Part shown: one piece after another, positions 1 to 64,000 of the stretch | Position numbering within the stretch: position 1 is the stretch's first letter | Layout: every line of letters starts with the position of its first letter | DNA from: Clostridia bacterium | GTDB lineage: Bacteria > Bacillota > Clostridia > Oscillospirales > CAG-272 | Direction: 5' to 3' | Assembly: GCA_017453245.1 (NCBI GenBank) | Contig: JAFTKM010000008.1 | Coordinates: forward strand, 19,017 to 83,016 | Length of the DNA stretch: 64,000 nt | Notes under the pieces: generated by a model | What the model saw: only the letters and a program-made list of their open reading frames with translations | The model's database searches: none | What the model was told of the DNA's origin: nothing | Made by a program: the position numbers and the translations under genes

Positions 1-831
1 CATAAGAGCGCGCACCTTAGCGGCGGTAATAAGCGCCTGAGCGGCACGGGGAGACGCGCCGTACTTGATGTACTTGGATGCGGTCGCGGACGCGCCGTCG
101 AGCTCGGGGTGAGTCGCGGAAACGAGATTTACTGCATACTCAAGCACGTCATCGATAACGGGAACACCGGATGCGAGCTGACGCATACCGAGTATGGTCT
201 CGCCGTCCATAACCGTCTCTGCGGTCTCAAGCATAGTAGCCTGAGTCATGGTAACTATATTCTTGAGCTCCTCGGTGCCGGGGAACTTCATAATAAGCTT
301 GAACATAAATCTGTCCATCTGAGCCTCGGGAAGCGGATAGGTACCGTCCTGCTCGATGGGGTTCTCGGTCGCCATTACAAAGAAGGGCTCGGCGATCGCG
401 TGAGTAGCTCTGCCGATGGTAACCTTGTGCTCCTGCATTACCTCAAGCATTGCGGACTGAGTCTTGGGAGTAGCTCTGTTGATCTCGTCTGCAAGAACGA
501 GGTTTGCAAAGATGGGGCCTCTGCGGAATACGGTACGCATATTGCCGTCCTTGTCCTTCTGAATGATGTTGGTACCCGTAACGTCGGAGGGCATAAGGTC
601 GGGGGTAAACTGAATTCTCGAGAAAGGAAGGCCAAGGGTACGGCTGAGAGAACGGACAAGTCTGGTCTTACCTACGCCGGGTACGCCCTCAAGAAGCACG
701 TTTCCGCCCGAGATAATGGCGATGATAATATTCTCGATAACCTCCTCGTTACCGACGACGTCCTTTGCGAGCTCTGCCTTAATACTCGCAATTCTGGCGC
801 TGAAGCTTTTTGCATTTTCCATATTTTCCAT
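1..831 (-). CDS. MoxR-like AAA+ ATPase, first 277 codons; the 3' end runs off the window
   Basis: My own minus-strand translation from the ATG at 831 gives MENMENAKSFSARIASIKAELAKDVVGNEEVIENIIIAIISGGNVLLEGVPGVGKT (Walker A), then VLADEINRATPKTQSAMLEVMQE (Walker B/sensor), then FFVMATENPIEQDGTYPLPEAQMDRF. It is absent from the ORF track because the frame is open at the window edge. The + ORF 109..849 is its antisense shadow. Confidence 0.85.
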   Translation of the reverse strand, partial: MENMENAKSFSARIASIKAELAKDVVGNEEVIENIIIAIISGGNVLLEGVPGVGKTRLVRSLSRTLGLPFSRIQFTPDLMPSDVTGTNIIQKDKDGNMRTVFRRGPIFANLVLADEINRATPKTQSAMLEVMQEHKVTIGRATHAIAEPFFVMATENPIEQDGTYPLPEAQMDRFMFKLIMKFPGTEELKNIVTMTQATMLETAETVMDGETILGMRQLASGVPVIDDVLEYAVNLVSATHPELDGASATASKYIKYGASPRAAQALITAAKVRALM

Positions 832-850
832 TTATATATCCTCACTTAAA

Positions 851-2254
851 TTAATCGTTTTTGGGCGCGCCGTCGAAGAGGGAGCCGAAATACTCCTCTG
901 CCGCGTCGGAGAGCTCTTCCGAGGCCTTGCCGTCGGTTATCTTTTCATTTGCCTTGGCAAAATAATCGCCGAGAATCTCGCCAAGAGGTCTGTGTGTATT
1001 AGTATCGGGATCAAAGACAAGGTCGTTGCTGCCGTAGATGACGTCACCCGTGCCAAGACCTCCCGAGCCTATGTTTTTATCGGGCTCTTCGCCTCCGGGC
1101 GGTACGGGCGGAGGCGGAGTTTCGGGATCGCGAAGATCGATATCGGTGTCGGGGTCGACAGCGGTAAGGTCGTCCTCGGTGATGCCGAAGAGATTGCAAA
1201 GCTTGTTAATAACTATCCTCATCGTGGATCTGTTGACGTTCTGTACGATGACCTCTGCGTTAAGAGCGGTTGCAGCCTTTGAAAACTCGTCCTCAATATC
1301 CGAGCCTTCTCTGATAGCCGCAGTCAGCCCCTTAAAGAGAAGGTAAAGAGTGTCGCCCGAGTGAACTCCCGAGGCGGCGAGATAGGAATCGATTTCATCA
1401 GCGGTGAAGTCACGGTCATCCGCGCCCGAAGCCGCAACAGACTCGCCAAGAGCGACAAGAGCGTTCTTGGAGCCCGAGCCCGCAAGCTCGCCAAGAGCCT
1501 TTGCAAGCTCCTTTACGGCGTCATCCGAGCTCTCAAGGAATACGACCGACAAGGACTCTGCGGAGTTTGCCTCGACGAGAGCGGCATTAATGCCGAGAAC
1601 CGTGGAGATGGCCTTGGTCTTCATCTCGGAGAGATAATCCGACGACTTGACAAAATCGAGCAAGGAGTTAAGCTCGGTGAGGACCTTTCCTCTCAAGCTA
1701 TCGTTTATGTATGCGCCCTCAACGGTGGTGATCAGCTCGCCGATGGCGGTGATTATCCACTGCTTGTCAAACTCGTCGATAACCGACTCGCCTCCGTCCG
1801 CCTTGGCAGGGACGATGAGCGCGCCGACGATGCATCCAACGGAAATGCAGAAGACAAGAAGTCCTGCGACAAGCTGACGCGCCTTAAGGGATTTTATCGG
1901 CTTTTCACCAAGGCGCTGATCGGCATCCTCGCGCTGAAGACGGGCAAATCCGCCCTCGTCGTCGCGGAGCTCGACCATTGTGCTGACCTTCTCGTCAAGA
2001 CCGTAGAGCGAGTCAAGACGCCTTGCAAGCCGCTTGTCCGACGGCATGAATATGAGATAGAGAACCAGAGAAAGCGCCGCCGCAAATACTGCCGCAAGCA
2101 CGTAAAAGATCGGCTTTACCGCATTGCCGCCAAGCTTACCCGCAAGTATGACTGCGGCAAGGCTGACGACCGATACGCCGACGCCCAGAAGCGCGGATAC
2201 GGCGATTGCCTGCGCTCTGACTCTCCTTTTGAATTTGTTAAAGCTTTTGCTCAT
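851..2254 (-). CDS. Hypothetical membrane protein (467 aa) with N-terminal TM helices and a Pro/Gly-rich C-terminal segment; lies 19 nt upstream of the MoxR gene
   Basis: Long ORF with hydrophobic stretches (AIAVSALLGVGVSVVSLAAVILAG, IFYVLAAVFAAALSLVLYLIF, LVAGLLVFCISVGCIVGALIV) and ETPPPPVPPGGEEP near the C-terminus. I recognise no family. Confidence 0.6.
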   Translation of the reverse strand: MSKSFNKFKRRVRAQAIAVSALLGVGVSVVSLAAVILAGKLGGNAVKPIFYVLAAVFAAALSLVLYLIFMPSDKRLARRLDSLYGLDEKVSTMVELRDDEGGFARLQREDADQRLGEKPIKSLKARQLVAGLLVFCISVGCIVGALIVPAKADGGESVIDEFDKQWIITAIGELITTVEGAYINDSLRGKVLTELNSLLDFVKSSDYLSEMKTKAISTVLGINAALVEANSAESLSVVFLESSDDAVKELAKALGELAGSGSKNALVALGESVAASGADDRDFTADEIDSYLAASGVHSGDTLYLLFKGLTAAIREGSDIEDEFSKAATALNAEVIVQNVNRSTMRIVINKLCNLFGITEDDLTAVDPDTDIDLRDPETPPPPVPPGGEEPDKNIGSGGLGTGDVIYGSNDLVFDPDTNTHRPLGEILGDYFAKANEKITDGKASEELSDAAEEYFGSLFDGAPKND

Positions 2255-2438
2255 TTATACCTCTCGAAAAATATATACAATAAAAATAATTCACACCCAA
2301 TTTTATCATACGGTCTTTGCTTTGTCAAGTAAATTAAAGCCGTTTCCGATGGTGGGTGTGAATTTTTAGACATTCTGTATTATTTTGTCAATTTGGTGTT
2401 TTTGTTTTTGTTGATGATGACAAGCCTTTTTTGGACAC

Positions 2439-2996
2439 TTAAAGCTCGGCGGACAACACGCTCTTAAGATTCTCTGCGGCTATATCCGCGCTCTCGTATC
2501 CGCCGTCGACAAGAATGACAGCGCCATAGATGACCGAAAGGAGCTTAAAGGACAGCTTTGCCTTATCGGATATGCCGCTTTTTTCGGCATAGCGCTCAAC
2601 AGCGGAGATTATCGGCCTGTCGAATTCCTCGAGGGGGCCCATCTTGCCCTTAGCAAGCGTGGCGGAGGCGGAAATAACAGTGCGGAAATTGCCGTTGGCT
2701 ATCCAGAAACGGAGTCCCGCTACCGCAAGCTCGGTGAGGAGCGCCTTGGGGTCGGATGCGAATATCTCGGTAATCTGTCGGGATAAAAGCGTCCAGCCCT
2801 CAATCACAAATTGCATAACAGAGGTTATAAGCTCGTCCTTGTCCTTGAAGTGGCGATAGGGAGCGGCGCAGGAAACTCCTGCGTCCTGAGCAACGCGGCG
2901 GAGTGAAAAATCGCTGACGCCGTGTGTCTCGAGCTCCTTGAGGCCGGAAAAGAGCAATCTTGATCTCACGTTATCGGGGGTAAAGTTTTCTTCCAT
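2439..2996 (-). CDS. TetR/AcrR-family transcriptional regulator
   Basis: N-terminal HTH signature FSLRRVAQDAGVSCAAPYRHFKDKDELI. The 185-aa size is typical. Divergent from the aromatic amino-acid operon. Confidence 0.85.
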   Translation of the reverse strand: MEENFTPDNVRSRLLFSGLKELETHGVSDFSLRRVAQDAGVSCAAPYRHFKDKDELITSVMQFVIEGWTLLSRQITEIFASDPKALLTELAVAGLRFWIANGNFRTVISASATLAKGKMGPLEEFDRPIISAVERYAEKSGISDKAKLSFKLLSVIYGAVILVDGGYESADIAAENLKSVLSAEL

Positions 2997-3013
2997 AATA
3001 TATAATCCCTTTA

Positions 3014-3028
3014 GTTAACAGTATTAAC
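3014..3028. promoter_or_regulatory. Candidate operator O1 (GTTAACAGTATTAAC), immediately downstream of the tetR -10
   Basis: The 18-nt AGTTAACAGTATTAACAT here is near-identical to AGTTAACAATGTTAACAT at 3125-3142. The motif is built on the GTTAAC palindrome. Confidence 0.4.
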
Positions 3029-3034
3029 ATCTAC

Positions 3035-3063
3035 ATTCTAGCACGTTTTTTCATATATTTCAA
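3035..3063 (-). promoter_or_regulatory. Candidate sigma-A promoter of the TetR gene
   Basis: On the minus strand: TTGAAA (3058-3063), 17-nt spacer, TGcTAGAAT (-10 at 3035-3040, extended TGn). Confidence 0.45.
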
Positions 3064-3082
3064 GTGCTTTTTACAAAAAGAC

Positions 3083-3110
3083 TTGACTTTTTCCCTATTT
3101 CGTGTATAAT
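3083..3110 (+). promoter_or_regulatory. Candidate sigma-A promoter of the aromatic amino-acid operon
   Basis: TTGACT (3083-3088), 16-nt spacer, TATAAT (3105-3110). A second TATAAT lies at 3115-3120. Confidence 0.5.
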
Positions 3111-3125
3111 ATGTGTATAATCCAA

Positions 3126-3140
3126 GTTAACAATGTTAAC
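3126..3140. promoter_or_regulatory. Candidate operator O2 (GTTAACAATGTTAAC), between the operon -10 and the RBS
   Basis: Two GTTAAC palindromes spaced by 3 nt. This is the paralogue of O1 at 3014-3028. Confidence 0.4.
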
Positions 3141-3154
3141 ATTACGGAGGAATT

Positions 3155-4351
3155 ATGATCAACGACAAGATGTACGCGCTCGGTTCTCAGCGCTCCGAGA
3201 TACGCGAGCTTTTTGAATACGGAAAAAAAAGAAAGGCCGAGATAGGCGAGGAGAACGTATTTGACTTCTCGCTCGGTAACCCGAGTGTCCCCTGCCCCGA
3301 GGAGGTTAACGAGGCAATCGTCTCCCTCGTCAGGAGCGGCAACTCTGTGAGCCTGCACGGCTACACGTCAGCGCAGGGCGATAAGGGTGTGCGCGATGCT
3401 ATCGCCTCGCATATTTCACGGGCTCACGGCTTTGAGGTATCCGGTGACGATCTGTATCTCACGGTTGGCGCGGCGGCGGCTCTTACCTGCTCCCTGACTG
3501 CAACGGTATGCCCCGGCGAGGAGGTCATTCTCCTGGCTCCGTATTTCCCCGAATATAAGGTTTTCGTCGAGAGGACGGGAGCGAGCGTCAAGGTAGTCAA
3601 ATGCACGGAAGGAAGCTTCGAGCCTGACGTTGATGCTATCAGGTCGGCTATCACCGAGAGGACTGCGGCGATCATAGTTAACTCACCGAACAACCCCACC
3701 GGCGCGGTATACTCCGAGAGTAGCATCAAGGCTATCGTAGAGGTCTTGAATGAGAAATCACGCGAGTACGGAAGGGACATATATCTCATAGCGGACGAGC
3801 CGTACAGAGAGCTTGTCTACGACGGTGTGTACGTGCCGTTTATTCCTAAGTATTACGATAATACTATCGTCTGCTATTCGTACAGTAAATCGCTCTCTCT
3901 CCCGGGCGAGAGAATAGGCTATTGCCTTGTCAGCCCGAGAGCACATGAGCACCTGAGGGTATACCTTGCGATATGCGGAGCGGGACGCGCGCTCGGTTAC
4001 GTTTGCGCACCGTCACTTCTGCAAAAAGCGATACCTTACTGCATAGGACTTTACTCAGATTTGAGCGTTTATGATAAAAATAGACAACTTTTGTTGACAA
4101 ATCTTACCGAATACGGTTTTGAAGTGGTAAAGCCGCAAGGAGCGTTCTATTTATTTATCAAGGCTCCGGATGGCAATTCGAAGGCTTTCTCCGAGGAGGC
4201 TAAGAAGCATGAGCTACTTATAGTCGCGAGCGACAGCTTCGGCTACTCGGGATACGCCAGAATATCCTACTGCGTAAAAACCGAACAGATAGAAAAGGCC
4301 CTCCCCGCCTTCCGCGCTTTGGCGGAGCGCTTAGGGCTTTGCGGAGAATAA
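3155..4351 (+). CDS. PLP-dependent class I/II aminotransferase (aspartate/aromatic type)
   Basis: 398 aa. Motifs NPSVPCP, NSPNNPTG and YSYSKSLSLPGERIGY (PLP-lysine motif). GGAGG RBS. First gene of the aromatic cluster. Confidence 0.85.
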   Translation: MINDKMYALGSQRSEIRELFEYGKKRKAEIGEENVFDFSLGNPSVPCPEEVNEAIVSLVRSGNSVSLHGYTSAQGDKGVRDAIASHISRAHGFEVSGDDLYLTVGAAAALTCSLTATVCPGEEVILLAPYFPEYKVFVERTGASVKVVKCTEGSFEPDVDAIRSAITERTAAIIVNSPNNPTGAVYSESSIKAIVEVLNEKSREYGRDIYLIADEPYRELVYDGVYVPFIPKYYDNTIVCYSYSKSLSLPGERIGYCLVSPRAHEHLRVYLAICGAGRALGYVCAPSLLQKAIPYCIGLYSDLSVYDKNRQLLLTNLTEYGFEVVKPQGAFYLFIKAPDGNSKAFSEEAKKHELLIVASDSFGYSGYARISYCVKTEQIEKALPAFRALAERLGLCGE

Positions 4352-4354
4352 ATA

Positions 4355-5443
4355 ATGAAGAATAAGCTGACAGTTGCAAGAGAAAAAATCAATGAGATAG
4401 ACCGCGAGATGGCAAAGCTCTTTGTCGAGAGGCTTAAGGCATCCGAGCTCGTTGCGGAATACAAGCAGGAGCACGGTCTTGAAATACTCGACCCGATAAG
4501 AGAGGCGGAGGTAATAAGACGCAATTCCGAGGCGGTCGAAAACGATGTTTACAGAGAATATTACGTCAACTTCCAGAAGAATACGATGTCACTCTCGAGA
4601 GCGTATCAGGCAAGACTCCTTGGGGGAATGAAGGTAGCTTACTCAGGTACTGAGGGAGCGTATGCGCACCTCGCCGCAAAGAAGCTCTTCCCTACCTCTG
4701 AGGCAATAGGATACGGCAGCTTTGACGAAGCGTATGCCGCTGTGGAAACGGGTGAATGTGACGTCGCCGTCCTCCCTATTGAAAACAGCTATAACGGAGA
4801 CGTAGGACAGGTGAGCGACCTGATGTTCTCGGGCCCCTTGTACGTCAATACCGTGACAGAGCTGGCAATATCTCACGACCTACTCGCGCCTCGTGGTACA
4901 AAGATCGAGGATATCAAAACGGTCATCAGCCATCCTCAGGCTCTCGGACAATGTCACGGCTACATCGTCGGGCACGGATACTCGGAGATGGAGTTTGCGA
5001 ATACCGCTCTCGCGGCAAAATACGTTTCGGAATGCACAGACGGAAAGACGGCGGCGATAGCGAGCGCGGAGGCGGCAGAGATATTCGGCCTTGAGGTGCT
5101 AGCGACAAATATAAACGAGTCGAGAAGCAATACCACGAGATTTGCGGTATTCTCGCGCTCGGAAAACAAGAATTCCATCACCGATAAGAGAGTGCATACG
5201 ATACTTCTCTTCACCGTGCGCCACGAGGCGGGAGCGCTTGCTAAGGCGCTTGAAGTTATCGCAAAATACGGCTTCAATATGGGCGCGCTTCGCTCACGTC
5301 CGATGAAGGAGCTGCTCTGGCAGTATTACTTCTACGTTGAAGCGGAGGGTAACCTGGACAGCGAGGACGGAAGAAAAATGATGGAGGAGCTCAAGGCTTA
5401 CTGTGACAGACTCAAGACCGTAGGCTCGTATACTGTAATCTGA
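4355..5443 (+). CDS. pheA: Bifunctional chorismate mutase / prephenate dehydratase
   Basis: N-terminal CM_2-like helix (REKINEIDREMAKLFVERLKASELVAEYK). PDT domain (VAYSGTEGAYAH, IENSYNGDV) and a C-terminal ACT-like region (TRFAVF...TILLF). Confidence 0.85.
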   Translation: MKNKLTVAREKINEIDREMAKLFVERLKASELVAEYKQEHGLEILDPIREAEVIRRNSEAVENDVYREYYVNFQKNTMSLSRAYQARLLGGMKVAYSGTEGAYAHLAAKKLFPTSEAIGYGSFDEAYAAVETGECDVAVLPIENSYNGDVGQVSDLMFSGPLYVNTVTELAISHDLLAPRGTKIEDIKTVISHPQALGQCHGYIVGHGYSEMEFANTALAAKYVSECTDGKTAAIASAEAAEIFGLEVLATNINESRSNTTRFAVFSRSENKNSITDKRVHTILLFTVRHEAGALAKALEVIAKYGFNMGALRSRPMKELLWQYYFYVEAEGNLDSEDGRKMMEELKAYCDRLKTVGSYTVI

Positions 5444-5458
5444 TAAACGGAGTTAATA

Positions 5459-6481
5459 ATGACAGTTTTGAATATGAATCTCGGGGAGAATTCCTACCCT
5501 ATCACAGTAGGCCAAGGACTCCTCGATAGATGTAACGAATACTTCGATCTTAACCGAAAGGTATTTATAATAACCGACGATGGCGTTCCGAATAAATATG
5601 CAAATACAGTTGCGAATTTATGCAAGGAGGCTACCGTCTATACCGTAAAGCAGGGTGAAGGCTCGAAGAGCATCGGCACGCTCGAGGGCGTGCTTGTAGC
5701 TATGGCAAATGCTGAGCTCGGACGCTCGGACTGTGTGGTTGCGATTGGCGGAGGCGTTGTCGGAGACCTTTCCGGATTTGCGGCATCGGTATATATGCGC
5801 GGCATAGATTTCTACAACGTACCAACCACCCTTCTCTCCCAGGTCGACTCGTCGATAGGAGGAAAGACCGCGGTAAATCTCGGCGGTATCAAGAATATCG
5901 TAGGCGCTTTCAAGCAACCGAAGGCGGTGCTTATCGACACAGACGTGCTTGACACTCTGCCGAAAAGACATATGGCAAACGGTCTATGCGAGGCAATCAA
6001 AATGGCGGCGACAAGCAATGCCGCGCTCTTTGGAAAACTCGAGACCTTGAATGAAAGCGACATATATAATAACATAGAAGAGATCATTGTCGAAGCACTC
6101 AAGATCAAGAAGACAGTAGTGGAAGAGGACGAGAAGGAATCAGGTCTTAGAAAAATACTCAACTTCGGTCACACTCTCGGTCACGGAATAGAAGCAAACG
6201 AGGACCTCGGCAACCTGTATCACGGAGAGTGCGTAGCTCTCGGTATGCTGCCAGTGACCTTCGGCGAGGCAAAGGAAAGACTCGCAAGACTCCTCAAAAA
6301 GGTGTCCTTACCGACCGAATACTCTGGAGATATAGGCGCCGCGCTCAGCTTTGTTTCGCACGATAAAAAGTGCGCCTCGGGCAAGGTTTCGGTCATACTC
6401 TGCGAGAAGATCGGAGAGTGTAAGATCGAGTCAATGAGCATCGACGAGTTCTCTAAATTAGTTCTTAACCATTATAATTGA
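5459..6481 (+). CDS. aroB: 3-dehydroquinate synthase
   Basis: 340 aa. Motifs GGGVVGDLSGFAAS, PTTLLSQVDSSIGGKTAVN and NFGHTLGHGIE. Confidence 0.9.
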   Translation: MTVLNMNLGENSYPITVGQGLLDRCNEYFDLNRKVFIITDDGVPNKYANTVANLCKEATVYTVKQGEGSKSIGTLEGVLVAMANAELGRSDCVVAIGGGVVGDLSGFAASVYMRGIDFYNVPTTLLSQVDSSIGGKTAVNLGGIKNIVGAFKQPKAVLIDTDVLDTLPKRHMANGLCEAIKMAATSNAALFGKLETLNESDIYNNIEEIIVEALKIKKTVVEEDEKESGLRKILNFGHTLGHGIEANEDLGNLYHGECVALGMLPVTFGEAKERLARLLKKVSLPTEYSGDIGAALSFVSHDKKCASGKVSVILCEKIGECKIESMSIDEFSKLVLNHYN

Positions 6482-6518
6482 CAACAATTATTTGCAAATA
6501 CCCCTTATAGGAGTAGAT

Positions 6519-7610
6519 ATGAAAAATACATTCGGAAACAATATATCCGTAACATTATTCGGCGAGAGCCACGGCGAGATGATTGGCGCGGTTCTCGACG
6601 GTCTTTGCGCAGGTGTGAAGATCGACTACGATCTTATAAAGAAGGAAATGGATAAAAGACGCCCCTCGGGCAAAATATCCACCCAAAGACGCGAGGCGGA
6701 CGAGGTAAGGATTGTCAGCGGTGTGATGAACGGTTACTCAACGGGTACACCCATCACCGTCCTTATAGAAAATACAAACACCAAGAGCAAGGATTACTCT
6801 CTGCTTAAGGACACACCCAGGCCCTCGCACGCAGACTATACCGCAGAGATTAAGTATCACGGCTTCCAGGACTACCGAGGCGGCGGACACTTCTCGGGAA
6901 GACTTACGGCACCCTTGGTCGCAGTCGGCGCTATCCTCACGTCTGCCCTTGCGGATAAGGGAATATATATCGGCACTCATATAAAGACTCTGCACGGAAT
7001 TTGTGACAGAGATTTCTCCTCTCTTAAAGATGACGTTGCACTTCTCTCGGACAAGCTCTTCCCCGTGCTTAATAACGAGTGTGAGAAGGCTATGACGGAG
7101 GAGATACTCAGGGCGAAGGAGATGGGAGACAGTGTTGGAGGCATTCTCGAATCAGCCGTTATCGGTCTTGACGCAGGCGTAGGCGAGCCGTGGTTTGATT
7201 CGCTCGAGAGCACACTCTCACACGCGCTCTTCTCTATCCCCGGTATTAAGGGTGTGGAGTTTGGTCTCGGCTTCGGCTTTGCCGACAAGTATGGCAGCGA
7301 GGCTAACGATCCCTTCGTGATCACGAACGAAAAAATATGCACAAAAACGAATAATAACGGCGGTATCAACGGAGGTATCTCCAACGGTATGCCGATCATT
7401 TTCAGAGTGGCGGTAAGACCTACTCCATCTATATTCAGGGAGCAACAGACCGTCAGCCTCTCAAAAATGGAAAATACAACGCTGAAGATAGACGGCAGAC
7501 ACGATCCCGCTATCATTCACAGAGCAAGAGCGGTAGTAGATGCTGTGACGGCGATCGCTATTGCCGACGCTGTGGCAACTGCTTTCGGCACCTCATATCT
7601 CGGAGGTTAA
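6519..7610 (+). CDS. aroC: Chorismate synthase
   Basis: MKNTFGNNISVTLFGESHGEMIGAVLDG, RPSHADYTA and GGGHFSGR. I prefer the ATG at 6519 (preceded by taggag) over the alternative start at 6492 in the ORF track. Confidence 0.9.
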   Translation: MKNTFGNNISVTLFGESHGEMIGAVLDGLCAGVKIDYDLIKKEMDKRRPSGKISTQRREADEVRIVSGVMNGYSTGTPITVLIENTNTKSKDYSLLKDTPRPSHADYTAEIKYHGFQDYRGGGHFSGRLTAPLVAVGAILTSALADKGIYIGTHIKTLHGICDRDFSSLKDDVALLSDKLFPVLNNECEKAMTEEILRAKEMGDSVGGILESAVIGLDAGVGEPWFDSLESTLSHALFSIPGIKGVEFGLGFGFADKYGSEANDPFVITNEKICTKTNNNGGINGGISNGMPIIFRVAVRPTPSIFREQQTVSLSKMENTTLKIDGRHDPAIIHRARAVVDAVTAIAIADAVATAFGTSYLGG

Positions 7611-7611
7611 G

Positions 7612-8850
7612 ATGAAATACGGTCTGATAGGAGAAAAGCTCGGACACAGCTTCTCAAAGGAAGTACATTCGATGCTCTCCGACTATGAATACGAAATACG
7701 CGAGATACCGAGAGATGAGCTCGACAGCTTTATGAGAGAGGCCGACTTTAAGGCTATCAACGTCACAATTCCCTACAAGGAAAGCGTTATTCCCTACCTC
7801 AGTTATATCAGCGAGGAGGCGAAGAAAATCGGTGCGGTAAACACGATAGTTAACCGCGGCGGCAAGCTCTACGGCTACAACACAGACTTCCTCGGAATGA
7901 CGGCAATGATCAATAAAATGAGACTTTCTCTTGCCGGAAAGAAAACTGTTATCCTCGGTACCGGTGGCACGTCAAAGACCGCCTTTGCCGTCGCGCAAAG
8001 CCTTGGTGCATCCCCGATCATTACCGTCAGCAGAACAAAAAGGGACGGTGTTATCGACTACGGCGAGCTTATAAAGGATCACCTTGATGCCGAGATAGTT
8101 ATTAATACCACACCGGTTGGAATGTATCCTGACAATTATTCATCGCCCCTTGATATAACCCCATTCAAAAATCTTGAGGGTGTGATCGACGCGATATACA
8201 ATCCGATCAGAACAACGCTCGTTATCGATGCGCTCGAGCGAGGTATCAAGGCAGAGGGCGGACTCTATATGCTTGTTGCTCAGGCAGTATACGCATCCGA
8301 GATATTCCTCGACGTCAAGTACCCCATAGAGAGGCTTGACAAGATCTATAAAAAGATCAAGAGAAAAAAGGAAAATATCGTACTTATCGGTATGCCCGCC
8401 TCGGGAAAATCGACCGTCTCGGCTCTGCTTGCAAATGACCTCTCAAGAAGGGTGCTTGATACCGATCAGATGATAATCGACGCAAGAGGTTTGAATATAC
8501 CCGAGATTTTCGCATCAGAGGGTGAGACAGCCTTCAGAGATTACGAAAGCACAGAAATTGCAAATGCAAGTTTACAAAACAATCTAATTATCGCAACGGG
8601 CGGCGGCGCGATACTGAGAAGAGAAAACGTCAGAATGCTGAAGCAGAACGGAGTTCTCTTCTTTATCGACAGACCGTATGAGAAGCTCGTACCTACCTCG
8701 GACAGGCCCTTGGCAAGTGACCTTGAGGCAATAAAAAAGAGATACGAGGAAAGATACGATATTTACGTAAGAGAGGCTGATTTTGTGATAGACGCGGACG
8801 ATCAGCCCGTAAACGTAGCAAAGAAAATCACCGGAGTGTTCTACAAATGA
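7612..8850 (+). CDS. aroE-aroK: Fused shikimate dehydrogenase (N-terminal) and shikimate kinase (C-terminal)
   Basis: N-terminus: YGLIGEKLGHSFSKEVH, NVTIPYKE, GAVNT, ILGTGGTSK. C-terminus: NIVLIGMPASGKSTVSALLA (Walker A), IIATGGG. ATG at 7612, 1 nt after the aroC stop and preceded by GGAGG. Confidence 0.85.
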   Translation: MKYGLIGEKLGHSFSKEVHSMLSDYEYEIREIPRDELDSFMREADFKAINVTIPYKESVIPYLSYISEEAKKIGAVNTIVNRGGKLYGYNTDFLGMTAMINKMRLSLAGKKTVILGTGGTSKTAFAVAQSLGASPIITVSRTKRDGVIDYGELIKDHLDAEIVINTTPVGMYPDNYSSPLDITPFKNLEGVIDAIYNPIRTTLVIDALERGIKAEGGLYMLVAQAVYASEIFLDVKYPIERLDKIYKKIKRKKENIVLIGMPASGKSTVSALLANDLSRRVLDTDQMIIDARGLNIPEIFASEGETAFRDYESTEIANASLQNNLIIATGGGAILRRENVRMLKQNGVLFFIDRPYEKLVPTSDRPLASDLEAIKKRYEERYDIYVREADFVIDADDQPVNVAKKITGVFYK

Positions 8851-9281
8851 AGAAGCTATATTACATAATCAACGGACCTAACTTAAATATGCTCGGCATA
8901 AGAGAGCCTGAGCACTACGGAAAAGAGAGCTACAAGGCACTCGTCAAAAGCGTAAAGGATACCGCAAAGGAGCTCGGTGTACGTATTAAGCTCTACCAGT
9001 CAAATCACGAGGGAGACCTTGTCGACAAGATTCAAGAGGCATACTTCAAGGGCGCCACGGGAATAGTCATAAATCCCGGAGCTTACACCCATACGAGCGT
9101 TGCTCTGCTTGACGCGGTAAAGTCAACAAGGCTCCCTACTGTCGAGGTGCATATCTCTAAGGTTGAGGAGCGCGAGGACTTCAGGCAGATAAGCTATATA
9201 AGTCTTGCCGCCGAGAAAAGAATTACCGGACGCGGAATTGCCGGCTACTCGGAAGCGCTCAGATATCTAGCTTCTAAATAA
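8847..9281 (+). CDS. aroQ: Type II 3-dehydroquinate dehydratase
   Basis: 144 aa. Motifs INGPNLNMLGIREPEHYG, QSNHEGDLVD, INPGAYTHTSVAL. Confidence 0.9.
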   Translation: MKKLYYIINGPNLNMLGIREPEHYGKESYKALVKSVKDTAKELGVRIKLYQSNHEGDLVDKIQEAYFKGATGIVINPGAYTHTSVALLDAVKSTRLPTVEVHISKVEEREDFRQISYISLAAEKRITGRGIAGYSEALRYLASK

Positions 9282-9351
9282 GCTTTTTGACTACTTTTAT
9301 TTTCAATATAGGCTTTATATACCTCACCAAGAACACTAAAAGGAAAACATA

Positions 9352-10566
9352 ATGAACGTAAGAATAAATAAGGGAGTGCCAGGGGGAAGAGTCAATGCCC
9401 CGCCCTCAAAATCCATGGCGCACAGAATGCTGATCTCTGCGGCTATGGCATCGGGTACAAGCAGAATACGCGGAATCTCCGACTGCGAGGACGTAAGAGC
9501 AACCATTGACTGTCTCGTTGCTCTGGGAGTACAGATCGAGCAGAGCGGAAACGACGTAACCGTCACGGGCGTTGATATGACCGCCTCGGCACCGCGCTCG
9601 GCACTTAACTGTAACGAGAGCGGAAGCACGCTGAGATTCCTATTGCCTATCGCGCTCCTATCCGGCAAAAACACTCTGTTTATGGGCGCTGAGGGCCTTA
9701 TGAAAAGGCCAATGAACGTCTACGAGGAGCTCTGCAAGAAAAAAGGGCTCAGCTACAACGCGGACGGCGAAAGTATCGCTGTACGCGGACCTCTCCCGGC
9801 GGGCGAATTTGAGGTGGTCGGTAACGTGAGCAGTCAGTTTATCAGCGGTCTGCTCTTTGCCCTCCCCTGCCTTCCTACCGACAGTAAAATCAAGATCATC
9901 CCTCCCATAGAAAGCAGGTCGTACATTGATCTGACCATTGAAGCTCTCGCGCTTTTCGGAGTCGAGGTAAAGTGGTCTGACGACACTACCCTTTACGTCA
10001 AGGGAGGACAAAAATACCGTCCCGCAGATCTTACCGTAGAGGGAGATTACTCGGGCGCGGCATTTATAGATTCCTTCTCACTCTTTGGCAGAGACGTCAG
10101 CGTTGACGGTCTTAACCCCGACAGCACTCAGGGTGACAAGGTCTACAAGCTTCTCTTTGATATGATAAAGAGAGGCGTACCCACAATACACATCGGAAAC
10201 TGTCCCGATCTTGGACCTATTCTTTTCGCGGCGGCCGCGGCAAAGCACGGCGCGGTCTTTACGGGCACGAAAAGGCTTAAGATAAAGGAAAGCGACAGAG
10301 CGGCGGCGATGGCCGAGGAGCTGTCTAAATTCGGAGTATCCGTGACCGTTTATGAAGATAAGGTAGTGGTCTACCCCATCAGCTTCCACGCTCCCAGCGA
10401 GACCTTATGCGGACACAACGATCACAGAATAGTAATGGCTTTGGCTGTCCTCTTGACGCTTACGGGCGGAGAGATCACGGGCGCTGAGGCAATAAATAAG
10501 AGCTATCCCTCATTCTTCGAGGATCTCAGAGCGCTTGGAATTGAGGTTACGGAATATGAAGCTTGA
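9352..10566 (+). CDS. aroA: 3-phosphoshikimate 1-carboxyvinyltransferase (EPSP synthase)
   Basis: 404 aa. Motifs PPSKSMAHR, CNESGSTLRFLLP, KESDR, HNDHRIVMA. Confidence 0.9.
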   Translation: MNVRINKGVPGGRVNAPPSKSMAHRMLISAAMASGTSRIRGISDCEDVRATIDCLVALGVQIEQSGNDVTVTGVDMTASAPRSALNCNESGSTLRFLLPIALLSGKNTLFMGAEGLMKRPMNVYEELCKKKGLSYNADGESIAVRGPLPAGEFEVVGNVSSQFISGLLFALPCLPTDSKIKIIPPIESRSYIDLTIEALALFGVEVKWSDDTTLYVKGGQKYRPADLTVEGDYSGAAFIDSFSLFGRDVSVDGLNPDSTQGDKVYKLLFDMIKRGVPTIHIGNCPDLGPILFAAAAAKHGAVFTGTKRLKIKESDRAAAMAEELSKFGVSVTVYEDKVVVYPISFHAPSETLCGHNDHRIVMALAVLLTLTGGEITGAEAINKSYPSFFEDLRALGIEVTEYEA

Positions 10567-11419
10567 CAAAAATACAAAGATACTGATAATAGGTCTTGGC
10601 GTTATAGGAGGCGGATACGCCTCGGCGCTGACCGAAAAGGGATATAACGTCTCTTGCATCACTAAGGAGCAAAAGGATATCGATTACGCTCTAGAAAGAG
10701 GTATGATAAAACACGGCACGACAAAGGTCGACCCCGAGCTTATCGGCGAGGCTGAGCTTGTTATCTTTGCCCTCTATCCTACCGTCTTTATCGAGTGGAT
10801 CGAAAAATACCAAAGGTATTTTAAACCGGGCACACTTATCACCGACGTGACCGGTGTCAAGGAAAGCGTTGTCGGCACTGTGCAATCGATGTTAAGAGAT
10901 GACGTCGAGTTCATCCCGGCGCACCCGATGGCGGGACGTGAGAGAAGCGGCGTTGAATACTCTGACCCGCAGGTTTTTAAGGGCGCAAACTACATAGTCA
11001 CCCCCACGAAGAAGAATACGGCTGAGGCTATTGAGCTCTGCAAGAGCCTTGGTGAAATACTCGGCTTTGCGAGAATAAGCGTGCTATCCCCCGAGGAGCA
11101 CGACGAAATGATCGCCTTCCTCTCCCAGCTAACGCACTGCATAGCAGTTGCGCTGATGACCTGCAACGAGGCGGAGGGACTTGAAAAATATACGGGAGAC
11201 TCCTTCCGTGACCTCACAAGAATCGCGAAGATAAACGATGCGATGTGGAGCGAGCTTTTCCTTATGAACAAGGACGCGCTCATTAAGGAAATGGACGCTT
11301 TTGTCGGCGAGGTCGAAAAAATGAAGAGAATGCTCATCTCGGGTGACCGCGAGGGACTCAGAGCCCTGATGCAAAGGTCGACCGAAAGGCGCTCACTCTT
11401 CGACAAACCGACTGTGTAA
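10556..11419 (+). CDS. tyrA: Prephenate dehydrogenase
   Basis: MKLDKNTKILIIGLGVIGGGYA (Rossmann fold) and HPMAGRERSG. ATG at 10556 overlaps the aroA stop. Confidence 0.85.
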   Translation: MKLDKNTKILIIGLGVIGGGYASALTEKGYNVSCITKEQKDIDYALERGMIKHGTTKVDPELIGEAELVIFALYPTVFIEWIEKYQRYFKPGTLITDVTGVKESVVGTVQSMLRDDVEFIPAHPMAGRERSGVEYSDPQVFKGANYIVTPTKKNTAEAIELCKSLGEILGFARISVLSPEEHDEMIAFLSQLTHCIAVALMTCNEAEGLEKYTGDSFRDLTRIAKINDAMWSELFLMNKDALIKEMDAFVGEVEKMKRMLISGDREGLRALMQRSTERRSLFDKPTV

Positions 11420-11480
11420 TGTCGGAAAATGTAAGAAAACAAAGAATTTGTATTATGATTGTACCGAAAGGACGGTAAAA

Positions 11481-12518
11481 ATGGAAAAGAATTTAACCTT
11501 CTACAGAAAGCTGCCTATACCGAAGGAAATTAAGGCAGAATTCCCTATCTCAAAGGAGCTCGCCGAGTTAAGACAGAGACAGCTCGACGAAATGAGAGAC
11601 ATCTTCGAGGGCAGGTCGCAAAGGCTCCTGCTCATCATAGGTCCCTGCTCCGCGGACGCAGAGAAGCCTGTGCTCGATTATATCTCGCGTCTAAGAAAGG
11701 TCCAGGACGACGTTAAGGAAAAGATAATGATCGTGCCGAGAGTATACACCAACAAGCCGAGAACAACCGGCGAGGGCTACAAGGGTATGCTCCATCAGCC
11801 CAATCCCAATGCCGCGCCCGACCTGCTCAAGGGTATAGTCGCGATAAGACAGCTCCATCTCAAGACTCTCGCGGAGACCGGCTTCTGCCCCGCTGACGAG
11901 ATGCTCTATCCCGAGAATTACAGATACCTCTCGGATATACTCGGCTACGTTGCCATCGGCGCGCGCTCATCGGAAAACCAGCAGCACAGACTCGTCTCCA
12001 GCGGCATCGACGTGCCCGTAGGTATGAAGAATCCGACCGGCGGAGATATATCGGTAATGATGAATTCCATAAAGGCGGCTCAGTCGGGCCACACCTTCCT
12101 TTACAGAGGCTGGGAGGTCGAGAGCAAGGGCAATCCTCTCTGCCACGCCATACTCCGCGGCTACGTCGACAAGCGCGGTCAGTCGCACCCCAACTATCAC
12201 TTCGAGGACCTGTACTCTCTTTGGGAGACGTATCAGGCATCGGGACTCAAGAATCCCGCGGTAATAGTTGACACCAACCACTCAAACTCCGGCAAGAAAT
12301 ACCTCGAGCAGCCGAGAATCGCGAAGGAGATACTCCACAGCGCAAGATATTCTCCCGAGGTGCGCTCGCTCGTCAAGGGACTTATGATCGAGAGCTATAT
12401 TGAGGACGGCTCGCAGAAGATTTCCGACTGCGAGGTATACGGAAAATCCATCACAGACCCCTGCCTCGGCTGGGATAAGACGGAAAAGCTCATCTACGAC
12501 CTCGCGGACGTGCTTTAA
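11481..12518 (+). CDS. aroG: 3-deoxy-7-phosphoheptulonate (DAHP) synthase, class I
   Basis: Motifs IIGPCS, VYTNKPRTTGEGYKGM, GMKNPTGGD, DTNHSNS. I prefer the start MEKNLTFY at 11481 over 11448. Confidence 0.85.
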   Translation: MEKNLTFYRKLPIPKEIKAEFPISKELAELRQRQLDEMRDIFEGRSQRLLLIIGPCSADAEKPVLDYISRLRKVQDDVKEKIMIVPRVYTNKPRTTGEGYKGMLHQPNPNAAPDLLKGIVAIRQLHLKTLAETGFCPADEMLYPENYRYLSDILGYVAIGARSSENQQHRLVSSGIDVPVGMKNPTGGDISVMMNSIKAAQSGHTFLYRGWEVESKGNPLCHAILRGYVDKRGQSHPNYHFEDLYSLWETYQASGLKNPAVIVDTNHSNSGKKYLEQPRIAKEILHSARYSPEVRSLVKGLMIESYIEDGSQKISDCEVYGKSITDPCLGWDKTEKLIYDLADVL

Positions 12519-12528
12519 TAGCTTTAAA

Positions 12529-12571
12529 GGAACAGATAAGAGACAAAAGCTCTCCGTCTGTTCCTTTTTTC
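12529..12571 (+). terminator. Putative intrinsic terminator of the aromatic operon
   Basis: GGAACAGA (12529-12536) pairs with TCTGTTCC (12557-12564), followed by TTTTTT. The loop is long (20 nt), so this is only moderately convincing. Confidence 0.5.
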
Positions 12572-12674
12572 TTGTCTTGAGCGTGAAAAAACTCACTTAT
12601 ATAAGACACGTGTCAATTAATAACATATATAAAATGAATAAGATGTAAATTCCTGCTTTTAGTCAAACTCAGTC

Positions 12675-12703
12675 TTGACTTTTAAAGCTTGAAGTGGTAA
12701 GAT
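12675..12703 (+). promoter_or_regulatory. Candidate promoter of the surface-lipoprotein operon
   Basis: TTGACT (12675-12680), 17-nt spacer, TAAGAT (12698-12703). Confidence 0.4.
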
Positions 12704-12760
12704 ATAGGATGGCTTTATATATTTTCACACGTGTTTATTATTTTTTAAAGGAGCAGATAT

Positions 12761-15700
12761 ATGAACTTCAAAAAACTGATATCGTTTCTCCTTTGTCTTA
12801 TTCTCACTCTCAGCTGCGTGCTTCCGCTAGTCAGCTGCGGAGGTAAGGATAACGGCGGGGATGATGACGATGGCAAGACACCCGGCGGCAGTGTCGTCGG
12901 AGGCGGTAACGGAGGCACCACGGAAAACGGTGAAACCGAATATACCGTCAAGGTAGTAACCGTAGGCGGAATGCCTCTTGAGGGCGTTATGGTATACATC
13001 CATAACGGTGAAGCATACAGCGTATGCACCGCGCCTCAGGAGACTGACAAGGACGGTATCGCAAAATTCAAGCTCAAGACGTCTAACGACTACTCCGTAC
13101 AGATCGACGGCGCGCCTAACGGCTACAACGTAAAGGAAGGCCTTACCAAGGATGACAGATATCCTCTCACGGCGCCCGACACGCTCATTACCCTTTCCTC
13201 CGCACCTATCACAAGCGGCGGCTTCAAGAGCTCTTACGATATTGGTGACGTTATGTACGACTTCACCCTTACCGACATCAACGGCGACACGTACAAGCTC
13301 TCCGAGATGCTCAAGACCAAGGATATGGTAATGCTCAACTTCTGGTACGTAGGTTGCTCGAACTGCTACTATGAGTTCCCCTATATCAACAACGTATACA
13401 AGAATTACATGGACGATATTGAGATCCTTGCGATCAACGACTATACGACCGATACCAAGCAGGACGTGATCGACTATCCCGAATATCTCGGCGAGGAGCT
13501 CGCAATGCCCCTGTTTAAGGTCGGCAACACCGCGAACGATCTCACCCTCTCCAAGTTCCCGAGTGAGGGTTATCCCACCACCGTTATTATCGACAGATAC
13601 GGTGTTATCTGCATGATCGAGGTCGGCGCAGTTCTCGGCGACTCCAAGTGGAAGAACATATTCGATCACTTTGTAGGCGATGACTACAAGCAGACTCTCA
13701 TCACAGACAACTCCATCCTCAATCCTCAGCTCGAGCCCACCGTTAAGTGGGATGACGATTCCGCCGAGGAAATTGCAAATGCGTTTAACAGCGGTGATAT
13801 CACCGTAAGCTATCATCCCGAGACAAACGAGAAGGACGCTAAGTACGCCTGGCCCTTCATCGTGGACACATATAACGGTGAAACAGTCGTACGCCCCTCC
13901 AACAACGGCGTTGACAACTCCTTCGCAATTCTTTACGCTGACGTACAGCTCAAGCCCGGTCAGGCAATTATGTTCGACTGGTTTGCTTCGACTCAGAATA
14001 ACGAGATGGGTACGGACGTGCTCTACATTCTCGTTGACGGCAAGGATATCTACTCTATATCCGGTATCAGCGAGGACGGCTACGAGATCTGCTGTACCTA
14101 CGTTGACCCCCGTCCCGTAACCGAGACTAACAAGGACGACGTCGCTACCTATGAGGTTGCGTTCGCGTACTATAAGGACACGGTTGAATCCGAGGGCGAC
14201 GACACCGTTTACCTCAAGAATCTCAGAGTTGTCGGAGTTGACGAGATTCCCGTTGAGACCTACATCTTCCGCTATGCGGCAACAGATCTTAACGAGACCG
14301 GTGACGGCTACAACACCTACGTTACCGTACATCTCGGTGCTGACGGCTACTACCACGTAGGCTCTGTGGACGGACCTCTCCTTCTTGCAAACCACTTAAG
14401 CTACACTCAGTTTGACTCCGAAAAGACCGTATCCGAGAGAGTTTACGCTAACTACTCACTTATGGTTAACGGAGTAAACAAGTTCCAGAACTGGGTAACC
14501 TACGGCAACGCCGCATCCAACTCCCAGATGTACTACTACACCCCCGTAACCGAGGAGCTCCGCGAGATGCTTATGGCATACTGCGAGGAGCACAGACGTG
14601 AGGTTGGTAAATCTGCGAGCGAGAACCTCTGGCTCCAGCTCTGCGTTTACTATGACGCATACGGAGTTGACGAGGATGGCAACCCCGCAGAGCACCTTCC
14701 CGACCCCATTCAGGGTCTTACCTCCTTCTCCGCATTCGAGGTGGAGATCACAAACGATAATCCTACTACTCAGGGCGACGTTGTCGCAAGCGCTGAGGTC
14801 ACCTACAACAGAGTAATTATGCCCCGTGGCTACCTCTACAAGTTCGTACCCACCAAGTCCGGCGTATACCGCATCACCTCTAAGAGTGAGCAGGAGGTAA
14901 ACGGCTGGATCTTCACCGGTAACAACGATGAGTGGGTAAAGAACGAGGGTGACAGAACCATTCTTACAAGCGATTCTGTCGCAGAGCGTATAACCGACGA
15001 TCTCCTTATTGAGAATGAGGACGGCACTATGGCCTTCGACCGTACCAACGTATCTCTTGTTGCGTATATGGAAGCGGGCGAGGCATACTACATCGACATC
15101 GCGTACTATGACGTATACGCGGTAGGCACCTTTACCTTTGACGTTAAGTGGATCGGCGAAAGCTTCGGACACTTCATCCAGGCATCTCCCGGACCTATCA
15201 CCTATATCGAGTCTGTAAACGGCGGTATGGGCCAGCTTATCGCAGGCGGTATCGACGTTGACTTCAAGACTGTGGACGGCGTTGAATACGCATATCAGGT
15301 TCTCGAAAGAGACGAGAACGGAAACGTTACAAAGTGGGGCGAGAAGATCTATGCAGACTTCTACTATCCCACCACACTCTTCCCCTCGCAGTCCATCGAG
15401 GCGCTCCTCAAGGCTAACGCCTTCAACTACACCATCACCGAGCTTGACAGAGAGGCTCTTATACTTCTCGACGGTGTAAGAGTTGACGGTAAGGCAGCTC
15501 TCATCGATAAGTGGATCAAGGAAGAAACCGTAGCCGACAAGGATGCGGCAGAGGCTAAGTGGGCAGAGCTCGGACTTGACGATATCGTTAAGGACGGACT
15601 CGACGGCACATATGACGGCACCTACACCGACGAGGCACTCGCACTCGCTGATTACGTAATTGCAGAGGGTACGTACGAGCTCAAGGCCGAGTGGGGCAAG

Positions 15701-16315
15701 GAGCTTCTCAGCAGCTACGTATGGGATCAGTACGAGATGGATAGCGTTATCCGCGGAGCCTTCAGCGCTGACGAGACAACGGCTGCAAAGCAGGCGGAAT
15801 ACCTCGAAAATGTAAACAATAACTTTACAGAAGCGTGGAATTACTACCAGATGGACGATGTCAAGCGCGGCATCTTCCACAACCACGATAACAGAACCGA
15901 CAAGGATATGAAGGCTCTCGAGTATCTCGAGATCTACAACGCAGACGGCAAGGAAGCTCTTAAGGCTTACTGGGATTCTGAGTTCAGCTCTATCCTTCCC
16001 GGCGAGGACGATGACGTAACCGATATTTCCGAGTGGAGATATAACTACTTCTGGAATTATTATAAGATGGATGACGTTATCGCAGGTATCTATCACGGCA
16101 AGGTTGCAGACTATACCGACGAGATGCTCGCGTATGTCGAAAAAATGGAAAATGACGTCGCTAATAATCCCGAGCGTCAGGGATGCGTTGCGGTAACAAG
16201 AGAGCTTGCTGAGATTCTCGATACTCTCATCGCAAGAGAGGTATTTGAGGACGTACAGAACGGTTGGCTCAAGTTCTGCTTCTACTACGATATGCTCGGC
16301 ACGTATGCTGAGTAA
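12761..16315 (+). CDS. Large surface lipoprotein (1184 aa): prealbumin/CarboxypepD_reg-like Ig domain, TlpA/redoxin-like thioredoxin-fold domain (CSNC), then a long uncharacterised region with C-terminal W-x-YY-x-MDDV repeats
   Basis: Lipoprotein signal LILTLSCVLPLVSCGG. YTVKVVTVGGMPLEGVMVYI...DKDGIAKFKL. Redoxin motif VMLNFWYVGCSNCYYEFPYI, with CSNC at nt 13355-13366. Three repeats: VWDQYEMDSVIRGAF, AWNYYQMDDVKRGIF, FWNYYKMDDVIAGIY. Confidence 0.8.
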   Translation: MNFKKLISFLLCLILTLSCVLPLVSCGGKDNGGDDDDGKTPGGSVVGGGNGGTTENGETEYTVKVVTVGGMPLEGVMVYIHNGEAYSVCTAPQETDKDGIAKFKLKTSNDYSVQIDGAPNGYNVKEGLTKDDRYPLTAPDTLITLSSAPITSGGFKSSYDIGDVMYDFTLTDINGDTYKLSEMLKTKDMVMLNFWYVGCSNCYYEFPYINNVYKNYMDDIEILAINDYTTDTKQDVIDYPEYLGEELAMPLFKVGNTANDLTLSKFPSEGYPTTVIIDRYGVICMIEVGAVLGDSKWKNIFDHFVGDDYKQTLITDNSILNPQLEPTVKWDDDSAEEIANAFNSGDITVSYHPETNEKDAKYAWPFIVDTYNGETVVRPSNNGVDNSFAILYADVQLKPGQAIMFDWFASTQNNEMGTDVLYILVDGKDIYSISGISEDGYEICCTYVDPRPVTETNKDDVATYEVAFAYYKDTVESEGDDTVYLKNLRVVGVDEIPVETYIFRYAATDLNETGDGYNTYVTVHLGADGYYHVGSVDGPLLLANHLSYTQFDSEKTVSERVYANYSLMVNGVNKFQNWVTYGNAASNSQMYYYTPVTEELREMLMAYCEEHRREVGKSASENLWLQLCVYYDAYGVDEDGNPAEHLPDPIQGLTSFSAFEVEITNDNPTTQGDVVASAEVTYNRVIMPRGYLYKFVPTKSGVYRITSKSEQEVNGWIFTGNNDEWVKNEGDRTILTSDSVAERITDDLLIENEDGTMAFDRTNVSLVAYMEAGEAYYIDIAYYDVYAVGTFTFDVKWIGESFGHFIQASPGPITYIESVNGGMGQLIAGGIDVDFKTVDGVEYAYQVLERDENGNVTKWGEKIYADFYYPTTLFPSQSIEALLKANAFNYTITELDREALILLDGVRVDGKAALIDKWIKEETVADKDAAEAKWAELGLDDIVKDGLDGTYDGTYTDEALALADYVIAEGTYELKAEWGKELLSSYVWDQYEMDSVIRGAFSADETTAAKQAEYLENVNNNFTEAWNYYQMDDVKRGIFHNHDNRTDKDMKALEYLEIYNADGKEALKAYWDSEFSSILPGEDDDVTDISEWRYNYFWNYYKMDDVIAGIYHGKVADYTDEMLAYVEKMENDVANNPERQGCVAVTRELAEILDTLIAREVFEDVQNGWLKFCFYYDMLGTYAE

Positions 16316-16329
16316 TCAGGAGGACAATT

Positions 16330-17019
16330 ATGACCTTTAAGAAATTTATTTCACTCATTCTCGTATGCTTTATGCTTATGGCGGTGCTTTCACTCACCGC
16401 CTGCGGCGGCAACGATGACAACAAGGATAACGAAAACACCAATGAAGGTGGCGAAAACAATACCACCGACAAGACCTACGCTGTTACGGTTCTTGATGAG
16501 GACGGTGCTCCCATTGAGGGCGTTAAGCTGGTTATCACAGACGGTACAACCTACCCCACCGCAACAACCGATGCAAGCGGTAAGGCGAGCGTTCAGCTCC
16601 CCGAGGGAACTATCAGCGTAATGATCACAACTGTTCCCGACGGCTATCTCAAGCCCGAGAAGGTATCCGGTGGTGTATACCACGGCGTATTTGCAAGCGG
16701 CACAAACGAGCTTGCAATCACACTTGAGAAGGATGTTGTTATTGATACCAAGGTAGAATATACCGTTAAGGTTGTCGATACATCCGGCAATCCTGTGGTT
16801 GGAATGAAGGTTCAGGTTTGTCCCGGAGGGGTTTGTTTGCCTGATGACTTCTATACCGATGAAAACGGTGAGATAAAGGCAATGATTACTCCCGGAACGG
16901 AAGTAAAAATACAACTTATCGAACTCGACGGATACAACCTTCCCACTACCGTTGACGGTACTTATCACGCTATAATACCGGTAGGCGAAACCGAAATAAC
17001 AATAGATACCGTTACATAG
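16330..17019 (+). CDS. Lipoprotein with two prealbumin-like (CarboxypepD_reg / SdrD-B-like) domains
   Basis: Signal plus lipobox MAVLSLTACGG. YAVTVLDEDGAPIEGVKLVI...DASGKASVQL and YTVKVVDTSGNPVVGMKVQV...DENGEIKAMI. GGAGG RBS. Confidence 0.8.
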   Translation: MTFKKFISLILVCFMLMAVLSLTACGGNDDNKDNENTNEGGENNTTDKTYAVTVLDEDGAPIEGVKLVITDGTTYPTATTDASGKASVQLPEGTISVMITTVPDGYLKPEKVSGGVYHGVFASGTNELAITLEKDVVIDTKVEYTVKVVDTSGNPVVGMKVQVCPGGVCLPDDFYTDENGEIKAMITPGTEVKIQLIELDGYNLPTTVDGTYHAIIPVGETEITIDTVT

Positions 17020-17036
17020 AACTAAATAAATAGTTT

Positions 17037-17072
17037 AGCGCCCCGAGGACGATGCCTCGGGGCGCTTTTTTA
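17037..17072 (+). terminator. Intrinsic terminator
   Basis: AGCGCCCCGAGG / CCTCGGGGCGCT is a perfect 12-bp stem, followed by TTTTTTATTTT. Confidence 0.8.
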
Positions 17073-17124
17073 TTTTGATAAGATGAATTTTAAGAAATAT
17101 GATCCGATAGATTCATATCGTTTT

Positions 17125-18675
17125 TTACTGTGCGTTTGACATAGCCGCCATAACGAGAATCAAAAGAGTATCGTAGTCAAGCTCTGTCTGCTGAAGCGAG
17201 TATATCTCGCCGTTCGGGTCTACAACAATAGTTATAGGATAGGTTCCCGTACCGCCGAGGGTGGTATAAAGGTATTCGCCCGAGGTGGTGTCTCCATCCT
17301 TTATAAGACGGTCAACACCAAAGAGGATCTTGCTCTGTGGGAAATTCTCCTCGATATACTCGTCGGACTCCTCCATCTGGTCGAAGGTATGTATCGCAAT
17401 AACGTCAACCTCACCGTAGAAGTCGGTTGCTATCTGGTCAAAATAAGGAAGCTCCTTGATGCAACCGGGACACCAAACACCCCAGAAATTGATGATGGTA
17501 ACCTTGCCCTTGTTATCCGTGGGATCAAAGCTTTCGGTGTATTCTCCCTCGCCGTTGTAGATGGGAATATCAAGGCTCGGACACGCGTCACCCTCGCCGT
17601 AGATCTTGAGCGTGTCATCAATAGGTTTATCGATGAAATTATAGTAAACAAGCGCGCTCACAAGAAGCGACACCATAAGAACTGCGGCAACAATTTTAGT
17701 AATTAAGCGGCGTTTTGCTAACTTTCGATTACTTTTTGCGGTGTTTTCAAGACACACCTCGCGTTCTTCATCGGACATATCTGAAGTCACGAGCGCGATC
17801 TCGTCGGGAGGTAAAATGACCTTACCGCCGCGCCAGGAGATAGCCTTGGTGGGGCAAACGCCGACACACTCACCGCAGTTGATACACTCGTGGTCACCGA
17901 CCTCGCGTATATCCATTTTACACTTTGAAATACAGAGTCCGCAATCGATGCACTTCGGCTTCTCAAGCTTGATGCCGAGGATGGCAAACTTGTTGAAAAG
18001 ACCGTAAAGAGCGCCGAGGGGACAGATAAATCTGCAGAACACTCTGAAGATGAATACAGAGCCTACGATCACGCTGACTGCGAGCGCAAACTTCCAGGTA
18101 AAGAGCGGACCGAGTCTTGCAAGCTCGCCCTCGTTTACCTTGTTTGAGAGCAGACCGAAGGCGCCCTCAATGGTGCCTGCGGGACAAACGTACTTGCAGA
18201 AGCCGGGGAGCGGCACGTTGCGCAGACCGTAAAGCACCGGCACGATAACAACTAAGAATACGAGAAGCACGTACTTGAAGTATGAGAGTATTCTCGTGAA
18301 GCGGTTTTTCTTAAGCTTCGGTGTCTTTATCTTGTAAAGCAGCTCCTGAATAAGTCCGAAGGGACAGAGGAAGCCGCAGATGAGTCTGCCAAGAAGGATA
18401 CTGTAAAGAAGGATTATGCCGACAACGTAGTACGGTGTTCTCTTCTCTGACGCGCCGAGCGCATTCTGAAGCGAGCCGAGAGGACAAGCTCCCGACGCTC
18501 CCGGGCAGGAATAGCAGTTAAGTCCCGGGGTGCATATATTTTTGAGCGGGCCCTGATATATTTTTCCGTTAGCGAAGCCCTTCAGATTGGCGTTAAAAAG
18601 CAACGCCGAATAGAGCTGAATAAGCTTACGCTTAGTAGGTACAAGGCTCTTAAGTTTAGTTACAAATTTACTCAT
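17125..18675 (-). CDS. Membrane polyferredoxin (NapH/MauN/COG0348-like, 2x[4Fe-4S]) fused through a TM helix to a C-terminal TlpA-like thioredoxin domain (CPGC)
   Basis: CYSCPGASGACPLG and FLCPFG / FICPLG TM-associated motifs. CIDCGLCISKC and CINCGECVGVCP ferredoxin motifs (nt ~17836-17955). TM helix ITKIVAAVLMVSLLVSALVYY. VTIINFWGVWCPGCIKELPYF, with CPGC at nt 17461-17472. Confidence 0.85.
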   Translation of the reverse strand: MSKFVTKLKSLVPTKRKLIQLYSALLFNANLKGFANGKIYQGPLKNICTPGLNCYSCPGASGACPLGSLQNALGASEKRTPYYVVGIILLYSILLGRLICGFLCPFGLIQELLYKIKTPKLKKNRFTRILSYFKYVLLVFLVVIVPVLYGLRNVPLPGFCKYVCPAGTIEGAFGLLSNKVNEGELARLGPLFTWKFALAVSVIVGSVFIFRVFCRFICPLGALYGLFNKFAILGIKLEKPKCIDCGLCISKCKMDIREVGDHECINCGECVGVCPTKAISWRGGKVILPPDEIALVTSDMSDEEREVCLENTAKSNRKLAKRRLITKIVAAVLMVSLLVSALVYYNFIDKPIDDTLKIYGEGDACPSLDIPIYNGEGEYTESFDPTDNKGKVTIINFWGVWCPGCIKELPYFDQIATDFYGEVDVIAIHTFDQMEESDEYIEENFPQSKILFGVDRLIKDGDTTSGEYLYTTLGGTGTYPITIVVDPNGEIYSLQQTELDYDTLLILVMAAMSNAQ

Positions 18676-18679
18676 ATCT

Positions 18680-19507
18680 TTATCCTAAGCCTATACATTC
18701 TGTGCAAATTTTGATTGCCTTGTTAAGCACGTCTGCCATACCGCCGTTGGTTATTCCCATAACAATGAAAGCAACCGCGCATCCAACGAGAGCAATTCTG
18801 ACTCCGAGGACTATCGGCTTCTCGTTTTTCTTAAGGTAATCCGCCGCTTTGCATATCACACAGCTATGCGAGCTCTCCCGAGTCTCGCAGATTCCCGAGG
18901 ACGCGAGAGCCTCCTTCAAGAGTGCGTGCTCTCTTTTAAGCGAGAGGTCGCGAAGGATAACGTAGACCACCTCGTAAACGAACAAAGGAGCCAAAAATGC
19001 GAGGTATACCAGCATACCGTGTAAAATTTCAGCGTTATATTCACCGCTCACCGCGGGGAAGTTGGCAGGGTTGAGGAGGAAGATAAGAGGAAGGACAGCG
19101 CTAAGAGTGATGAGGGTGAGTCTGACGTATCCGAGGATACTGCGCAGTTTTCTTTCCTTCACTATTTTTTCTGCCGTTTGCCCGTCCGCGCCGGAAAGGT
19201 CTACCCTTTCGGAAAGCTTCTTGACAAGCACGGTGAGTGAGCGCGCGCCCTTAAGCTTCTCCCCTTCGGTAGGCAAGGCAATCGATACGCCAACGCCGAC
19301 GATAACAAGAGAGACGGTGATATACACCCACACCGCAATTTTCGAAAACGCCCGAGCTATGCTCTCTCTTGTAAACGGGCTCTGCCCGCTCTTATAGATT
19401 GAATAGCAGGAGGTTATAAACAGGATACCCACAAGCACAAGCATAGCCGACATCAGTATGCCGAAGCCGAGGTGTATCCGCTTTTTGCTTTTTTCGGTCA
19501 GTTTCAC
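18680..19507 (-). CDS. Polytopic membrane protein (275 aa) with C-terminal CxxC pairs; translationally adjacent to the polyferredoxin-TlpA gene (4-nt gap)
   Basis: Several hydrophobic helices. GICETRESSHSCVICK (CVIC at nt 18851-18862) and KICTECIGLG at the C-terminus (CTEC at nt 18695-18706). I recognise no family. Confidence 0.65.
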   Translation of the reverse strand: MKLTEKSKKRIHLGFGILMSAMLVLVGILFITSCYSIYKSGQSPFTRESIARAFSKIAVWVYITVSLVIVGVGVSIALPTEGEKLKGARSLTVLVKKLSERVDLSGADGQTAEKIVKERKLRSILGYVRLTLITLSAVLPLIFLLNPANFPAVSGEYNAEILHGMLVYLAFLAPLFVYEVVYVILRDLSLKREHALLKEALASSGICETRESSHSCVICKAADYLKKNEKPIVLGVRIALVGCAVAFIVMGITNGGMADVLNKAIKICTECIGLG

Positions 19508-19599
19508 TTTTGATTTCCTTTCAAGTGAATTTCGTTTCTACCCTTCAGTATACCACAAGAATATCCGAAAGTCAATAGCTGGTGAAGGTGTCGGGGGGG

Positions 19600-19652
19600 C
19601 AGAAAAGCACTTATGACAGACGGTTTTTATCGTTTATCATAAGCGCTTTTTT
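19600..19652 (-). terminator. Putative terminator downstream of the Cys-rich lipoprotein gene
   Basis: GCACTTATGA (19607-19616) pairs with TCATAAGCGC (19637-19646) at 9 of 10 positions. On the minus strand it is followed by TTTTCTG. The T-run on the plus strand is better, so it may be bidirectional. Confidence 0.45.
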
Positions 19653-19705
19653 TATTTGGTTAAACTATATTTTCGGATTTTCTATAATTCTGCATTCTGC
19701 ATTCA

Positions 19706-22700
19706 TTATTCGACTATTTCCGAGGTGTAAACGAAGTAAACGTTTCCGTAGGTAAATTCTTCTGTGGGATTGCCGTCGTAGTCGTTTACCGAATCAACGT
19801 TATAGCTTTGAACGTACTCGTTATAGTCCTCTACCGTGTAGCAGGTTGAGATGCTGCCCCAAGGATCAAGCACGACGATGCGTATATCCTCCGCGGTCAT
19901 CTTGTAGCATTCCTGGAACCACATTCCCTCAAAACAGAAGTCACCGGCATTTATAGCAAAAGACATACCGCTAAGCGATACCTCATATTCGAGGTCGGTG
20001 TGCTTTTCGAACAAGCCGCCGGAGTAGATATTGTAGAAGCTGAGAGTGTTCTCGTCGATTCTGATGACTTGATTATCGGTTAAGTAAAGTCCGCACAGAC
20101 GGTCGAAATCTACCTCGAATTTCGCGTTGAGAGATACCGCGGTAAGCTTGAGCGCGAAGAGATCTTCTACCGAGTTTATGGTAATTGCTCCGTCCTCGGA
20201 CCTATATTCCCACTCGCCCGAGAAGTACATTATTCCGTAGGTAAAGTCGGTATACTGTGAATCGAGCTCGGGTGTGCTCCATTCGCCATCACGCGTATAA
20301 ACGTAAGGGCTTTCGTAATCGCCGACGAGCCCTACCTCGGTGTAGAAGAATACCTTGACCTCGTTGAAGGCGGAGACGTATATGTAGCACGAGTTGCCCT
20401 CTGTCGCAACCTCTGCGTCGGGATCGGTTACAGTAGATCCGTCAACGTTCCACGTATATCCGTCAAGGTCAAGCTCGAGCCCGTGCTCTTCGTTAACGAG
20501 AGCTATCACCTCGGCAAGAGTTAGATTCGCAGTGTGATAGATTTTGTAATCGTTTCCGTTCGTGTGTACCGCTACGCAAGGACGGTTATCGGTGCCCCAC
20601 AGCTCGAGGGATGCGTAGGGTACGTAATCCTTAGAGAAGCCGTCTATGTACTCGTATGAGTTGTAGTTCCAATCGTAATTGTCAAACTCAAGGCCGAAGT
20701 AGATCGTAAGAATTTCACCGACTGTAAGACCGTCGTTCTTATTGACGAACTTTTCTCCGTAATAGTTCTCCGTGCTTACGCTCATGCGGAAGGTCTGACA
20801 TATACCGATAATTTTATACGAAGTATAGCTGCGGTCGTAATCCGTCTCGCTGAAGGCGGGATCATAATAGAGCGTGATATCGAGGCTTTCTATTTCCTCA
20901 CAGCTTCCGTCGGGATAGTACAGAGTCCAGACGTACACGCCCTCGGTGGGATATCCGAATTGTGCGAGATCGAAGCAGATATCGCCTGTGAACTCTTCGG
21001 TGTATTCGTATCCGTTCTCGTCGAAAACGGAAACGGTAACGCGCACCTGATTAGGCGTGAAGAAAACGCTGAAGGCGCGGAACTCAAAGCACGTGCCAAC
21101 GAAGGTGTCGTAATCGTACTGCATTCCTTCGACGTTGATGGTGTACATAGTGAGATCCGCATCGATGAACTCGGCTATTTGAGCTCCGTTAGGAACACTG
21201 TCAAATACGAGTGCTTCGTAAATGTAATTTCCCGTGATCGAATCATATAACTCAACGTAAGCTACGTAGCAGGGAATGATCTCAACGGTGCAGTCCTTGT
21301 AAATGAAGCCGTACCATGATTCCAATTCGGGATGATAATCCGTATTTCCAACTCTGTAAAGATACTCGGGAGAGTAGCCGGGAAGAGAGAAATATCCTTC
21401 GTCTTCGGTATATACGTCTTGATAAGCGAAGTATTCGATCGAGGTCGGCGAGGTGAGAGTAATCGTTCCTTCGAGCGTCGTGTACTCATCCATTACGTAG
21501 ATGACGTTTACCGTGATCTCCTCTTCAACCTCGGATTTTTCAATGAGGAAAAGAGTTGAATAGCTTGTCGTGTTAAGATCCTCGATGACCGAGCCGTAGT
21601 TAAATATTACGTAATCGTCGACATTGATTCCGATACCGCCTAAAAATTCCGCAACGCTGGGGAACTGTGTAGCAGAGTATACCTCGGATGCAAGCATCTT
21701 GGTGCCGCTATCGGTAACAAGATATGCACTTGCGTGCTTTTGACATTCAATGTAAGATACGTTGATCTCACCGTAAGCTAAACTGTCAATAGTGCTGTTA
21801 TTGTCAACTATAGTGTATATATTGCTGTCTATTGCGTGCTTAACGTAGAATTCGTCTACGAGCTCGTAATAGGAAACTGGGCAGGGGAAGCTATGAACCT
21901 CCTCGATGCCGAGAGAGGGAATGCTTATGGTAACGGTAGAGCTGAAGTCCTCGGGATGTCCCTTCTGTATAGCAACGAGCTTGTCGTCTACACGTATAAG
22001 ATAATCCTCGGTGAGCTCCTCGCCGTTTGCATACCATACGTAATTTGATTCGCCAAGAGTTGTTCCGTATCTTTCCGAAAGGAGGTTCGCGAGAGTATTA
22101 CGCTTTTCCGTGATACCGCCGGTATACATATCACCCTTGTCGTAATTGACTGTTGCTTCGTAATATCCGCTTTCGTCGTAGGTGTAGTATTCGAAGAGAT
22201 AGATAAGGAAGTACACGTACTCGGGATAGTAATCAGGATTGGATTCGCTGCATCTGTTGCAGTAGCCCTCACTGTTGTAGTCGTGACCGTAGGCGTATTC
22301 ACCTATGATCTTACACAGCTCGCAGTAGCCGTCCTCGGTACAGGTGGGATCTGCCCACACGTGCTCGCATTCGGTGGAGTAGTCGGGATCGGGATCGCCG
22401 CAGTTTACGCAAGAGCCGTCAATATACTGGTGTCCGTAAGCAGCGACAAGGATAGTTCCGCACGCGTAGCATACGCTGTCCTCGGTACAGGTCGCTTCGG
22501 TACGGTTTTCGTGGTAGCAGTAATCGGGATCTACGACCTCACCGAAGTAGCCTGAGCAGTGGATGCAGTAGCCCGCGTCGTCAAGCTCGTGATCGCCGAG
22601 ACCGGTGTTCTCGTAGTAGCGATCACCGCACTCTGTGCAGGTGTAGTAAATAATACCTTCCGTGATGCAGGTAGCATCTTCGACCTTCATCTCGTAGTTG

Positions 22701-23665
22701 TGCTTGCACTCGACGTCATCGGGCGTGTAGTCAGGGTCAGCCTCGCCGCAGTTTACGCAGTAGCCGTCAGAATAGCTGTGTCCCTTTGCGCTCTCGCCGG
22801 GCTCTTCACAGAGCTCGCAGTAGCCGTCCTCGGTACAGGTGGGATCTGTCCACACGTGCTCGCACTCGGGAACAAAGTCGGGATCGGGCTCGCCGCAGTT
22901 TACGCAGTAGCCGTCAGAATAGCTGTGTCCCTTTGCGCTCTCACCGGGAGCTTTACAGAGCTCACAGTAGCCGTCCTCGGTACAGGTGGGATCTGTCCAC
23001 ACGTGCTCGCACTCGGGAACAAAGTCGGGATCGGGCTCGCCGCAGTTTACACAGTAGCCGTCAGAATAGCTGTGCCCCTTTGCGCTCTCACCGAGAGCTT
23101 TACAGAGCTCGCAGTAGCCGTCCTCGGTACAGGTGGGATCTACCCACACGTGCTCGCAGCCGGGTGTGAAGTCGGGATCGAGCTCACCGCAGTTTACGCA
23201 ATAGCCGTCAGCATAGCTGTGTCCGTTAGCTGTGCCACGTGTAGCGGAGCAGTTACGGCAGGTCTCGGGAGTTGTGCATCCTGCCTTCTGCCAGGTGTGT
23301 CCCATCGCCTCACCGTATGTAAAGCTTTCGGTATCAGCCTCACCGCACTCGCAGGAATAGTAGTATTCCGCAGCAGAGGTACAGGTAGCCGAGCTCTTGA
23401 GATATTTGTCGCTCGCTACCTCCTCGGAGTAATCGTGAGTATGTGAATCGGTCGGCTTGTCGTCCGGTTTTTCTCCGGAATCGTCGCCGGGCTTATCTCC
23501 CGTATCATCCCCAGGTGTGTCATCGGTGTTGTCGGGGTTTTCGTCATTTCCGCCGTTAAGAATTTGACCGATATTAAGGTTTCCGTTTTCATCGCAGGAA
23601 GCGAAGGTGAAAACAAGGCTTAATACCATAACGGAAATAAGCAAAAGGTAGAGTAACTTTTTCAT
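19706..23665 (-). CDS. Large secreted lipoprotein (1319 aa) with ~7 Cys-rich (CxxC-containing) 49-aa modules in the N-terminal third and an uncharacterised C-terminal region
   Basis: Signal plus lipobox VLSLVFTFASCDENG and an acidic linker. Repeated module GHSYSDGYCVNCGEPDPDFVPECEHVWTDPTCTEDGYCELCKAPGESAK. Confidence 0.85.
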   Translation of the reverse strand: MKKLLYLLLISVMVLSLVFTFASCDENGNLNIGQILNGGNDENPDNTDDTPGDDTGDKPGDDSGEKPDDKPTDSHTHDYSEEVASDKYLKSSATCTSAAEYYYSCECGEADTESFTYGEAMGHTWQKAGCTTPETCRNCSATRGTANGHSYADGYCVNCGELDPDFTPGCEHVWVDPTCTEDGYCELCKALGESAKGHSYSDGYCVNCGEPDPDFVPECEHVWTDPTCTEDGYCELCKAPGESAKGHSYSDGYCVNCGEPDPDFVPECEHVWTDPTCTEDGYCELCEEPGESAKGHSYSDGYCVNCGEADPDYTPDDVECKHNYEMKVEDATCITEGIIYYTCTECGDRYYENTGLGDHELDDAGYCIHCSGYFGEVVDPDYCYHENRTEATCTEDSVCYACGTILVAAYGHQYIDGSCVNCGDPDPDYSTECEHVWADPTCTEDGYCELCKIIGEYAYGHDYNSEGYCNRCSESNPDYYPEYVYFLIYLFEYYTYDESGYYEATVNYDKGDMYTGGITEKRNTLANLLSERYGTTLGESNYVWYANGEELTEDYLIRVDDKLVAIQKGHPEDFSSTVTISIPSLGIEEVHSFPCPVSYYELVDEFYVKHAIDSNIYTIVDNNSTIDSLAYGEINVSYIECQKHASAYLVTDSGTKMLASEVYSATQFPSVAEFLGGIGINVDDYVIFNYGSVIEDLNTTSYSTLFLIEKSEVEEEITVNVIYVMDEYTTLEGTITLTSPTSIEYFAYQDVYTEDEGYFSLPGYSPEYLYRVGNTDYHPELESWYGFIYKDCTVEIIPCYVAYVELYDSITGNYIYEALVFDSVPNGAQIAEFIDADLTMYTINVEGMQYDYDTFVGTCFEFRAFSVFFTPNQVRVTVSVFDENGYEYTEEFTGDICFDLAQFGYPTEGVYVWTLYYPDGSCEEIESLDITLYYDPAFSETDYDRSYTSYKIIGICQTFRMSVSTENYYGEKFVNKNDGLTVGEILTIYFGLEFDNYDWNYNSYEYIDGFSKDYVPYASLELWGTDNRPCVAVHTNGNDYKIYHTANLTLAEVIALVNEEHGLELDLDGYTWNVDGSTVTDPDAEVATEGNSCYIYVSAFNEVKVFFYTEVGLVGDYESPYVYTRDGEWSTPELDSQYTDFTYGIMYFSGEWEYRSEDGAITINSVEDLFALKLTAVSLNAKFEVDFDRLCGLYLTDNQVIRIDENTLSFYNIYSGGLFEKHTDLEYEVSLSGMSFAINAGDFCFEGMWFQECYKMTAEDIRIVVLDPWGSISTCYTVEDYNEYVQSYNVDSVNDYDGNPTEEFTYGNVYFVYTSEIVE
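22735..23224 (-). repeat. In-gene tandem repeat, 147-nt period, ~3.3 near-identical copies (Cys-rich modules)
   Basis: The aa 148-310 modules are nearly identical. The antisense ORF 22786..23169 shows the same 49-codon periodicity (SSRPRYRWDLSTRARTREQSRDRARRSL...). Confidence 0.85.
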
Positions 23666-24008
23666 ATGTACCTCCTTGAAAATTGAGTTCTATCTTTATT
23701 TTAACATATATGTACGCAAAAATCAAGGAAAATATGGAAGAGAGGGAGAATAAGTCGGGGGAGCGGACTACTCGGTTTTCATTACTACCCTTTCGGTCCG
23801 AGATCACCAATCGGTGCTAAAAATCGGACAGCTTGAAATTCACCCACCCGCGCGAATACGCGTATCGTAAGCACGGTATTTGTTACGCTTTCGGAATACT
23901 GTCCAAAAACAGATTGTATACAATCACCAAATTACATCGATTGGATTTTATCTTTTTCTACATATTAACATTTATTTAGATTAATATTTTAAATTAATGT
24001 GAACTGTA

Positions 24009-24037
24009 TTGAATTTTTGTCAATGTTGTGTTAAAAT
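24009..24037 (+). promoter_or_regulatory. Candidate promoter of the giant protease gene
   Basis: TTGAAT (24009-24014), 17-nt spacer, TGtTAAAAT (-10 at 24032-24037). This implies the ORF-track start at 24009 is not used. Confidence 0.45.
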
Positions 24038-24104
24038 AGTTAAGCGCGTTTTTACGTACGCGTGTATACATATGATTAATAAAAGAAAGGCAAAACCGAA
24101 AAAA

Positions 24105-27100
24105 ATGAAGAAGAAATCATTCACAAGGGTTTCATCAAGAATCCTGATGGCTCTTCTTGCGGTGGCTATGGTCTTCACCTTTGCCGCTTCTACCCTCGGG
24201 ACTACGGTCGCGGCGGACGGAGGCGTGTTCAAGAAGAACGATTCCATCTACACCGACTACAAGAGCTATCTCGACGGCTCGGTGGTACAGGCTCTGCCTG
24301 CCACGGTCGACAAAAATGAAACCATCTCGGTGATAGTCAAGCTTGACACACCGACTCTTATGGATGCGTACAACAAGACGGACAAGGCAATGTCCTTCGG
24401 TGAGTACGTAATGACAGAAGAGGCACAGAAGATCAAAGCCGATATTCAGGCCGAGAAGGAGGAATACCTCATCGCTCTTACAAGAAGCGGTATTCCCTAC
24501 GAGGTAGGCTGTGACTACGCGAATATCCTCGCGGGCTTTGAGGTACTCTACACTGCAAAGAACTTTGAAAACGCCTGCAAGTATCTCCCCACCGACGCAA
24601 CAGCGATCATCGGTGAGGTATACAAGGTGGCAGAAACCCAGCTCGTCGAGAATAAGATCGACGTATACGAGGAGACCGGAATCTTCGATAGCTCGGATTT
24701 CACCATTAACGGCGAAAAGTACTCGGGCAGCGGTATGGTAGTTGCGGTCCTTGACACGGGACTTGACTACACCCACCCCGCATTTGACCCCGCAAGACTC
24801 AACTCGAACAGACTCGGCCTTACCAAGAGCGAGGTTGAGAGCCACGTAGCCAACACCGTGGCGGCATCGAGAGTCCCCGGTCTTACCGCTGACGACGTAT
24901 ACATAAACGAGAAGGTTCCCTTCGCGTTCGACTACGCGGACAACGACTCCGACGTGTACTCGCTCCACAATAACCACGGTACTCACGTATCCGGCGTTAT
25001 CGTAGGTCACGACGACACCATCATCGGCGTTGCGCCCGACGCTCAGCTCGTATCGATGAAGATATTCTCCGACGTTCAGGATTCCGCAAGAGCCTCCTGG
25101 ATACTCGCGGCTCTGGAGGACTGCGTCGAGCTCGGAGTTGACGTAATCAACATGTCGCTCGGTACCGCCTGCGGCTTCAGCCGTGAGACGGACGAGGAGC
25201 AGATGTCCGGAGTATACGACGACATAAGAGCTCTCGGTATCAGCCTTGTAGTTGCGGCTTCCAACAGCTTCAACTCGGCGTACGGCTCGGAGAAGAACGG
25301 TAACCTCGGTCTTACCTCCAATCCCGATACCTCAACGGTAGGCTCTCCCTCCACCTATGACGGCGCGCTCTCCGTTGCGTCTATCAACGGTGTAAAGACT
25401 CCCTACATCCTTGACTCCAAGGGCACTATTATCTACTTCGTTGAGTCCTCTGACAGCGCGGGTGAGGAGAAGAACTTCTTTACCGAGCTGCTCGGCTCGG
25501 AGCTCAGCGAAACAGAGCTTGAATACGTGCTTATCCCCGGTGTAGGTAACCCCTCCGACTACGACGGCATCGACGTTATGGGTAAGATAGCCCTCGTACG
25601 CAGAGGCTCCAACACCTTCGAGGAAAAGGCAAAGGCGGCAGAGGCGGCAGGCGCAAAGGCGCTTATCGTATATAACAACACCTCGGGTGACATCAGAATG
25701 AACGTGGGAATCGTGTCTATCCCCGTCTGCTCTGTCAGCCAGGACGACGGTGAGATGCTCGCCGCCGCAAAGAACGGTACTCTCAAGATCAGCAAGTCGC
25801 AGACCTCCGGTCCCTTCATGTCCGACTTCTCCTCCTGGGGTCCCTCTCCCTCCCTCCAGATCAAGCCCGAGATCACCGCTCACGGCGGTAACATTCTCTC
25901 GGCTGTAACAGGCCACGGATACGACAGACTTTCCGGTACGTCGATGGCTTGTCCCAATATGGCGGGCGCGATCGCGCTTATGCGTCAGTACGTTATCACC
26001 AATTTCGAGTCAAAGATCAAGAACGAGAGCGGTGTTATCGACTACGTGGAGGTCAATTCCATTGTAAACAGACTTCTTATGTCCACTGCGGACATAGTCA
26101 ATAATAAGAACGGTCTTCCCTACGCGGTAAGAAAGCAGGGCGCAGGTCTTGCCAACCTCGGCGATGCTATCACTACCGGCGCTTATATACTCACCTATGA
26201 CAGACTCGACGGCTCGGTAATGGATAAGTCCAAGATCGAGCTCGGCGATGACCCGAACAAGACGGGTGTATATACTCTTAAGTTCACGATAGACAATTTC
26301 GGTAAATCTGCACTTTCATATGATATATCAGCAAACGTTATGACCGAGGGTGTCAGCGAGACACCCACCTATCAGGGCGAAACCGTTGTTTCCGAGGAGG
26401 GCTACCTTCTTTCGGGCGCGCGTGTTGAGATCACCTCCACCAAGGGCGGAGCGATAAGCGGCAACACCGTGACCGTAGAGGCGGGAGCAAGGTGCGACGT
26501 CGTTATCACCGTCACTCTCGGCGAGGATGATAAGGCGTACCTCGATTTTTCCTTCGAAAACGGTATGTACATAGAGGGCTTTGTAACCCTCACAGCCAAG
26601 GACGAGGGCTCTACCGACCTGAACGTGCCTTACCTTGCCTTCTACGGCAACTGGTATCAGGCTCCCCTCTTCGACCTTGACTACTTCGAGACCAACGCGG
26701 ACGAGCTCGACGACTCTCTCGCAACTCTCGATAAGACTCTTCCCGACGCTTACGCTACACGTCCTATCGGCGGTATCTCCGGTGACTACGTAAGCTATCT
26801 CGGCTCCTACTACTTCTTACAGAATCCCAAGAACAAGATAATCTCCGCATCGAGAGACTATATCGCGCTTTCCAACAATGACGGAACGATCCGCTCGCTT
26901 CGTTTTGTCTGGGGAGGTATGCTCCGTAACTCGGAGAGAATAGTTATCACGATAACCGACGACGCGACCGGCGAGGTTATTTTTGAGAAGGTGGAGACCT
27001 CCATCCGTAAGTCCTACGGTGACGGAGGCTCATACATCTACCCCGCAAATATCGAGATCGAGTTCGATACCGCGGACTACAACCTCAAGAATAACGCGAC

Positions 27101-30100
27101 CTATACCGTAAAGCTTCAGGGCTATCTTGATTACGATGACGGCACCGGCGAGAACAAGACTCCCGACGAGAACCTTAAGAGCACCTTTGAGTTCCCCTTA
27201 ACCGTAGACTTTGAGGCTCCCTCTCTTACCGACTGCGAATTCTACACCGAGTACGACAAGGATGCCAAGAAGACCCGCCTCTACGCTAAGATGGCGGTGT
27301 ATGATAACCACTACGCGATGGGTATGCAGATAGGCTACGTCGGCGTAGGTAACTACGTTGATGAGAGCACGGGTGAGATGGTAGAGGGCAATATGCTCTA
27401 CCCCTTCGAGACCTACATGACTCCCATCTACTCCGAGCGCAACGGCACGACCTACGTGACCTACGAGCTCACCGATTACATATACGACATCAAGCAGAAT
27501 TCCTACAACAAGAACACCTTCGCGGTTTCTTTTTACGACTACGCAATCAACGAGGCTACCTACGAGATCGAGCTCCCCGACGACTTCGCAGAGCTCTACC
27601 TTGAGGAGAGCGAGATCACCCTCAACCCCAACGAGGTATACACCATCACCGCAAACGTATACCCCGAGAGCGAGTGGGATGAGCTGCTCGAGTTCTCCGC
27701 CTCCGGTAATGCAGTACGTATCGTAAACAACAAGATCGTAGCGGTCAAGCCCGGCAAGAGCTCGGTATTCATCTACGATCCCAAGACAAACAAGGAAGTG
27801 ACGATGACGGTCACCGTCAGAGCTCCCGGCGACGAGGGCTACAAGGAGGTGACAAAGCCGGTTGCGGACGTATTCAAGCTCACGGGCTACGATACTCTCA
27901 ACGCGTTCTACTTCCTCTCCAACGATGACAGAGACATAGGCGAGACGGGCGACGTAGTGCTCTTCAACGGCGAGAACTATTCCCTCTCCTTCTATCCGTC
28001 CGAGTCGGTAAAGATCAACTACAAGCTCGACGCTTACTTCCCTGACGCGACAACCGTTGAGTTTATCTCGAGCAACGAGAGCATCGTGACCGTTGACCAG
28101 AGCGGAACGATAGTTGCTCTTGACGAGGGATACACCTCCATCACGGTAAGAGTCCTTCAGGACGGCAAGGCAACATATACCACCAAGACCATCTCGATAG
28201 AGGTCAAGGACCCCTACGTGAGAACAGGTCCCACGCTTAACAATTACTTCGGCGCAGGTCATATGAACTCGGGTAACGTTGAGATACCCGCGGATATGCT
28301 CTTCACCCAGATCGGTCAGTACGCATTCTCGAACTCCACTTATATCGATAAGACGGAGGAGCAGATACTCGAGGATCCCGAATCCAAGGATGCGACGATA
28401 ATTACCTACATCGGTAACGACGACATCAAGAGAGTCGTTATTCCCGAGGGTGTAGAGACCATCGGCGCCTACGCCTTCGCAAATCTCACAGCGCTTGAGG
28501 AGGTCGTGCTCCCCTCGACTCTCGAGGCAATCGAGTACGGCGCGTTCTTCAACTGTATCAGCCTCAAGACCGTCAAGGGCCTTGAGCACGTAAAGCTTAT
28601 TAACCAGAACGCTTTCGCTAACTGTAACATCTCGAACGACCTCTCGCTCGACAGCATCCACGCTATCGGTGACTACGCGTTCGCAAACAACAGAAGCCTC
28701 AAGTCCGTAACCTTCCCCTCAACACTTTCATCCATAGGCGCGTACGCGTTTATGAGCAATACCTCTCTTGAGAACTTTGACGTTTCGGAGTGCGGTACCG
28801 TCAAGTACGGTCCTTACGTATTTATGAACTGCCGTTCGCTTGAGACGATCACAATGAACACGAGCGTTATTCCCTCGGGAGCGTTCTACAACTGTGTGGA
28901 CCTTACCACCGTGAATATCGGCTCAACCGTATCCTACATCGGCGAATACGCCTTCACCGGCACCGCTGTCACAGAATTCACCGTAGCGGACGGAAACACC
29001 GCCTACAAGCCCTCGGCTAACAAGAATTACCTTCTCTCCCCCGACGGCACGACTCTTCTTCTCGTAGCCCCCGGCGTTAAGGGTGACTTTACCCTTGAGG
29101 GCGTTACTGAGATAGGCATCGGCGCGTTTGCGGGTAACAGCGACATTACCTCGGTAAATATGCCCGACGTGACCGTTGTTAACGATTACGCGTTTGCTGA
29201 GTGCAAGAGCCTCACAGACGTTACTCTCGGCAGTCTCGCGGCAGTCGGAAAGTATTCCTTCTTCCTCACCTCCATAACAGAGCTTCCCTCTCTTGAGGGC
29301 GTGGACGTTATCGGAGATTACGCCTTCAGCTTCACCCTCATCACCGAGGTAACGATCGGTGACGGTAAGGTTATCGGCGAGGGCGCATTCTGTGAATGTA
29401 CCGAGCTTAAGAAGGTCACTATCGGCAACGACGTACTTATCGGAAAGAGCGCATTCTTAAGAGGTACTACCACCGATGACCCGAGAAATCCCGGCAGCTA
29501 TCTCAACCTCGGCCAGAAGGCGGTTGAGGATATCGAGAGCGGCTTCTACCGTTACGATTACCTCTCCAAGCTCACAAGCCTTACCATTGGTAAGAACGCG
29601 GATATAGGCGAGGCGGCATTTATGGGCGCTTCCTACCTCACCAAGGTTACTCTCGGCGAGGGAGCCATTATCGGCAAGATGGCATTCTACAACTGCCGCG
29701 CGCTCTATGAGATAGATCTCTCCGGCGCTAAGAGGATCGGCAATATGGCGTTCTCGGGTGATAACACCTACGCCTTCATCGACGCTCTCGGCTCCGACTA
29801 TGCTGTACGCGATAACGCATACGTGCTCGTGTACTTCAACCCCATCATCACGAGCGTTGACCTCTCCTCCTGCGAGGTTATCGAGGATCAGGCGTTCATT
29901 CACTGTAAAAAGCTCACAACAGTCAAGCTCGGTGAAAAGCTCACCGATATTCCCTATATGGCGTTCGCAAACTGCGATTCTCTCACCACGGTAAACCTTG
30001 AAAACGTTGTTACCCTCGGCTACGCCGCATTCGGCGAGACCGACCTTGTCAGCGCAAATCTTTACAGGGCTGAGAAGATCGGCGACTACGCCTTCACCTA

Positions 30101-32384
30101 TTGCGAAAACCTTGACAACGTAATCTTCAACCCCATCGGTACAGAGGTCGGCGAGGGAGCATTCTCCTACTGCTCGACTCTTAACGCTACCGAGCACTTC
30201 AACAAGATTTACAGCATCGGCGATTACGCCTTTGCATACACCGACGTAAGAGAGGCTGACCTTGAGTGCGCGACTCTCGTCGGAGACTTCGCCTTCATCA
30301 AGGAGGAGATGACTCCCTTCGAGGTAACGCTCGGCAAGAATCTTGTGACTCTCGGTGACAACCCCTTCGCAAACTGTCAGATAGGTCCGTTCTACTCCAT
30401 CGTAGAGGAGACCTGGAACGGCGCGGTCGTTAAGACCGAATACGTATACACCTACGATATTAACGATCACGTTAAGATCATCAACGGCTCTATCTACTGC
30501 GTAGTGCCCGACGGACTTGAGCTCACCACCTACGTGGGACTCGACAAGGACGGCAAGAGCCTTGACAAGGATAACGTCAAGCTCGACGAGAGCACCGTGA
30601 GAATCACCGCTATGGCGTTTATGGGTGCGGATATAACGAGAGTTACCCTTCCTCACTCGCTCCGCTCTATCGGTCACAAGGCATTCTATCAGTGCGGAAA
30701 TCTCTCGCTCGTTGTATTCGAGAGCTATGAGGCTCCCGTGCTCGAGGAGGAGTTTGACCAGGCGCTTTACGACGCATTCCTCAATATCCCCTGCAAGGGT
30801 GAATACGACTTCACCTACTGGGAGGATCAGGACGGCGACGGCAAGCTCGACTCTCAGACTCCCGTTACCTACAAGGGCCTTGAGATCATTCCCTACTACA
30901 TGTGGAATATTTCCTCCACTAAGTACAACAACATCTTCTACGGCGCAAGCTTCGTTGACCATATCGGTTACGTAAACGATGCGAACCGTAACTACGCCAA
31001 CATGGGCAACCTCATTATGGTGGCTCCCTCCAACGGCGTATACTACGATACCTTCATTCTTGACCAGTACTTCAGCTCTATTATCTCGGGCGCGGTTGCG
31101 GCAGACGACGTAACTCTCGCGGCTATCGCGGCTATCAACGCTCTGCCCGACAGAGTAACGCTTGATGACGAGCCTCTCGTTATCGCGGCAAGAGCGGCGT
31201 ATAACAAGATCAGCAGCGCCGAGCAGCAGGCTCTCGTCACAGAACAGCTCCAGAAGCTCGTTACCGCAGAGAATCTTATCAAGGCGTACAGGAATACGGG
31301 AAGCGAGGAGCCTCCGGTAGTTGACGACGACCAGACCGTCACCAAGGATCCCACCAAGACCGCGCTTATCGTTCTTTCCGTGATCGAAGCGGTTGAGATC
31401 ATTGGCATTGCGGCCGCAGTTATCGTATGGTTCTATATCAAGCGCAGAAGAAAAATGCGCGAAAATCTCGCGCTCCGCGGCGGACTCACCACGGTGACTG
31501 TAAAGAAGCCCGTGGCTGAAGAGACCGTAAAGGAAGAAACCGCCGAGGAAATGGCAGAAAGACTCAAGGAGCACGAAAGACGCGCTGAAGAGGCTAACGC
31601 CAAGCACGAGAGAAACAGAAGGATAAAGAACATCGTTATCTACGTTCTTCTCTTTGCTATCTGTATTGCGGGTGTGGCGTTTGTAATGACGAAGTGCAGT
31701 AAGGATACCTCTCCTTACGCCGGCTACGGCGACGAGGGATACAGCGTCAGCATCAAGTATGACGCAAACGGCGGTATCTTCACCACCAACACCTCCGTGC
31801 TCGTGGATACTTACAGCTTAAACGATCTTCCCTCCTCCGAGGACGGAAGTAAGCTAATCACTCTCCTTGACCCGAACAGCCCCGCAAGAGGCAATCAGGC
31901 ATATCTGGCGGCCAAGGTCGGCTACCACCTCGCAGGCTGGTACACCGAAAGAACCGCAGTTACCGACGAGGCGGGAGAGGTTATCGGCTACACCTATTCG
32001 GGCAAATGGGACTTTGAGAATTCAAGGTACGCTATCAGCCCCGACGCAAATTATAACCCCGCAAGACCTATTCTCACCCTTTATGCGGCGTGGGTGCCCT
32101 CGTTCAGCTGTGAGTTCTATTCGGTTGATGAAAGCGGCGCGCTCACTCTTATTGACACTAAGGAAATAAATCCCGTGGAGGGCGCAAGAATCACCCTTCC
32201 CACGTACGACGAGGAGGCGGGAGCCTTTGAGATCGACGGAATACTCTACGATCTCTACTACACCGAATCCTGCACCGGCGAAAAAATCAGCGGCGAATCT
32301 GTATCCCATAGCGGCTTCTTCAATTCGGCAAACGCGACGGTTGAAAACCCCGTTATGAAGATATACTGCAAGCCCGTAGGCTAA
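24105..32384 (+). CDS. Giant cell-surface protein: signal peptide, subtilisin S8 peptidase with PA insert (lactocepin/C5a-peptidase-like), Ig-like domains, long BspA-type leucine-rich-repeat region, TM hairpin, C-terminal Listeria-Bacteroides (Flg_new) repeat domain
   Basis: Signal MKKKSFTRVSSRILMALLAVAMVFTFAASTLG. Catalytic motifs VAVLDTGLD (D codon 24753), NNHGTHVSG, SGTSMACP (S codon 25941). LRR units such as IGDYAFANNRSLKSVTFPSTLSSIGAYAF across ~28270-30700. TM1 at nt ~31363-31440 and TM2 at ~31633-31695. YDANGG...GYHLAGWYT...LYAAW at the C-terminus. The start could instead be 24072. Confidence 0.85.
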   Translation: MKKKSFTRVSSRILMALLAVAMVFTFAASTLGTTVAADGGVFKKNDSIYTDYKSYLDGSVVQALPATVDKNETISVIVKLDTPTLMDAYNKTDKAMSFGEYVMTEEAQKIKADIQAEKEEYLIALTRSGIPYEVGCDYANILAGFEVLYTAKNFENACKYLPTDATAIIGEVYKVAETQLVENKIDVYEETGIFDSSDFTINGEKYSGSGMVVAVLDTGLDYTHPAFDPARLNSNRLGLTKSEVESHVANTVAASRVPGLTADDVYINEKVPFAFDYADNDSDVYSLHNNHGTHVSGVIVGHDDTIIGVAPDAQLVSMKIFSDVQDSARASWILAALEDCVELGVDVINMSLGTACGFSRETDEEQMSGVYDDIRALGISLVVAASNSFNSAYGSEKNGNLGLTSNPDTSTVGSPSTYDGALSVASINGVKTPYILDSKGTIIYFVESSDSAGEEKNFFTELLGSELSETELEYVLIPGVGNPSDYDGIDVMGKIALVRRGSNTFEEKAKAAEAAGAKALIVYNNTSGDIRMNVGIVSIPVCSVSQDDGEMLAAAKNGTLKISKSQTSGPFMSDFSSWGPSPSLQIKPEITAHGGNILSAVTGHGYDRLSGTSMACPNMAGAIALMRQYVITNFESKIKNESGVIDYVEVNSIVNRLLMSTADIVNNKNGLPYAVRKQGAGLANLGDAITTGAYILTYDRLDGSVMDKSKIELGDDPNKTGVYTLKFTIDNFGKSALSYDISANVMTEGVSETPTYQGETVVSEEGYLLSGARVEITSTKGGAISGNTVTVEAGARCDVVITVTLGEDDKAYLDFSFENGMYIEGFVTLTAKDEGSTDLNVPYLAFYGNWYQAPLFDLDYFETNADELDDSLATLDKTLPDAYATRPIGGISGDYVSYLGSYYFLQNPKNKIISASRDYIALSNNDGTIRSLRFVWGGMLRNSERIVITITDDATGEVIFEKVETSIRKSYGDGGSYIYPANIEIEFDTADYNLKNNATYTVKLQGYLDYDDGTGENKTPDENLKSTFEFPLTVDFEAPSLTDCEFYTEYDKDAKKTRLYAKMAVYDNHYAMGMQIGYVGVGNYVDESTGEMVEGNMLYPFETYMTPIYSERNGTTYVTYELTDYIYDIKQNSYNKNTFAVSFYDYAINEATYEIELPDDFAELYLEESEITLNPNEVYTITANVYPESEWDELLEFSASGNAVRIVNNKIVAVKPGKSSVFIYDPKTNKEVTMTVTVRAPGDEGYKEVTKPVADVFKLTGYDTLNAFYFLSNDDRDIGETGDVVLFNGENYSLSFYPSESVKINYKLDAYFPDATTVEFISSNESIVTVDQSGTIVALDEGYTSITVRVLQDGKATYTTKTISIEVKDPYVRTGPTLNNYFGAGHMNSGNVEIPADMLFTQIGQYAFSNSTYIDKTEEQILEDPESKDATIITYIGNDDIKRVVIPEGVETIGAYAFANLTALEEVVLPSTLEAIEYGAFFNCISLKTVKGLEHVKLINQNAFANCNISNDLSLDSIHAIGDYAFANNRSLKSVTFPSTLSSIGAYAFMSNTSLENFDVSECGTVKYGPYVFMNCRSLETITMNTSVIPSGAFYNCVDLTTVNIGSTVSYIGEYAFTGTAVTEFTVADGNTAYKPSANKNYLLSPDGTTLLLVAPGVKGDFTLEGVTEIGIGAFAGNSDITSVNMPDVTVVNDYAFAECKSLTDVTLGSLAAVGKYSFFLTSITELPSLEGVDVIGDYAFSFTLITEVTIGDGKVIGEGAFCECTELKKVTIGNDVLIGKSAFLRGTTTDDPRNPGSYLNLGQKAVEDIESGFYRYDYLSKLTSLTIGKNADIGEAAFMGASYLTKVTLGEGAIIGKMAFYNCRALYEIDLSGAKRIGNMAFSGDNTYAFIDALGSDYAVRDNAYVLVYFNPIITSVDLSSCEVIEDQAFIHCKKLTTVKLGEKLTDIPYMAFANCDSLTTVNLENVVTLGYAAFGETDLVSANLYRAEKIGDYAFTYCENLDNVIFNPIGTEVGEGAFSYCSTLNATEHFNKIYSIGDYAFAYTDVREADLECATLVGDFAFIKEEMTPFEVTLGKNLVTLGDNPFANCQIGPFYSIVEETWNGAVVKTEYVYTYDINDHVKIINGSIYCVVPDGLELTTYVGLDKDGKSLDKDNVKLDESTVRITAMAFMGADITRVTLPHSLRSIGHKAFYQCGNLSLVVFESYEAPVLEEEFDQALYDAFLNIPCKGEYDFTYWEDQDGDGKLDSQTPVTYKGLEIIPYYMWNISSTKYNNIFYGASFVDHIGYVNDANRNYANMGNLIMVAPSNGVYYDTFILDQYFSSIISGAVAADDVTLAAIAAINALPDRVTLDDEPLVIAARAAYNKISSAEQQALVTEQLQKLVTAENLIKAYRNTGSEEPPVVDDDQTVTKDPTKTALIVLSVIEAVEIIGIAAAVIVWFYIKRRRKMRENLALRGGLTTVTVKKPVAEETVKEETAEEMAERLKEHERRAEEANAKHERNRRIKNIVIYVLLFAICIAGVAFVMTKCSKDTSPYAGYGDEGYSVSIKYDANGGIFTTNTSVLVDTYSLNDLPSSEDGSKLITLLDPNSPARGNQAYLAAKVGYHLAGWYTERTAVTDEAGEVIGYTYSGKWDFENSRYAISPDANYNPARPILTLYAAWVPSFSCEFYSVDESGALTLIDTKEINPVEGARITLPTYDEEAGAFEIDGILYDLYYTESCTGEKISGESVSHSGFFNSANATVENPVMKIYCKPVG

Positions 32385-32397
32385 GAAAGGAGAAAGC

Positions 32398-35337
32398 ATG
32401 AAAAAAAGAATAATATCTATGCTCTTGTGCGTGGTAATGTGCTTCTCCGCATCGGTGACGCTCACGGGCTGCGCGGCCGGTAACTCCGGTACGGACGCTT
32501 TCGTTATAATGACGGAAAGCCTCGACGGACTCTTCAATCCGTTCTTCTCCACGTCGGCAAACGACGGTACTATCGTATCAATGACTCAGATCGGTATGCT
32601 CTCCTCTAAGCTTAACGAGGCGGGAGAGGTTGACGTGGCCTTCGGCGAAAACGAGGCCACGGTAACCCTCGACTTCGAGCAGAGCGAGCTTAACGAGAAT
32701 AACGAAACCGTCTACACCTTCGTTCTTAAGAACGGCATCAAGTATTCGGACGGACACCCTCTTACTATGGAGGACGTGCTCTTCAATCTCTACGTTTACC
32801 TCGACCCCGTATATACCGGCTCGGCTACCATCTACTCGACTGATATCAAGGGTCTGGCGGCGTACAGAAACCAGTCTCTCGGAGCTGACAGCGACAACAA
32901 CAGCGAGGACACCATCAACCAGACTGCGGCGAGCAGAGCCTCGCAGAGAGTGATGACACTCGTACAGCTCTATTGGGACACCAACAAGAAGATCAACGGC
33001 TCGAGCGCATCGACCAACAACGTAACCTACCAGCAGATGGTCGAGGCTATCAAGGCCTACAACATCCAGGCAGACCTCGGTTATCTCTCGGCGGTGGCAA
33101 CCTCCGACAAGCACTCGGAGATAACCTATCAGAATCTCCTTAACGACTATGAGCTCGCTCTTACGTACTTCCGCGAGGAGCTCGAGAGCGACTACAAGAA
33201 CGCGAAGGACGCCTACACCGAGTCTCCCTACAAGGAGCACGAGGAGTTCAAGGACGAGGTCTTCTGCTTCATGTTCACCGAGGGCTTCATTACTCCCGAG
33301 TATGAGAAGATCCCCGGCACAAACAAGGACGATAAGTCCAAAATTAAAGGTTTTGTTTACAATTACAACAATGAAACGATAACAACGAAGGAAGCGGCTA
33401 TCGAGAAGGTATACAACGATACCGTAACTCAGAGCCTCGACGCGATCCTCCTTTACTGGGCGACCGCATCCAAGCTCAACACCGAATTCACCGCTAAGGC
33501 GAAGGAGGTCATCCTCCGTGAGAGCGCGATCGGAGGTCTTATCGTTCCCAACATTGAGGGTATCGTATCCCTCGGTCACACCACCGGCATTGAGAGTGTC
33601 ACCGTCAACGGCACCGACTACAAGGTTGCTCACGACCACGACGAGAACGGCGCTCCCGTGAACGAGGATGAGTACGACGTGCTCAGAATCACCATCAACG
33701 GCGTCGACCCCAAGGCAATATGGAACTTTGCCTTCTCGGTTGCTCCCCAGCACTATTACGGCAAGGGCAGCGCGGTCGGCGTGGATATTGCAAACAACCA
33801 GTTCGGCGTGGAGTTCTCCTCCTTTGACTACATGAGAGACGTGCTCCAGACTCCCGACAACAACAAGCTGCCTATGGGCGCGGGCGCGTACAAGGTTACC
33901 GACCGTTCCGGCAGCGATAACCCCGACAGAAACGATTTCTTCAGCAACAACATCGTTTACTTCAAGGCGAACAACTACTTCGAGACCGTTGGCGAGGGCA
34001 TCAGCAATCCCAAGATCGAGAAGGTACGTTATCAGGTAATCAGCGCATCCAACGCTCTTGCGGCGCTCGAGGAAGGAAGCGTACACTACATCACACCTCA
34101 GTATTCCAAGGATAACTACACCAAGATCGCGGAGCTTGAGAAGAAGAACTTCGAGAGCCTCTTAACCGATCAGCTCGGTTACGGTTACATCGGTATCAAC
34201 GCATCCAAGGTAACCGACATCAATATCCGTAAGGCGATCATGGCGGCGATGAACACTACCCTCGCTCTTGACTACTACGCGAGCGGTACTGCATCGCAGA
34301 TCTACTGGCCGATGTCCAAGGTCTCCTGGGCTTATCCCAAGGGTTCGGGTGACAACATCACCAACGACAAGGGCTATCCTCAGCCCGGCGGAACCTTCAA
34401 CGAGGCTGATGCCGAGGCGGCAATACAGAGCTATATGCAGGCGGCGGGCGTGAGCGCAGGCCATCCGAGTCTCTCGGTCACCTTCACCATCGCGGGCTCC
34501 AACCTCAACGATCACCCCACCTACAAGACCTTCAGAGACGCGGCAGACCTGCTCAACAGACTCGGCTGGGACGTAACCGTCGAGCCCGATACTCAGGCTC
34601 TCACCAAGCTCGCGACAGGTTCTCTCGAGGTATGGGCGGCGGCTTGGGGCTCGACCATCGACCCCGACCTTTATCAGGTATATCACAAGAACTCTACCGC
34701 GACCTCCACTCTCGCCTGGGGCTACCCCCACATAAAGGCGGCGGGCAGCGAGGAGGAGAAAAACATTCTCAACGACCTCTCCGATAAGATCGAGGCGGCA
34801 CGTGAGACAACCGACAGAGGTACCCGTTCCGCTCTCTACAAGGAGGCTATGGGTCTTATCCTCGACCTCGCGATCGAGCTTCCCGTATACCAGCGTTCCA
34901 CCGTATACGTATACAATACCGACGTTATCAATCCCGACTCCGTACCCGACGTTGTCAACCCCTACTCCTCTCCCCTTGACAGAATATGGGAGCTTGAGTT
35001 CAACGAGGGCGCGTTTGCCGGTAAGAGCACGGTAGACGTAGGCCTTATCTTCGCTATTATCGCTTCCGTTATGGCGATTGCGGCAGTTGTGCTTACTATT
35101 GTTTACATAACAAAGAAGAAAAACGAAAAATCACCTATGCTTGCTTACGCTGTTACTCTCTCCGATATAGAAGCAGGAAACGTCAGACTCCCCGGTCAGC
35201 CTAAGCAAAAAAAGCAAAAGGCGGCCTCGCCTGCCATATGCGCAGATGACGCGCAGGCAGAGGAGACGGCGCCCGAGCAAGCAGAACAAACCAATGAAAA
35301 TGAAAGTGACACTGAGAAAGGAGAAGAAGAATGTTAA
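32398..35337 (+). CDS. ABC transporter substrate-binding lipoprotein, family 5 (Opp/Dpp-type), enlarged to 979 aa with a C-terminal TM helix and acidic tail
   Basis: Lipobox SASVTLTGCAAG and an SBP_bac_5-like core (YSDGHPLTMEDVLFN...). C-terminal VGLIFAIIASVMAIAAVVLTIVYITKKK (nt ~35040-35125), then an E/Q-rich tail. Confidence 0.8.
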   Translation: MKKRIISMLLCVVMCFSASVTLTGCAAGNSGTDAFVIMTESLDGLFNPFFSTSANDGTIVSMTQIGMLSSKLNEAGEVDVAFGENEATVTLDFEQSELNENNETVYTFVLKNGIKYSDGHPLTMEDVLFNLYVYLDPVYTGSATIYSTDIKGLAAYRNQSLGADSDNNSEDTINQTAASRASQRVMTLVQLYWDTNKKINGSSASTNNVTYQQMVEAIKAYNIQADLGYLSAVATSDKHSEITYQNLLNDYELALTYFREELESDYKNAKDAYTESPYKEHEEFKDEVFCFMFTEGFITPEYEKIPGTNKDDKSKIKGFVYNYNNETITTKEAAIEKVYNDTVTQSLDAILLYWATASKLNTEFTAKAKEVILRESAIGGLIVPNIEGIVSLGHTTGIESVTVNGTDYKVAHDHDENGAPVNEDEYDVLRITINGVDPKAIWNFAFSVAPQHYYGKGSAVGVDIANNQFGVEFSSFDYMRDVLQTPDNNKLPMGAGAYKVTDRSGSDNPDRNDFFSNNIVYFKANNYFETVGEGISNPKIEKVRYQVISASNALAALEEGSVHYITPQYSKDNYTKIAELEKKNFESLLTDQLGYGYIGINASKVTDINIRKAIMAAMNTTLALDYYASGTASQIYWPMSKVSWAYPKGSGDNITNDKGYPQPGGTFNEADAEAAIQSYMQAAGVSAGHPSLSVTFTIAGSNLNDHPTYKTFRDAADLLNRLGWDVTVEPDTQALTKLATGSLEVWAAAWGSTIDPDLYQVYHKNSTATSTLAWGYPHIKAAGSEEEKNILNDLSDKIEAARETTDRGTRSALYKEAMGLILDLAIELPVYQRSTVYVYNTDVINPDSVPDVVNPYSSPLDRIWELEFNEGAFAGKSTVDVGLIFAIIASVMAIAAVVLTIVYITKKKNEKSPMLAYAVTLSDIEAGNVRLPGQPKQKKQKAASPAICADDAQAEETAPEQAEQTNENESDTEKGEEEC

Positions 35338-36320
35338 AGTACATACTTAAAAGAATCGGACTTGCCATACTTATTCTCATCGGCGTGTCCCTCATCATCT
35401 ACTTCCTTATCAGACTTATGCCCGTTGACTTCATTCAGAATAAGGTCAACGCGATGAACCAGTCCAACACAGTACCCGCGGATGCGGTTGAGAAGCTGTA
35501 TGAAATGTACGGACTTGACAACAGCGGATTTAAGGGTATCGTAAAGGGCTATTTCAATTGGCTTGGCGCACTCGCTAAGCTTGATCTCGGTAAGAGCTTT
35601 GTTGACTACGCTCCCGTAGCAGAGGTCATCGCAAAGAATATGGGTATATCCTTCGCAGTTGCTCTTATCGCTACCATCTTTGAGTTCATGATCGCGATCC
35701 CTCTCGGTATCACGGCGGCGACTCATCAGTATTCCTTCCGCGACTATCTGGTAACCGTACTTGCAATGATCGGTATTTCCCTGCCCTCATTCTTCTTCGG
35801 CCAGATGTTAAAGAACGTATTCGCCCTCCAGCTCGGATGGTTCCCGAGCCAGGGTACACTTTCGGGTGCGGGCTCGGCAACCGGTCTTGCGCTCATCCCC
35901 GACTACTTAGCTCATATGTTCCTTCCCATTCTCACCGTTGTAATACTCAGTATCGGTCCGAGAATGAGAATGACCAGAACGAATATGCTCGAGGTTATGA
36001 ACTCCGACTATATCCGTACCGCAAGAGCAAAGGGTCTTACCGAAACCAAGGTTATCTACAAGCACGCATTCCGTAACACGCTCATTCCTCTCGTTACTAC
36101 CCTCGCAGGTCTTCTTCCCTCGCTCTTCTCGGGTGCTATCATCACAGAGCAGGTATTCGGCCTCGACGGTATCGGTAACATAGCGCTCAACAGAATGATG
36201 CAGGGTGATATCCCCTTCATCATGGGCTACAATATGTTCCTCGCTATGCTTTCCGTGCTCGGCGTGCTTCTCTCCGACCTTATGTACGTTATCGTTGACC
36301 CGAGAGTCAAGCTTGATTAA
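35331..36320 (+). CDS. ABC transporter permease (OppB/DppB-like)
   Basis: MLKYILKRIGLAILILIGVSLIIYFL. The EAA-loop region reads SDYIRTARAKGLTETKVIYKHAFRN. Confidence 0.9.
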   Translation: MLKYILKRIGLAILILIGVSLIIYFLIRLMPVDFIQNKVNAMNQSNTVPADAVEKLYEMYGLDNSGFKGIVKGYFNWLGALAKLDLGKSFVDYAPVAEVIAKNMGISFAVALIATIFEFMIAIPLGITAATHQYSFRDYLVTVLAMIGISLPSFFFGQMLKNVFALQLGWFPSQGTLSGAGSATGLALIPDYLAHMFLPILTVVILSIGPRMRMTRTNMLEVMNSDYIRTARAKGLTETKVIYKHAFRNTLIPLVTTLAGLLPSLFSGAIITEQVFGLDGIGNIALNRMMQGDIPFIMGYNMFLAMLSVLGVLLSDLMYVIVDPRVKLD

Positions 36321-36329
36321 GGAGGACTT

Positions 36330-37571
36330 ATGGAAGAAAAGAATATTCTTACAAATGAAAACGAAGTTCTCCTTGACACCGCTCCCGAGGTAGAAAGCGC
36401 CGAGGCAGTCGTTGATACTGCCGAGGCTACCGTGACTGCAGAAATTGCAGACGAGTCTTGCGAAACGGTCGAAAAAGAGACCGCAGAGTCGGCAGAGGCT
36501 GTGTATGAAGCGGCAGAGAGCGAGACCGAAGCAGCAGAGTCGGAAATCGCTGACGCAGAGACCGAGGACACCGAGGTGCCCCTTGACAGAAACGTCAAGC
36601 TTATGTCTCCCATGCAGATGGTCATCCGCCGTTTCTTCCGCTCCAAGCTCTCTATCGTAGGTCTTGTTATGATAGTATCCCTCTTCCTCTTCAGCTTTGT
36701 CGGTCCTCTCGTTTACACGAGATGGGGCGAGATAGAGCTTGACGAGTCGGGTACGGTATCATACACCACTCAGGAGATAGAGGTCGTCGGCGAGGACGGC
36801 ACCGTAACAATAATCAAGCAGACTGTCGAAAGACAGGAGAAGGATAACTACCTTGCTCCCCCCTCCAAGGATCACCTCCTCGGCACCGACGAGCAGGGCT
36901 ACGACGTATTCACAAGACTTATGTACGGCGGACGAATCTCGCTGTCCGTAAGCTTTATCGCGGTGCTTGTTATCACCGTACTCGGCGTTATACTCGGCGG
37001 TATCGCGGGATACTTCCGCGGCTTTGTCGACAATCTCATAATGAGAATATGCGACGTGCTTATGTGTCTGCCCGGTATTCCCATCCTTCTTATCATCAGT
37101 ACGCTTCTTGAGGCGGCAGAGGTTGACGCTAAGTACAGAATATACTGGCTTATGGTCTACCTTACCCTCTTCTCCTGGCCCGGCACCGCGCGTCTTGTAC
37201 GCGGACAGATACTCTCTCTGCGTGAGCAGGAGTATATGGTGGCTGCGGAGGCGATGGGTTACTCCACCGGAAGAAAGATCTTCAAGCACCTCGTTCCCAA
37301 CGTTATGCCCCAGCTCATCGTACAGATGACTCTCAGCCTTGGCAGTATGATACTCTACGAGGCTACCCTTTCCTACCTCAACATGGGTGTTAAGGCGCCC
37401 TATGCGGCTTGGGGTACTATGATCAACATCATTTCCACCAATACCGATATCCTCCAGAACAACTTCAACGTCTGGGGTGCTCCCGGTATTTGTATAGTAA
37501 TCGCGGTTTTGGGCTTCAACTTTGTCGGAGACGGTCTCAGAGACGCCCTCGACCCGAAGAGCAGGAGGTAA
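36330..37571 (+). CDS. ABC transporter permease (OppC/DppC-like) with an ~85-aa acidic N-terminal extension
   Basis: E/A/T-rich low-complexity N-terminus, then DHLLGTDEQGYDVFTRLMYGGR and EYMVAAEAMGYSTGRKIFKHLVPN. Confidence 0.9.
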   Translation: MEEKNILTNENEVLLDTAPEVESAEAVVDTAEATVTAEIADESCETVEKETAESAEAVYEAAESETEAAESEIADAETEDTEVPLDRNVKLMSPMQMVIRRFFRSKLSIVGLVMIVSLFLFSFVGPLVYTRWGEIELDESGTVSYTTQEIEVVGEDGTVTIIKQTVERQEKDNYLAPPSKDHLLGTDEQGYDVFTRLMYGGRISLSVSFIAVLVITVLGVILGGIAGYFRGFVDNLIMRICDVLMCLPGIPILLIISTLLEAAEVDAKYRIYWLMVYLTLFSWPGTARLVRGQILSLREQEYMVAAEAMGYSTGRKIFKHLVPNVMPQLIVQMTLSLGSMILYEATLSYLNMGVKAPYAAWGTMINIISTNTDILQNNFNVWGAPGICIVIAVLGFNFVGDGLRDALDPKSRR

Positions 37572-37574
37572 TCT

Positions 37575-38951
37575 ATGAGCCTTGTTGATAAGAATAAGAA
37601 CATAGCGGGCAAGACCGGCAAAAGCACCGCCAAGTCCAAGAATTACCTCACAGGTAAGGAGATCCGCGCGATAGCAAAGGAAAACTCCAAGATAATGTTC
37701 AGACTCGAGAAGTACAAGTACCGCAAGGCGGAGGAGTCTGAATTTACCACAAAGATGAAGGACGACGCTAACATCCTCGAGATCGAGGACCTCAACACAT
37801 ACTTCTTCACCGATCAGGGTGTAGTCAAGGCGGTAAACGGCGTTTCCTTCAATATTCCAAAGAACACCACCGTCGGTATCGTAGGCGAGTCCGGATGCGG
37901 TAAGTCGGTAACGAGTATGTCCGTAATGAGACTCCTTCAGGGACCTCAGGGACAGATCTACTCCGGCAGCATCCGCTTCAAGGCGTACGACTACAAGCGT
38001 GACGAAAAGGGCAACCCTATCCCCAAGCTTGTGACCGACGAGAATGGCGACTATATCTACACCGAGCTCCTTGACAAGAAGGGCCGGGTGAAGATGAACA
38101 GACGCGGCGAGGCTCTCTACGTGCCGATGCAGGAGCACGACGAAAAGGGCCGCCCCGTCTATGAGACCGAGGAAAAGGTCTACGATATCGCAAAGATGCC
38201 TATGAGAGAGATCCACCGCATCAGAGGAAAGCAGATCGCAATGATCTTCCAGGAGCCTATGACCTCTCTTAACCCCATCTTTACCATCGGCGAGCAGCTC
38301 GACGAGGTAACCTTTATCCACACTCCCGGCGCGACGAAGGAAATGGCGAAGGCACGCTCGCTTGAGATGCTTGAGCTCGTTGGTATCGCGATGCCCGAGA
38401 GAGTGTACAAGTCCTTCCCCCACGAGCTCTCGGGCGGTATGCGTCAGAGAGTAATGATCTCCATGGCGCTGGCGTGTGACCCAAGACTCATTATCGCAGA
38501 CGAGCCCACCACGGCTCTTGACGTTACCATCCAGGCGCAGATACTCGACCTTCTGCGCGACCTTAAGGACAGAATCGACGGCTCTATCATGCTTATTACC
38601 CACGACCTCGGTATCATCGCAGAGATGGCTGACTACGTGGTGGTAATGTATGCGGGACGTGTTATCGAGCAGGGTACGGTAAAGGAGATCTTCCACGATC
38701 CCAAGCACCCCTACACCATCGGCCTTCAGAAGTCCAAGCCCACTATGCGCTCGGGCAACGAGTCCGACACGCTCTTTAATATCCCCGGCAACGTGCCGAA
38801 CCCCGTAAATATGCCTAACCACTGCTTCTTCAAGGAAAGATGCTCGCAGTGTAAGGCAAAGTGCTCGGGTGACTATCCCTGTATGGTGCAGGTAAGCCCC
38901 ACGCACTACGTTGCATGTCACCTTTACACAGAGGAGGAGAACAATGGCTGA
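37575..38951 (+). CDS. ABC transporter ATP-binding protein (OppD-like) with a ~65-aa insertion between Walker A and the Q-loop
   Basis: [31 protein letters not shown] and a C-terminal oligo_HPY region. The insert is [72 protein letters not shown]. Confidence 0.9.
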
Positions 38952-40053
38952 AAACGAAATACTCACAGAAGTTAATAACGAGCAGACAGAAGCTCCTCTT
39001 TACGACGATGAGGCCATAATGGCGGCTCACCGCGAGGCAAAGGAGGCACAGCGTCAGGCTGACTTCGAGAAGCCCTTTGACGAGGAGGCGCTGCTCGAGG
39101 TAAGACATCTTCGAAAGTGCTTCCCCATCAAGAAGAGCATCACCGGTAAGACTCTCCAAGAGCTTATCGCGGTGGATGACATATCCTTCAAGCTCAATCC
39201 CGGCGAGACCCTCGGTATCGTTGGTGAGTCGGGATGCGGTAAGACCACGATGGGAAGAACTATTCTCAAGCTCCATCAGCCCTCGGGCGGTCAGATCATC
39301 TTTGACGGCAAGGATATTACGAATTACACCAACAAGGAAATGAGAGATATCCGCACCAAGATGCAGATAATCTTCCAGGACCCCTACTCCTCCCTTCCTC
39401 CCCGTAGCACCGTCGGTGATATCATCTCCGAGCCCGTGCTCGTTCACGGCATCGTGCCTAAGGAGCAGGTGAAGGATTACGTGCTTGACCTTATGGATAA
39501 GTGCGGTCTGAGAGACTACTACTACGAGAGATACCCACACGAGTTCTCGGGCGGTCAGAGACAGAGAATCTGTATCGCAAGAGCCCTCTCGGTAAATCCT
39601 CAGCTTGTGGTCTGTGACGAGCCGGTTTCCGCGCTCGACGTATCTATCCAGGCGCAGATAATCAACCTTTTGAAGAGCTTACAGAAGTCGATGAACCTCA
39701 CCTACCTCTTCATTTCTCACGACCTCTCCGTAGTTAAGTTTATCTCGGATAAGATCGGCGTTATGTACCTCGGCTCTATGGTCGAGTTTGGTAACAAGAA
39801 GGACATCTTCGACAATCCCCTGCACCCCTACACTCAGGCGCTCTTCTCAGCTATCCCCGAGCCTAACCCCGACGTGAAGATGAACAGAATCGTTCTCAAG
39901 GGAGATATTCCCTCCCCCGCAAATCCTCCGAAGGGCTGTCTCTTCCATACGAGATGTCCCCACGCTACCGAAAAGTGCAAGCACGTGCCTCCGGCATACA
40001 AGGAGCACGAGCCCGGTCACTTCGCGGCGTGTCACCTTCTTAACGAGGACTAA
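38944..40053 (+). CDS. ABC transporter ATP-binding protein (OppF-like)
   Basis: [33 protein letters not shown] prefer the start MAENEIL at 38944, which overlaps the OppD-like stop. Confidence 0.9.
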   Translation: MAENEILTEVNNEQTEAPLYDDEAIMAAHREAKEAQRQADFEKPFDEEALLEVRHLRKCFPIKKSITGKTLQELIAVDDISFKLNPGETLGIVGESGCGKTTMGRTILKLHQPSGGQIIFDGKDITNYTNKEMRDIRTKMQIIFQDPYSSLPPRSTVGDIISEPVLVHGIVPKEQVKDYVLDLMDKCGLRDYYYERYPHEFSGGQRQRICIARALSVNPQLVVCDEPVSALDVSIQAQIINLLKSLQKSMNLTYLFISHDLSVVKFISDKIGVMYLGSMVEFGNKKDIFDNPLHPYTQALFSAIPEPNPDVKMNRIVLKGDIPSPANPPKGCLFHTRCPHATEKCKHVPPAYKEHEPGHFAACHLLNED

Positions 40054-40056
40054 GCG

Positions 40057-40308
40057 ATGGGAAAGAAAAAAGAAAAAAAGCCGAAGGTCAAATATATCGA
40101 CGACGGAAGAACCATTGCCGATATGTCGGGCCTTCAAGGAGTTGACAAGCGCTATACAGGTCCTAAGGGCGGCTTTAAGGCTCAGCTCAGAACCTATTGG
40201 AATACGGTGAAGCTCATGTTCGTGCCAATGATGGTCACGATAGGAATAATCACTCTCGCATTCCTTATTATGTGGATAATGTTAACTCTTAGTTACACTA
40301 TTAACTAA
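40057..40308 (+). CDS. Small membrane protein (83 aa), last gene of the Opp operon
   Basis: Basic N-terminus MGKKKEKKPKVK and one TM helix (MFVPMMVTIGIITLAFLIMWIMLTL). Lies 3 nt after the oppF-like stop. Confidence 0.5.
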   Translation: MGKKKEKKPKVKYIDDGRTIADMSGLQGVDKRYTGPKGGFKAQLRTYWNTVKLMFVPMMVTIGIITLAFLIMWIMLTLSYTIN

Positions 40309-40355
40309 AAAATTCCCCTGCGGGGCGCTCTGCCCTGCAGGGGAATCTTTATTTG
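40306..40355. terminator. Bidirectional intrinsic terminator
   Basis: AAAAAATTCCCCTGCGGGGC / GCCCTGCAGGGGAATCTTTATTT. Long GC stem flanked by an A-run and a T-run, between convergent genes. Confidence 0.7.
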
Positions 40356-40364
40356 ATTTGATTT

Positions 40365-40985
40365 TTAGGTATTCTTCATTACGATAGAGCCGACGCAATC
40401 GCTGACGTGCTCGCAGGCATCTGCGCAAGCCTCGAAGCAATCGAAGACCTTATACCAGGAAACGGTCTTAAGAACGTCGGTGGAGTTCTTGGTGAGAGCG
40501 TGCATGGTGGAGAGATAGAGCTTATCGCACTCCTCCTCAACGTCGTTGCACTCTACAACGAGAGCGTGAAGTCTCTTGGACTTCTTGAAGTTCTCAAACT
40601 CGCTCATGATCTCGCAAAGGAGATCGCAAGCCTTGACAAGGTTTCTCGCATACTCGATAGCGGCGGGCTCGATTTCCTTGATATCGTAGATGTAGAGCTT
40701 CTGGAGAACCTCCTCAAGAAGGTCGAGAACGTTGTCTAGCTGGTGGCTCATCATATCGAGGTCCTCGCGGTCAACGGGGGTAACGAAAGCCTTTGCGAGA
40801 GTCTCGTTCATCTCGTGCTTCTTTATATCAGCGCCGTGCTCGAAAACGTGCATTTCTTTAAGCATATCCTCAATCTTCTCGGGATCGTAGTTCTCAAGGC
40901 AGCTTACAAGGTATTCCGCAGCCTGCTTTGCAAGAGAGGTGCACTGCGCGAAGTTATCAAAATAGAATTTATCCGATTTAGCCAT
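40365..40985 (-). CDS. DUF47-family (PhoU-like, YkaA-type) phosphate-transport accessory protein
   Basis: 206 aa. MAKSDKFYFDNFAQ... and an all-helical profile. Immediately downstream of a PiT transporter gene, which is the conserved pairing. Confidence 0.75.
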   Translation of the reverse strand: MAKSDKFYFDNFAQCTSLAKQAAEYLVSCLENYDPEKIEDMLKEMHVFEHGADIKKHEMNETLAKAFVTPVDREDLDMMSHQLDNVLDLLEEVLQKLYIYDIKEIEPAAIEYARNLVKACDLLCEIMSEFENFKKSKRLHALVVECNDVEEECDKLYLSTMHALTKNSTDVLKTVSWYKVFDCFEACADACEHVSDCVGSIVMKNT

Positions 40986-41001
40986 TTTAGTTATTTCCTT
41001 T

Positions 41002-42054
41002 CTAGTTGAAGATTAACAAGAACAGTTTGGTAACGAGGAATGCAAGAAGTCCGCATCCCGGGAAGGTGAGTATCCAGGTCATTACCATTTCCTTTACGAC
41101 ACCGAAGTTGATAGCCGAAACTCTCTTCACCGCACCGACACCCATAATGGAGGTAGTCTTTACGTGAGTAGTGGAAACGGGCAGACCGAATACTGAGCAG
41201 AATACAAGAGACAGAGCCGATGCGATATCCGCGGAGAAGCCCTGATACTTCTCAAGCTTAACCATATCCATACCGACGGACTTGATTATCTTCTTGCCGC
41301 CGATAGCGGTTCCTGCCGCCATAACGAGCGAGCAGACTATCATAAGCCAGGTCGGAATAGCAAAGCTGGCCGCGGCGACTCCCGCGCCCTCGAGAGTGAA
41401 GACACAAAGAAGTATGATACCCATAAACTTCTGTCCGTCCTGAGCGCCGTGCATAAATGCCATTGCCGCCGCGCCCGCTATCTGCGCGCCCTTGAAGAAG
41501 GGCTCAGTCTTGGGACGGTCCATATTAAAGCATATCCTGGTCACAAGCTTGCAAATCAGCCAAGCAAGACCAAAGCCGAGAACAACCGAGATAACGATAC
41601 CGTAAACGACCTTCATCCACTCGCTGAGAACCACCGCGCCGAGTCCGTTAAGTGCCATTGCTCCACCGGTAAGACCTGCTATAAGCGCGTGGCTCTCACT
41701 AGTGGGGATACCAAACGCCCAGGCTAAGGTCGCCCAGATAACTATCGCGAGCATTGCGGCGCAAAGAACGATAATTACGGTACGCTCGGGGTTGTCACCG
41801 AAGTTGACCATACGGGTGATTGTGACCGCAACCTCGTTGCTGATCTTAGTCATAACGAACACGCCAAGGAAGTTAAACACCGCCGCCATAAGTATCGCCG
41901 CCTTAGGTGGCATACATCTGGTTACGACGCAGGTCGCGATGGCGTTAGGGGCGTCCGTCCAGCCGTTTACCAGAATAACGCCGAGTGTGAGCGTTACCGC
42001 GATAAACAGAAGAGGATTGGCCGTCATCTGTTGCCAAAATTCTAAAAATTCCAT
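41002..42054 (-). CDS. pit: Inorganic phosphate transporter, PiT family
   Basis: 350 aa. NGWTDAPNAIAT, FGIPTSESHALIG-like (FGIPTSESHALIAG) and LPVSTTHV motifs. Confidence 0.85.
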   Translation of the reverse strand: MEFLEFWQQMTANPLLFIAVTLTLGVILVNGWTDAPNAIATCVVTRCMPPKAAILMAAVFNFLGVFVMTKISNEVAVTITRMVNFGDNPERTVIIVLCAAMLAIVIWATLAWAFGIPTSESHALIAGLTGGAMALNGLGAVVLSEWMKVVYGIVISVVLGFGLAWLICKLVTRICFNMDRPKTEPFFKGAQIAGAAAMAFMHGAQDGQKFMGIILLCVFTLEGAGVAAASFAIPTWLMIVCSLVMAAGTAIGGKKIIKSVGMDMVKLEKYQGFSADIASALSLVFCSVFGLPVSTTHVKTTSIMGVGAVKRVSAINFGVVKEMVMTWILTFPGCGLLAFLVTKLFLLIFN

Positions 42055-42127
42055 AGTATTCCTTTCTTTATAGTCCGCGGGACATTCTCCCGCTTTTTAA
42101 AAAACAGATCACTAATTAAAGTATTTG

Positions 42128-42937
42128 CTAATTATTATTTACAATATCCAGATTTCTCTCAACGGTTTTTCTTCCGCGCCAGGCAAACGCCCTCTTAAGA
42201 AACGCAGGCTTGTCCATAGCGTCAAGAAGACCTCGGGTGAGATACGGAATACGGTCGCGGTGGAAAAATTCTATCGGTGTCACCATCGGCTCGCGGTTGT
42301 AGGGACAAGAGCTCTGGCAGAGGTCACAGCCCCAAGCGGTGTTGTACTTGCGCATAAGGTCGGCTTCCGCCGCGGTGAGCTCACCCTTTCGCTGAGTTAT
42401 AGCGCTGAGGCAATCACTTTCCTCTCCCCTGAGGCTACCCGTCGGGCAGGCTCTCTTACAAGAGCCGCAATGCAGGCAATGCTCAACCTCGCGCGGCAAG
42501 ACCGCGCCAAGCTCCTCGGGTGGGACGTCTGTGATAACGTCGCCGATAAAAACGTATGAGCCGTATTTCTCATTGATGATAAGTCCGTTGTCGCCGATAA
42601 TGCCTAGCCCTGCGCGGAGCGCGGCGCCAACCTCATCGATCGGGCTGTGGTCTCCGTAGCCCTTGGCGTGTACGTCGGGACGTAGCTCACGAAGAGCCGA
42701 GATAAGTCCGTCTGCGCACTCACGGAGCGCAAGATGATAATCAAGCGATGCCGCATAGCGCGAGATATTCACCGTCTCGCCCGTATAATAAGGCAAGAGG
42801 TACAGTATAACGCTGCGGGGCGTGAAGTCCTCGCGCGACATTATGCCGGGGTTGATCTCTCTGCAATCCGAGTAGGAGAGCACGGCGTAAAATTCGACGC
42901 CGAAGGACTCAAAATATCCTTTTAAAGCATTCTTCAT
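42128..42937 (-). CDS. Epoxyqueuosine-reductase-like Fe-S protein (QueG/DUF1730-type, short form)
   Basis: CLHCGSCKRACPTGSL and CDLCQSSCPYN cluster motifs, plus GLGIIGDNGLIINEKYGSYVFIG. ATG at 42937 has GGAG 8 nt upstream. The protein is shorter than canonical QueG. Confidence 0.55.
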   Translation of the reverse strand: MKNALKGYFESFGVEFYAVLSYSDCREINPGIMSREDFTPRSVILYLLPYYTGETVNISRYAASLDYHLALRECADGLISALRELRPDVHAKGYGDHSPIDEVGAALRAGLGIIGDNGLIINEKYGSYVFIGDVITDVPPEELGAVLPREVEHCLHCGSCKRACPTGSLRGEESDCLSAITQRKGELTAAEADLMRKYNTAWGCDLCQSSCPYNREPMVTPIEFFHRDRIPYLTRGLLDAMDKPAFLKRAFAWRGRKTVERNLDIVNNN

Positions 42938-43108
42938 CTTACAAACTCCAAGCTTATTATTTATATAATAACACATAAAAACAAAAATTGCAATAGGGTA
43001 TATTTATATTAAAATATTGACTTTAGGTAGATTTTAATATATAATGTAAATAGCAAAATTTTGCTATATTCGGATTTTCGGTTAAAAATACGTATATAAG
43101 GAGGCTTT

Positions 43109-43825
43109 ATGTTTAATCTTAACGAAGGATTACTTGCCTATCTCTTCCCTGACGGAATGCAGCCAATCGTGCTTTTCGGCTGTCTTTTCGTCGTTCTGTG
43201 CGCTTCCTACCTTCTCGGAAGCATTAACTCTGCAATACTTATCTCAAAGGTGATATACAAGGACGATATCCGTACTCACGGCTCGGGCAACGGCGGTATG
43301 ACAAATATGCTCCGTACCTTCGGCGGCAAGGCGGCGCTTCTCACCCTCGCGGGTGACCTCGGCAAGACTGCCATAGCGATCGTTCTTGCGGGAATTGTGT
43401 TCGGCTTCGGCTACGTTGCGGGCATCTCGGTCAGCGAGTTCTGCTACTTTGCAGGTCTGTTTGCCGTGCTCGGCCATATCTTCCCCATCTACTACAAGTT
43501 CAAGGGCGGCAAGGGTGTGCTCGTCACCTCTACGATGGCGCTTATCCTCACTCCCGTCCCCTTCCTTATTCTCTTCGGCGTTTTCGCGGCGGTGTACGGA
43601 ATGTCCAAGTACATCTCCCTCGGCTCTGTGAGCGTTGCGGTGCTCTACCCCGTTGTGCTCCACGGCTACTTTGCGGTAGTCTTTGAGATGCCGATGCCCG
43701 GACTCATTGCGCTCGCGTCGATCCTTCTTGCCTGCATCATCGTATGGTGCCACAGAGAGAATCTCAAGAGAATCAGCGAAAGAACAGAGAGAAAGACTTA
43801 TTTGAGAAAGAAGAAAGATGACTAA
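43109..43825 (+). CDS. plsY: Glycerol-3-phosphate acyltransferase PlsY
   Basis: YLLGSINSAILISKVIYKDDIRTHGSGNGGMTNMLR and FKGGKGV. Confidence 0.85.
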   Translation: MFNLNEGLLAYLFPDGMQPIVLFGCLFVVLCASYLLGSINSAILISKVIYKDDIRTHGSGNGGMTNMLRTFGGKAALLTLAGDLGKTAIAIVLAGIVFGFGYVAGISVSEFCYFAGLFAVLGHIFPIYYKFKGGKGVLVTSTMALILTPVPFLILFGVFAAVYGMSKYISLGSVSVAVLYPVVLHGYFAVVFEMPMPGLIALASILLACIIVWCHRENLKRISERTERKTYLRKKKDD

Positions 43826-44990
43826 ACAGGAATCCTTTATTGAAGCTGTCAAGCTCTCCTTTGACAAGGAAGTAATAAAGAAGCTCGTCTTCTCGCGCCC
43901 TAAGGAAAGCGAGATCTCCAAGGTCTCGGCAAGGCTGGTCTTGCACAGAGGCAGGCGCATGCTCGCCTTTGAGTACAGTCTGCCCGGCAACACCGTCTCG
44001 CACAAGAACGTGGGTGAGGGTGAGCTCGAGTCCTTCCTTAGTGAGCTGCTCGGCGAATATTCACAAGCTAACCTTCTGACCACGGCGGGTGACGTCGAGT
44101 GGAAGGTGTCGAAGTCGGGCAAGGAGGCTCTCCTCGGTCAGGACAAGCTAAAGAATAAGCTTGATAGTGAGGCCGTCGGCTTTGAGGCGGCTATCGAGGC
44201 ACTTGACAACAAGAAAAATTACCTGCTTTCGGGCTCGGAGACCTTCCTCATCAAGCTCGGTATCAGCGATAAAAACGGACGCGTGCACGACAAGCGCCAG
44301 GGCAAATTCAGACAGATATGCCGCTTTCTCGAGATAGTGGAGGACGTCTATCACGAGCTCCCGAAGGACGGTGACGTGACCGTATACGACCTCTGCTGCG
44401 GAAAGAGCTACCTGAGCTTTGCGGTCTACTACTACCTCACCGAGAGAAAAGGAAGAAGAGTCAGGATGCTCGGCATCGACCTCAAGCGCGATTGCATCAA
44501 TTGGTGCTCGGAGCTTGCCTCATCGCTCGGCTACGTCGGTATGACCTTTGTCACCGATGACGTAAGAAACACACCTAAGGGTGTTACGCCCGATATGGTT
44601 ATCTCGCTCCACGCGTGCGATATAGCCACGGATATAGTTATCAACCGCGCTATGGAGCTCGGCGCTAAGGTTATACTCTCTACCCCCTGCTGCCACAGAC
44701 ACATTAACGATAAGATATCGGCAGGCGAGCTCTCCTTTGTGACCGACTACCCGCATCTTACAAACAAGCTCGGTGACGTGCTTACCGACGCTATAAGAGT
44801 CGCAAGGCTTGAGGCAGAGGGCTACTCGGTGGCGGCGCTTGAGCTTGTCGACCCCGACGATACACCCAAGAATACTCTCATCAAGGCTATAAAAAAAGGC
44901 TCTCCAAAAGAGGAAAAGAGAGCGAGATACGAGGCAATACTTGACTTTGTCCTCGGTGAGAAAAAGAATGAATACCTAAAGAACATTTGA
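43818..44990 (+). CDS. Class I SAM-dependent methyltransferase (390 aa)
   Basis: VYDLCCGKSYLSF (motif I-like) and VISLHACDIATD. Overlaps the plsY stop. Confidence 0.65.
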   Translation: MTKQESFIEAVKLSFDKEVIKKLVFSRPKESEISKVSARLVLHRGRRMLAFEYSLPGNTVSHKNVGEGELESFLSELLGEYSQANLLTTAGDVEWKVSKSGKEALLGQDKLKNKLDSEAVGFEAAIEALDNKKNYLLSGSETFLIKLGISDKNGRVHDKRQGKFRQICRFLEIVEDVYHELPKDGDVTVYDLCCGKSYLSFAVYYYLTERKGRRVRMLGIDLKRDCINWCSELASSLGYVGMTFVTDDVRNTPKGVTPDMVISLHACDIATDIVINRAMELGAKVILSTPCCHRHINDKISAGELSFVTDYPHLTNKLGDVLTDAIRVARLEAEGYSVAALELVDPDDTPKNTLIKAIKKGSPKEEKRARYEAILDFVLGEKKNEYLKNI

Positions 44991-45002
44991 CGGATTTGAC
45001 AT

Positions 45003-45440
45003 ATGATTTACAGAGCAAACAGTGATGTCGAAACCGAAGCAATCGGTAAAAAACTCGCGGAAATGCTAACTAATCTTGGCAAAAAACGCGCATATATCGC
45101 CATGAGAGGCGAGATGGGCGTTGGCAAGACCGTTTTTACCAGAGGCTTTGTTTCACACTTCGGAAGGGCTAACGTAAAGAGCCCGACCTACACCATAGTA
45201 AACGAATACCGAGTCGGCGGGGTGAACATCTACCACTTCGACCTGTACAGGATCTCGGACGGGGATGACCTTGAGAGCATTGGCTACCACGAATACGTGG
45301 AGTCGGATGCCTACTCCATCGTGGAGTGGAGCGAGAGAGTGCCCGAATATATTCCCGAGGACGCTATCACGGTTACGATCTCAAGAGTGGCTGAGAATGA
45401 GGCGCTCCGTGATATAGAGATAGTTGGAGGCGCGATATGA
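45003..45440 (+). CDS. tsaE: tRNA t6A37 biosynthesis ATPase TsaE
   Basis: IAMRGEMGVGKTVFTRG, SPTYTIVNEY, HFDLYR. Confidence 0.85.
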   Translation: MIYRANSDVETEAIGKKLAEMLTNLGKKRAYIAMRGEMGVGKTVFTRGFVSHFGRANVKSPTYTIVNEYRVGGVNIYHFDLYRISDGDDLESIGYHEYVESDAYSIVEWSERVPEYIPEDAITVTISRVAENEALRDIEIVGGAI

Positions 45441-46165
45441 TCATACTTGCTTTTGACAGCACCGCAAAGGCGGCGTCGGTCGCGGTGTGCGACGGCGAGA
45501 AGCTGCTCGCAAACTACAATATAGACAACGGACTTACACAGAGTGAATTGCTCCTGCCTATGGCGGAGAATATGCTCGCGAGCCTAAAGCTCACCTTCGA
45601 CGACGTAGAGCTTCTTGCCTGCTCTGTCGGCCCCGGCTCATTCACCGGAGTGAGAATCGGCGTTGCGCTCGTTAAGGGCATCGCCTTCGGCAAGAATATC
45701 CCCTGCGTCTCGGTCTCGACTCTTGACGAGCTGGCTGAGAATCTTAAGGGACTTGAGGGTATTATCGTCCCCTGTATGGACGCAAGACGCAACCAGGTAT
45801 ATACCGCGACCTATCGCGGTAAGGACGGAGAGCTTGAAAAGCTCACCGAGGACAGAGCTATAGCAATCACAGAGCTTGCAGAGGAGCTTGGAGAATACGG
45901 TGACACACCGATATACCTCTCGGGCGACGGCTACGACGTGGCAAAGCGAGGACTTGAGTCAGCGGGCATCAAGGTAGCGAATACACCGAAGCTCCTTATC
46001 ACCGAGAATGCATACTCGGTAGCACTGATAGCAAAGAGAAAATACGAGGCGGGCGAGTATGGCACAGACCTTGAGATAGCGCCCACCTACCTACGTATGC
46101 CGCAGGCTGAGCGCGAGAGACTAGAAAGACTCGCGAAGGAAAAAGAAGAACAGAACAAGGAATAA
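45437..46165 (+). CDS. tsaB: tRNA t6A37 biosynthesis protein TsaB
   Basis: ILAFDSTAKAASVAV and VGPGSFTGVRIGVALVKG. Overlaps the tsaE stop. Confidence 0.85.
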   Translation: MIILAFDSTAKAASVAVCDGEKLLANYNIDNGLTQSELLLPMAENMLASLKLTFDDVELLACSVGPGSFTGVRIGVALVKGIAFGKNIPCVSVSTLDELAENLKGLEGIIVPCMDARRNQVYTATYRGKDGELEKLTEDRAIAITELAEELGEYGDTPIYLSGDGYDVAKRGLESAGIKVANTPKLLITENAYSVALIAKRKYEAGEYGTDLEIAPTYLRMPQAERERLERLAKEKEEQNKE

Positions 46166-46188
46166 GAATAACAAGTGAGGTAAATAAA

Positions 46189-46644
46189 ATGGAAAAGAGA
46201 AAGATCTACATCGGCGCTGACTCAGCGGGCTACACACTCAAATGCGAGGTTATTCCCTACCTCGAGGAAAAGGGCTACGAGGTCGTTGACTGCGGCACGG
46301 ACAGCGCGGCATCCTGCCACTATCCCCTCTTTGCAAACGCGGTATGCGAGAAGGTAAAGGAGGACCTTGACGGCTCCTTCGGTATTCTCATCTGCGGCAC
46401 GGGTATCGGTATGTCGATGTGCGCAAACAAGCACAAGGGCATCCGCGCGGCGCTCTGCTCGGACACCTACTCGGCAAAGATGACCAGACTCCACAACAAC
46501 GCTAACGTCCTCTGTATGGGCGCGAGAGTTATCGGCTCCTGCCTCGCTCTTGACATCATCGACTCCTTCCTTTCTCACGGCTTCGAGGGCGGCAGACACG
46601 GCCTCAGAGTCGATATGATGATGGACATCGAAAGCCAAAATTAA
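46189..46644 (+). CDS. rpiB: Ribose-5-phosphate isomerase B
   Basis: 151 aa. KIYIGADSAGYTLK, ILICGTGIGMSMCANK, ARV(I)G. Confidence 0.85.
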   Translation: MEKRKIYIGADSAGYTLKCEVIPYLEEKGYEVVDCGTDSAASCHYPLFANAVCEKVKEDLDGSFGILICGTGIGMSMCANKHKGIRAALCSDTYSAKMTRLHNNANVLCMGARVIGSCLALDIIDSFLSHGFEGGRHGLRVDMMMDIESQN

Positions 46645-46858
46645 TTTTGGCTCCAAATCTTTGATTTGGTAACGATTTGTCAAAATCGTCGATTCAAGCT
46701 TCAATGACTGCGTTCAAAAAGACGTCAAGACTTTTTACAGGTTGATTCATCAGCCGACGGAAAAACACAGTTTTTCCCGTATGGCGTTAGTCATTATGAT
46801 GAAGATCAAAAACAAGGGATTGACTTTAATTCAGCCCATATCCACACTACTATATTTT

Positions 46859-46898
46859 AAAAGCACTATGGACGTTTTGCAGTTCATAGTGCTTTTTT
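46859..46898. terminator. Intrinsic terminator between convergent rpiB and the mecA-like gene
   Basis: AAAAGCACTATG / CATAGTGCTTTTTT. Confidence 0.6.
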
Positions 46899-46940
46899 AG
46901 CTTTATTTTGTCAACTTTTGTTGTAATTTTGAGTAGTTAA

Positions 46941-47552
46941 CTAAAAATCCTCGGATATAATTCTATCGATGGTATTTTCGCTTATCAAGAGTCTGCCGTA
47001 CTCAGCGAGAACGTGGATAGGCAGGTCCTTGAGCCTCTCTGCGTACTCTATCAAGACCTCGTGGTCGGATATGCCGTTGACTATCCCCTCCTCAAGGCTT
47101 ATGTAATACTGACCGACGTCGTCAACGTAAAGAGAGCATTCGGGCTTCTCCCCCGCGATAGCTCTTGCGGCGACTATAAGCTCCTCCCTCGAGGAAAAGC
47201 GGTATATCCCGCGCCTATGCTCAAGAGTTGATAATCCGTCCGCCAGGCGGAGCGCCGCCCTATCCTTACCCGAGAGTCCCGTGAGCTTTGTGACGAATAT
47301 CTCACACTCGCCGCTTGGCAAGGGATATAGCTGAACAAGTATCTTTTCGCTCGTCACAGAGAAGCCGCACCTCTCCTCCGCAAGCAGTATTATATCTCTC
47401 ATTACACCCTTTATCTCGCCGCGAGTGAAGTCGGTTTTCGTAGTATCTATTCCATACCTCAGGCACTCACCGGACGTCAGGGTGACCTTAAGCTTTGTAT
47501 CTCCAATATTCAAAAATTCCAATATACTTACCTCTCTTTTTCCTATATCCAT
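46941..47552 (-). CDS. MecA-family adaptor protein (Clp adaptor)-like
   Basis: 203 aa. The pattern resembles MecA: LKVTLT..., ILVQLYPLPSGECEIFVTKL, then a C-terminal IYRFSSREELIVAARAI...SLYVDDVGQYYISLEEG...LIEYAERL. This is a recollection-based call. Confidence 0.55.
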   Translation of the reverse strand: MDIGKREVSILEFLNIGDTKLKVTLTSGECLRYGIDTTKTDFTRGEIKGVMRDIILLAEERCGFSVTSEKILVQLYPLPSGECEIFVTKLTGLSGKDRAALRLADGLSTLEHRRGIYRFSSREELIVAARAIAGEKPECSLYVDDVGQYYISLEEGIVNGISDHEVLIEYAERLKDLPIHVLAEYGRLLISENTIDRIISEDF

Positions 47553-47660
47553 TGTACTCTATTTTATCAAAGAATGATACAGGTAAGATAAGGCTCTTAA
47601 GGTTAGTTATGCCTCATTTCGCCCATTTTTCAGATATTATTCCTTTTTTGGAATAAGGTG

Positions 47661-47689
47661 TTGCTTTTTTCTCAAAAATGTGATAGAAT
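47661..47689 (+). promoter_or_regulatory. Candidate promoter of queT
   Basis: TTGCTT (47661-47666), 17-nt spacer, TGaTAGAAT (-10 at 47684-47689). Confidence 0.5.
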
Positions 47690-47696
47690 AAGTCCA

Positions 47697-47800
47697 CCTG
47701 CAAATGAACTTAGATGCCGTTTGCGTCCGGTGAGTTCGAGACCTTCCTCACCGATGGGATGCCCTGCGTCCCCAAAAAAAACAAAACTAAAGGAGAAAAA
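47697..47800 (+). ncRNA. Candidate preQ1 riboswitch in the queT leader (class uncertain: I-like 3' module, or class III given the ~100-nt length)
   Basis: GGGAUGCCCUGCGUCCCC hairpin (47756-47773) followed by AAAAAAAACAAAACUAAAGGAG, which runs into the RBS. That A-rich ...ACUAA tail is typical of preQ1-I. An upstream GGTGAG/CTCACC hairpin sits at 47729-47752. The downstream gene is QueT, a classic preQ1-regulated gene. Confidence 0.45.
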
Positions 47801-48313
47801 ATGAAAAGGAACGTAAGAAGGGTCACCTCATCGACCCGTTATCTGACACGCGGAGCGCTTATTGCGGCTCTGTACGTCGGCCTCACCTACGTATCGACGG
47901 TTTTCGGCCTCTCAAGCGGAGCTATACAGTTCCGTATATCCGAGGCGCTGATCATTCTGCCGATATTTATGCCTGAGGCTATCCCCGGACTGTTTATTGG
48001 CTGTATTCTCTCGAATATAGTCAGCGGATGCGTGCTGTGGGACATTGTTTTTGGCAGTATAGCCACGCTTATCGGAGCTGTCGGCGCCTATACGCTAAGG
48101 GATCTGCCGATTAAATTCAAATGGGCGGCAACGCTGCCGAATCTTATCTCCAATATGGTTATCGTGCCGTTTGTGCTGATGTACGCATACGGAGTGGAGG
48201 GCGGCTTCTGGCTTTTATCACTGTCGGTCGGCATCGGCGAGGCGGTATGCGGAGTTATCGGAGGCTCGGCGCTCTATTATTCGGTCAAGGACCTGAGAAT
48301 TTTTAAAATATGA
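47801..48313 (+). CDS. queT: Queuosine-precursor transporter QueT (ECF S-component-like)
   Basis: MKRNVRRVTSSTRYLTRGALIAALYVGLTYV...QFRISEALIILP. Start at 47801 after AAAGGAG. The upstream part of the ORF in the track is leader sequence. Confidence 0.8.
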   Translation: MKRNVRRVTSSTRYLTRGALIAALYVGLTYVSTVFGLSSGAIQFRISEALIILPIFMPEAIPGLFIGCILSNIVSGCVLWDIVFGSIATLIGAVGAYTLRDLPIKFKWAATLPNLISNMVIVPFVLMYAYGVEGGFWLLSLSVGIGEAVCGVIGGSALYYSVKDLRIFKI

Positions 48314-48661
48314 TTCGATGTTAAAGTCGGGGCGAGGTCGTTTTCTCGCTCCGCCTTTTTCTTTTACGTGCTCATGCCTGAGAGAATAATACGAAATAGT
48401 ATTTTCTTCCCCGGCAGAGAGAGGTTGTATTCGCGTCTGTTTGTGAAGATTACACAAAACTTCTTTGCTTTTTTAGTTTGATATAAGCTTTATTTTTGCC
48501 TTTTATATAAAATGTTCAAAAAAGATATTGTATTTTGATTGTTTTTGTGTTAAAATACTATGGTAGATAATATAAACTATCAGCTTGTATGTATTTTGAA
48601 CGTATATAAATGGCGCACATCCAAAAAATAATCGGTAAAGGACCGAGAAGGACGGAAGGAC

Positions 48662-50071
48662 ATGTCGCGAAAAACAAAGCTTGATCTTTGGATAGAGAGA
48701 CTCGAACAAATATCAGCCTGCCCAAAGGATATATTCAAAACAATTGAACCGGACGAGAAGCTTTTTCTCACTATTGAAAATGCTGACAAGGGTGACGTAT
48801 GCTCTGTCAGGGAGCTCGTCCTGTCACTCTACGAAATATACAAGAATGAGGAGCAGCTTAACGCCGCGCTCTTCCACTATACAAAAAAAGGACTTGAGCT
48901 CGGTGATAAGGATTGCGCACGAATTGCGCTTAAGCTGATCTCGGGCTTCAACACCGGCTTTGAGCTTCTTGACGAGGTGTTTGCCGCGCTTGAAGGAGAG
49001 AAAAAAGACGAAAACACAGAGCGCCTGATAACGGGAGTAAGGGTAAAACGTATTATTGCGAGCGCAACGTCCGATGCCGACTATAATCAGCTCACCGATA
49101 CACTCTCCGAGATGTACGACGAGTATTCTGCCTACGCGCGCATATACCTTGCAAGCCGCAGACTTAACTACACCGGATACTATGACAAGGAGAAGGTCGA
49201 CGCGCTCGCGGCGGCTCTTGACGTGCCGAGAGTTATTACCCTACCCGTCTTTGCGGGTGAGAGATGCAACGAGTCAACCGTCTCGGTCAACAGCGTGAAG
49301 GAGCACTCAGCGCTGAGATACGCTCTCGGACTTATCGATATGGACGAGTGGCGCGACTTCTGGCTCAGAGCTATATACGAATACTCCGAGATATATCTTG
49401 ACGGCAATCTGCTGCCCTTCACAAACGAAATGCTCACGGCAATAGACGGTCGGGCGGAGTATCCGAGAAAAAATCTCCACAAGCTGGCTATCAAGAAATA
49501 TTACCTTGATCTTACCGGCGGCGGAAAGAGCGAATACACGGCTTTGGAATCCGAGTGTAAATTCTATGGCTTGGAGTTTGATATCTCGGGCGAGGCGGAG
49601 CGCGATGCCGTGATCAAGGAGGCGGTATATACCGACAGCAAGATGGAAAGAGAGCGTCACGCCGCCGCATCAATGCTCGGCACGGAAATAATCCACGCGA
49701 AGAACAGATACTCGCTCACAGCTACTGTGAAAAATCATCTGAAGCGCGGAAACAAGCATATGTGGCCGATAACTCTCTCGATACAGACGAGTCAGGACAC
49801 ACCGCCCGTTATGGGACCGATAAGAATAAGTGAAAGACGTCACGAGGTCTGCCGCGGCGGAGTTACGCTCGGGGCTGACAGAAAGCTCTCGCAGGTTTTG
49901 TGCCGCGGAGATATAGTGATAGGCGATAAGGCTCACCCCTTCGAGGTCGACCTTGTTCTCGACATTTCCTACGTCAGCTCGACAAAGTGCGAGTGGTTCG
50001 ACGTCAAGGTCAGAGAGTACAACAGAATGGGTGACTATCTGGTCATAAACGGCGCGATCTCCATATACTGA
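48662..50071 (+). CDS. Hypothetical protein (469 aa), monocistronic
   Basis: Long ORF with an AGGACGGAAGGAC RBS region, an AT-rich upstream region and a strong downstream terminator. I recognise no motif. Confidence 0.6.
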   Translation: MSRKTKLDLWIERLEQISACPKDIFKTIEPDEKLFLTIENADKGDVCSVRELVLSLYEIYKNEEQLNAALFHYTKKGLELGDKDCARIALKLISGFNTGFELLDEVFAALEGEKKDENTERLITGVRVKRIIASATSDADYNQLTDTLSEMYDEYSAYARIYLASRRLNYTGYYDKEKVDALAAALDVPRVITLPVFAGERCNESTVSVNSVKEHSALRYALGLIDMDEWRDFWLRAIYEYSEIYLDGNLLPFTNEMLTAIDGRAEYPRKNLHKLAIKKYYLDLTGGGKSEYTALESECKFYGLEFDISGEAERDAVIKEAVYTDSKMERERHAAASMLGTEIIHAKNRYSLTATVKNHLKRGNKHMWPITLSIQTSQDTPPVMGPIRISERRHEVCRGGVTLGADRKLSQVLCRGDIVIGDKAHPFEVDLVLDISYVSSTKCEWFDVKVREYNRMGDYLVINGAISIY

Positions 50072-50082
50072 TATCTATAAAT

Positions 50083-50136
50083 AAAACGCTTACAGTCGAC
50101 GGCAATGTCCGTTTTTCTGTAAGCGTTTTATTTTTA
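50083..50136. terminator. Bidirectional intrinsic terminator
   Basis: AAAACGCTTACAG / CTGTAAGCGTTTT is a 13-bp stem, followed by ATTTTTAT. Lies between convergent genes. Confidence 0.75.
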
Positions 50137-50190
50137 TCGTTTTTTTGTTTACGATCGTAAAAAAGTGATTATCTCTTATATTTGACAACT

Positions 50191-51600
50191 TTAGTTAGCC
50201 AAATACTTATGGATAGACTCCGCGGCAACCTTGCCCGCTCCCATAGCCGAGATAACGGTTGCGGCGCCTGTTACAGCGTCTCCGCCTGCGTACACGCCCT
50301 TGCGGCTGGTGAGTGCATCCTCGGAGATTATGATACCACCCCACCTGTTGACCTCAAGGCCCTCTGTGGTATCCTTGATAAGAGGGTTCGGCGAGGTGCC
50401 GATGGAAATGATGACTGTGTCAACGTCGATTTCGTGCTCCGAGCCTTTGACCTCGACAGGTCTGCGGCGGCCTCTTTCGTCGGGTTCGCCAAGCTCCATA
50501 CGGATGCACTTCATGCCCGTGACAAATCCGTTTCTCGGGTCTCTCGAGTCGTCGGTGTTATTGTAACCGAGTATCTCGGTGGGGTTGCAAAGGAGCTTGA
50601 ATTCAATGCCCTCCTCCTCTGCGTGCTCGACCTCCTCGCGTCTTGCGGGGAGCTCCTCCATAGAGCGGCGGTAGACGATATATACCTTCTCCGCGCCGAG
50701 TCTGAGAGCAGTTCTCGCAGCGTCCATAGCAACGTTTCCTCCGCCTACGACAGCGACCTTACCGCCCTTCATAATGGGGGTATCGCTACCCTCTCTGTAA
50801 GCCTTCATAAGATTGGCTCTCGTGAGGAATTCGTTAGCGGAATATACGCCCTTAAGGCTCTCACCGGGGATACCCATAAAGTTCGGAAGTCCTGCGCCCG
50901 AGCCGATAAATACAGCCTCATAGCCCATTTCGAAGAGCTCGTCTATCGTAAGCGTCTTGCCTATAATTACGTTGGTGAGGATCTCAACTCCCATAGCCTT
51001 AAGGCTCTCAACCTCCTTAGCCACGATGGACTTAGGAAGTCGGAATTCGGGTATGCCGTAGACGAGTACACCGCCCGCTGTGTGGAGCGCCTCAAATACG
51101 GTTACCGAGTAGCCGAGTCTTGCGAGGTCGCCCGCGCAGGTAAGACCGGAGGGACCTGAGCCCACTACCGCAACCTTGCGGCCGTTTTTGGGCGCGGTTA
51201 TGGGTGCTTCGGTACTGTGAGAGTTGTGCCAATCGGCAACAAAGCGCTCAAGTCTGCCGATACCGACGGGCTCGCCCTTGATACCTCTGACACACTTTGA
51301 CTCGCACTGAGTTTCCTGCGGACATACTCTGCCGCAGACTGCGGGGAGCGAGGAGCTCTCGCTGATTATCTTGTACGCGCCCTCAAAATCAAGTTCGCGT
51401 ATCTTCTCTATAAACTCGGGGATATGGATCTTTACGGGGCAACCGCCGACGCAGGGCATTGTCTTACAGCCGAGGCATCTTGCCGCCTCGTCGAGCGCCT
51501 GCTCCTCGGTGTAGCCGAGGGCTACCTCGGAAAATACCTTGCCGCGCTCGATGGGATCAAGTGTGGGCATAGGATTCTTTTTCGGTGACATATTAGCCAT
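50191..51600 (-). CDS. nfnB: NADH-dependent reduced ferredoxin:NADP oxidoreductase large subunit (NfnB; GltD/SudA-like)
   Basis: CLGCKTMPCVGGCPV (Fe-S), VAVVGSGPSGLTCAGDLAR (FAD) and VAVVGGGNVAMDAART (NADPH). I prefer the start MANMSPKK at 51600, which overlaps the upstream stop. Confidence 0.8.
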   Translation of the reverse strand: MANMSPKKNPMPTLDPIERGKVFSEVALGYTEEQALDEAARCLGCKTMPCVGGCPVKIHIPEFIEKIRELDFEGAYKIISESSSLPAVCGRVCPQETQCESKCVRGIKGEPVGIGRLERFVADWHNSHSTEAPITAPKNGRKVAVVGSGPSGLTCAGDLARLGYSVTVFEALHTAGGVLVYGIPEFRLPKSIVAKEVESLKAMGVEILTNVIIGKTLTIDELFEMGYEAVFIGSGAGLPNFMGIPGESLKGVYSANEFLTRANLMKAYREGSDTPIMKGGKVAVVGGGNVAMDAARTALRLGAEKVYIVYRRSMEELPARREEVEHAEEEGIEFKLLCNPTEILGYNNTDDSRDPRNGFVTGMKCIRMELGEPDERGRRRPVEVKGSEHEIDVDTVIISIGTSPNPLIKDTTEGLEVNRWGGIIISEDALTSRKGVYAGGDAVTGAATVISAMGAGKVAAESIHKYLAN

Positions 51601-52456
51601 TGTTCTCTGCCCCCTTCTTAAAGAGATTGCAAGCCGACTCGTAAGCGTGGCGCTCGAAGTCGCGATACATATTTCCGCGCGAGATAGCCTCGTCAAAGTC
51701 TACCTCATAGCCGTTAAAGTCAGGACCGTCAACGCAAGCAAACCTGGTAACGCGCTTGCCGTCAATATTGAGGGTGAGTCGACAGCCTCCGCACATTCCC
51801 GTGCCGTCGATCATTATGGGGTTCATCGATACGTCGCAGGGGATACCCGTAGGCCTTGTTGCCTCAGTAACAAACTTCATCATAACGAGAGGTCCGATGG
51901 TGATGACCTTATCAAAGCTTCTGCCCGATGCGAACATTTCACCAAGAGGCAGACAGACGTTACCCTCTCTTCCATACGAGCCGTCATCGGTCATAACAAT
52001 AAGCTCGTCGGACGCCGCGCGGAACTCATCCTCGAGGATAACAAGGTCCTTCAAGCGGAAGCCGATAATAGAGGTGACAGAGCATCCGAGTCTCTTTAAT
52101 TTCTCGGCAATAGGAAGCGCGATAGCGCAGCCAACGCCGCCGCCAACAATACAAACCTTCTTCAGCCCATCGGTATGAGTCGGGACTCCGAGAGGACCTG
52201 CAAAGTCGGAGAGCGAGTCGCCCTCGTTCATCTCGGCAAGCTTTTTTGTGGTCGCGCCAACCGTCTGGAATATGATTCTTACCGTTCCCGCATCTCGGTC
52301 ATAGCCCGCAACTGTGAGGGGGATTCTCTCGCCCTCGGAGTCGGTGCGAAGAATGATAAACTGTCCTGGCTCAGCCTTTCTCGCAACGAGGGGAGCCGCT
52401 ATATCCATAAGAGTCACGTAAGGATTCAGGACTCTTTTATAAACTATTTCGTACAT
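51593..52456 (-). CDS. nfnA: NfnA (PyrK/SudB-like FAD/[2Fe-2S] subunit)
   Basis: 287 aa. FIILRTDSEGERIPLTV, VGGGVGCAIALP, GTGMCGGCR. Confidence 0.8.
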   Translation of the reverse strand: MYEIVYKRVLNPYVTLMDIAAPLVARKAEPGQFIILRTDSEGERIPLTVAGYDRDAGTVRIIFQTVGATTKKLAEMNEGDSLSDFAGPLGVPTHTDGLKKVCIVGGGVGCAIALPIAEKLKRLGCSVTSIIGFRLKDLVILEDEFRAASDELIVMTDDGSYGREGNVCLPLGEMFASGRSFDKVITIGPLVMMKFVTEATRPTGIPCDVSMNPIMIDGTGMCGGCRLTLNIDGKRVTRFACVDGPDFNGYEVDFDEAISRGNMYRDFERHAYESACNLFKKGAENNG

Positions 52457-52597
52457 GATCTCTCCTAAAATATTTTATCTATTCTATTTTAGCACAACGA
52501 TATGCTTTTTGCAAGGTGGTTGGAGCTTTTTATTTATTTTGTTATACCCGTGTTCATAAAAACTCAAGCGAGAAAAATAAAAGGATTTTCGGCAAAA

Positions 52598-52636
52598 TAT
52601 AAAAGCTGTCGTGAATGACGTGCGACAGCTTTTTTG
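52598..52636. terminator. Bidirectional intrinsic terminator closing the cassette array
   Basis: AAAAGCTGTCG / CGACAGCTTTTTTG. On the minus strand it is followed by TTTTATATTTT. Confidence 0.7.
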
Positions 52637-52776
52637 TGGGTTTATGTATACTTTGATTAGCATTATGCTAAATTAAGATGATTTTGCGGCACGTGATAAC
52701 AACCGCGTTATGAGATTCATCAAAAGGAAATCTTATATTTGCTCCTCTCTGAAATCAAAACTTGTTTGTTAATTGT

Positions 52777-53124
52777 TCTATAGCACACCGGGGCGAAAAA
52801 GTAAAGGACGGTTTGATTACTCGGGGCCGCCCTGCTTTTAACCTTCCCCAGCGAAGCGAGTTGGGGAAGGGGGACCACCTTTGGTGGTGGATGAGGTTGA
52901 ATTGATGCTCACGCATCATAAATTGCACGTTGTGCATGAATTGGCTACACCATGAATTGACGGCAAAGTCGTCACTATGGTGAAGTTTTTGCCTACGGCA
53001 AAAGTGAAGTTGTGCGAAGCACAGTGAAGTTTGAGGCGTTGCCTCAAGTGAAGTTGATTTTGCTCGGTGCAAAATCAGTTATTCGGTAAGAGACCTCATG
53101 GCTTTGGCAATACAGTCGGGGTAA
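52777..53124 (-). repeat. Cassette junction repeat copy 5 (cotJC-tail mimic 53079-53117, word-hairpin array 52842-53075, promoter block 52777-52835); followed by no ORF
   Basis: The mimic encodes DCIAKAMRSLTE-stop on the minus strand. The array is parsed in the findings. TTTACT, 17 nt, TATAGA. Confidence 0.8.
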
Positions 53125-53571
53125 CTAATTATTCAATAGATGATTTATCAACTCTTCGAGTCCGTCGGAATCAACGTTATAACCCCTCTTGCCGGTTTCG
53201 CTTTCTTCTGTTGCTTTATCCACCCACCCCGAATATGAAAATTGTAGCTCATACGTGGGGTAATAAAAAACAAGAACATTCTCTCTAGGCCAGTTTGGCT
53301 CCATAACTATCAGTTTTTCAAATTTCATATTAGCTATTTCTGATATTGCATAATCACATTCTTCGGCACTTAATGTTTTGACAATTTCGGTATTGAATTG
53401 ATATTCCGGTTCATAAATAGTAGAATAAGTGACAATCTCCGCCTTTACTAAATCGGCGCTTAATTCATCGTAAGTATAAGTTACGTAAGAGCCTGTACAT
53501 GATGCTGTGTTGAATAAAACGCAAAATACAATAAGCAAAACTAGTACGCACTTCACATTGTTATTATTCAT
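53125..53571 (-). CDS. Cassette D cargo: small lipoprotein (148 aa), hypothetical
   Basis: MNNNNVKCVLVLLIVFCVLFNTASCTGS (signal plus Cys). GGAGG lies 8 nt upstream of the ATG at 53571. AT-rich. Confidence 0.7.
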   Translation of the reverse strand: MNNNNVKCVLVLLIVFCVLFNTASCTGSYVTYTYDELSADLVKAEIVTYSTIYEPEYQFNTEIVKTLSAEECDYAISEIANMKFEKLIVMEPNWPRENVLVFYYPTYELQFSYSGWVDKATEESETGKRGYNVDSDGLEELINHLLNN

Positions 53572-53915
53572 AGTTGTTCCCTCCATAAAAAACTTATAGA
53601 ATGATGCCACATTTATTATACCACACTCACACGAAAAAGTAAAGGACGATTTGATTTCTCAAACCGCCCTATATGATGAATTGATGCTCACGCATCATGA
53701 ATTGCACGATGCGCATGAATTGGCTACGCCATGAATTGACGGCAGAGCCGTCACTATGGTGAAGTTTTTGCCTATGGCAAAAGTGAAGTTGTGCGAAGCA
53801 CAGTGAAGTTTGAGGCGTTGCCTCAAGTGAAGTTGCTTTTGCTTCTTGCAAAATCAGTTATTCGGTAAGAGACCTCGTAGCTTCGGTAATACAGTCAACA
53901 TAAAGCATTATTCAA
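53572..53915 (-). repeat. Cassette junction repeat copy 4 (mimic 53858-53896, array 53676-53855, promoter 53615-53643)
   Basis: The mimic encodes DCITEATRSLTE-stop. Promoter is TTTACT, 17 nt, TGgTATAAT. Confidence 0.85.
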
Positions 53916-54773
53916 TCACTTTAATTTTTCTTTACAATAACGCAAAAGCTCTTTGGTTAAGCAACAGAACGATTCACCTTTCACCTGTACCTTTCCATTG
54001 GAATCTATGAACTCACAACAAAATTCAATATAGTAGCACAACTTTATACTATTATCCAACAGGACTCTAATTGGTGAGCCAATTTGGACAAGTTCTTTTT
54101 TTCTCCAAAGATTTCGGTCAATGAAAATGCCTTTATCATCATAGTCAGAATTACTCGCAATTTGCTCTAATGGCTCAAATGAGAAGTATATTCCAAGATA
54201 TGTTGAATTTTCATTAGATAAAAACATTGTGAGTTCTACAAAATCAACTTGCTTAAAGCATCTTTTCCCAAATTCATTCCAATACCAAAGATATATTAAC
54301 AGTTGCTTTTGGGAAAGAAATTCAGTCAATCCAGATAAATCTTCTTTTTCCCAAAATCCACCGATCGTATATGTTTTGTATTTTATTTTTGGTTGTTCGC
54401 AATAAGTAATTGCCTGTTCAAACAACTGTGACGAGGGCGAATAATCAATATCAATTCTGCCAAATGTTTTGGTCTTGCCACATTCCGTGCATTGTGAGAC
54501 AAGCTCAACGGAAATAAAATCATCTGTTTCTTTTCTTCGCAGGTAATCAAAACGAACCTTAAAGAAATCATTTTTACAGGAACACTTTTGCTTGCTTGGA
54601 TGCTTTTCTTGAATTAAATCATACCAATATTCTTTACTATCAAGAATAAAATAGGATTTATCAGAACGAGATATAAGAATACCTGCATTTTCATCACGAA
54701 TATATCTGATTTGAAACTCATCTTCTCCTATAGATGACACAATTTCTTTTTGTATTTTTCTTTCGTCAAGCAT
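53916..54773 (-). CDS. Cassette C cargo: hypothetical protein (285 aa) with a CxC...CxxC putative zinc-ribbon
   Basis: KQKCSCKNDFF...SQCTECGKTK. AAAGGAA RBS. A hand count of one 60-nt line (54001-54060) gives 17 G+C. Confidence 0.7.
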   Translation of the reverse strand: MLDERKIQKEIVSSIGEDEFQIRYIRDENAGILISRSDKSYFILDSKEYWYDLIQEKHPSKQKCSCKNDFFKVRFDYLRRKETDDFISVELVSQCTECGKTKTFGRIDIDYSPSSQLFEQAITYCEQPKIKYKTYTIGGFWEKEDLSGLTEFLSQKQLLIYLWYWNEFGKRCFKQVDFVELTMFLSNENSTYLGIYFSFEPLEQIASNSDYDDKGIFIDRNLWRKKELVQIGSPIRVLLDNSIKLCYYIEFCCEFIDSNGKVQVKGESFCCLTKELLRYCKEKLK

Positions 54774-55018
54774 ATGGCAATTCCTTTCTTTTGTTATACA
54801 ATGTCAAACGATGAATTGAGCCGTTGGCTCATGAATTGCACAAAGTGCATGAATTGGCTACGCCATGAATTGACGGCTATGCCGTCGTTGTGGACACCTC
54901 ATCCACCACTTCGCGGTCGACCCCCTTCTCCCACTGGAGAAGGCTGAGGTTATTCGGTCAAAGACCTCATAGCTTCGGCAATACAGTCAGAGTGAAGTAT
55001 TCTTTTTAAATACGGTTC
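54774..55018 (-). repeat. Cassette junction repeat copy 3 (mimic 54950-54988, short array 54808-54949); lacks the conserved promoter block
   Basis: The mimic encodes DCIAEAMRSLTE-stop. About 55 nt (CCTTCTCCCACTGGAGAAGG hairpin through CATAGCTTCG) is near-identical to the true cotJC end at 57021-57075. Confidence 0.85.
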
Positions 55019-55522
55019 TCATTTGCCACAACAGCTATTACAAGCACTATCGGGTTCTTTACAATGATACCAACAATAATCCTGGCTAATTCGAGACGCA
55101 TATTTTGAAGCCTGAATTTCAAGAGAACGATTGTTTTTTTCCTTATCATCATAAAAATACCATTGAAAATAATGTGTCAGTTCATGACTTAGCGAATCGT
55201 ATATTTGGCATAAGCTTTGTTGCGTAGGAATGTATATCTGCGGATATGCTCGTTCGCCACTTTCATGATTTGAGAAAAACATCCCATAGCTATATCCCCC
55301 TTTGTGCTTACGAAATTTTTCTTGATTGCAAAAATAAACATTACATCTTATCGGGAAGTAAAATTCTTTTCTTAAATAGCGTACAAAATTACATATACAT
55401 TTCTTGGTTTTAGGGTCAATGTCTGATGCAAAATGAAGAGAAAGATTTGATTTAGGTGCTGAATCTGCATAAAATGCCAAGTTTTCCTCTGTTTTTGTTA
55501 CCCACAAAAAGTTATTTGCCAT
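55019..55522 (-). CDS. Cassette B cargo: hypothetical HExxH protein (167 aa), possible small zinc metallopeptidase, Cys-rich C-terminus
   Basis: LSHELTHYFQW and C-terminal CWYHCKEPDSACNSCCGK. ATG at 55522 has GGAGGT 8 nt upstream. Confidence 0.7.
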   Translation of the reverse strand: MANNFLWVTKTEENLAFYADSAPKSNLSLHFASDIDPKTKKCICNFVRYLRKEFYFPIRCNVYFCNQEKFRKHKGGYSYGMFFSNHESGERAYPQIYIPTQQSLCQIYDSLSHELTHYFQWYFYDDKEKNNRSLEIQASKYASRISQDYCWYHCKEPDSACNSCCGK

Positions 55523-55895
55523 TTTTAAGCACCTCCATTTCAAATCGACTCTATGATAATTATACCACACACCTACCAAAAAGTAAAGGACGATTTGATC
55601 TCTAAACCGCCCTATTGAATGAATTGAGCCGTTGGCTCATGAATTGCACGTTGTGCATGAATTGGCTACGCCATGAATTGACGGCTATGCCGGCGTTGTG
55701 GACACCTCACCCACCGTCTGCGACGTCCCCCCTCCCCAAAGGGGAGTGTAAATGCCACCTTCGCAAAGCGAAGATTTCATCGCTTTAGCGATTTCATCCG
55801 ACCTCGTCGGATTTATTTCGTCTTGGACGGATTTAATTGCGAAGCCTACTCCGTAAGGCTTCGCATGGCTTCGCCAATGCAGTCGACATGAAGTA
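55523..55895 (-). repeat. Cassette junction repeat copy 2 (recoded mimic 55846-55884, array 55616-55845 with ATTTCAT-type words, promoter 55559-55587)
   Basis: The mimic encodes VDCIGEAMRSLTE-stop with different codons for RSLTE-stop. Promoter is TTTACT, 17 nt, TGgTATAAT. Confidence 0.85.
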
Positions 55896-56669
55896 CTATT
55901 TATTGTTTTCCACCAACTTTTTTATGTAATCGCTTCTGCTTCCGTCCCAATGACACAATTCGCATTTGCCGTCCTTAAATTGATGCTTACACTTTTCATA
56001 ACCATAAAGAATATGTGCACACTCGGGACAAAGCGACATCATTTGCGATTTAGTTTTAATAAACTTGCTTCCGCATTCATCACATTCGTGACAGATTGAG
56101 CCAAGAGTTTCTTTCATTTTTTCTCTATCATAATCTAAAAAATAACCTTCAAGTTTTGGATAAAACTCAATATATTTATTCTCAGAAAAGAAAACAATAT
56201 CACAACCCCTATCGTCATAGACTGAAAATATAAATTGATCATCAAATGAAACAAAACTGACCAAAGGTGAATATTGATTATCTATTTGTTTTTTTATTAT
56301 TCTTTCAAAAACTGCGAAATCAACATCAAATGAAATATATCTTTTTACTGTTTCAACATCTTCGTCTATTAGATCTATACTATGTAGCACATCCATATCA
56401 AGATTAATTACTTCGTCAATGGTTATTCCAAAATTGCCAACTTCGCATGCTTTGCCGTCAATAAAATACTCTAAATAAAATGCCGCATCTATTTTTTTGT
56501 TTTCAAATAAAATGTTAGCAATTTTCATTGCTCTCTCTAAAGCGTTATCAAAATATTCTTTGCCTTGACCAATTCCCAACTCGCATCTTAAAGCTAATTT
56601 ATTACTGTAAAACCAGGGCTGCGAGTAATCGAAAGTGGGGTCAAGTATTTTTTCACGCATATTGTTCAT
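55896..56669 (-). CDS. Cassette A cargo: hypothetical protein (257 aa), DUF3885-like N-terminal region (tentative) plus C-terminal double zinc-ribbon
   Basis: SVYDDRGCDIVFF, and CHECDECGSKF...CPECAHILYGYEKCKHQFKDGKCELCHW. AT-rich. Confidence 0.7.
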   Translation of the reverse strand: MNNMREKILDPTFDYSQPWFYSNKLALRCELGIGQGKEYFDNALERAMKIANILFENKKIDAAFYLEYFIDGKACEVGNFGITIDEVINLDMDVLHSIDLIDEDVETVKRYISFDVDFAVFERIIKKQIDNQYSPLVSFVSFDDQFIFSVYDDRGCDIVFFSENKYIEFYPKLEGYFLDYDREKMKETLGSICHECDECGSKFIKTKSQMMSLCPECAHILYGYEKCKHQFKDGKCELCHWDGSRSDYIKKLVENNK

Positions 56670-57045
56670 GTTACTTGCTCTCTTTTAGAATATAATATTG
56701 TTTTTTACATTATACCACAACCCACATGAAAAAACAAGGACGATTTGACTAATCAAACCGCTAATCAAACCGCCCTTGTGGATGAATTGAGCCGTTGGCT
56801 CATGAATTGCACAGAGTGCATGAATTGGCTACGCCATGAATTGACGGCTGTGCCGTCGTTGTGGTGAAGTTTGCGTTTCACGCAAGTGAAGTTGTGCGAA
56901 GCACAGTGAAGTTGATTGTAGCCTTCTCCTGAGGGAGAAGGGGGACCACTTGTGGTGGATGAGGAGTTGGCTATAATTACAACAAAAGTGACACCTCATC
57001 CGCCTCACTTCGTTCAGCACCTTCTCCCACTGGAGAAGGCTTAGG
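56670..57045 (-). repeat. Cassette junction repeat copy 1 (abuts the true cotJC stop; array 56781-57045, promoter 56709-56737)
   Basis: Same ATGAATT and GTGAAGTT word-hairpin grammar. Promoter is TTGTTT, 17 nt, TGgTATAAT. Carries a duplicated GGTTTGATTAG unit. Confidence 0.8.
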
Positions 57046-57594
57046 CTATTCGGTCAAAGACCTCATAGCTTCGCCAAAGCGCTGGTAGTGGACAATCTCG
57101 CGCTGGCGGAGGAATTTGATAGCGTCGTTTACGTCGGGGTCGTCGCTAAGGCGGAGGATATTATCGTAGGTGACTCTCGCCTTCTGCTCTGCCGCGAGGT
57201 CCTCGTTGAGGTCGGAGAGCGCGTCTCCCTTTGAGGATATTGCAAACGCGTTGAAGGGCTCGCCCGATGCCGCCGAGGGGAAGACACCGTTGCCGTGGCC
57301 GATGTAATACTTATCAAGGCCGCCGGCAGTTATCTGCTCGGGGGTGAGGTTGCGTGTGAGCTGATAGATGATACTGCCCACCATCTCGGCATGCCCGAGC
57401 TCCTCATTGCCGATGTCCGTTAAGGTAGCGATAATCTTGCCCTTAGGCATAGTGAATCTCTGATTCAGGTATCTTGTCGCGGCGCCGAGCTCACCGTCGG
57501 GACCTCCGAGGGCGTCTATAATAAGACTTGCTAAGCGCGCGTTGGGGTTCTTAATCTTTACGGGGTACTGAAGCTTTTTCTCATATATCCACAT
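57046..57594 (-). CDS. cotJC: Spore coat protein CotJC (manganese-catalase-family)
   Basis: MWIYEKKLQYPVKIKNPNARLA...GELGAATRYLNQRF...EELGHAEM...REIVHYQRFGEAMRSLTE. Close to my recollection of B. subtilis CotJC. Confidence 0.9.
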   Translation of the reverse strand: MWIYEKKLQYPVKIKNPNARLASLIIDALGGPDGELGAATRYLNQRFTMPKGKIIATLTDIGNEELGHAEMVGSIIYQLTRNLTPEQITAGGLDKYYIGHGNGVFPSAASGEPFNAFAISSKGDALSDLNEDLAAEQKARVTYDNILRLSDDPDVNDAIKFLRQREIVHYQRFGEAMRSLTE

Positions 57595-57597
57595 ACC

Positions 57598-57852
57598 TTA
57601 GTCCTCCTTCCCACCCAGCTGCCAGGGCCAGGGGCCGTCCACCCAATTCCACTTATCACCGACTGTCATATCGGCAAAGAGGGGGCCGTACTTGTTCTGA
57701 TACTCAGTCATAAGGGTGTCAAGCTGATCGCGCATTTCTCTGAAATATGTCAGCGCGTCACGGCACTCGGGGTGAGTGTCGAGGAAAAGCTGAGCCTCGG
57801 TCATAGCGAAGCTTAAGGCGTGGATCCTCTTCATAAGCTCTTCTCTACTCAT
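57598..57852 (-). CDS. cotJB: Spore coat protein CotJB
   Basis: MSREELMKRIHALSFAMTEAQLFLDTHPECRDALTYF...PWPW. Start at 57852 inside the longer ORF in the track. Confidence 0.85.
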   Translation of the reverse strand: MSREELMKRIHALSFAMTEAQLFLDTHPECRDALTYFREMRDQLDTLMTEYQNKYGPLFADMTVGDKWNWVDGPWPWQLGGKED

Positions 57853-58060
57853 TGCCGTACACCTCCATAGGCATATCCAGCTCCTCGAAGATCGTACCGC
57901 GCATAAGACCGTGCTCGGGCTCATACAGCATTCTCCATCGCTGGATCGGTACGTAGGCGTAGCCGAGCGGCTTGTCGTGGAGGGTGGCGGCATCATTCTC
58001 GGGACAGAGCTCTGCCTCGGGGCGTACCTGCTCGGGTATGCCTCTCGCATTTCTTTCCAT
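57845..58060 (-). CDS. cotJA: Spore coat-associated protein CotJA
   Basis: 71 aa. LGYAYVPIQRWRMLYEPEHGLMRGTIFEELDMP. Confidence 0.8.
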   Translation of the reverse strand: MERNARGIPEQVRPEAELCPENDAATLHDKPLGYAYVPIQRWRMLYEPEHGLMRGTIFEELDMPMEVYGNE

Positions 58061-58194
58061 TTGTTTTCGTCCTTTTGTTTTTCGTAAGGGAGCGTTTTTT
58101 CATACTTCCCTTCCTTGTCAGTATATTCGATTTGTCGTTTTTTGTTAGTGCGATATAGACTTGAGCAGGTGATGCAGTTTTTCGCGATGAGTTC

Positions 58195-58223
58195 TTGACT
58201 AAGCTCTCAAAAAGCGGTATAAT
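58195..58223 (+). promoter_or_regulatory. Candidate sigma-A promoter of the DUF4416-MazG operon
   Basis: TTGACT (58195-58200), 17-nt spacer, TATAAT (58218-58223). Confidence 0.55.
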
Positions 58224-58273
58224 GAGTATAGAATATCGAAAAGATCGGATAAGAGTTTTTCGCGGAGGTCGAA

Positions 58274-58825
58274 GTGGGACAGATTTACGATTTTGAAAAG
58301 GAAAAGCTGATCGTCGGCGTGATATACAACGACGAGGAAATATACGATAGAGCGCTCGGGATGTTAAGGGACGCCTTCGGTGAGATAGACGGTGAGTCGG
58401 AGAGATTCTCCTTCTCAAAGGAGTTCTCGGACTACTACGACGAGGAGCTCGGCGGCGAAGGTCAGAGGGTGATTCTTTCCTTCAAGGACACAGTTGACCC
58501 GTCGCGTCAGGCGGAGATAAAGAAGGCTACCAACGAGATGGAGCGTATACTCTCGGATGGTAATGGCAACAGACTTATCAACCTTGACCCCGGCTTTATC
58601 AACCACGGCAGACTTATGCTTGCAACGACGAAAAAAGCGGGCTTCAGAATCCCCCTTGAGGATGGAATCTACACCGAGCTTACCCTCTTCTGGGCGAAGG
58701 GTGCGTGGCATAAGCTCCCCTGGTCGTACAGAGATTATCAGTCGGAGAGAGTGCAAAAATTTATCACCGAGGTAAGAAAGAGCTACCTCAAGGAAAGAAA
58801 AGAATTCTTAAAGAACGAGGAATGA
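58274..58825 (+). CDS. DUF4416-family protein (tentative)
   Basis: 183 aa with a GTG start after GGAGG. EKEKLIVGVIY...NLDPGFI...LATTK pattern. The family call is from memory. Confidence 0.6.
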   Translation: MGQIYDFEKEKLIVGVIYNDEEIYDRALGMLRDAFGEIDGESERFSFSKEFSDYYDEELGGEGQRVILSFKDTVDPSRQAEIKKATNEMERILSDGNGNRLINLDPGFINHGRLMLATTKKAGFRIPLEDGIYTELTLFWAKGAWHKLPWSYRDYQSERVQKFITEVRKSYLKERKEFLKNEE

Positions 58826-59166
58826 GCGAAATGATCTCAAAGGAAACGATAGATATAGTAAAGAAGTTCAGAGATGACCGCAACTGGAGTCAATTCCATA
58901 ATCCGAAGGATTTGGCGATATCCCTGAACCTTGAGGCGGCTGAGCTGCTTGAGATATACCAATGGAGCGCAGATGACCTTGAGTGCCTTAAAAGGCTTGA
59001 TGAGGTCAAGGAGGAGCTTGCCGACGTGCTCTGCTACTCAATACTCCTTGCTGACAGATACGGACTTGATCTTGATGAGATAATACAGAATAAAATGAAG
59101 AAAAATGCCGAGAAATACCCTGTCGAAAAAGCGGCTGGCGTCAGCACTAAATATACGGATTTGTAA
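58822..59166 (+). CDS. MazG-like nucleotide pyrophosphohydrolase (small, all-alpha NTP-PPase)
   Basis: FRDDRNWSQFHNPKDLAISLNLEAAELLEIYQW...EELADVLCY. Confidence 0.75.
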   Translation: MSEMISKETIDIVKKFRDDRNWSQFHNPKDLAISLNLEAAELLEIYQWSADDLECLKRLDEVKEELADVLCYSILLADRYGLDLDEIIQNKMKKNAEKYPVEKAAGVSTKYTDL

Positions 59167-59195
59167 ATTGTAATTGACAAAATCGGAGGTTAATT

Positions 59196-59516
59196 ATGTT
59201 TGTTAAGAATAACGATATAGAGCTCAAAGATCTCGGAGGCGGAGTATCAAGAAAAGTGCTCGCCTATGATGAGAATATTATGTCGGTTGAGGTAAGGTTT
59301 GAGAAGGGCGCTGTCGGCGCTATGCATACACACCCGCACACTCAGATCTCATACGTGCTCGAGGGCAAGTTTGAGGCTACTATCGACGGTAAGACAGAGG
59401 TCATCTCAAAGGGCGATACGTACATTACCCCGCCCGATGTACCTCACGGAGTTGTGTGCCTTGAAGAGGGCGCACTGCTCGACATCTTCACTCCTATGAG
59501 GAAGGACTTTGTATAG
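59196..59516 (+). CDS. Cupin-domain protein
   Basis: 106 aa. GAMHTHPHTQISYVLEGKFE...GDTYITPPDVPHG. Confidence 0.75.
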   Translation: MFVKNNDIELKDLGGGVSRKVLAYDENIMSVEVRFEKGAVGAMHTHPHTQISYVLEGKFEATIDGKTEVISKGDTYITPPDVPHGVVCLEEGALLDIFTPMRKDFV

Positions 59517-59517
59517 C

Positions 59518-59725
59518 GTGTTCTCCGTCAAGAAGAACACACTATAACTAAGTTTGCCCTTTCGGGCAAGTGCAGTTGTCTTCGACAGTGAAGTTCACTT
59601 CGTGAGTGAAGTTTTGCCTGTCGGCGAAGTGATGGGCAAACTTAACTACACTGCGAGCATTTGCGAGCAACTTCACTGTGCTTAGCACAACTTCACTTTC
59701 GCTTTTGCGAAAACTTCACCAGCAG
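59518..59725. repeat. Word-hairpin array with AGTGAAGTT (x2) followed by its reverse complement AACTTCACT/C (x3)
   Basis: AGTGAAGTT at 59587-59595 and 59605-59613. AACTTCACT at 59669-59677 and 59689-59697, and AACTTCACC at 59712-59720. Each pair is separated by a 9-15-nt mini-hairpin. Confidence 0.8.
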
Positions 59726-59774
59726 AAAAAGAGCAGACATGCGAGATTTTTCATCTTACATGTCTGCTCTTTCT
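59726..59774. terminator. Bidirectional terminator (mainly for the minus-strand heparinase-like gene)
   Basis: AGAGCAGACATG (59730-59741) pairs with CATGTCTGCTCT (59759-59770). On the minus strand it is followed by TTTTTCT. Confidence 0.7.
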
Positions 59775-59798
59775 ATTGTATATAGGCTTAAGCTTACA

Positions 59799-61793
59799 CT
59801 AAATATTAAATTTTAGTTCCCTAATTTTACCCGATTTTTCCGTGACGGTGACCTCTACATTGCCGTCTGTATTTTTCATTTCAACCGACGTAATTACCGA
59901 GTCGGACTTATACGCCTCGATGACGTTTATGAATATCGGGCATTTCTCGGTTGTGCGCTCAAGAAGATATGACACGCTCGAGGTTGCGGGATTGTTAGGT
60001 CCCTTAGCTAGTATCAGCTCCTTGCCTTCTGCCAAGGTGTGGACGTCCATACACCAACCGTCAGCGCGGTATGTGAGCTTGGTCGGGCGGTCGCATCGGT
60101 AGGAATAAGCTTCGCCAAGGTAGACTCCTGCGCCCTTGTCAGAGACCTTGCCGATATACTCAGCCTCCTTCGGTAGCTCTGCCTCCGCATTGATATGCCA
60201 GATCCATTCCTTCTTTAAGTCGTTATCCGATCTTACAGAGAAAACGTCGATGAAATACTTATCGTGCCACGAGATGATGCGGCGCATTGTGACACCCCTG
60301 TATGACTCGTCCGACCACTGCTTGATGGTGAAGGAGTCGAGCATCTCATACTCCTCGGGCGGCAGAGTCTCGGCATCAAGGTAGATATCGTCGGGAGCAC
60401 TCATACGATATTCTCTGATACGGGTATCACAGGGCGCCATATTCTCACCGTCGATAACAACGGTATTATGCGCCAGAGTATTCTTAAAATAACCGTAATG
60501 AAGAGGCGAACCGTAGCCCGAAGCGGTGCCAAAATCCATACACGCCCCCGCGCCAAAGGCGTCAAAGGAGAGAGCCAAGCGGTCATAGTGATCGTGCTCA
60601 CCGCCATAGGGTGTCGCCTTAAATAAGAGGGTTCTGCCCTCGGTTCCGTGAAGGATAGCGAGACCTGATCCACGCTCGGAAAGATAGTTTTCAAGCGGTA
60701 TTTCGTGACGCGCGGGAAGGTTATCTACGCCATAGATCAGCGCGTCAAGATGTCCCCTCTTACCTTCTCTGTCACTTAAGTAAAGCAGAGCAAGTATTTC
60801 GTCCGTGCCAAATACCGAGTAGGCAAATTCGTATATGTCCGAATAGCCCGAGAGTGAGCCGTGACCGTCGTTTAGCCTTGCGGTATTCGAGTCGTTCACA
60901 CGGAGCTTGAGAGGCAGGATCAAGGCCTTATAGAGCTTGTCGCGGTAGTGCGGATCTCCGAAAAGGCTATGCTCTGTGTTCTTCGCCATCTTCTCAAAGG
61001 TCATAAACCACCTGAGAGCATAGAGATGGTAGGATACCGAGCACTCAAACCACAAATTATCCTCGAGGTAGGCGTGGTCTATCTGGTATTTGAGACCGTA
61101 CTTGGTATCGGTGGCAAAGCGCACAAGCTCCCCATCTTCGATGGCAAGACCTATCGCGGCGATCGACGTGCAGATAGCGACCTCGTGGTTGTGTAGCTGA
61201 GGGGTAAGATACTTCCTCTGATGCTCTGCCGCGGGGCGGAACAGCTCGTTCTCGATAATGGTACGTTCCTCGTCTGTGAAGCTGAATTTGATAAGCGAAT
61301 ATGCGGGAGCGAGATTGCAGATTGGCTCGCAATCGGTAAGCACCTGAGCGGCAAATCTGCCCGGGTGATTATACGGAATGCCTCCGTTAACCTCATAGTT
61401 TTTGTAGTTTTCGGCGTAGCCGAGTATTATTGTCTTTGCGACAGATAAGAAGTCCTCCCTGCCCGTCGCAACATAGCCTATGGCAAGCTTATATGCGGCA
61501 GAGGTTGTCATAGTGAGGACCGTCTCCCACCACGCGCCAAGGTATGGCTCGCCCGTCTGCACACCTCCGCACTCGGGGCAGACAAAGCGCTCGTTGTCAT
61601 TATAGTTGAAGCTAAGGCGCGTGCCGCACTCGGGACAGGTGAAATAGTGATACCACGTGGCAAGACCTGTCTTTTGTATATAGAGCTTTCGGCGGACGTT
61701 GCTTGTGCTATTCTCGATCTTTGTTATATATTCGGGGTGATTTTCCACCCTTTTTCTTATTATTTCGATGTCTCTTTCGGAAAATATCATCAT
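59799..61793 (-). CDS. Heparinase II/III-like (alginate-lyase-superfamily) protein with an N-terminal zinc-ribbon
   Basis: 664 aa. CPECGTRLSF...CPECGG, SVSYHLYALRWF, GGEHDHYDRLALSF, KNTLAHNTVVIDGENM. No signal peptide. Confidence 0.7.
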   Translation of the reverse strand: MMIFSERDIEIIRKRVENHPEYITKIENSTSNVRRKLYIQKTGLATWYHYFTCPECGTRLSFNYNDNERFVCPECGGVQTGEPYLGAWWETVLTMTTSAAYKLAIGYVATGREDFLSVAKTIILGYAENYKNYEVNGGIPYNHPGRFAAQVLTDCEPICNLAPAYSLIKFSFTDEERTIIENELFRPAAEHQRKYLTPQLHNHEVAICTSIAAIGLAIEDGELVRFATDTKYGLKYQIDHAYLEDNLWFECSVSYHLYALRWFMTFEKMAKNTEHSLFGDPHYRDKLYKALILPLKLRVNDSNTARLNDGHGSLSGYSDIYEFAYSVFGTDEILALLYLSDREGKRGHLDALIYGVDNLPARHEIPLENYLSERGSGLAILHGTEGRTLLFKATPYGGEHDHYDRLALSFDAFGAGACMDFGTASGYGSPLHYGYFKNTLAHNTVVIDGENMAPCDTRIREYRMSAPDDIYLDAETLPPEEYEMLDSFTIKQWSDESYRGVTMRRIISWHDKYFIDVFSVRSDNDLKKEWIWHINAEAELPKEAEYIGKVSDKGAGVYLGEAYSYRCDRPTKLTYRADGWCMDVHTLAEGKELILAKGPNNPATSSVSYLLERTTEKCPIFINVIEAYKSDSVITSVEMKNTDGNVEVTVTEKSGKIRELKFNI

Positions 61794-61824
61794 ATTTACC
61801 TCGCGGCTGGTTGATTTCGTCTCT

Positions 61825-61853
61825 ATTTTAGCATATTAAAGCGAAGTTGTAAA
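61825..61853 (-). promoter_or_regulatory. Candidate promoter of the heparinase-like gene
   Basis: On the minus strand: TTTACA (61848-61853), 17-nt spacer, TGcTAAAAT (-10 at 61825-61830). Confidence 0.45.
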
Positions 61854-61858
61854 GTAGA

Positions 61859-62154
61859 GTGACGATGATTCTTTACTCCGTAAAGAGATATATTCGCCCT
61901 GAGGCGAGTGATATGTTGCTTTTCGCAACGTGATATTATTTCGCCGTGCGAAATAGTGATATGCTCGCTACAAGCGAGCGTTAAAAGAAAAAGCAACCAG
62001 CAGGTGACGATGATTCTTTACTCCGTAAAGATCGATATTCGCCTTACGGCGATCGATATGCGCTTCGCGCTCGATATATTGGCTTCGCCAATTCTATATG
62101 TGCTCTCACGAGCACGATAAAAGAAGAAAGCAACCATCTACCGGTTGCTTTTCT
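61859..62154. repeat. Two tandem word-hairpin arrays, each opened by GTGACGATGATT-CTTTACtccGTAAAG; words GTGATAT (array 1) and TCGATAT (array 2)
   Basis: Array 1 spans 61859-61979 and array 2 spans 62004-62116. Each is followed by an AAAAGAAnAAAGCAACC... terminator-like motif. Full parse in the findings. Confidence 0.8.
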
Positions 62155-62160
62155 AATATA

Positions 62161-62197
62161 AAAAAGAACGGTCAGCAGGTGACCGTTCTTAATTTTT
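62161..62197 (-). terminator. Terminator T2 of the rplL pseudo-copy
   Basis: AAGAACGGTCA gcagg TGACCGTTCTT. Same loop and flanks as the true rplL terminator, but a completely different stem. Confidence 0.65.
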
Positions 62198-62208
62198 ACA
62201 GAGTGTGA

Positions 62209-62257
62209 ATTACTTAACTTCAACTTCTGCGCCTGCAGCCCCCGAGTCTGCTGCAGA
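62209..62257 (-). pseudogene. rplL 3'-end fragment F2 (last ~10 codons plus stop plus 3' UTR)
   Basis: 62209-62240 is identical over 32 nt to 62695-62726. It then diverges in a 5-nt patch (CCCGA instead of TTGAG). Confidence 0.85.
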
Positions 62258-62390
62258 TAATCAAGCGAAGCGTATCGGGGAGCTCGCTCACCAGTACGCG
62301 AGCGCAGATTGCTCCGTGGCGGCTCGTCACAGACGAGCATAGGCGCGTAGCGCCAAGGACACGAAGTGGACTTACGCCACATAGGAGTAT
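62256..62390. repeat. Structured ~135-nt element, copy B
   Basis: About 93% identical to 62498-62631 (about 9 differences by eye). Contains perfect triloop hairpins GCTCGTC-aca-GACGAGC and GGCGC-gta-GCGCC, enclosed by GTGGCG/CGCCAC. Confidence 0.85.
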
Positions 62391-62502
62391 CTTCTCAGCC
62401 TCTTCCTTAGAGATGCCTTCCTTGATGGTCTTGGGAGCAGTCGGGCAAGATCCTTAGCATCCTTAAGACCAAGACCGCAAACGTCCTTAACAAGCTTGAT
62501 AA
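62387..62502 (-). pseudogene. rplL internal fragment F1 (codons for IKLVKDV...EAEK), frameshifted
   Basis: 50 nt and then 54 nt are identical to 62744-62793 and 62801-62854. They flank a patch where real ACTCAAC (7 nt) is replaced by TCGGGC (6 nt), shifting the frame by one. Confidence 0.85.
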
Positions 62503-62631
62503 TCAAGCGAAGCGTATCGGGGAACTCGTTCACCAGTACGCGAGCGCAGATTGCTCCGTGGCGGCTCGTCGCAGACGAGCATAGGTGCGTAGCGCCAAGG
62601 ACACAAAGTGGACTTACGCCGCAGGGAGCAT
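62498..62631. repeat. Structured ~135-nt element, copy A
   Basis: See copy B. Lies between the true rplL terminator and fragment F1. Confidence 0.85.
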
Positions 62632-62650
62632 AACGGGGATTTTAAAAGAA

Positions 62651-62690
62651 AAAAGCAACCAGCAGGTGGTTGCTTTCTTCTTTATAGAGA
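62651..62690 (-). terminator. rplL intrinsic terminator T1
   Basis: On the minus strand: AAAGCAACCA cctgc TGGTTGCTTTTTTCTTTT. Confidence 0.75.
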
Positions 62691-62695
62691 TGAAA

Positions 62696-63067
62696 TTACT
62701 TAACTTCAACTTCTGCGCCTGCAGCCTTGAGGTCTGCAGCGAGCTTCTCAGCCTCTTCCTTAGAGATGCCTTCCTTGATGGTCTTGGGAGCAGACTCAAC
62801 AAGATCCTTAGCATCCTTAAGACCAAGACCGCAAACGTCCTTAACAAGCTTGATAACGTTAAGCTTGGATGCGCCTGCGCTGGTAAGAACAACGTCAAAC
62901 TCGGTCTTCTCCTCAACAACGGGAGCTGCTGCTGCAACTGCGCCAACTGCTGCTACGGGAGCTGCGGATACACCGAACTCCTCCTCAAGAGCCTTAACGA
63001 GATCAGCAAGTTCAAGAATAGTAAGACCCTTTACAAGGTCAAGAATCTGGGTAGACTTTTCGTTCAT
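62696..63067 (-). CDS. rplL: 50S ribosomal protein L7/L12
   Basis: [36 protein letters not shown]...[56 protein letters not shown]. Confidence 0.95.
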
Positions 63068-63121
63068 TTTAAAATCCTCCGAATATTATACAAATTTTAT
63101 TACTAAATCAGTTTGCAGAAA

Positions 63122-63652
63122 TTAAGCCTCTGCGGGAGCCTCGGTAGCTTCGCCACCTTCATTTTCCTTATCAATCTTAGCCTGAAGAACATATGCAAGA
63201 CCGTAAAGAGAAGACATAAGGCTGCCCATCATCTTACCGATGAGAACTTCCTTAGAAGGAGTAGCTGCGAGAGCCTCTACGCCTGCCTGATCGATTACGC
63301 CACCGTCAACGAAACCAGCCTTGATTTCGAAAGTGGGAATCTTGTCAGCGTATTCCTTCATAATCTTTGCAGGAGCAATAGCGTCATCCTGGCTGATCGC
63401 GATAGCGGTCATACCGGAGAGGTACTGCTTCATGTCACCGTAACCAACCATCTCGCAAGCTCTGCCGGTTAGAGTATTCTTCATTACGGAATACTCGATA
63501 CCTGCCTTACGAAGAGCGGCTCTGAGTGCGGTGTCATCTGCAACGGTAATGCCTTCGTACTTAACAAGCACGCCGGATACAGCGGTCTGTAACTTACCGG
63601 CAAGCTCTTCTACGACCTGTTTCTTGGCTTCAAGAACCTTATTACTTGGCAT
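63122..63652 (-). CDS. rplJ: 50S ribosomal protein L10
   Basis: 176 aa. MPSNKVLEAKKQVVEELAGKLQTAVSGVLVKYEGITVADDTALR. Immediately upstream of rplL. Confidence 0.95.
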   Translation of the reverse strand: MPSNKVLEAKKQVVEELAGKLQTAVSGVLVKYEGITVADDTALRAALRKAGIEYSVMKNTLTGRACEMVGYGDMKQYLSGMTAIAISQDDAIAPAKIMKEYADKIPTFEIKAGFVDGGVIDQAGVEALAATPSKEVLIGKMMGSLMSSLYGLAYVLQAKIDKENEGGEATEAPAEA

Positions 63653-63835
63653 TTTGTTTCCACCTCCATAAAAATTTCAAATAAAAAATCCTTTCCGGGA
63701 GAAACACACAACTCTCCGAGAAAGGACAACCAAAATGAACGCAACGGTACTCCATCGCGTAAAATTATTGAATTTGTCTCACCTCGGCAGGAAAGCTATG
63801 CGCTTTTACCGGAACCTGCTGTCTTAGGATACCTA
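63653..63835 (-). ncRNA. rplJ 5' leader, candidate L10-leader-type attenuator
   Basis: ~180-nt UTR between the promoter and the ATG. Imperfect stem CCTTTCTCGGAGA / TCTCCCGGAAAGG (63690-63726) followed by ATTTTTTATTT on the minus strand. Autoregulatory L10 leaders are well known in Firmicutes. The structure has not been checked against a covariance model. Confidence 0.4.
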
Positions 63836-63839
63836 TGGT

Positions 63840-63868
63840 ATTATACACGAAGTGAAGTCACTTGTCAA
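63840..63868 (-). promoter_or_regulatory. Consensus sigma-A promoter of rplJL
   Basis: On the minus strand: TTGACA (63863-63868), 17-nt spacer, TATAAT (63840-63845). Confidence 0.7.
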
Positions 63869-64000
63869 TACCTTTTTTGAAAAAAGTTTGAGATTTTTTT
63901 AGTTAGCCTGGATTTAGGATGTAAATCGTCGCTATTCAATCAAGAGGGTATATACATACGTCAGAGAGAAGATAGTTGAACCCATAATATTTTCCCACTC

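What the first reader, a model, noticed from the sequence alone, without database searches (positions are those of the whole stretch)
59518..59790. Same word in both orientations in one array: potential large folded or cruciform structure between convergent genes
Downstream of the cupin gene the array reads:
[GTGTTCT..AGAACAC] .. AAGTTTGCCC tttc GGGCAA .. [GTC ttc GAC] AGTGAAGTT [CAC ttc GTG] AGTGAAGTT [TTGCC tgtc GGCGAA] gtgat GGGCAAACTT .. AACTTCACT [GTGC tta GCAC] AACTTCACT [TTCGC tttt GCGAA] AACTTCACC,
followed by a strong terminator.

The word AGTGAAGTT (59587, 59605) is the exact reverse complement of AACTTCACT (59669, 59689). AAGTTTGCCC (59552-59561) pairs with GGGCAAACTT (59633-59642).

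So here the words themselves can pair, giving a long helix decorated with mini-hairpins. The word is the same one used in the cotJC cassette junctions, which links this cargo-free locus to the cassette system.
Basis: seen in the sequence. Interest (0 to 1): 0.6.

Follow-up and report, generated by a model that had tools for sequence, protein, structure and literature searches.

The report
Orphan Gut-1-type inverted hairpin-array repeat
The stretch is one gene-less copy of a repeat element scattered through this gut bacterium's genome, made of two facing arrays of a fixed 9-base word separated by tiny hairpins. Complete copies of the same element sit directly in front of genes for a small ring-forming protein whose relatives each carry their own word, which gives a catalogued but unexplained "RNA motif" a testable partner.

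Summary
AGTGAAGTT occurs at 59587 and 59605, and its reverse complement at 59669, 59689 and 59712. Every slot except 59653-59668 holds a mini-hairpin, and AAGTTTGCCC pairs with GGGCAAACTT (two coordinates are 1-2 nt off).

The locus is not special. The 1.59-Mb genome holds 24 such forward-then-reverse composites and only one reverse-then-forward cluster. All share one asymmetric plan: stop-codon hairpin, forward array nested in a head hairpin, reverse array, terminator. Each arm is the Rfam Gut-1 motif (46.2 bits here; sister copies pass 50).

Sites compared with two related species are empty. Copy number ranges from 0 to 173 within the genus. Loops are strand-asymmetric and match the DNA mini-hairpin consensus cGN(N)Ag, not RNA tetraloops.

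Two copies directly precede PF05635 (Avd-like four-helix-bundle) genes. Across the genus each PF05635 clade carries its own word.

This is therefore an orphan copy of a PF05635-linked repeat, not a secondary attachment site for the cotJC cassettes.

The parts
59196..59516 (+). Cupin gene (106 aa). Its TAG stop codon (59514-59516) pairs with CTA (59542-59544) and extends the base of the element's first hairpin.
   Evidence: ORF list. Pfam Cupin_2/Cupin_7 annotation of the identical protein. Sequence.
59518..59540 (+). hp0, the stop-codon hairpin: GTGTTCT, loop ccgtcaaga, AGAACAC. It belongs to the semi-conserved GCGTGTT..AACACGC class that heads most copies. No U-tract follows it.
   Evidence: same hairpin class in G000 copies and in other genomes.
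59546..59569 (+). Head of the element: AACTAAGTT followed by hairpin hp1 (TTGCCC tttc GGGCAA). AAGTTTGCCC (59550-59559) can pair either locally or with GGGCAAACTT at 59634-59643.
   Evidence: The pairing holds in 99.5% of cells but never varies in alignment A3. Copy C11:5978 has this as a simple hairpin with no forward array.
59569..59633 (+). Forward (A) arm. Order: AGTGCAGTT, hairpin gtc-ttc-gac, AGTGAAGTT, hairpin cac-ttc-gtg, AGTGAAGTT, hairpin ttgcc-tgtc-ggcgaa, GTGAT. On the minus strand its four loops (hp1 included) read c-GAA-g, c-GAA-g, c-GACA-g and c-GAAA-g.
   Evidence: Rfam Gut-1 at 46.2 bits over 59545-59617 (+). Compensatory changes in the hairpins.
59634..59643 (+). GGGCAAACTT, the distal partner of AAGTTTGCCC. 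It closes the head hairpin around the forward arm.
   Evidence: (pair I22).
59644..59720 (+). Reverse (B) arm. Order: AACTACACT, GCGAGC-attt-GCGAGC (a direct repeat, not a hairpin), AACTTCACT, hairpin gtgc-tta-gcac, AACTTCACT, hairpin ttcgc-tttt-gcgaa, AACTTCACC.
   Evidence: Rfam Gut-1 at 25.4 bits on the minus strand, 59665-59754. It is 84-94% complementary to the cotJC-junction arrays (pairs I1-I3).
59726..59775 (.). Bidirectional intrinsic-terminator-like hairpin (arms 59728-59747 and 59753-59772), with an A-run before it and a T-rich run after it. It is homologous to the terminators attached to sister copies C21:6880 and C17:82178, so it is part of the repeat unit.
   Evidence: pair I13; alignment of copies. 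The simple terminator scan did not list it.
59776..59789 (+). TTGTATATAGGCTT, the start of a conserved tail (consensus TTGTATAAGGGTTTGGGC..) that follows the terminator in many copies. Homology with sister copies ends about here.
59799..61793 (-). Convergent heparinase II/III-like gene (664 aa). It is an accessory gene, found in only 1 of 60 relatives.
   Evidence: PF07940.

Best explanation
Positions 59517-59790 are one gene-less (orphan) copy of a dispersed composite repeat of about 270 bp.

**Plan of the unit.**
- A hairpin that starts on the stop codon of the upstream gene.
- A head hairpin, AAGTTTGCCC paired with GGGCAAACTT.
- An inverted array of word plus mini-hairpin units (the forward arm) sitting inside the loop of that head hairpin.
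- A second array in the opposite orientation (the reverse arm).
- The element's own bidirectional terminator.

Each arm is a Gut-1 motif. The same word appears in both orientations because one array is nested, inverted, just upstream of the other. That is the family's standard architecture.

**Shown.**
- The element comes and goes as DNA. It sits where related species have only a plain terminator, and its copy number varies over 100-fold within the genus.
- Complete copies directly precede genes for PF05635 (Avd-like, pentameric four-helix-bundle) proteins, and each PF05635 clade carries its own word.

**Inferred.**
- The words are the binding sites of the cognate PF05635 protein (here the C16/C17 paralogues).
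- The form that folds is single-stranded or extruded DNA on the strand reading AACTTCACT, because its loops fit the DNA mini-hairpin consensus cGN(N)Ag.

**At this locus.** The copy probably acts only as the 3' end and terminator of the cupin and heparinase-like genes, and possibly as an extra binding array. The ladder or cruciform fold is possible but is a by-product of the design.
For: **Family and polarity.**
- For GTGAAGTT there are 24 forward-then-reverse clusters and 1 reverse-then-forward.
- Other words in the same genome give 15:1 (ATGAATT) and 5:0 (ATGATGT).
- The asymmetric order of hairpins is conserved in 21 own copies and in 19 copies from other genomes.

**Gut-1 identity.**
- This copy scores 46.2 bits.
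- Sister copies score 51.6-66.4 bits against a threshold of 50, with the two arms matching on opposite strands.
- The flanks of the original Gut-1 seed alignment show the same layout.

**Nesting.** Copy C11:5978 has the head as a simple hairpin followed by a reverse array only.

**Hairpins are maintained.** 96.6% of cells are paired, 9 pairs change on both sides, and 0 of 500 shuffles reach this.

**Strand asymmetry.**
- cGN(N)Ag loops: 90 of 175 on the AACTTCAC strand against 10 on the other.
- Strict GCGN(N)AGC consensus: 57 against 7.
- GNYA tetraloops 35, GNRA 4.
- The closing pair is C-G in 87 of 103 hairpins.
- G.T wobbles: 10 against 1.
- d(GCGAAGC) melts at 76.5 C and r(GCGAAAGC) at 39 C (PMC13037366).

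**Position.**
- 29 of 36 arrays follow a co-oriented gene end.
- Orientation shows no link to GC skew.

**Gain and loss.**
- The cupin site is empty in G023.
- The rsgA-to-rplJ-leader site is empty in G211, with flanks that align cleanly. The same site holds elements with two other words in G013 and G215.
- 30 of 61 congeners have arrays, with 0-59 double words each against 173 here.

**Protein partner.**
- The genome has 7 PF05635 genes. Two of them, 84% identical to each other, directly follow GTGAAGTT elements.
- 23 of 30 homologues sampled in the genus follow such an element.
- On the protein tree the words need the minimum of 10 changes, against 18.1 for shuffled labels, with 0 of 200 shuffles as low.
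- PDB entry 2RLD is a homologue, E = 3e-21, with five chains in the entry.
Against: - No transposase, terminal inverted repeat with target duplication, or other insertion signature was found. Both filled-versus-empty comparisons look like replacement of the native terminator.
- PF05635 has no known catalytic activity.
- Co-variation of protein clade and word could partly reflect simple physical linkage of a gene and its upstream sequence.
- Genomes with many GTGAAGTT arrays (G214 with 46, G213 with 27, G225 with 59) show no orthologue of the C16/C17 protein at 90% identity or more. These assemblies are incomplete and tend to break at the arrays.
- Orientation follows the upstream gene, which would also fit an RNA-level role in 3' UTRs.
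- At this copy the reverse arm's own loops (TTA, TTTT) do not fit the DNA mini-hairpin consensus.
Confidence: 0.7

Rival explanations
1. The element is a structured RNA in the 3' UTR of the cupin operon. This is Gut-1 as an RNA, as Rfam lists it. The two arms fold into a long ladder hairpin that blocks 3' exonucleases or helps termination, or the single-stranded words bind a protein or another RNA.
For: - The arrays lie after stop codons and are co-oriented with the upstream gene in 29 of 36 cases.
- This copy lies upstream of the terminator, so it would be transcribed with the cupin gene.
- The fold is far better than shuffled sequence, and long-range pairing adds 13-34 kcal/mol in 17 copies.
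- The hairpins show compensatory changes.
- Weinberg et al. rated Gut-1 as an RNA.
Against: - The loops are GNYA and GNA, not GNRA or UNCG.
- Many units are bare 2-bp GCGN(N)AGC hairpins, which are stable as DNA but weak as RNA.
- The favoured strand is opposite to the one Rfam models.
- In the GTGAAAT-type copies the element lies between an upstream terminator or tRNA gene and the -35 box of the PF05635 promoter, in a spacer that is probably not transcribed.
- Presence is patchy among congeners.
Confidence: 0.2
2. The element is a REPIN- or BIME-like repeat moved by the genome's REP-associated tyrosine transposase (RAYT), which would recognise the hairpins in single-stranded DNA.
For: - A RAYT-like gene exists at C12:6583-7113, matching NF047646 at 61 bits, E = 9e-17.
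- The elements are inverted doublets of hairpins in intergenic DNA, with lineage-specific expansion.
Against: - RAYT presence and array counts do not go together in 61 congeners. Five genomes with full-length RAYT matches have zero arrays, and the five richest congeners in arrays have no RAYT.
- The RAYT gene is not flanked by these arrays.
- A separate GTAG-type 24-mer with 27 copies is the likelier RAYT partner.
Confidence: 0.04
3. One reading: the locus is an empty secondary attachment site of the cotJC cassette system, with the inverted words acting as a recombination site.
For: - The same word and two of the same hairpin types (gtgc..gcac and tttgc..gcaaa) occur in the cassette junctions.
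- The elements start exactly at stop codons, as the cassettes do at cotJC.
Against: - The word family is genome-wide, with about 50 clusters.
- None of the 24 composites carries a gene between its arms.
- No cassette is present at this site in the other strain or in the sister species.
- No protein family recurs next to the arrays.
Confidence: 0.04

Closest known systems
Gut-1 RNA motif (Rfam RF01706; Weinberg et al. 2010, PMC2864571)
   Same: - Three or four variable hairpins are separated by a constant heptamer (GUGAAAU in Rfam, GUGAAGU here).
- Sister copies pass the gathering score.
- The original seed flanks show the same inverted second arm after a stop codon.
   Different: - Rfam models a 77-nt stand-alone small RNA on the forward strand.
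- Here it is one arm of a roughly 270-bp composite that also has a stop-codon hairpin, a head hairpin, an inverted second arm and a terminator.
- Strand asymmetries favour the opposite strand and DNA.
- This copy scores 46.2 bits, below the threshold of 50.
REP/BIME elements and REPIN-RAYT systems (from my own knowledge: E. coli and Pseudomonas; Bertels and Rainey 2011; Nunvar et al. 2010)
   Same: - They are dispersed extragenic palindromic units at gene ends, often as inverted doublets.
- Expansions are lineage-specific.
- A single-copy protein gene sits next to a master copy, and each protein clade has its own repeat sequence.
   Different: - The linked protein is a small four-helix-bundle (PF05635), not an HUH tyrosine transposase.
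- The units are arrays of several different mini-hairpins joined by a fixed word, not one GTAG hairpin.
- The genome's RAYT does not co-occur with them.
Avd / PF05635 '23S rRNA intervening-sequence protein' family (PDB 2RLD; Avd 4DWL; PMC10053308)
   Same: The adjacent proteins match PF05635 at 63-105 bits and match PDB 2RLD. Avd is a pentameric barrel that binds nucleic acid; this last point is from my own knowledge.
   Different: No reverse transcriptase was found in this assembly, and nothing indicated a diversity-generating retroelement. A role with heptamer arrays has not been described in the papers I could search.
Mini-hairpin DNA d(GCGNAGC)/d(GCGNNAGC) at single-strand priming sites and phage N4 promoters (PMC13037366)
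   Same: The inter-word units are literally GCGAAGC, GCGTAGC, GCGATAGC and GCGTCAGC, or longer stems closed by c-GN(N)A-g.
   Different: The known natural examples are single hairpins at phage or plasmid origins and promoters. Arrays dispersed through a chromosome are not among them.
Modular MITE-like repeats of Firmicutes (from my own knowledge: pneumococcal BOX, RUP; Neisseria Correia)
   Same: They are modular and highly folded, vary in number of modules, lie in intergenic DNA, and can supply terminators.
   Different: No terminal inverted repeats of a known insertion sequence and no target-site duplication were seen at two filled-versus-empty sites.

Membership tests
Gut-1 RNA motif (RF01706) | Covariance-model score at or above the gathering threshold of 50 bits | tested here: not met
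   - This copy: 46.2 bits (+, 59545-59617) and 25.4 bits (-, 59665-59754).
- Sister copies of the same family do pass: L170 51.6, L173 66.4, L174 61.5 and 50.9, L182 59, L175 54.1.
Gut-1 RNA motif (RF01706) | Consecutive hairpins separated by a conserved GUGAAAU-like heptamer, with covariation in the stems | tested here: met
   Alignment to the model. In one search, 96.6% of cells are paired, 9 pairs change on both sides, and 0 of 500 shuffles reach this.
Gut-1 RNA motif (RF01706) | Acts as a transcribed non-coding RNA | not testable with these tools
Indirect evidence (loop types, favoured strand, position upstream of promoters) argues against it.
REPIN-RAYT / REP-BIME | The repeat family co-occurs with, and flanks, a cognate RAYT (Y1 HUH) gene | tested here: not met
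   A RAYT-like gene is present, but it is not flanked by the arrays and its distribution in 61 congeners does not follow theirs.
REPIN-RAYT / REP-BIME | Inverted doublet of palindromic units in extragenic DNA at gene ends | tested here: met
   24 forward-then-reverse composites. 29 of 36 arrays follow a co-oriented gene end.
MITE | Terminal inverted repeats with a target-site duplication at filled versus empty sites | tested here: not met
   In G000 versus G211 at rsgA and the window versus G023, the element replaces the native terminator and no duplication is visible. The G023 flanks are too diverged to be strict.
Integron attC / cassette attachment site | Cassettes (genes) inserted at the site in some genomes | tested here: not met
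   No gene lies between the arms of any of the 24 composites. The other strain is identical, and G023 has only a 49-nt terminator.
PF05635-linked inverted hairpin-array element (class seen repeatedly in this scan) | Same architecture and word as the elements that directly precede the PF05635 genes of the same genome | tested here: met
   The elements at C16:10976-11157 and C17:20642-20832 are followed by PF05635 genes. They align with the window copy.
PF05635-linked inverted hairpin-array element (class seen repeatedly in this scan) | A PF05635 gene immediately downstream | tested here: not met
   At this locus a terminator and a convergent heparinase-like gene follow. The copy is an orphan.
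Mini-hairpin DNA motif | GCGN(N)AGC or c-GN(N)A-g loops enriched on one strand | tested here: met
   Family-wide: 90 of 175 against 10 of 175, and strict consensus 57 against 7. At this copy 4 of 4 loops of the forward arm plus hp1 fit on the minus strand. The two reverse-arm loops (TTA, TTTT) do not.

The most novel reading that the evidence does not exclude
Gut-1-type inverted arrays are not small RNAs. They would be DNA elements living with PF05635 (Avd-like) ring proteins in a relationship like that of REPINs and RAYTs.
- Each protein clade recognises its own heptamer, displayed between extruded cGNAg DNA mini-hairpins.
- A master copy sits in front of the protein gene.
- Orphan copies such as 59517-59790 are seeded at stop codons and terminators across the genome, where the protein could bind or help them spread.

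This would give a function both to an orphan Rfam family and to the non-retroelement PF05635 proteins.
Probability: 0.35. Interest if true: 0.8.

Novelty: new variant of a known kind. Interest (0 to 1): 0.55.

Why it matters
Gut-1 has sat in Rfam since 2010 as a gut-only small RNA with no known function. PF05635 proteins outside diversity-generating retroelements are equally unexplained.

This locus and its 23 sister composites add four things:
- The catalogued motif is half of a larger, polar composite.
- The composite behaves as DNA that is gained and lost at stop codons.
- Its loops carry the signature of DNA rather than RNA hairpins.
- The word changes in step with the adjacent PF05635 clade.

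Together these turn two orphans into one hypothesis that can be tested at the bench with a binding assay. The elements also matter for annotation. They supply stop codons and terminators, and they break metagenome assemblies, since three contigs end in arrays.

Tried and rejected
- **Metagenome scan with the 664-aa neighbour.** It returned nothing closer than 60% identity. The exact-protein look-up gave only one identical strain. Strain-level gain or loss at this locus is therefore unknown.
- **Recurrent neighbour genes.** All-against-all comparison of proteins flanking the 50 arrays found no shared family. The PF05635 link appeared only after a lead from earlier notes.
- **RAYT as mobiliser.** Rejected by the co-occurrence test.
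- **Retro-mobility.** No RVT_1 reverse transcriptase was found in the assembly, which is 64% complete.
- **Replication-linked orientation.** R-sense against GC skew splits 15 to 21, so there is no link.
- **UNCG tetraloops.** My first reading of the forward-arm loops as C(UUCG)G tetraloops was wrong. The palindrome register makes them 3-nt loops.
- **Covariation of the long-range head helix.** It is uninformative in alignment A3 because the helix never varies there. I saw the T-to-C / A-to-G variant only by eye, in four copies of one subfamily.
- **Word-word ladder pairing.** It cannot be tested by covariation because the words do not vary within a dialect.
- **Fuzzy-regex genome scan.** It timed out and was replaced by blastn.
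- **PF05635 clade against array count.** Presence of the exact clade does not predict GTGAAGTT array number across incomplete assemblies.

Full report
**1. The observation.**

The sequence is as described.
- After the cupin stop codon (TAG, 59514-59516) comes a hairpin, GTGTTCT/AGAACAC (59518-59540).
- Next is AACTAAGTT, followed by the hairpin TTGCCC-tttc-GGGCAA.
- The forward words follow: AGTGCAGTT (degenerate), AGTGAAGTT (59587) and AGTGAAGTT (59605). Each is followed by a mini-hairpin.
- GGGCAAACTT lies at 59634-59643.
- The reverse words follow: AACTACACT (degenerate), AACTTCACT (59669), AACTTCACT (59689) and AACTTCACC (59712), with hairpins between them.
- A 20-bp terminator hairpin closes the unit (59728-59772).

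One "hairpin" slot (GCGAGC-attt-GCGAGC, 59653-59668) is a direct repeat.

The 9-mer occurs 12 times in the window against 0.44 expected. Folding is well below shuffled controls on both strands, with z = -4.7 and -4.5. Long-range word pairing adds -16.4 kcal/mol over local hairpins.

**2. It is one copy of a family with a fixed, polar plan.**

In the whole assembly (1.59 Mb, 27 contigs) GTGAAGTT occurs 293 times.
- Clusters of the 7-mer TGAAGTT fall into 24 forward-then-reverse (FR) composites, 1 reverse-then-forward, 12 forward-only and 13 reverse-only.
- Two other words in the same genome give FR:RF ratios of 15:1 and 5:0.

The FR copies share an asymmetric order of specific hairpins, printed side by side. 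The order is:
- hp0;
- AACTAAGTT-TGCCC-loop-GGGCA;
- three forward words with hairpins of the types (a/t)(t/a)c-tnc, cac-ttc-gtg or atcc-tnc-ggat, and ttgcc or tgcgcc;
- GGGCAAACTT;
- four reverse words with gcgagc..gcgag, gtgc..gcac and tttgc..gcaaa.

Three copies (this one, C21:6880 and C17:82178) also share hp0 and the terminator. The repeated unit here therefore spans essentially the whole intergenic region, 59517 to about 59789.

The same unit, down to the individual hairpins, is found in other species of the genus and in two other genera of the family.

**3. Relation to Gut-1.**

Rfam finds only Gut-1 (RF01706): 46.2 bits on the forward arm and 25.4 bits on the minus strand of the reverse arm, against a gathering score of 50. 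Sister copies pass the threshold, with both arms matching on opposite strands.

The flanks in the original Gut-1 seed alignment already show the full layout in another word: UAUAUUCGCC..GGCGA, three GUGAUAU, GGCGAAUAUA, then four AUAUCAC, after a stop codon and hairpin (PMC2864571 supplement). The paper itself says only that Gut-1 is found in human-gut sequence. The catalogued motif is therefore one arm of a larger element.

**4. Why the word is in both orientations.**

Copy C11:5978 has AAGTTTGCC-cctc-GGCAAACTT as a plain hairpin, followed directly by a reverse array. Other reverse-only arrays start with an analogous head hairpin. In the composites the forward array sits inside the loop of that head hairpin.

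This nesting explains two things:
- the near-exclusive FR polarity;
- the three-way complementarity of TGCCC with a local and a distal GGGCA.

Other small modules are also found nested in hairpin loops. An example is a 45-nt gaacccc..ggggaacccc unit in hp1 of several copies.

**5. Structure is maintained, with a strand bias.**

On an alignment of 19 copies from several genomes, the local hairpins are paired in 96.6% of cells, against 31-48% when the partners are slid. Nine pairs change on both sides, and 0 of 500 shuffles reach this. The long head helix is paired but invariant in that set, so it is uninformative.

Taking all 175 inter-word segments in the orientation where the word reads AACTTCAC:
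- Loops start with G and end with A in 49 of 119 distinct segments, against 3 with T..C.
- c-GN(N)A-g loops occur 90 times against 10 on the other strand.
- The strict GCGN(N)AGC consensus occurs 57 times against 7.
- GNYA tetraloops occur 35 times and GNRA 4 times.
- The closing pair is C-G in 87 of 103 hairpins.
- G.T wobbles occur 10 times against 1.

Twenty-three units are bare T+GCGN(N)AGC, including an 11-fold tandem run at C27:159414. These are the "mini-hairpin DNA" sequences. d(GCGAAGC) melts at 76.5 C and GCGATAGC at 71 C, whereas r(GCGAAAGC) melts at 39 C (PMC13037366).

The favoured strand is opposite to the one Rfam models. At this locus it is the minus strand for the forward arm, where all four loops fit. 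The reverse arm's own loops (TTA, TTTT) do not fit.

**6. Position and orientation.**

In 29 of 36 arrays a co-oriented gene ends just upstream, typically with hp0 starting at or overlapping the stop codon. In three copies the TAA inside AACTAAGTT is the stop codon.

Neighbouring copies on one contig alternate in orientation along with their genes. There is no relation to GC skew, with a 15 to 21 split.

**7. Gain and loss.**

*This locus.*
- The only relative with the heparinase-like gene (G023, 83% identity) has the cupin gene 49 nt away, with a single unrelated bidirectional terminator and no element.
- One other strain is identical.

*The next copy, just beyond the window end (C2:83025-83196, after rsgA).*
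- G211 (88% RsgA identity) aligns cleanly up to the stop codon and again from the rplJ-leader promoter onward. Between them it has a 35-nt terminator where G000 has about 290 nt.
- 22 further congeners also lack an element there.
- G013 and G215 carry composites with different words (GTTATGA, GTGATAT) at the same site.

*The genus.* 30 of 61 species have GTGAAGTT arrays, with 1-59 double words each against 173 here. Outside the genus they are rare.

**8. The protein partner.**

Earlier notes of this scan pointed to PF05635, and I tested that here.
- G000 has 7 PF05635 genes.
- Two of them, 84% identical to each other but only 38-53% identical to the rest, lie 20-30 nt after the last reverse word of GTGAAGTT composites (C16:10976-11157 and C17:20642-20832).
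- The other five are flanked by other heptamers.
- Among 30 homologues from the genus, 23 are preceded by a complete composite.
- Words track protein similarity. At 92% identity or more the word is GTGAAGT. At 58-62% it is GTGAAAT, the Rfam word, and Gut-1 hits there reach 54-66 bits. At 51-57% it is TCGATAT, GCGATAT or TGAATTG.
- On a maximum-likelihood tree the 11 words need the minimum of 10 changes, against a shuffled mean of 18.1, with 0 of 200 shuffles as low. Each multi-member word forms a clade, mostly with support of 98 or more.
- In several clades the -35 box of the gene's promoter abuts the last word, and a terminator or tRNA gene precedes the element. There the element sits in a spacer that is probably not transcribed.
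- PF05635 is the Avd-like four-helix-bundle family (PMC10053308). PDB entry 2RLD, with five chains, is a homologue.

Caveats:
- A gene and its upstream element are physically linked, so they co-diverge in any case.
- Genomes rich in GTGAAGTT arrays do not all show the matching clade, although these assemblies are incomplete and break at arrays.

**9. What was excluded.**
- A RAYT-like gene exists, but it does not co-occur with the arrays. It more likely partners a separate 27-copy GTAG-type 24-mer.
- No reverse transcriptase was found.
- No protein family recurs next to the arrays apart from PF05635.
- The cotJC junction arrays are reverse-type half elements of this family. Nothing ties the present locus to the cassettes specifically.

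**10. Verdict.**

The finding is a real and well-described instance of a dispersed Gut-1-type composite, and here it is an orphan copy. The ladder fold is thermodynamically plausible but is a consequence of the nested design.

The most likely reading is a DNA-level element that is the cognate array of PF05635 proteins.

Noticed in passing
L105:1255-1785 (G000 C12:6583-7113): A 176-aa RAYT-like gene (NF047646 61 bits, PF01797 19 bits) contains two inverted copies of a 24-nt GTAG-type sequence, GTAGGGCGGGGGCTTGCTCCCGCC, inside its reading frame. The same 24-mer occurs 27 times in the genome, mostly identical, and about half of the copies lie inside crude ORFs of 99-222 aa.
   Followed up: partly
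L007, L015, L016, L017 (G000 C16:21965, C27:50743, C27:220134, C27:250146); also L123, L126, L128, L130: A roughly 45-nt module (gtgaaccccaaaagctcgacttcgctcgcttcggggaaccccgaaat) is nested in the loop of hairpin hp1, or in another hairpin slot, of several composites in this and other genomes. It looks like a second tiny element that targets hairpin loops.
   Followed up: no
G000 C5:11756-11870, C17:82062-82128, C18:1937-2000, C21:6769-6808, C23:123028; L121, L127, L131, L132: A conserved module of about 120 nt follows the element-linked terminator at many loci and in several genomes. Its consensus is TATAAGGGTTTGGGCTTAGCCC..GCGTTTGACCGGTCAAATGCGATGCTCGCACTTAG..AATTCTCCGCTAAG, and it includes a 20-bp perfect palindrome.
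   Followed up: no
L162, L163, L164 (G000 C6:12521-12865, C21:55550-55891, C9:3975-4331): Three other PF05635 genes lack hairpin arrays but carry contiguous tandem heptamers. TGCAAAA and TTGAAAA lie upstream and inverted downstream of the first two genes. TAATGAA lies upstream of the third. This recalls cyanobacterial STRR heptamer repeats.
   Followed up: no
L143 (G013) and L159 (G215), downstream of rsgA; L138 (G211) empty: The same intergenic site, between rsgA and the rplJ leader, holds composites with three different words in three species: GTGAAGTT in G000, GTTATGA in G013 and GTGATAT in G215. It is empty in the closest relatives.
   Followed up: partly
G000 C27:159414-159590 and C11:6003-6385: The arrays can expand by tandem duplication. 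One has 11 copies of a 17-nt unit, AACTTCACT+GCGATAGC. The other has three copies of a higher-order unit of about 111 nt.
   Followed up: no
G000 C21:68604-68834: A roughly 230-nt insert bounded by inverted repeats GTGTCATCCTGAGC / GCTCAGGATGACAC splits one composite between its arms. It is probably a separate miniature transposable element.
   Followed up: no
G000 contig ends C6:20-62, C12:26-326, C16:3-191: Three contigs end inside GTGAAGTT arrays. These repeats break the assembly, so copy counts and neighbouring genes are underestimated in such assemblies.
   Followed up: no
L169, L171, L176-L179, L181 and G000 C17:20828-22207: Many composite-plus-PF05635 units start on the stop codon of a gene ending ..FPMTGHVESVVCL. 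From my own knowledge this looks like a 23S rRNA m5U methyltransferase (RlmD/RumA type). Different species have different words and protein clades at what appears to be the same locus.
   Followed up: no

Follow-up and report, generated by a model that had tools for sequence, protein, structure and literature searches.

Word-hairpin arrays beside rplL in a Clostridia bacterium: probable local members of the Gut-1 family with features of an extragenic repeat

A 64,000-nucleotide stretch of Clostridia bacterium DNA (the window) carries, between rplL and a heparinase II/III-like gene, two adjoining arrays in which a constant heptamer alternates with variable hairpins. Judged from their sequence, both arrays are genuine non-random structure and local members of the Gut-1 family described in 2010. 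We tentatively favor the reading that the window arrays are promoter-less, one-sided Gut-1 copies and that the family is an extragenic repeat of the REP/BIME kind, not a dedicated sRNA gene. New here are the bipartite form of complete elements, covarying stems that are poor in wobble pairs, a loop polarity that flips and an orientation that is not fixed, together with an rplL site that is both empty and filled in a sister species and window copies that lack a promoter.

Layout of the rplL site

The arrays form two adjoining units of about 140 nt (unit 1, 61859-62003; unit 2, 62004-62154), each with an opener, GTGACGATGATT, five perfect stem-loops, one heptamer as separator and a piece of terminator. 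The elements that the earlier note listed for both arrays are all present and correct to the base. Together with their surroundings and the other arrays of the window, they are as follows:

52987, 53766, about 56860 and 59554: other arrays, with the word GTGAAGT
54817, 55625, 56788, plus weaker copies: other arrays, with the word TGAAT
55769-55839, minus strand: array with the word ATGAAAT, from the Rfam scan
59799-61793, minus strand: heparinase II/III-like gene, 664 aa
61825-61853, minus strand: promoter-like site of the heparinase gene, TTTACA-17-TAAAAT with TG, directly after array 1 in the minus-strand reading
61859-61870, plus strand: unit 1 opener GTGACGATGATT
61871-61885, strandless: unit 1 hairpin 1, CTTTAC tcc GTAAAG, common to unit 2
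61886-61893: unit 1 word variant AGATATAT, before hairpin 2
61894-61907, strandless: unit 1 hairpin 2, TCGCC ctga GGCGA, conserved in the family
61908-61979, plus strand: array 1 core, three GTGATAT words (61908, 61930, 61956), each followed by a hairpin
61915-61929, 61937-61955 and 61963-61979: unit 1 hairpins 3-5, GTTGC/GCAAC, TATTTCGC/GCGAAATA and GCTCGC/GCGAGC
61980-62003, plus strand: GTT end of array 1, then a left-half copy of the rplL terminator, AAAAGAAAAAGCAACCAGCAG (61983-62003)
62004-62030, plus strand: unit 2 opener (62004-62015) and first hairpin (62016-62030)
62031-62115, plus strand: array 2, with TCGATAT at 62032, 62053 and 62071 and TCTATAT at 62093
62039-62052, 62060-62070, 62078-62092 and 62100-62115: array 2 hairpins TCGCC/GGCGA, GCGC/GCGC, ATTGGC/GCCAAT and GTGCTC/GAGCAC
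62116-62154, strandless: T2, terminator-like hairpin AAAGCAACC atctacc GGTTGCTTT, copied from the rplL terminator, loop changed
62164-62190, strandless: T0, bidirectional terminator AAGAACGGTC agcaggtg ACCGTTCTT, the sole element here in empty-site strains
62644-62683, minus strand: T1, terminator of the intact rplL and source of the half-terminator copies by the arrays
62696-63067, minus strand: rplL

The unit 1 opener, which reads AATCATCGTCAC on the minus strand, ends 5 nt short of the -35 of the heparinase promoter, and the end of array 1 reads GCGAGC GTTAAAAG. The AAAAGAA..AAAGCAACC motifs that had been noticed at the unit ends are real. Compared with 62644-62683, they are copies of the rplL terminator, one a complete hairpin (62116-62154) and the other a half (61983-62003), which in the minus-strand reading is the terminator's 3' half placed between the two arrays.

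Several measures set the arrays apart from chance. Three equal heptamers at hairpin spacing occur once per word in the window and in 0 of 100 dinucleotide-preserving shuffles, and the opener 12-mer has just these two sites in the window. A scan for runs of perfect hairpins returned each array as a run of five; mononucleotide shuffles gave runs of three to five hairpins, none with a common word. Folded as single-stranded DNA, the region scores z = -5.25 against shuffles. The hairpin-run scan placed word-hairpin arrays only within 52.9-62.2 kb of the window. Coding potential was considered and set aside, as a 70-aa ORF at 61908-62120 is made of words and hairpins and is probably spurious; a resemblance of the opener to a C/D box or k-turn was likewise rejected, the snoRNA matches being weak (E > 2).

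Both arrays lie antisense to both neighbors. We found no promoter of their own: the promoter-like sites of the region are that of the heparinase gene and a weak, word-made match inside array 2. A terminator scan called T0, T1 and T2, and no array hairpin passed on a T run. The one call inside an array (61912-61932) is a word-hairpin-word stretch followed by ATATTATTTC, in which the T count is reached without a T run. We therefore rejected the array hairpins as intrinsic terminators, since the heptamer follows each directly and there is no U tract.

On the minus strand, the rplL side reads rplL, T1, a 135-nt element, a partial rplL copy split by a second 135-nt element, and T0. The heparinase side continues with T0, T2, array 2, half of T1, array 1 and the heparinase promoter. 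For comparison we used contigs with an exact match to the RplL protein, from the same strain and from a sister species, B. The same-strain contigs (L242, L252, L001) have identical arrays. In species B, whose heparinase gene is 81% identical in DNA to that of the window and 98.7-100% identical within the species, the site has three alleles: (i) T0 only (L243, L246, L247, L248); (ii) T0, an element of about 135 nt, a partial rplL copy and T1, with no array (L245); and (iii) T1, a five-hairpin ATATCAC array and a 25-nt repeat, CCACCTGCTGGTTGCTTTTTTCTTT (L244, L249, L251). The 25-nt sequence repeats the 3' half of the terminator and so flanks the allele (iii) array. Species B has the rplL site in both an empty and a filled state. 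Since the heparinase genes of alleles (ii) and (iii) are 99.2% identical, gain or loss of the array was a recent event.

Window array 1 has its orthologue in the allele (iii) array. The stems GCTCGC and TATTTCGC are identical between the two, all five loops differ, and three stems have changed with compensation from array 1 to species B: TCTTTAC/GTAAAGA to TCTTTG/CAAAGA, TCGCC/GGCGA to TCACC/GGTGA, and GTTGC/GCAAC to GTCGC/GCGAT, where the terminal pair is now G.T. A redoxin gene of species B is absent from the window site and occurs within species B as two alleles that are just 74% identical. The variety of alleles and the rearranged order argue that the locus downstream of rplL is a recombination hot spot, and what accumulates there is an array plus a terminator fragment. 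A metagenome scan with the rplL 3' end, aimed at further alleles, returned 33 loci, with arrays in none, and exact look-ups of the heparinase and CotJC proteins returned the same strain only. Just one contig matches the heparinase protein exactly; it has a length of 2.5 kb and breaks off at the rplL repeat.

Gut-1 identity and the architecture of complete elements

Array 1 (61885-61966, plus strand) matches the Rfam model of Gut-1 (RF01706) at 41.6 bits (E = 1.6e-6) under a relaxed threshold, below the curated gathering score of 50 bits. It has the Gut-1 layout, with at least three hairpins separated by a heptamer, a first hairpin UUCGCC..GGCGA and a GUU end. Array 2 keeps this layout with UCGAUAU as its word and has no match to the Gut-1 model even at the relaxed threshold. 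Elsewhere in the window the array at 59545-59617 scores 46.2 bits, and at the gathering threshold the sole Rfam match in the whole window is the L10 leader. GTGATAT arrays in 20 fetched loci score 51-63 bits (for example 59.7 for L167), at or above the gathering score, and in L181 the two halves of the element match Gut-1 on opposite strands.

Gut-1 was described from human gut sequence as hairpins with GUGAAAU between them and, rated on its covariation, as probably a non-coding RNA (Weinberg et al. 2010, PMC2864571). The seed alignment published with it (PMC2864571, supplementary file 95) includes GUGAUAU members, which share the first hairpin UAUAUUCGCC..GGCGA and the GUU end and stand between a terminator, directly upstream, and an inverted AUAUCAC array. 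Rfam files Gut-1 as an sRNA. In our literature search on Gut-1 and tandem-hairpin repeats, nothing was found after the 2010 paper. The grammar of constant word and variable perfect hairpin that the earlier note proposed is therefore real and conserved across species, but it is not new, being that of Rfam Gut-1 with GUGAUAU already in the 2010 seed.

How widespread is the family? A scan of one genome per species, anchored on the conserved TCGCC/GGCGA hairpin (pattern ATATTCGCC-N3-6-GRCGANYGATAT), returned at least 120 loci, and the family has several copies per genome in more than 100 species-level gut Clostridia genomes. Nearly all the matches listed are in MAGs, from Oscillospiraceae, Acutalibacteraceae, Ruminococcaceae, Faecousia, Christensenellaceae and unclassified Clostridia; one locus among them lies outside Clostridia (L122, labelled Terriglobales). 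Their hosts are the guts of humans, ruminants and other animals. The earlier note had considered that only a few loci might exist, explained by one known family. Many loci exist, but all belong to one described family. An origin in phages or plasmids was rejected: BLAST of a canonical element found one unannotated gut phage record and no plasmid match, and the same pattern occurs at 4 loci in 2.9 million viral contigs. A separate scan of viral contigs for three GTGATAT words returned mostly unrelated tandem repeats, with true arrays only in L016 and L052 among the 120 listed.

Complete elements are bipartite, with a left array, a right array in inverted orientation and, between them, a center that complements the left end. 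After a tRNA or protein gene and a terminator-type hairpin, such an element reads (T)CA GTTATAT, [TCGCC..GGCGA] and three GTGATAT-hairpin units; then GTT, 3-6 nt and GGCGAATATA; then ATATCAC-hairpin three times and a closing ATATCAC. The dialects come in matched pairs, GTGATAT/ATATCAC, TCGATAT/ATATCGA, ATGATAT/ATATCAT, GTTATAT/ATATAAC and GCGATAT/ATATCGC. Among the matches listed, 50 of the 126 anchored sites are bipartite, 66 one-sided and 10 ambiguous. One-sided arrays, window array 1 included, end in GTTAA-like sequence. A terminal inverted match of 11 nt, TTATATTCGCC...GGCGAATATAA, surrounds the left array and covaries in variants (AAATCC/GGATTT, TTTGCC/GGCAAA, TTCGTCC/GGACGAA). Pairing of left with right words as a four-way-junction ladder was also considered, the counts often being 4 + 4 and MFE folds using some such pairs; it is not supported by word variants in L124, L126 and L127, which show no nested-order covariation.

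These relatives bear on how the two window arrays arose. The units share 57 nt at one end, with 86% identity, and have terminator-derived sequence at the other. The last hairpin of L167 is nearly that of window array 1. TCGATAT arrays from other species can be aligned with the interior of array 2 (L128, 93.6% over 47 nt; L186, L136, L193 and L241 too), which makes array 2 part of an older TCGATAT lineage and not array 1 diverged on the spot. The tandem duplication proposed earlier thus holds for the unit ends and fails for the TCGATAT interior, which is homologous to the L128, L186 and L136 arrays.

Stem pairing, loop polarity and dispersal

Watson-Crick pairs account for 461 of the 480 stem pairs in 99 distinct hairpins; one pair is G.T and five are A.C. 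RNAalifold on 35 aligned canonical left arrays found eight pairs with compensated changes, the pairs showing up to 15 double changes against 0-1 one-sided ones; single stem positions vary as CG:16/AU:9/UA:6, GC:24/UA:8, CG:11/UA:9/GC:6 and CG:22/GC:11. In alignment A2, stems h3 and h4 have 62 compensated cells against 4 one-sided. These comparisons indicate that the stems are under selection for perfect pairing. Selection on structure, which the earlier note had offered as one option, is supported both by this alignment and by the three compensated stems that separate array 1 from its orthologue. The combination of strong covariation with near-zero wobble on either strand is unlike typical selected RNA helices. 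The near-absence of wobble is what would be expected if both strands, or either orientation, must fold.

The loops are polar. Of 112 loops read on the NNGATAT strand, 65 have the form T..C (TTC, TAC, TGC, TTGC, TTAC and others), and on the ATATCNN strand 40 of 77 are of the form G..A (GTA, GCA, GAA, GTAA, GCAA), so that polarity reverses with the orientation of the word. Such strand-asymmetric loops point to one functional strand per unit.

Among the matches listed, 45 of 126 anchored sites lie directly after a terminator-type hairpin, following ..TCAGTT or ..CTCAGTT, and about a quarter of 60 scanned loci have a tRNA or tmRNA gene upstream. The upstream gene is co-oriented in 69 cases versus 34 in which it is not. 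One-sided arrays have flanking genes in every arrangement (15 same/same, 7 opposite/opposite, 16 convergent, 7 divergent), and array orientation relative to flanking genes is not fixed. We therefore rejected the idea that the G..A-loop strand lies on the lagging-strand template, as one-sided arrays run both ways relative to neighboring genes.

Several MAGs have two to four fetched loci each, with common repeats of 150-360 nt at 68-98% identity. In MAG JAFXFC01 an element of about 330 nt occurs at separate loci, where L135 and L184 can be aligned over their full length and L125 is truncated. It begins with a terminal hairpin, ATCATAATTTGTC-gggg-GACAAATTATGAT, and a GCGATAT left array and continues with a 75-nt center, an ATATCGC right array and a related terminal hairpin; the left flanks all end in TAA, and the end hairpins of a fourth copy (L240) differ. 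Some single arrays (L148, L132, L052) contain repeated units that are identical or nearly so, and the same hairpins appear in different species in other combinations, as a mosaic. No recurrent transposase or recombinase was found in 210 proteins flanking 120 loci among the matches listed, and no transposase-like gene is bracketed by inverted arrays. No consistent target-site duplication was seen; the flanking repeat at rplL is 25 nt of terminator. For the active generative mechanism suggested earlier we find no evidence, as unit duplication and heptamer swapping suffice, given the repeats in L132, L148 and L052.

What kind of element are the arrays?

Arrays occupy the gap between a terminator and the next promoter. 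The repeat unit is a short, very stable stem-loop plus an A/T-rich heptamer. Under the extragenic-repeat reading that we tentatively favor, the heptamer would act as microhomology: slippage or recombination there would duplicate, delete and exchange units, and this would account for a single word throughout an array and different words in different arrays; the uniformity itself would come from slippage. Modules may land either way round and would then have to fold single-stranded from either strand, which would account for stems free of wobble. The window arrays would have arrived with terminator fragments in the hot spot downstream of rplL. Their role in the cell would most likely be structural and in cis: stacked stem-loops would insulate neighboring transcription units or shield RNA 3' ends; alternatively they may have none, as selfish DNA tolerated in safe intergenic space.

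Comparison with known systems frames this reading. Array 1 resembles Gut-1 in its hairpins split by GUGAUAU, its UUCGCC...GGCGA hairpin, its GUU end and its occurrence in gut Clostridia. Gut-1 is filed as a human gut metagenome sRNA, whereas here it is found also in MAGs from the rumen and other animal guts, and the bipartite inverted arrays, the wobble-free stems and the unfixed strand are unlike Gut-1 as filed. Like REP and BIME sequences, the arrays are extragenic multi-copy palindromes, clustered, in both orientations and often just 3' of genes. They also share with them a short single-stranded word by a hairpin, mosaic modules and presence or absence between strains. Many dispersed intergenic copies per genome, in either orientation and often after gene ends, were found here, as REP/BIME status requires. 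However, REP hairpins are about 35 nt long, imperfect, conserved in sequence within a genome and accompanied by the word GTAG, whereas the array stems have 4-8 bp, pair perfectly and vary greatly, with a heptamer as the word, and no RAYT is among the flanking proteins.

Among Firmicutes, BOX of Streptococcus pneumoniae and STAR of Staphylococcus aureus are modular intergenic repeats of debated function that contain a variable number of internal units and encode no enzyme. Both have longer units (about 45 nt for boxB; a 14-nt GC-rich motif with spacers of about 40 nt for STAR) and, by description, no alternation of word and perfect hairpin, unlike these arrays. CRISPR arrays are similar in alternating constant with variable parts and in an array-specific dialect. 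They differ in having repeats of about 24-48 nt, unique spacers, a leader and cas genes, whereas here the constant part is 7 nt, the variable part is palindromic and recurs across species, arrays have 3-6 units and the window has no cas. Integron attC sites, too, are read as folded structures beside gene cassettes, but the arrays lack the single long imperfect hairpin R''/L''-L'/R' and there is no IntI. The other dialects of the window sit between cassettes at 52.7-57 kb. These cassettes carry copies of the cotJC 3' end, and relatives have a large serine recombinase, which needs no such arrays.

Three observations sit badly with the extragenic-repeat reading. The strand asymmetry of the loops is unexplained by a purely double-stranded or purely selfish view. 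In many bipartite elements a promoter-like site (TTGAAA, 16-17 nt, TG-n-TATTAT) aims into the left array, which fits an RNA gene. Finally, the REP-defining word GTAG is absent, and no RAYT was found beside the arrays.

A second possibility, which overlaps in part with the first and has some chance of being right although we hold it unlikely, is a non-autonomous MITE- or PATE-like element mobilized in trans by an enzyme that works on single-stranded DNA, for instance an HUH/Y1 (RAYT-like) protein. The enzyme would read hairpin and heptamer, and the heptamers would be cleavage-joining sites at which units are added, lost and swapped. HUH enzymes (IS608, REP/RAYT) read a conserved single-stranded word beside a hairpin, and the word-beside-hairpin layout with its loop polarity is of this type; moreover, NNG/ATAT resembles what we take to be the nick site of the phiX174 and pC194 Rep proteins, CTTG/ATAT (slashes mark cuts). 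The dispersed copies in one MAG, with their defined ends, related terminal hairpins and TAA left flanks, the covarying terminal inverted match around the left array and the filled and empty alleles at rplL are all consistent with mobility. However, no transposase, RAYT or recombinase recurs by the arrays or occurs in the 64-kb window, and the sites seen have no consistent target-site duplication. The 25-nt repeat at rplL equally fits deletion or duplication between repeats. The hairpins are far more varied in sequence than those of REP families, and the arrays are seldom found in viral contigs (4 loci) and never in the plasmid collection.

A dedicated sRNA gene, the kind under which Rfam files the family, we also regard as unlikely. 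The bipartite element would then be a transcription unit whose central promoter, with its -35 in the first right-hand hairpin and an extended -10 in GTGATATTATAT, starts about 7 nt after TGATATTAT and produces the left array as an RNA of the AUAUCAC strand. This RNA, with GNA/GNRA loops, would end at the bidirectional terminator common with the upstream tRNA or protein gene and leave three or four heptamers single-stranded between the hairpins, which could make it a sponge for, say, an RNA-binding protein. On this view the window arrays would be fragments, either silent or reached by read-through. Besides the rating by covariation in 2010, the centers themselves speak for it: on the bottom strand, opposite to the upstream gene, 12 of 36 have a -35 matching at five of six positions 16-17 nt from TG-n-TATTAT (1.6% of random positions do; none on the top strand), and in L127 and L147 this is the sole promoter-like site by scan, with 10 of 12 matches and a TG. 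The match may be a by-product of the words, however. A top-strand promoter at the center's TATAAT was rejected, as it has no usable -35. The loops on the predicted strand are of the stable G..A type, but both strands have almost no wobble pairs, an unusual state for an RNA under selection, and the predicted RNA is antisense to the strand that Rfam models. The right-hand array, left untranscribed, goes unexplained. Moreover, 66 of the 126 sites, both window arrays included, are one-sided, with no center or promoter and in either orientation.

More speculatively, and with little weight in our view, the units may be cis sites of a system in Oscillospirales that acts on single-stranded DNA, with an HUH-type or other structure-reading enzyme encoded elsewhere that cuts at NNG/ATAT. 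Cutting and rejoining there would build, shuffle and spread arrays, as a Firmicute counterpart of REP/RAYT, and would explain the uniform word, the loop polarity, the wobble-free stems and the bipartite architecture.

Highly improbable, finally, are iteron-like double-stranded sites for a regulator or nucleoid protein upstream of promoters, with the palindromes as spacers: the heptamer is a typical half-site, and ATATCAC- or ATTCA-oriented arrays of three dialects do end 5-7 nt before a -35 (the heparinase promoter; cassette promoters at 53.6, 55.6 and 56.7 kb; L248; right arrays of L127, L130 and L161), but word-to-word spacing is 16-26 bp, so that there is no helical phase and phased bending and iterons are rejected, spacers would give no reason for selection on pairing, several dialects occur in one genome, even side by side, and arrays are also seen to precede promoters the other way round (L286) and to lie between convergent genes.

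What does this mean for Gut-1? An orphan sRNA of Rfam since 2010 gains a context: uncultured Clostridia of gut and rumen carry it widely, its inverted bipartite arrays lie by terminators and tRNA genes, its stems covary with little wobble and its presence varies at the level of strains. The arrays also break short-read assemblies, as in the 2.5-kb heparinase contig, and mark recombination hot spots. If the family is a repeat at the DNA level rather than an RNA gene, its Rfam type would be misleading, and it would constitute a REP-like system with no known mobilizing enzyme in these genomes, a concrete target for a search. The kind of family is known, and the context of the locus makes its RNA or DNA nature testable.

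The partial rplL duplicate and its surroundings

Downstream of the intact rplL, the window holds a truncated second copy of the gene together with two copies of a short, putatively structured element.

Features around rplL (L-numbers denote loci fetched from other genomes or contigs)
62164-62190 and 62644-62683 (the latter on the minus strand): rplL terminators with a common loop, shared with L253, L255, L258, L264, L270, L277 and L282
62205-62255 plus 62391-62502: partial rplL duplicate, final ~160 nt of the gene
62256-62392 and 62498-62635: ~135-nt element, two copies; a further copy lies at L245 5473-5604
63674-63846, minus strand: ribosomal protein L10 leader (RF00557, 45.7 bits)

The blocks of the duplicate are 100% identical to window 62744-62856, and T0, the bidirectional terminator at 62164-62190, is its own ancestral terminator. 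The duplicate looks like the scar of a homology-assisted gene transfer, through which the region downstream of rplL would have been replaced. A comparable RplL-fragment ORF of 94 aa is present in L245, a strain of the sister species B. In the sister species an AhpC/redoxin gene (477-511 aa) separates rplL from the heparinase gene and occurs as two alleles of only 74% identity; this gene is missing from the window (59799-62700 compared with L243-L249).

The loop ACCUGCU(G) is constant in the rplL terminators of this clade while the stems co-vary from species to species, and it is similar to the 16S anti-Shine-Dalgarno ACCUCCU.

The two window copies of the ~135-nt element are 95% identical, one lying at the edge of the partial rplL copy and the other within it. 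Folded as RNA, the + strand is predicted to form a multi-helix junction (-61.3 kcal/mol, z = -6.3); the minus strand gives z = -2.7. The element, a candidate for a small and mobile structured RNA or DNA, had zero Rfam matches at E <= 10. Across the 64-kb window, the L10 leader is the sole Rfam family reaching its gathering threshold, and no tRNA genes were found.

Other dialects and a second palindrome family

The grammar of the Gut-1-type arrays 1 and 2 (61859-62154), a constant word with a variable perfect hairpin, recurs in the window with other words, or dialects.

Other repeat arrays
52987-53077, 53766-53853, 56860-56915, 59545-59617: GTGAAGT dialect
52890-52965, 53675-53745, 54817-54886, 55625-55692, 56788-56857: TGAAT dialect
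55769-55839, minus strand: ATGAAAT dialect
52820-52895, 54885-54945, 55693-55760, 56920-57040: G+C-rich palindromes, a second repeat family

Two of the other-dialect arrays match Gut-1 in Rfam below threshold (46.2 and 30.7 bits). Examples from the G+C-rich family are CCTTCTCC-cactg-GGAGAAGG and GGGGACCACC..GGTGGTGG. In the cassette region its palindromes alternate with word-hairpin arrays, and modules like them occur in L137, L136 and L286.

The cotJC cassette region

52700-57050, minus strand: four small genes in tandem (161, 285, 186 and 257 aa, among them a DUF3885 gene)

This set is low in GC (37-45%). Each of the four genes has its own copied cotJC 3' end and a promoter, TTTACT-17-TGgTATAAT; palindromes accompany it as well, along with word-hairpin arrays and the hairpin GGGCGGTTTGA-gaaa-TCAAATCGTCC. 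At the related loci L286 and L287, a 519-aa large serine recombinase adjoins a 3' fragment of cotJC, with further cassettes after it. By analogy, the region resembles the product of SCC-like serial integration, which may have taken place at the cotJC 3' end.

Follow-up and report, generated by a model that had tools for sequence, protein, structure and literature searches.

The stretch of DNA analysed here, termed the window (64,000 nucleotides of contig JAFTKM010000008.1 from a Clostridia bacterium), contains an intact rplL gene for ribosomal protein L7/L12 that is followed at once by a second, broken copy of its own 3′ part. The copy is identical to the gene over long stretches and is interrupted by a repeated folded element, here called E. 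The question is how such a copy arose and whether it does anything. An earlier note on this DNA had suggested that it could be the footprint of an integration or recombination process at rplL or, if transcribed from the plus strand, the source of an antisense RNA. From sequence comparison, the locus is real and probably a non-functional fossil.

Sequence searches and alignments

The exact L12 protein of the window was looked up in public assemblies, which gave 23 contigs. An ORF of contig L004 that runs from E into the tail copy was used as a further query and returned a dozen more short E–L12 fusion ORFs (labelled P below). Exact-word scans of genome and metagenome collections yielded further copies of E, located in uncultured Ruminococcus/Clostridia MAGs. 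All real rplL tails and all tail copies were aligned.

Organization of the locus

The intact rplL gene (123 amino acids) lies at 62696..63067 on the minus strand; it was taken from the ORF list, and PF16320 and PF00542 were assigned on the identical product in L001–L010. All of the features described below are on the same strand. Reading past rplL, the order is terminator T1, E copy A, tail fragment F1, E copy B, tail fragment F2 with the stop codon, and a 3′ UTR with terminator T2. The features listed in the earlier note were all found, either at the positions given there or a few bases away.

T1, the terminator of the real gene, occupies 62645..62683 (hairpin 62652–62676) and consists of AAAGCAACC-ACCTGCT-GGTTGCTTT and a T-run; this form is referred to as the T1-type allele. 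The hexamer CGTTAT at 62630..62635 is the 5′-most trace of the tail copy within the window. It was recognized as a remnant of rplL (AACGTTAT) to the left of the copy A insertion site from the left flanks in L019 and L004 and from the E-less copy of L024. Copy A (~62629–62499) is inserted at GTTAT^CAAGC of the tail copy and is supported by alignments, by covariation and by a score of 149 bits with covariance model R1.

F1 (62391..62498; repeat finder and alignment) corresponds to rplL nt 216–324 and contains two exact repeats of the real gene, one of 57 nt (62446–62502, equal to 62800–62856) and one of 50 nt (62391–62440, equal to 62744–62793). Between them lies patch 1 (62440..62445), in which 6 nt are replaced by 5 nt (GTTGAGT to GCCCGA-, or CCCGAC for TTGAGTC), and this net loss of 1 nt causes the frameshift in F1. 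Copy B (62257..62390), the second E inserted into the tail copy, separates GAGAAG from CTCGCTGCAG; it was delimited by comparison of filled and empty sites and scores 163 bits with R1. Copies A and B are 95% identical over 126 nt. A 33-nt E probe had exactly two sites, copies A and B, with 0 expected by chance, and the covariance model gave no third copy in the 64-kb window.

F2 (62210..62256) corresponds to rplL nt 325–372 and ends in ..AGAEVEVK-stop. It shares a 33-nt exact match with the real gene and is 82% identical to it over 60 nt that include the stop codon and the start of the 3′ UTR; patch 3 (TCGGGGG, 62239–62245), common to L004, lies inside it. The exact stretches described in the earlier note are present, with lengths of 57, 50 and 33 nt in place of its 50, 54 and 32 nt, and its description of a colinear, non-coding pseudo-copy of the 3′ part of rplL is borne out by the exact repeats and the frameshifting patch.

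The 3′ UTR of the tail copy and T2 (the T2-type allele, bidirectional) occupy 62156..62209, with the hairpin at 62164–62190 and the sequence AAGAACGGTC-ACCTGCT-GACCGTTCTT. T1 and T2 are homologous: the loop ACCTGCT and the start of the 3′ UTR are common to both, and compensatory changes set their stems apart. T3 (62118..62151), another terminator hairpin that resembles T1 except in its loop, may be the remnant of another tail/terminator unit. It is followed at 61859..62117 by two arrays of short hairpins with an ATATCRN spacer, between which lies a partial T1 copy, T4 (61983–62006). These arrays are homologous to the T1–array–T1′ block of L003 and gave a sub-threshold match to Gut-1 in Rfam.

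Assembly support and arrangement in relatives

An assembly artefact was ruled out by an identical independent contig and by the occurrence of the E–tail junction in many independent assemblies. L001, an ENA metagenome contig from a separate record, is base-identical to the window throughout this region; three similar places came up besides. More than ten assemblies, drawn from five related lineages, contain the junction, which recurs in L004, L019–L023 and L031 and in the short fusion ORFs P0002–P0013, from many samples. The chimerism against which the earlier note had cautioned can thus be set aside.

Relatives differ in what follows rplL. T2 is the sole rplL terminator in L002, L005, L006, L007 and L009. 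L003, L008 and L010 carry T1, a hairpin array and a partial T1 (T1′), the T1 type being the only terminator type there. Alleles of the L002 and L003 types have no tail copy at all. An E-less tail copy follows T1 after 37 nt and is itself followed by T1 in L024 and L025. The order T1–E–tail copy–T2 is found in the window and L001, where the spacer between T1 and E is 7–15 nt, and in L019–L023, where it is 26 or ~210 nt. L004 has the reciprocal terminator order, T2–E–tail copy–T1, with T2 proximal and T1 distal. The lineages with these arrangements differ by 4–8.5% in rplJ, and the tail copy appears to be an old 5′-truncated rplL duplicate that predates their separation. Between groups, the real rplL tail differs by 8–10% and the 5′ part of the gene by 1.5–4%; this was rejected as a sign of exchange at a fast-evolving tail, given the 4–8.5% divergence of rplJ.

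Tail copies were found as an intact ORF, frameshifted, or interrupted by one, two or other elements, and a ~190-nt MITE with terminal inverted repeats (TIR) is also present in relatives. E has entered rplL pseudo-tails at three different sites. At the first, that of copy A, the E-less copies of L024 and L026 reach at least 20 nt further upstream than the E junction (L024 aligns over ~20 nt and has this site empty), and the left flank of the orthologous insertion keeps remnants of rplL (AACGTTAT in L019, CTTAAGATTAT in L004). From these two observations, copy A was inserted into a longer tail copy that already existed, and the limit of the duplication lies beyond E. Copy A is therefore not the separate spacer in front of the copy that had been supposed. 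At the second site, the filled sequence GAGAAG[ATACTCC...GATTAT]CTGCAG of copy B has an empty counterpart, GAGAAGCTCGCTGCAG, in the tails of L004, L019 and L023, so that the intron-like position noted previously is that of a discrete insertion. The third site, GACTAT^CA.., holds a tandem pair of E in a further, strongly decayed tail copy in L031.

Gene conversion between rplL and its tail copy

In the alignment of real tails and tail copies, the SNPs that distinguish the real gene of a lineage recur in the tail copy of that lineage. In L020, copy and gene agree at 165 of 165 positions, and the L019 and L021 copies carry the SNPs of their own lineage, including an ATC-to-ATT change at the junction. 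Patches 1 and 3 are all that separates the window copy from its gene, apart from a gap of 1 nt and a single substitution at the junction with copy B. The long exact matches consequently point to gene conversion (concerted evolution), with rplL as the apparent donor of the sequence that homogenizes its tail copy; the direction of this process and its mechanism are inferred. A recent copying event, which the long identities would otherwise suggest, does not account for them. Nor is the locus the simple tandem duplication with random decay that the earlier note had set against its own reading, the copy being old, homogenized and polymorphic.

Duplicated bacterial genes such as tufA and tufB evolve in concert by gene conversion. 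As in that pair, paralogous rplL stretches are identical within a genome and diverge between lineages; unlike in that pair, the pseudo-copy that forms one partner is truncated and untranslated, and patches and insertions break up the conversion.

Three patches have survived this homogenization in some lineages. Patch 1 (CCCGA-) occurs in the window, in L023 and in the ORFs P0009–P0013 and P0073, patch 2 (GTACACTC.CGG) in L023, L004 and L024, and patch 3 (TCGGGGG) in the window and L004. Such a mosaic is expected if the ancestral copy had all three, of which conversion tracts then removed a different subset from lineage to lineage. Patches 1 and 3 are complementary to one another and replace a native inverted repeat; template-switch mutation or selection may explain them. 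A 10-nt match between patch 2 and the downstream flank of L002 was discarded as not significant, 6 of the 10 bases being native. A diversity-generating (DGR) template repeat was likewise rejected, as the differences comprise three multi-nucleotide patches and indels and the mismatches are not adenine-specific.

The structured element E

E is a non-coding, strongly folded, multi-copy element of ~131 nt (up to ~135 nt). Thirteen copies were aligned, with an invariant 22-nt core (GAGCCGCCACGGAGCAATCTGC). On its 5′ side the fold has a four-way junction, with GUGGCG/CGCCAC as the closing stem, and on its 3′ side a long hairpin that AAUC/GAUU closes. Over the 13 copies 95% of the cells can pair, against at most 49% when the partners are slid, and 11 pairs are changed on both sides, a number reached by none of 500 shuffles. 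G·U cells outnumber A·C cells by 33 to 6, a count that is biased by how the structure was derived; this excess places the fold on the rplL-sense strand.

Away from rplL, copies of E were located at unrelated intergenic sites, around the spoIIAA-spoIIAB-sigF operon, after the gene gap and inside a terminator-like hairpin. Both orientations relative to neighbouring genes occur across these contexts, and at rplL the orientation is always that of the gene. The left flank is (G)TTAT in 7 of 12 copies and differs in the other five (flanks TTAT, AGAT, TTCT, CCTT and GCTT were seen), while the right end is constantly TTAT; GTTAT^C is the sole TTAT in the rplL tail. A repeated flank among the non-rplL copies was found in L016 only, inside a pre-existing three-unit tandem repeat. 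The alignment revealed no terminal inverted repeats (ends ACTCCTATGTGGCG... and ...CGCTTGATTAT), and comparison of the filled and empty sites of copy B revealed no target-site duplication (GAGAAG[AT ACTCC..GATTAT]CT(C)GCTGCAG).

In the Rfam search of the window only the L10 leader reached the gathering score and nothing meaningful was returned over the element at E values up to 10. ARAGORN found no tRNA-like or tmRNA cloverleaf in E, and the searches gave no plasmid or phage relatives. A transposase domain was absent from all 15 short ORFs (57–86 amino acids) that match a profile of the translated core, and among the short MAG contigs no tnpA (Y1) or tnpB lies beside any copy. A TnpB/IscB omegaRNA with the rplL flank as guide was rejected, there being no tnpB or iscB near any copy and no long ORF over E. 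E was also rejected as the creator of the duplication (by flank capture, slippage or a long target-site duplication) in view of the E-less tail copies and the rplL remnants to its left.

MITEs, REP/BIME and IS200/IS605-derived palindrome-associated elements are non-autonomous small repeats. E resembles them in being short, non-coding, folded, multi-copy and dispersed between genes, in having filled and empty sites, in lacking a target-site duplication and, for 7 of 12 copies, in following a short motif, (G)TTAT, on its 5′ side. It differs in having no TIR, in its combination of a four-way junction with a long hairpin and an invariant core in place of simple subterminal hairpins, in its absence from Rfam and in that a transposase-bearing parent copy was not found. 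E would best be described as a new non-autonomous structured repeat whose behaviour resembles that of MITEs or of IS200/605-type miniature elements. Its insertion at rplL pseudo-tails, which accounts for both copies in the window and has occurred at three sites, could reflect targeting and not mere tolerance.

Origin and maintenance of the tail copy

The account that we favour, and hold to be fairly likely, is that gene conversion, small-repeat insertion and recombinational deletion have shaped what is now a genomic fossil. The starting point would be an old 5′-truncated direct duplicate of the last ~160–200 nt of rplL, with 3′ UTR and terminator, placed right behind the intact gene. RecA-type conversion from the expressed gene would have overwritten the copy repeatedly, sparing the three patches and the diverged T2. 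Being dispensable, the copy would have collected small non-autonomous repeats, usually just 3′ of (G)TTAT and including the two E in the window, and recombination between tails or between terminators would have deleted the structure in other strains, leaving single-terminator alleles. Several points weigh against this account. A 165-nt direct repeat whose partner lies 0.2–0.5 kb away is expected to recombine out within a short time, and the persistence of the tail copy in several lineages could indicate selection for a function or repeated re-creation. The complementarity of patches 1 and 3 could mark a selected RNA or DNA hairpin, which is contrary to a neutral residue. Under a single origin, the reciprocal terminator order of L004 needs extra recombination steps.

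Two origins of the duplicate were rated about equal. Tandem duplication, for which we see a reasonable if less than even chance, would have copied rplL from nt ~170–200 up to a point shortly beyond its terminator, after which the units would have diverged, undergone conversion and been lost by pop-out. L024, in which both units carry T1, is as plain duplication would give and speaks against the other origin, an integration scar, which is possible and somewhat doubtful. Here a phage, an ICE/IME or a small cassette whose attP carried its own rplL 3′ end and terminator may, at similarly modest odds, have integrated at rplL. The present tail and T1 might then be those that came in, and the native tail and T2 those displaced downstream, as for e14 at icd. 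As a tentative sequel, the element body could have been deleted later to leave 7–210 nt, with E and the other repeats secondary. The divergence of T1 and T2 by compensatory stem changes while the coding parts were homogenized is in keeping with such a scar, as is the occurrence of each terminator alone in other strains; single-terminator alleles of both types are equally predicted by recombinational pop-out from a duplication. Also in agreement with a scar is the T2-proximal, T1-distal order of L004, and L031 and L026 suggest serial tail units of which the distal is most decayed, as in tandem accretion. The window offers a parallel at the 3′ end of cotJC, which is followed by four one-gene cassettes, each associated with a repeated module that starts with a cotJC-tail mimic; the search for cotJC contexts elsewhere recovered the same lineage only. 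There are precedents in the rplL 3′ end, a known target of tyrosine integrases in streptococcal ICEs (PMC4701971), and in the icd 3′ end, duplicated by e14 (PMC13626634). Against the scar, none of ~15 loci has an integrase, phage or conjugation gene between the repeats, and the 7–210 nt between copies hold no ORF in the window, L001, L004 or L019–L025. Viral contigs scanned for the tail, T1 and T2 yielded no matches other than chance ones in high-GC phages, and the known direct repeats at rplL measure 12–54 bp and not ~220 bp. The sole contig with foreign DNA beside a tail copy, L026 (783 nt, ~1× coverage), is probably chimeric. It was not accepted as an attR, since its cI-like repressor ORF is truncated and the full-length homologue of that repressor belongs to an integrase island that contains no rplL sequence; L026 is kept as a lead only.

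It is very unlikely that the unit of rplL tail, terminator, short spacer and E is itself a miniature mobile module, and just as unlikely that E serves as the folded cis-acting end for a trans-acting recombinase or transposase that inserts a replacement tail at GTTAT^C. The junction GATTAT|CAAGC is indeed constant across lineages with hypervariable DNA to the left of E, both terminator orders exist, and E usually lies 3′ of GTTAT, of which the tail offers one instance; yet the E-less copies of L024 and L026 extend past the junction, rplL remnants lie left of E, E occurs elsewhere without gene tails, the one duplicated flank (L016) is the older tandem repeat, and a partner enzyme was not found. 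A related proposal, which we consider improbable, is that the tail mimics at rplL and the four at cotJC are att-like ends of a cassette-accretion system that lacks an integrase in cis; it is equally improbable that a trans-acting enzyme inserts replacement tail and terminator modules behind conserved genes, with E and the hairpin arrays as recognition structures. There is very little chance that E and the tail copy are transcribed as a functional RNA, whether in sense by read-through of T1 or as antisense from the plus strand, and scarcely any that such an RNA serves as a decoy or controls the expression of rplL or the ribosomal operon. The conserved fold of E with its G·U excess on the rplL-sense strand (33 against 6 A·C), the complementarity of patches 1 and 3 and the persistence of the arrangement in several lineages would all fit a function. 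However, no promoter-like site was found between T1 and T2; the lone plus-strand promoter candidate lies outside this interval and faces the bidirectional T2, which would block entry from that strand. Many strains are without the whole structure (L002 and L003 types), the tail copy ranges from intact ORF to frameshifted to interrupted, and E sits in unrelated contexts in both orientations. The absence of a promoter-like site, the many strains lacking the structure and the variable state of the copy make a regulatory or antisense role unlikely. The antisense RNA to rplL proposed earlier fares no better on the fold of E, which the G·U pairs put on the sense strand.

The fossil account and both candidate origins may be set beside two known systems. 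The icd/icdC pair at the attachment site of e14 (and phage 21) in E. coli K-12 gives rise to chimeric or single-copy alleles by recombination (PMC13626634, citing Hill et al., 1989). There, icdC is likewise a 5′-truncated duplicate, in the same orientation, of the last ~165 nt of an intact essential or housekeeping gene and lies downstream of it; E. coli has a 15-kb prophage with an integrase between the copies, in contrast to 7–210 nt and no recombinase at rplL. The rplL copy further differs in including the terminator and in being homogenized by gene conversion. Streptococcal Tn5252/ICESa2603-type ICEs and IMEs use the same target gene and the same 3′ end (PMC4701971), but their repeats of 12–54 bp flank large elements, whereas the present locus is in a Ruminococcus-like Clostridia MAG and has no element.

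Implications

The analysis corrects a tempting misreading, in that the exact rplL matches would reflect conversion of an old pseudo-copy and not a fresh integration or an antisense regulator. E is apparently an undescribed family of structured repeats in uncultured Ruminococcus-like bacteria, which gene callers turn into spurious 'L12-domain' ORFs (P0001–P0013). The 3′ end of rplL with its terminator is a hotspot of recombination and insertion in this clade, which matters for the annotation of MAGs and for the use of ribosomal-protein loci as strain markers. If the cassette-accretion proposal were true, a new integron-like stacking of cassettes behind housekeeping genes would operate in gut and rumen Clostridia.

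Insertions, hairpins and patches at the rplL locus and elsewhere

The tail copy of rplL, an old non-coding duplicate of its 3' end, was found in three lineages to contain an element of ~170–190 nt bounded by terminal inverted repeats AGCTAATCACAACCC...GGGCTGTGATTAGCT (contigs L004, ~4750–4950; L024, 1306–1476; L031, ~499–667). The insertion point was the same in all three (GCGCAGAAG^). The L031 element is a diverged relative. A further, different insertion at the GCGCAGAAG^ point is suggested by the ORFs P0009 and P0013.

In contig L003 (4372–4640), a 128-nt hairpin array lies between the copies of a 25-nt direct duplication of the 3' half of the rplL terminator T1 (CCACCTGCTGGTTGCTTTTTTCTTT), and the sequence following the distal T1 in L004 corresponds to the empty site for this array. 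The L003 array is thus a further insertion at the rplL locus that has a long duplicated flank. Besides L003, arrays of short variable hairpins were observed in the window (61859–62117) and in L011, L012, L015 and L020. Their loops are often GNRA-like and successive hairpins are separated by a constant spacer of 5–9 nt, which differs from array to array (ATATCRN, GTTAT, AATTCATG, AACTTCAC, ATGGAATC or TGATGATAT). The Rfam family Gut-1 (RF01706) matched one array, at 61885–61966 (+), with a sub-threshold score of 41.6 bits (threshold 50).

Two unrelated MAG loci (L014, ~170–230; L016, ~3270–3400) share a conserved hairpin that resembles a terminator and has an inner hairpin nested in it (GCTCGCAATAGGTNACTATTGC). 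L016 carries three tandem units of this hairpin, with the ~131-nt structured element E inserted within unit 2.

Two multi-nucleotide differences between the tail copy and the real gene, patch 1 (62440–62445) and patch 3 (62239–62245), have mutually complementary sequences (GCCCGA-CUGC/GCAGACUCGGGGGC); in the tail copy they replace the native rplL inverted repeat GUUGAGUCUGC/GCAGACCUCAAGGC. A compensatory change is one possible explanation, a template-switch mutation another.

Gene neighbourhood and other repeats

In most relatives (L002–L008 compared), an AhpC/Redoxin-domain gene (477–511 aa) lies between rplL and the Hepar_II_III gene; it is missing from the window (61794–62160) and from L001. 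The ribosomal protein L10 leader (RF00557; 63674–63846, (-), 45.7 bits) occupies the expected place upstream of rplJ. P0112, a 146 aa protein from a Logan assembly whose N-terminus resembles a signal peptide and which contains two repeats similar to the L12 C-terminal domain, has no relation to the rplL locus. Elsewhere in the window, a tandem repeat with a period of 147 nt was observed at 22234–23245, where four copies of a 223-nt unit were found at 65–95% identity.

Cassettes at the cotJC 3' end

Downstream of cotJC (57046–57594), four one-gene cassettes were observed at 52780–57080 (-), their products being, in order, 257 aa (DUF3885), 186 aa, 285 aa and 161 aa. They are kept apart by a repeated module of ~300 nt, which opens with a cotJC-tail mimic and continues with hairpin arrays and then a promoter-like block that contains an inverted repeat. 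The mimic at 54924–54981 is 95% identical, terminator included. No integrase was seen at these cassettes (52780–57080). The arrangement at the cotJC 3' end looks like cassette accretion.

Follow-up and report, generated by a model that had tools for sequence, protein, structure and literature searches.

The locus downstream of rplL in the stretch of DNA analysed here (64,000 nucleotides, hereafter called the window) raises the question of how a partial copy of a gene can remain identical to its source except in two short patches, which lie in the two arms of a single helix and complement each other. A preliminary description of this DNA offered two answers: very strong structural selection combined with gene conversion of the flanks, or a mechanism that rewrites one hairpin arm and copies it onto the other. 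It regarded the neighbouring terminators and hairpin arrays as following the same pattern.

The functional rplL gene lies downstream of rplJ and the L10 leader. From rplL toward lower coordinates, the order of features is T1, E2, a 112-nt rplL fragment (c′), E1, a 42-nt fragment (a′) and T2, and beyond T2 there is a third T1-like hairpin, followed by two tandem hairpin-array modules:

62696-63067, minus strand: rplL, functional ORF (L7/L12, 123 aa); the copy rplL′ derives from its last 162 nt (62696-62856).
62727-62799, no strand assigned: inverted repeat inside rplL, with arms TTGAGGTCTGC (arm A, 62727-62737) and GCAGACTCAA (arm B, 62790-62799), forming 5 + 5 bp with a 1-nt bulge.
62645-62683 (stem-loop 62655-62673), no strand assigned: T1, bidirectional terminator hairpin, GCAACCA gcagg TGGTTGC, with an A run and a T run on the flanks.
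62497-62635 (139 nt), plus strand (antisense to rplL): E2, a copy of the E element (covariance model R1, 154.8 bits).
62391-62502, minus strand: rplL′ fragment c′, which copies 62744-62856; its sole change is patch 2 (62441-62446).
62255-62394 (139 nt), plus strand: E1, a copy of the E element inside rplL′ (covariance model R1, 163.9 bits).
62210-62251, minus strand: rplL′ fragment a′, which copies 62696-62737 including the stop codon; it carries patch 1 (62241-62245).
62164-62190 (stem-loop 62166-62188), no strand assigned: T2, bidirectional terminator hairpin and paralogue of T1, GAACGGTCA gcagg TGACCGTTC.
62127-62151, minus strand: third T1-like hairpin, at the end of array module B, GCAACC ggtagat GGTTGC.
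61859-62126, plus strand: two tandem word-hairpin array modules, Gut-1-like, with GTGATAT and TCGATAT as words and half a T1 hairpin at the end of each module.

E1 stands in place of AGCGAG (62738-62743 of the real gene), between the two arms, and the 5′ end of E2 adjoins the rplL fragment at a common GATAA. When the whole window was compared with Rfam at the gathering score, the L10 leader was the only match; the phage collection yielded rplL-like matches only, and the plasmid collection none.

Outside the patches, all 143 aligned bases of the copy (62210-62240, 62246-62251, 62391-62440 and 62447-62502) are identical to those of the gene. The reported identity over more than 130 nt was thus borne out in extent, but the identical sequence is not continuous, being split by E1 and bounded by E2. 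On the plus strand, patch 1 (arm B) replaces TTGAG by CCCGA (CTCAA by TCGGG on the sense strand) and patch 2 (arm A) replaces ACTCAAC by TCGGGC, with a shift of the reading frame; on the sense strand of patch 2, GTTGAGTC has become GCCCGAC. The arm sequences, the patch strings with their coordinates, and the complementarity all agree with the preliminary description. The linkage of the two patches is real and far beyond chance, because both 5-nt patches fall within the outer 5 bp of one helix and complement each other. The helix of the real gene is by itself weak evidence: although rplL holds no other inverted repeat of this class, one is present in 7% of composition-matched shuffles, and the helix is therefore at chance level and unremarkable.

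The arrangement is not confined to the window. A protein identical to its L7/L12 is encoded on 23 metagenome/MAG contigs (with Ribosomal_L12 Pfam matches), and a protein-database search with ORFs running through E into the copy revealed 13 more such reading frames, eight of which are represented here by nine contigs (L018-L026) of several related uncultured Ruminococcus species. Downstream of rplL, T2 may follow directly (L002, L005-L007 and L009), T2 being the terminator found directly after rplL in strains without the copy; the other arrangements are rplL-T1-array-half T1 (L003, L008 and L010), rplL-T2-E-rplL′-T1 (L004) and that of the window (L001). The layout rplL-T1-(arrays)-E-rplL′-T2 recurs in independent assemblies of several related uncultured Ruminococcus species; it is conserved and not peculiar to the window.

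The E-rplL′ junctions vary among three sites that share ATCAAG/TTGAT microhomology. In L023 and L026, E is inserted at the second ATCAAG site, with rplL′ on both flanks, and the junction of L024 lies at this same site, while the left junction of L025 is exactly that of E1 in the window. On the plus strand E always starts with (G/C)ATAA, and rplL reads TTGATAA at the junction, which resembles this start, so E and rplL′ were likely joined by microhomology.

Aligning all real 3′ ends with the copies showed that each copy has the synonymous substitutions marking the rplL of its own genome (e.g. in L018, L020, L021 and L004); nine such species-specific changes are common to gene and copy in both L018 and L020. 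This tracking of its own gene's substitutions argues that the copy undergoes concerted evolution with that gene by gene conversion, and it upholds the earlier proposal that the flanks are converted. Conversion also explains why the window copy contains no scattered changes, since it erases them. The absence of scattered synonymous changes pointed out earlier is true of the window, but the copy in L021, which has no patches, differs from its own gene by five scattered point changes. As in the concerted evolution of tandem paralogues, each copy is closest to the gene of its own genome and conversion tracts erase divergence; unlike such paralogues, rplL′ is a non-coding 162-nt gene tail in which three short, dense islands escape conversion.

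The distribution of these islands revealed that they are separable. Patch 2 is present in the window, L018 and L019 (three species), whereas patch 1 was found in the window (L001) and L004 only. A third patch, in which GGCATCTCTAAG is replaced by GTACACTC..., occurs in L004 and L018, and partially in L019 and L024. The window therefore combines patches 1 and 2, L004 patches 1 and 3, L018 patches 2 and 3, and L019 patch 2 with part of patch 3; the copies of L020, L021, L022, L023 and L026 carry no patch, and one or both arms are deleted in L023-L026. The earlier statement that both arms changed together does not hold for this wider set, since the arm A patch stands alone in L018 and L019, and the arm B patch alone in L004. 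The patches are segregating alleles, and each arm is found patched without the other. L018 and L020 are 99.4% identical over 1.5 kb and their copies differ only in the patch 2 + patch 3 cluster (approx. 42 nt, 3156-3197), a difference of the kind expected from one short conversion tract.

Patch 3 contains AAGTACACTCT, an 11-nt sequence located approx. 40 nt beyond T2 in L002-type strains, which suggests a short templated replacement copied from nearby DNA. For patches 1 and 2, searches with k-mers of 7-9 nt (local regions and all collected sequence) found no donor of at least 9 nt in the window or the 26 loci; the longest donor-like match is the 6-mer TCGGGG inside E. Donor candidates of 12-13 nt in L012 and at position 44112 of the window were rejected, as they lie in unrelated coding contexts and their flanks have no similarity.

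Without gaps, the patch pair reads as one double transversion plus four double transitions. If a gap is allowed, arm B has lost its bulged C (in L004 and the window) and AA:TT has become GGG:CCC. In arm B of L004 and the window, the change made GCAGACTC exactly complementary to arm A GAGTCTGC, and the 8-9-nt segment GCAGACTC / AGCAGACTC is the exact complement of unpatched arm A. Reverse complementarity between the two patched arms is imperfect: 5 bp are followed by a 2-nt bulge and another 4 bp, with the 5-nt blocks mirrored but the register off by 1-2 nt. The clustered changes are confined to the arms of a pre-existing imperfect inverted repeat, which is the pattern looked for in template switching. 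The locus resembles quasi-palindrome or short template-switch mutations (Ripley model; Loytynoja & Goldman 2017, PMC5453318; Monttinen & Loytynoja 2022, PMC8794818) in that clustered arm changes leave the rplL′ arms complementary and the bulge of arm B has been removed; it differs in that the arms are not perfectly reverse complementary, no donor exceeds 6 nt and the changes are mostly transitions.

Both T1 and T2 are terminator-like in both directions. A G+C-rich stem-loop followed by a T run is present on the plus strand for T1, on both strands for T2 and on the minus strand for the third, T1-like hairpin. The flanks of T1 and T2 are homologous (taatttcatctct...), and the two are therefore terminator paralogues of the duplication. 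The position given earlier for T2 (62166-62188) is right, while that of T1 was off by one and is really 62655-62673. Their stems had been called completely different; when anchored on the common centre CACCTGCTG, three of the eight base pairs are the same, and the other five all differ by double transitions, an outcome with a probability of (1/3)^5 = 0.004 under random replacement. Only two stem types were found over the 26 loci, GCAAC/GTTGC and GAACGGT/ACCGTTC, each of them invariant and both surrounding an identical CACCTGCTG. In different strains they fill the (real, copy) positions as T1/T2, T2/T1, T1/T1 and T2/T2, and the array modules end in half hairpins broken within this shared centre. 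T1 and T2 thus represent old compensatory divergence followed by exchange of whole hairpins through recombination, and not ongoing rewriting; swapping of two fixed stem types as whole units is a recombination outcome that the preliminary description had itself named as speaking against rewritten terminators.

The window array at 61885-61966 scored 41.6 bits against the Gut-1 RNA motif of Rfam (RF01706), below the gathering score of 50, and the homologous locus L023 contains a bona fide Gut-1 match (66.4 bits, gathering score 50) on the same strand as E. The array units (22-26 nt) consist of a word and a 15-19-nt hairpin, and each hairpin is closed by a U-G pair coming from the flanking words. 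Like Gut-1, the window arrays are variable-stem hairpins split by GUGAAAU-like words; unlike it, they use the word GUGAUAU, are bounded by half terminators and are associated with E. A literature search for Gut-1 returned nothing. Comparison of the orthologous arrays of the window and L003 revealed three double transitions in the stems (all three of the two-sided changes), together with a single change at one terminal pair and several differences in the loops. The arrays had been said to behave in the same way as the patches; their stem changes do keep pairing, but as the ordinary covariation of a structured RNA. A TIGR stem-loop array was considered and rejected. TIGR units contain two 8-12-nt spacers flanked by box C/D motifs and lie beside a Nop-domain Tas protein (PMC12045711); the array units in the window measure 22-26 nt and no such protein adjoins them.

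The E element is, as is well supported by its covariation, a new, previously undescribed structured RNA family. Fourteen distinct copies (63-98% identical) could be aligned to one multi-branched fold of 46 pairs, in which 95% of the cells are paired and 16 of the 46 pairs show two-sided changes; none of 500 shuffles reached the observed value, and slid controls gave at most two such pairs. E is more stable on the plus strand of the window in all 14 copies, by a mean of 5.7 kcal/mol. We relied on this energy comparison for strand assignment, since the G-U counts are weak evidence of strand (11 vs 9 once the invariant U-G is set aside). E1 and E2 differ by one completed double transition, two G-U intermediates in E2 and some loop changes. 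Further copies of E have gap, groES, tdk, rny/ymdB or a tRNA in their vicinity; they occur in either orientation, and word-hairpin arrays flank most of them. Region 61780-62720 gave no Rfam match for E even at E <= 10, the sub-threshold Gut-1 match being the only one there. Scans with the E core detected four loci in genomes and three in metagenomes, none of them adjoining rplL, and gave no match in viral contigs. Among the E-copy loci no common protein partner was found, and among the loci collected no other copy of E was accompanied by fragments of neighbouring genes.

Structured intergenic repeats of the ERIC/IRU type are found in enterobacteria. E resembles them in its size (approx. 135 nt), its intergenic position, its dispersal in multiple copies near highly expressed genes in either orientation, and its preserved structure; it differs in being multi-branched rather than a long imperfect palindrome, in the 76-86% identity of copies within a genome and in its host, Ruminococcus. 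We rejected a reading of E as an omega (guide) RNA, in which the 5′ guide would target an essential gene of the cell itself and for which no nuclease gene lies nearby. An IS200/IS605-derived element was likewise rejected: there is no transposase among the neighbours, and E has no Rfam match at E <= 10.

A concentration of changes in helix arms with pairing preserved, as first described, was therefore observed in the patches, in T1/T2, in E1 vs E2 and in the arrays. Among two-sided, pairing-preserving changes, transitions account for four of five in the patches, five of five in T1/T2, three of three in the arrays and the single one between E1 and E2. That 13 of the 14 are transition pairs fits a stepwise compensation, which would proceed via G-U intermediates. 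In the manner of compensatory RNA-helix evolution, the stems of T1/T2, E and the arrays keep Watson-Crick pairing by two-sided transitions, with G-U intermediates; what departs from it is the 9-nt centre of T1/T2, which is perfectly conserved while five of the eight stem pairs have changed. Loops usually evolve faster than stems, and T1/T2 show the reverse.

The pattern is thus real and its explanation mostly ordinary, although its first description was incomplete and in places too strong. No special hairpin-rewriting machinery is needed, because the patches occur singly in related strains. Structural constraint with gene conversion, the first of the two mechanisms proposed earlier, proved largely right; arm rewriting is not required to account for T1/T2, E or the arrays, and for the patch pair it is unproven. 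The best explanation, to which we assign a probability of about 0.55, is duplication and gene conversion, together with structure-preserving change or template switching, in a recombination-prone RNA-repeat cluster. Of this history, the data show the duplication, the concerted evolution, the distribution of the patches, the structure of E and the invariance of the terminators; the microhomology origin, the template switch and the order of events are inferred. The region downstream of rplL in this uncultured Ruminococcus would be such a cluster, in which E is accompanied by Gut-1-type arrays and by small inverted-repeat insertions. An old tandem duplication, partial in extent, placed the last 162 nt of rplL together with its terminator behind an E element. 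The junction formed where rplL reads TTGATAA, near the usual start word of E (GTGATAA/ATGATAA), and we infer from this likeness that the joining was microhomology-mediated. The copy is repeatedly overwritten by conversion from the adjacent real gene, so that point divergence is erased and only short, dense multi-nucleotide islands survive, which segregate as alleles. Patch 3 was probably copied from nearby DNA. As for patches 1 and 2, which lie on a chance inverted repeat, one arm may have been matched to the other once, most likely through an intramolecular template switch at the quasi-palindrome, and later conversion tracts would have separated patch 1 from patch 2 in some lineages. T1 and T2 diverged through double transitions that kept their stems paired, with selection maintaining a functional hairpin, and are now shuffled as whole units by recombination.

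The two arms may have been matched by a one-off template switch, and the creation of hairpins by template switching has published precedent (PMC8794818, PMC5453318). We favour, with modest confidence, a one-off templated event followed by conversion-driven reshuffling as the origin of the patch pair. Several observations stand against this history. No donor of at least 9 nt was found for patches 1 and 2 in the window or the 26 loci; the patched arms do not mirror each other exactly, so a template switch needs a hypothetical intermediate allele; the presence of patch 2 in three species and of patch 1 in one implies that patch 1 was lost elsewhere by conversion or that a compensating event came later; conversion that leaves islands of 5-12 nt between perfectly converted blocks of 50 nt is unusual; and four double-transition pairs out of five are at least as well explained by stepwise selection, if not better, than by a single act of copying.

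This last point also speaks for structural selection, in which a plus strand transcript (an antisense rplL fragment, then E, ending at T1) or a read-through sense transcript would need the arm A/arm B helix, and the second patch would be a compensation via G-U intermediates. E, T1/T2 and the arrays all evolve likewise (compared with E1, E2 has completed one double transition and shows two G-U intermediates), E is consistently more stable on the plus strand, and the E-rplL′ arrangement persists across species. However, unlike the helices of E and T1/T2, this one is not kept in the homologues: it is broken in L004, L018 and L019, where a single arm is patched, one or both arms are missing from L023-L026, and L020-L022 have no patch in either arm. 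The minimum-energy fold of the plus strand does not use the arm A/arm B helix, a plus strand scan found no convincing promoter-like site between T2 and the copy, and the helix of the real gene is at chance level; we consider this selection rather unlikely as the source of the patches. Less credible still is a broader proposal, that E and the antisense rplL fragment form a chimeric antisense RNA, with a structured handle and a guide of approx. 160 nt against the L7/L12 mRNA, which would be kept matched by gene conversion and in which the patches would be mismatches that are either tolerated or programmed; on a wider view, E and the Gut-1 arrays would be one RNA system whose stems are actively diversified with pairing preserved, and whose words are recombination points able to capture host gene fragments. 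Against it stand the failure to find a promoter and the frequent truncation of the rplL′ part. A locus-specific mechanism that copies a change in one arm onto the other, acting on the pseudo-copy, terminators and arrays alike, could explain why neighbouring array units differ in their stems yet are perfectly paired with constant linker words, why hairpin H1 shows a symmetric apical replacement between L024 and L003, and why the breaks of the array modules fall precisely within the conserved T-hairpin centre. We regard it as very improbable: the patches are found in single-arm states, neither the T1 nor the T2 stem varies in any locus or species sampled, the preponderance of transition pairs is unlike random rewriting, and in ten annotated loci the 4 kb around contain no gene for a reverse transcriptase, a transposase or a recombinase.

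The same loci bear on a diversity-generating retroelement, which the near-identical repeat of a gene 3′ end just downstream of rplL brings to mind. This candidate was rejected: no reverse transcriptase Pfam family occurs within 4 kb in the ten annotated loci, and the CTCAA vs TCGGG changes also affect C and T in either reading direction and are not adenine-only. A further difference is that rplL encodes a ribosomal protein. Genomic islands integrate into tRNA genes in a way comparable to a further alternative, in which an element carrying a replacement rplL 3′ end, a terminator and E entered rplL at GTTATC^AAGC, and the displaced 3′ end became the pseudo-copy. Strains with T2 directly after rplL (L002, L005-L007 and L009) do resemble empty sites, T1-E is flanked by direct repeats of the gene 3′ end, and the left flank of E keeps (AA)CGTTAT, as in the rplL site. 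Yet the supposed element would be no larger than 200-400 bp and lacks an integrase, the empty-site pattern would result equally well from a deletion between the 162-nt direct repeats, L004 and L025 have the opposite terminator arrangement, and E is a dispersed element (63-98% identical) that elsewhere lacks a gene-fragment partner, all of which makes such an integration doubtful. An artefact, in which a metagenome assembler joined T1-type and T2-type strain haplotypes in tandem, has a negligible probability; both haplotypes occur separately in the population and the repeats (130-160 nt) are near the k-mer size, but the same E-rplL′ junction recurs in over ten assemblies, made independently from different samples and with different assemblers, and in several species with their own substitutions.

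Under the duplication and conversion history favoured here, the locus is a clean natural example of how gene conversion hides ordinary divergence while structure-linked islands stay visible, and of how terminator paralogues can diverge wholly by double transitions. The more useful by-product is E, a new RNA family of gut and rumen Ruminococcus that is physically linked to the Gut-1 motif. Its locus is rich in natural rearrangement variants, which offer a handle on the nature and spread of Gut-1-type arrays.

The word-hairpin arrays, in which hairpins are separated by short constant words, are relatives of the Gut-1 RNA, both in the window and in the compared locus L023:

61859-62126, word-hairpin array
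L023 649-723, minus strand, word-hairpin array

The words are 6-8 nt long and every array has its own. The stems differ from unit to unit while their pairing stays perfect, and between the two tandem modules of the window (GTGATAT versus TCGATAT) the word has been switched jointly across all units.

Gut-1-type arrays are the usual neighbours of E, a structured RNA element without an Rfam entry, whose multi-branched fold of approx. 135 nt is accompanied by strong covariation:

62255-62394, plus strand, E
62497-62635, plus strand, E

Further copies were found in L011, L012, L013, L015, L016, L017 and L018-L026, and the element is multi-copy among genomes of uncultured Ruminococcus. In L015 (3300-3610) E lies inside a different tandem repeat with units of ~65 nt (acaccgtgcc...ctttgacc), the ends of which pair (TTTGACC/GGTCAAA); E occupies the apical portion of a single unit.

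Several observations concern the rplL operon and rplL', the partial copy of the rplL (L7/L12) 3′-end that is split by one E copy (E1) and bounded by the other (E2):

62493-62507, rplL fragment/E2 junction, a near-perfect 15-nt palindrome (GCTTGATAATCAAGC)
62233-62256 (copy) and 62719-62742 (gene), CTGCAG (PstI-type) palindrome pairs flanking arm B of the rplL inverted repeat
L004 about 4735-4905, L019 about 447-655 and L026 about 333-545, MITE-like insertions in rplL'
63674-63846, minus strand, ribosomal protein L10 leader (45.7 bits; gathering score 44)

In rplL' the E1 junction lengthens the CTGCAG palindromes, creating a perfect 7-bp hairpin with the altered patch 62241-62245 in its loop. 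The insertions (170-190 nt, terminal inverted repeats of 12-15 nt) lie immediately upstream of the rplL' stop codon and represent two distinct families, which differ between strains. The leader, upstream of rplJ, is expected in this ribosomal operon.

Half terminator hairpins mark the borders of the array modules:

61993-62006, half hairpin
L003 about 4540-4565, half hairpin

These break exactly within the conserved centre CAGCAGGTG, which acts like a recombination point.
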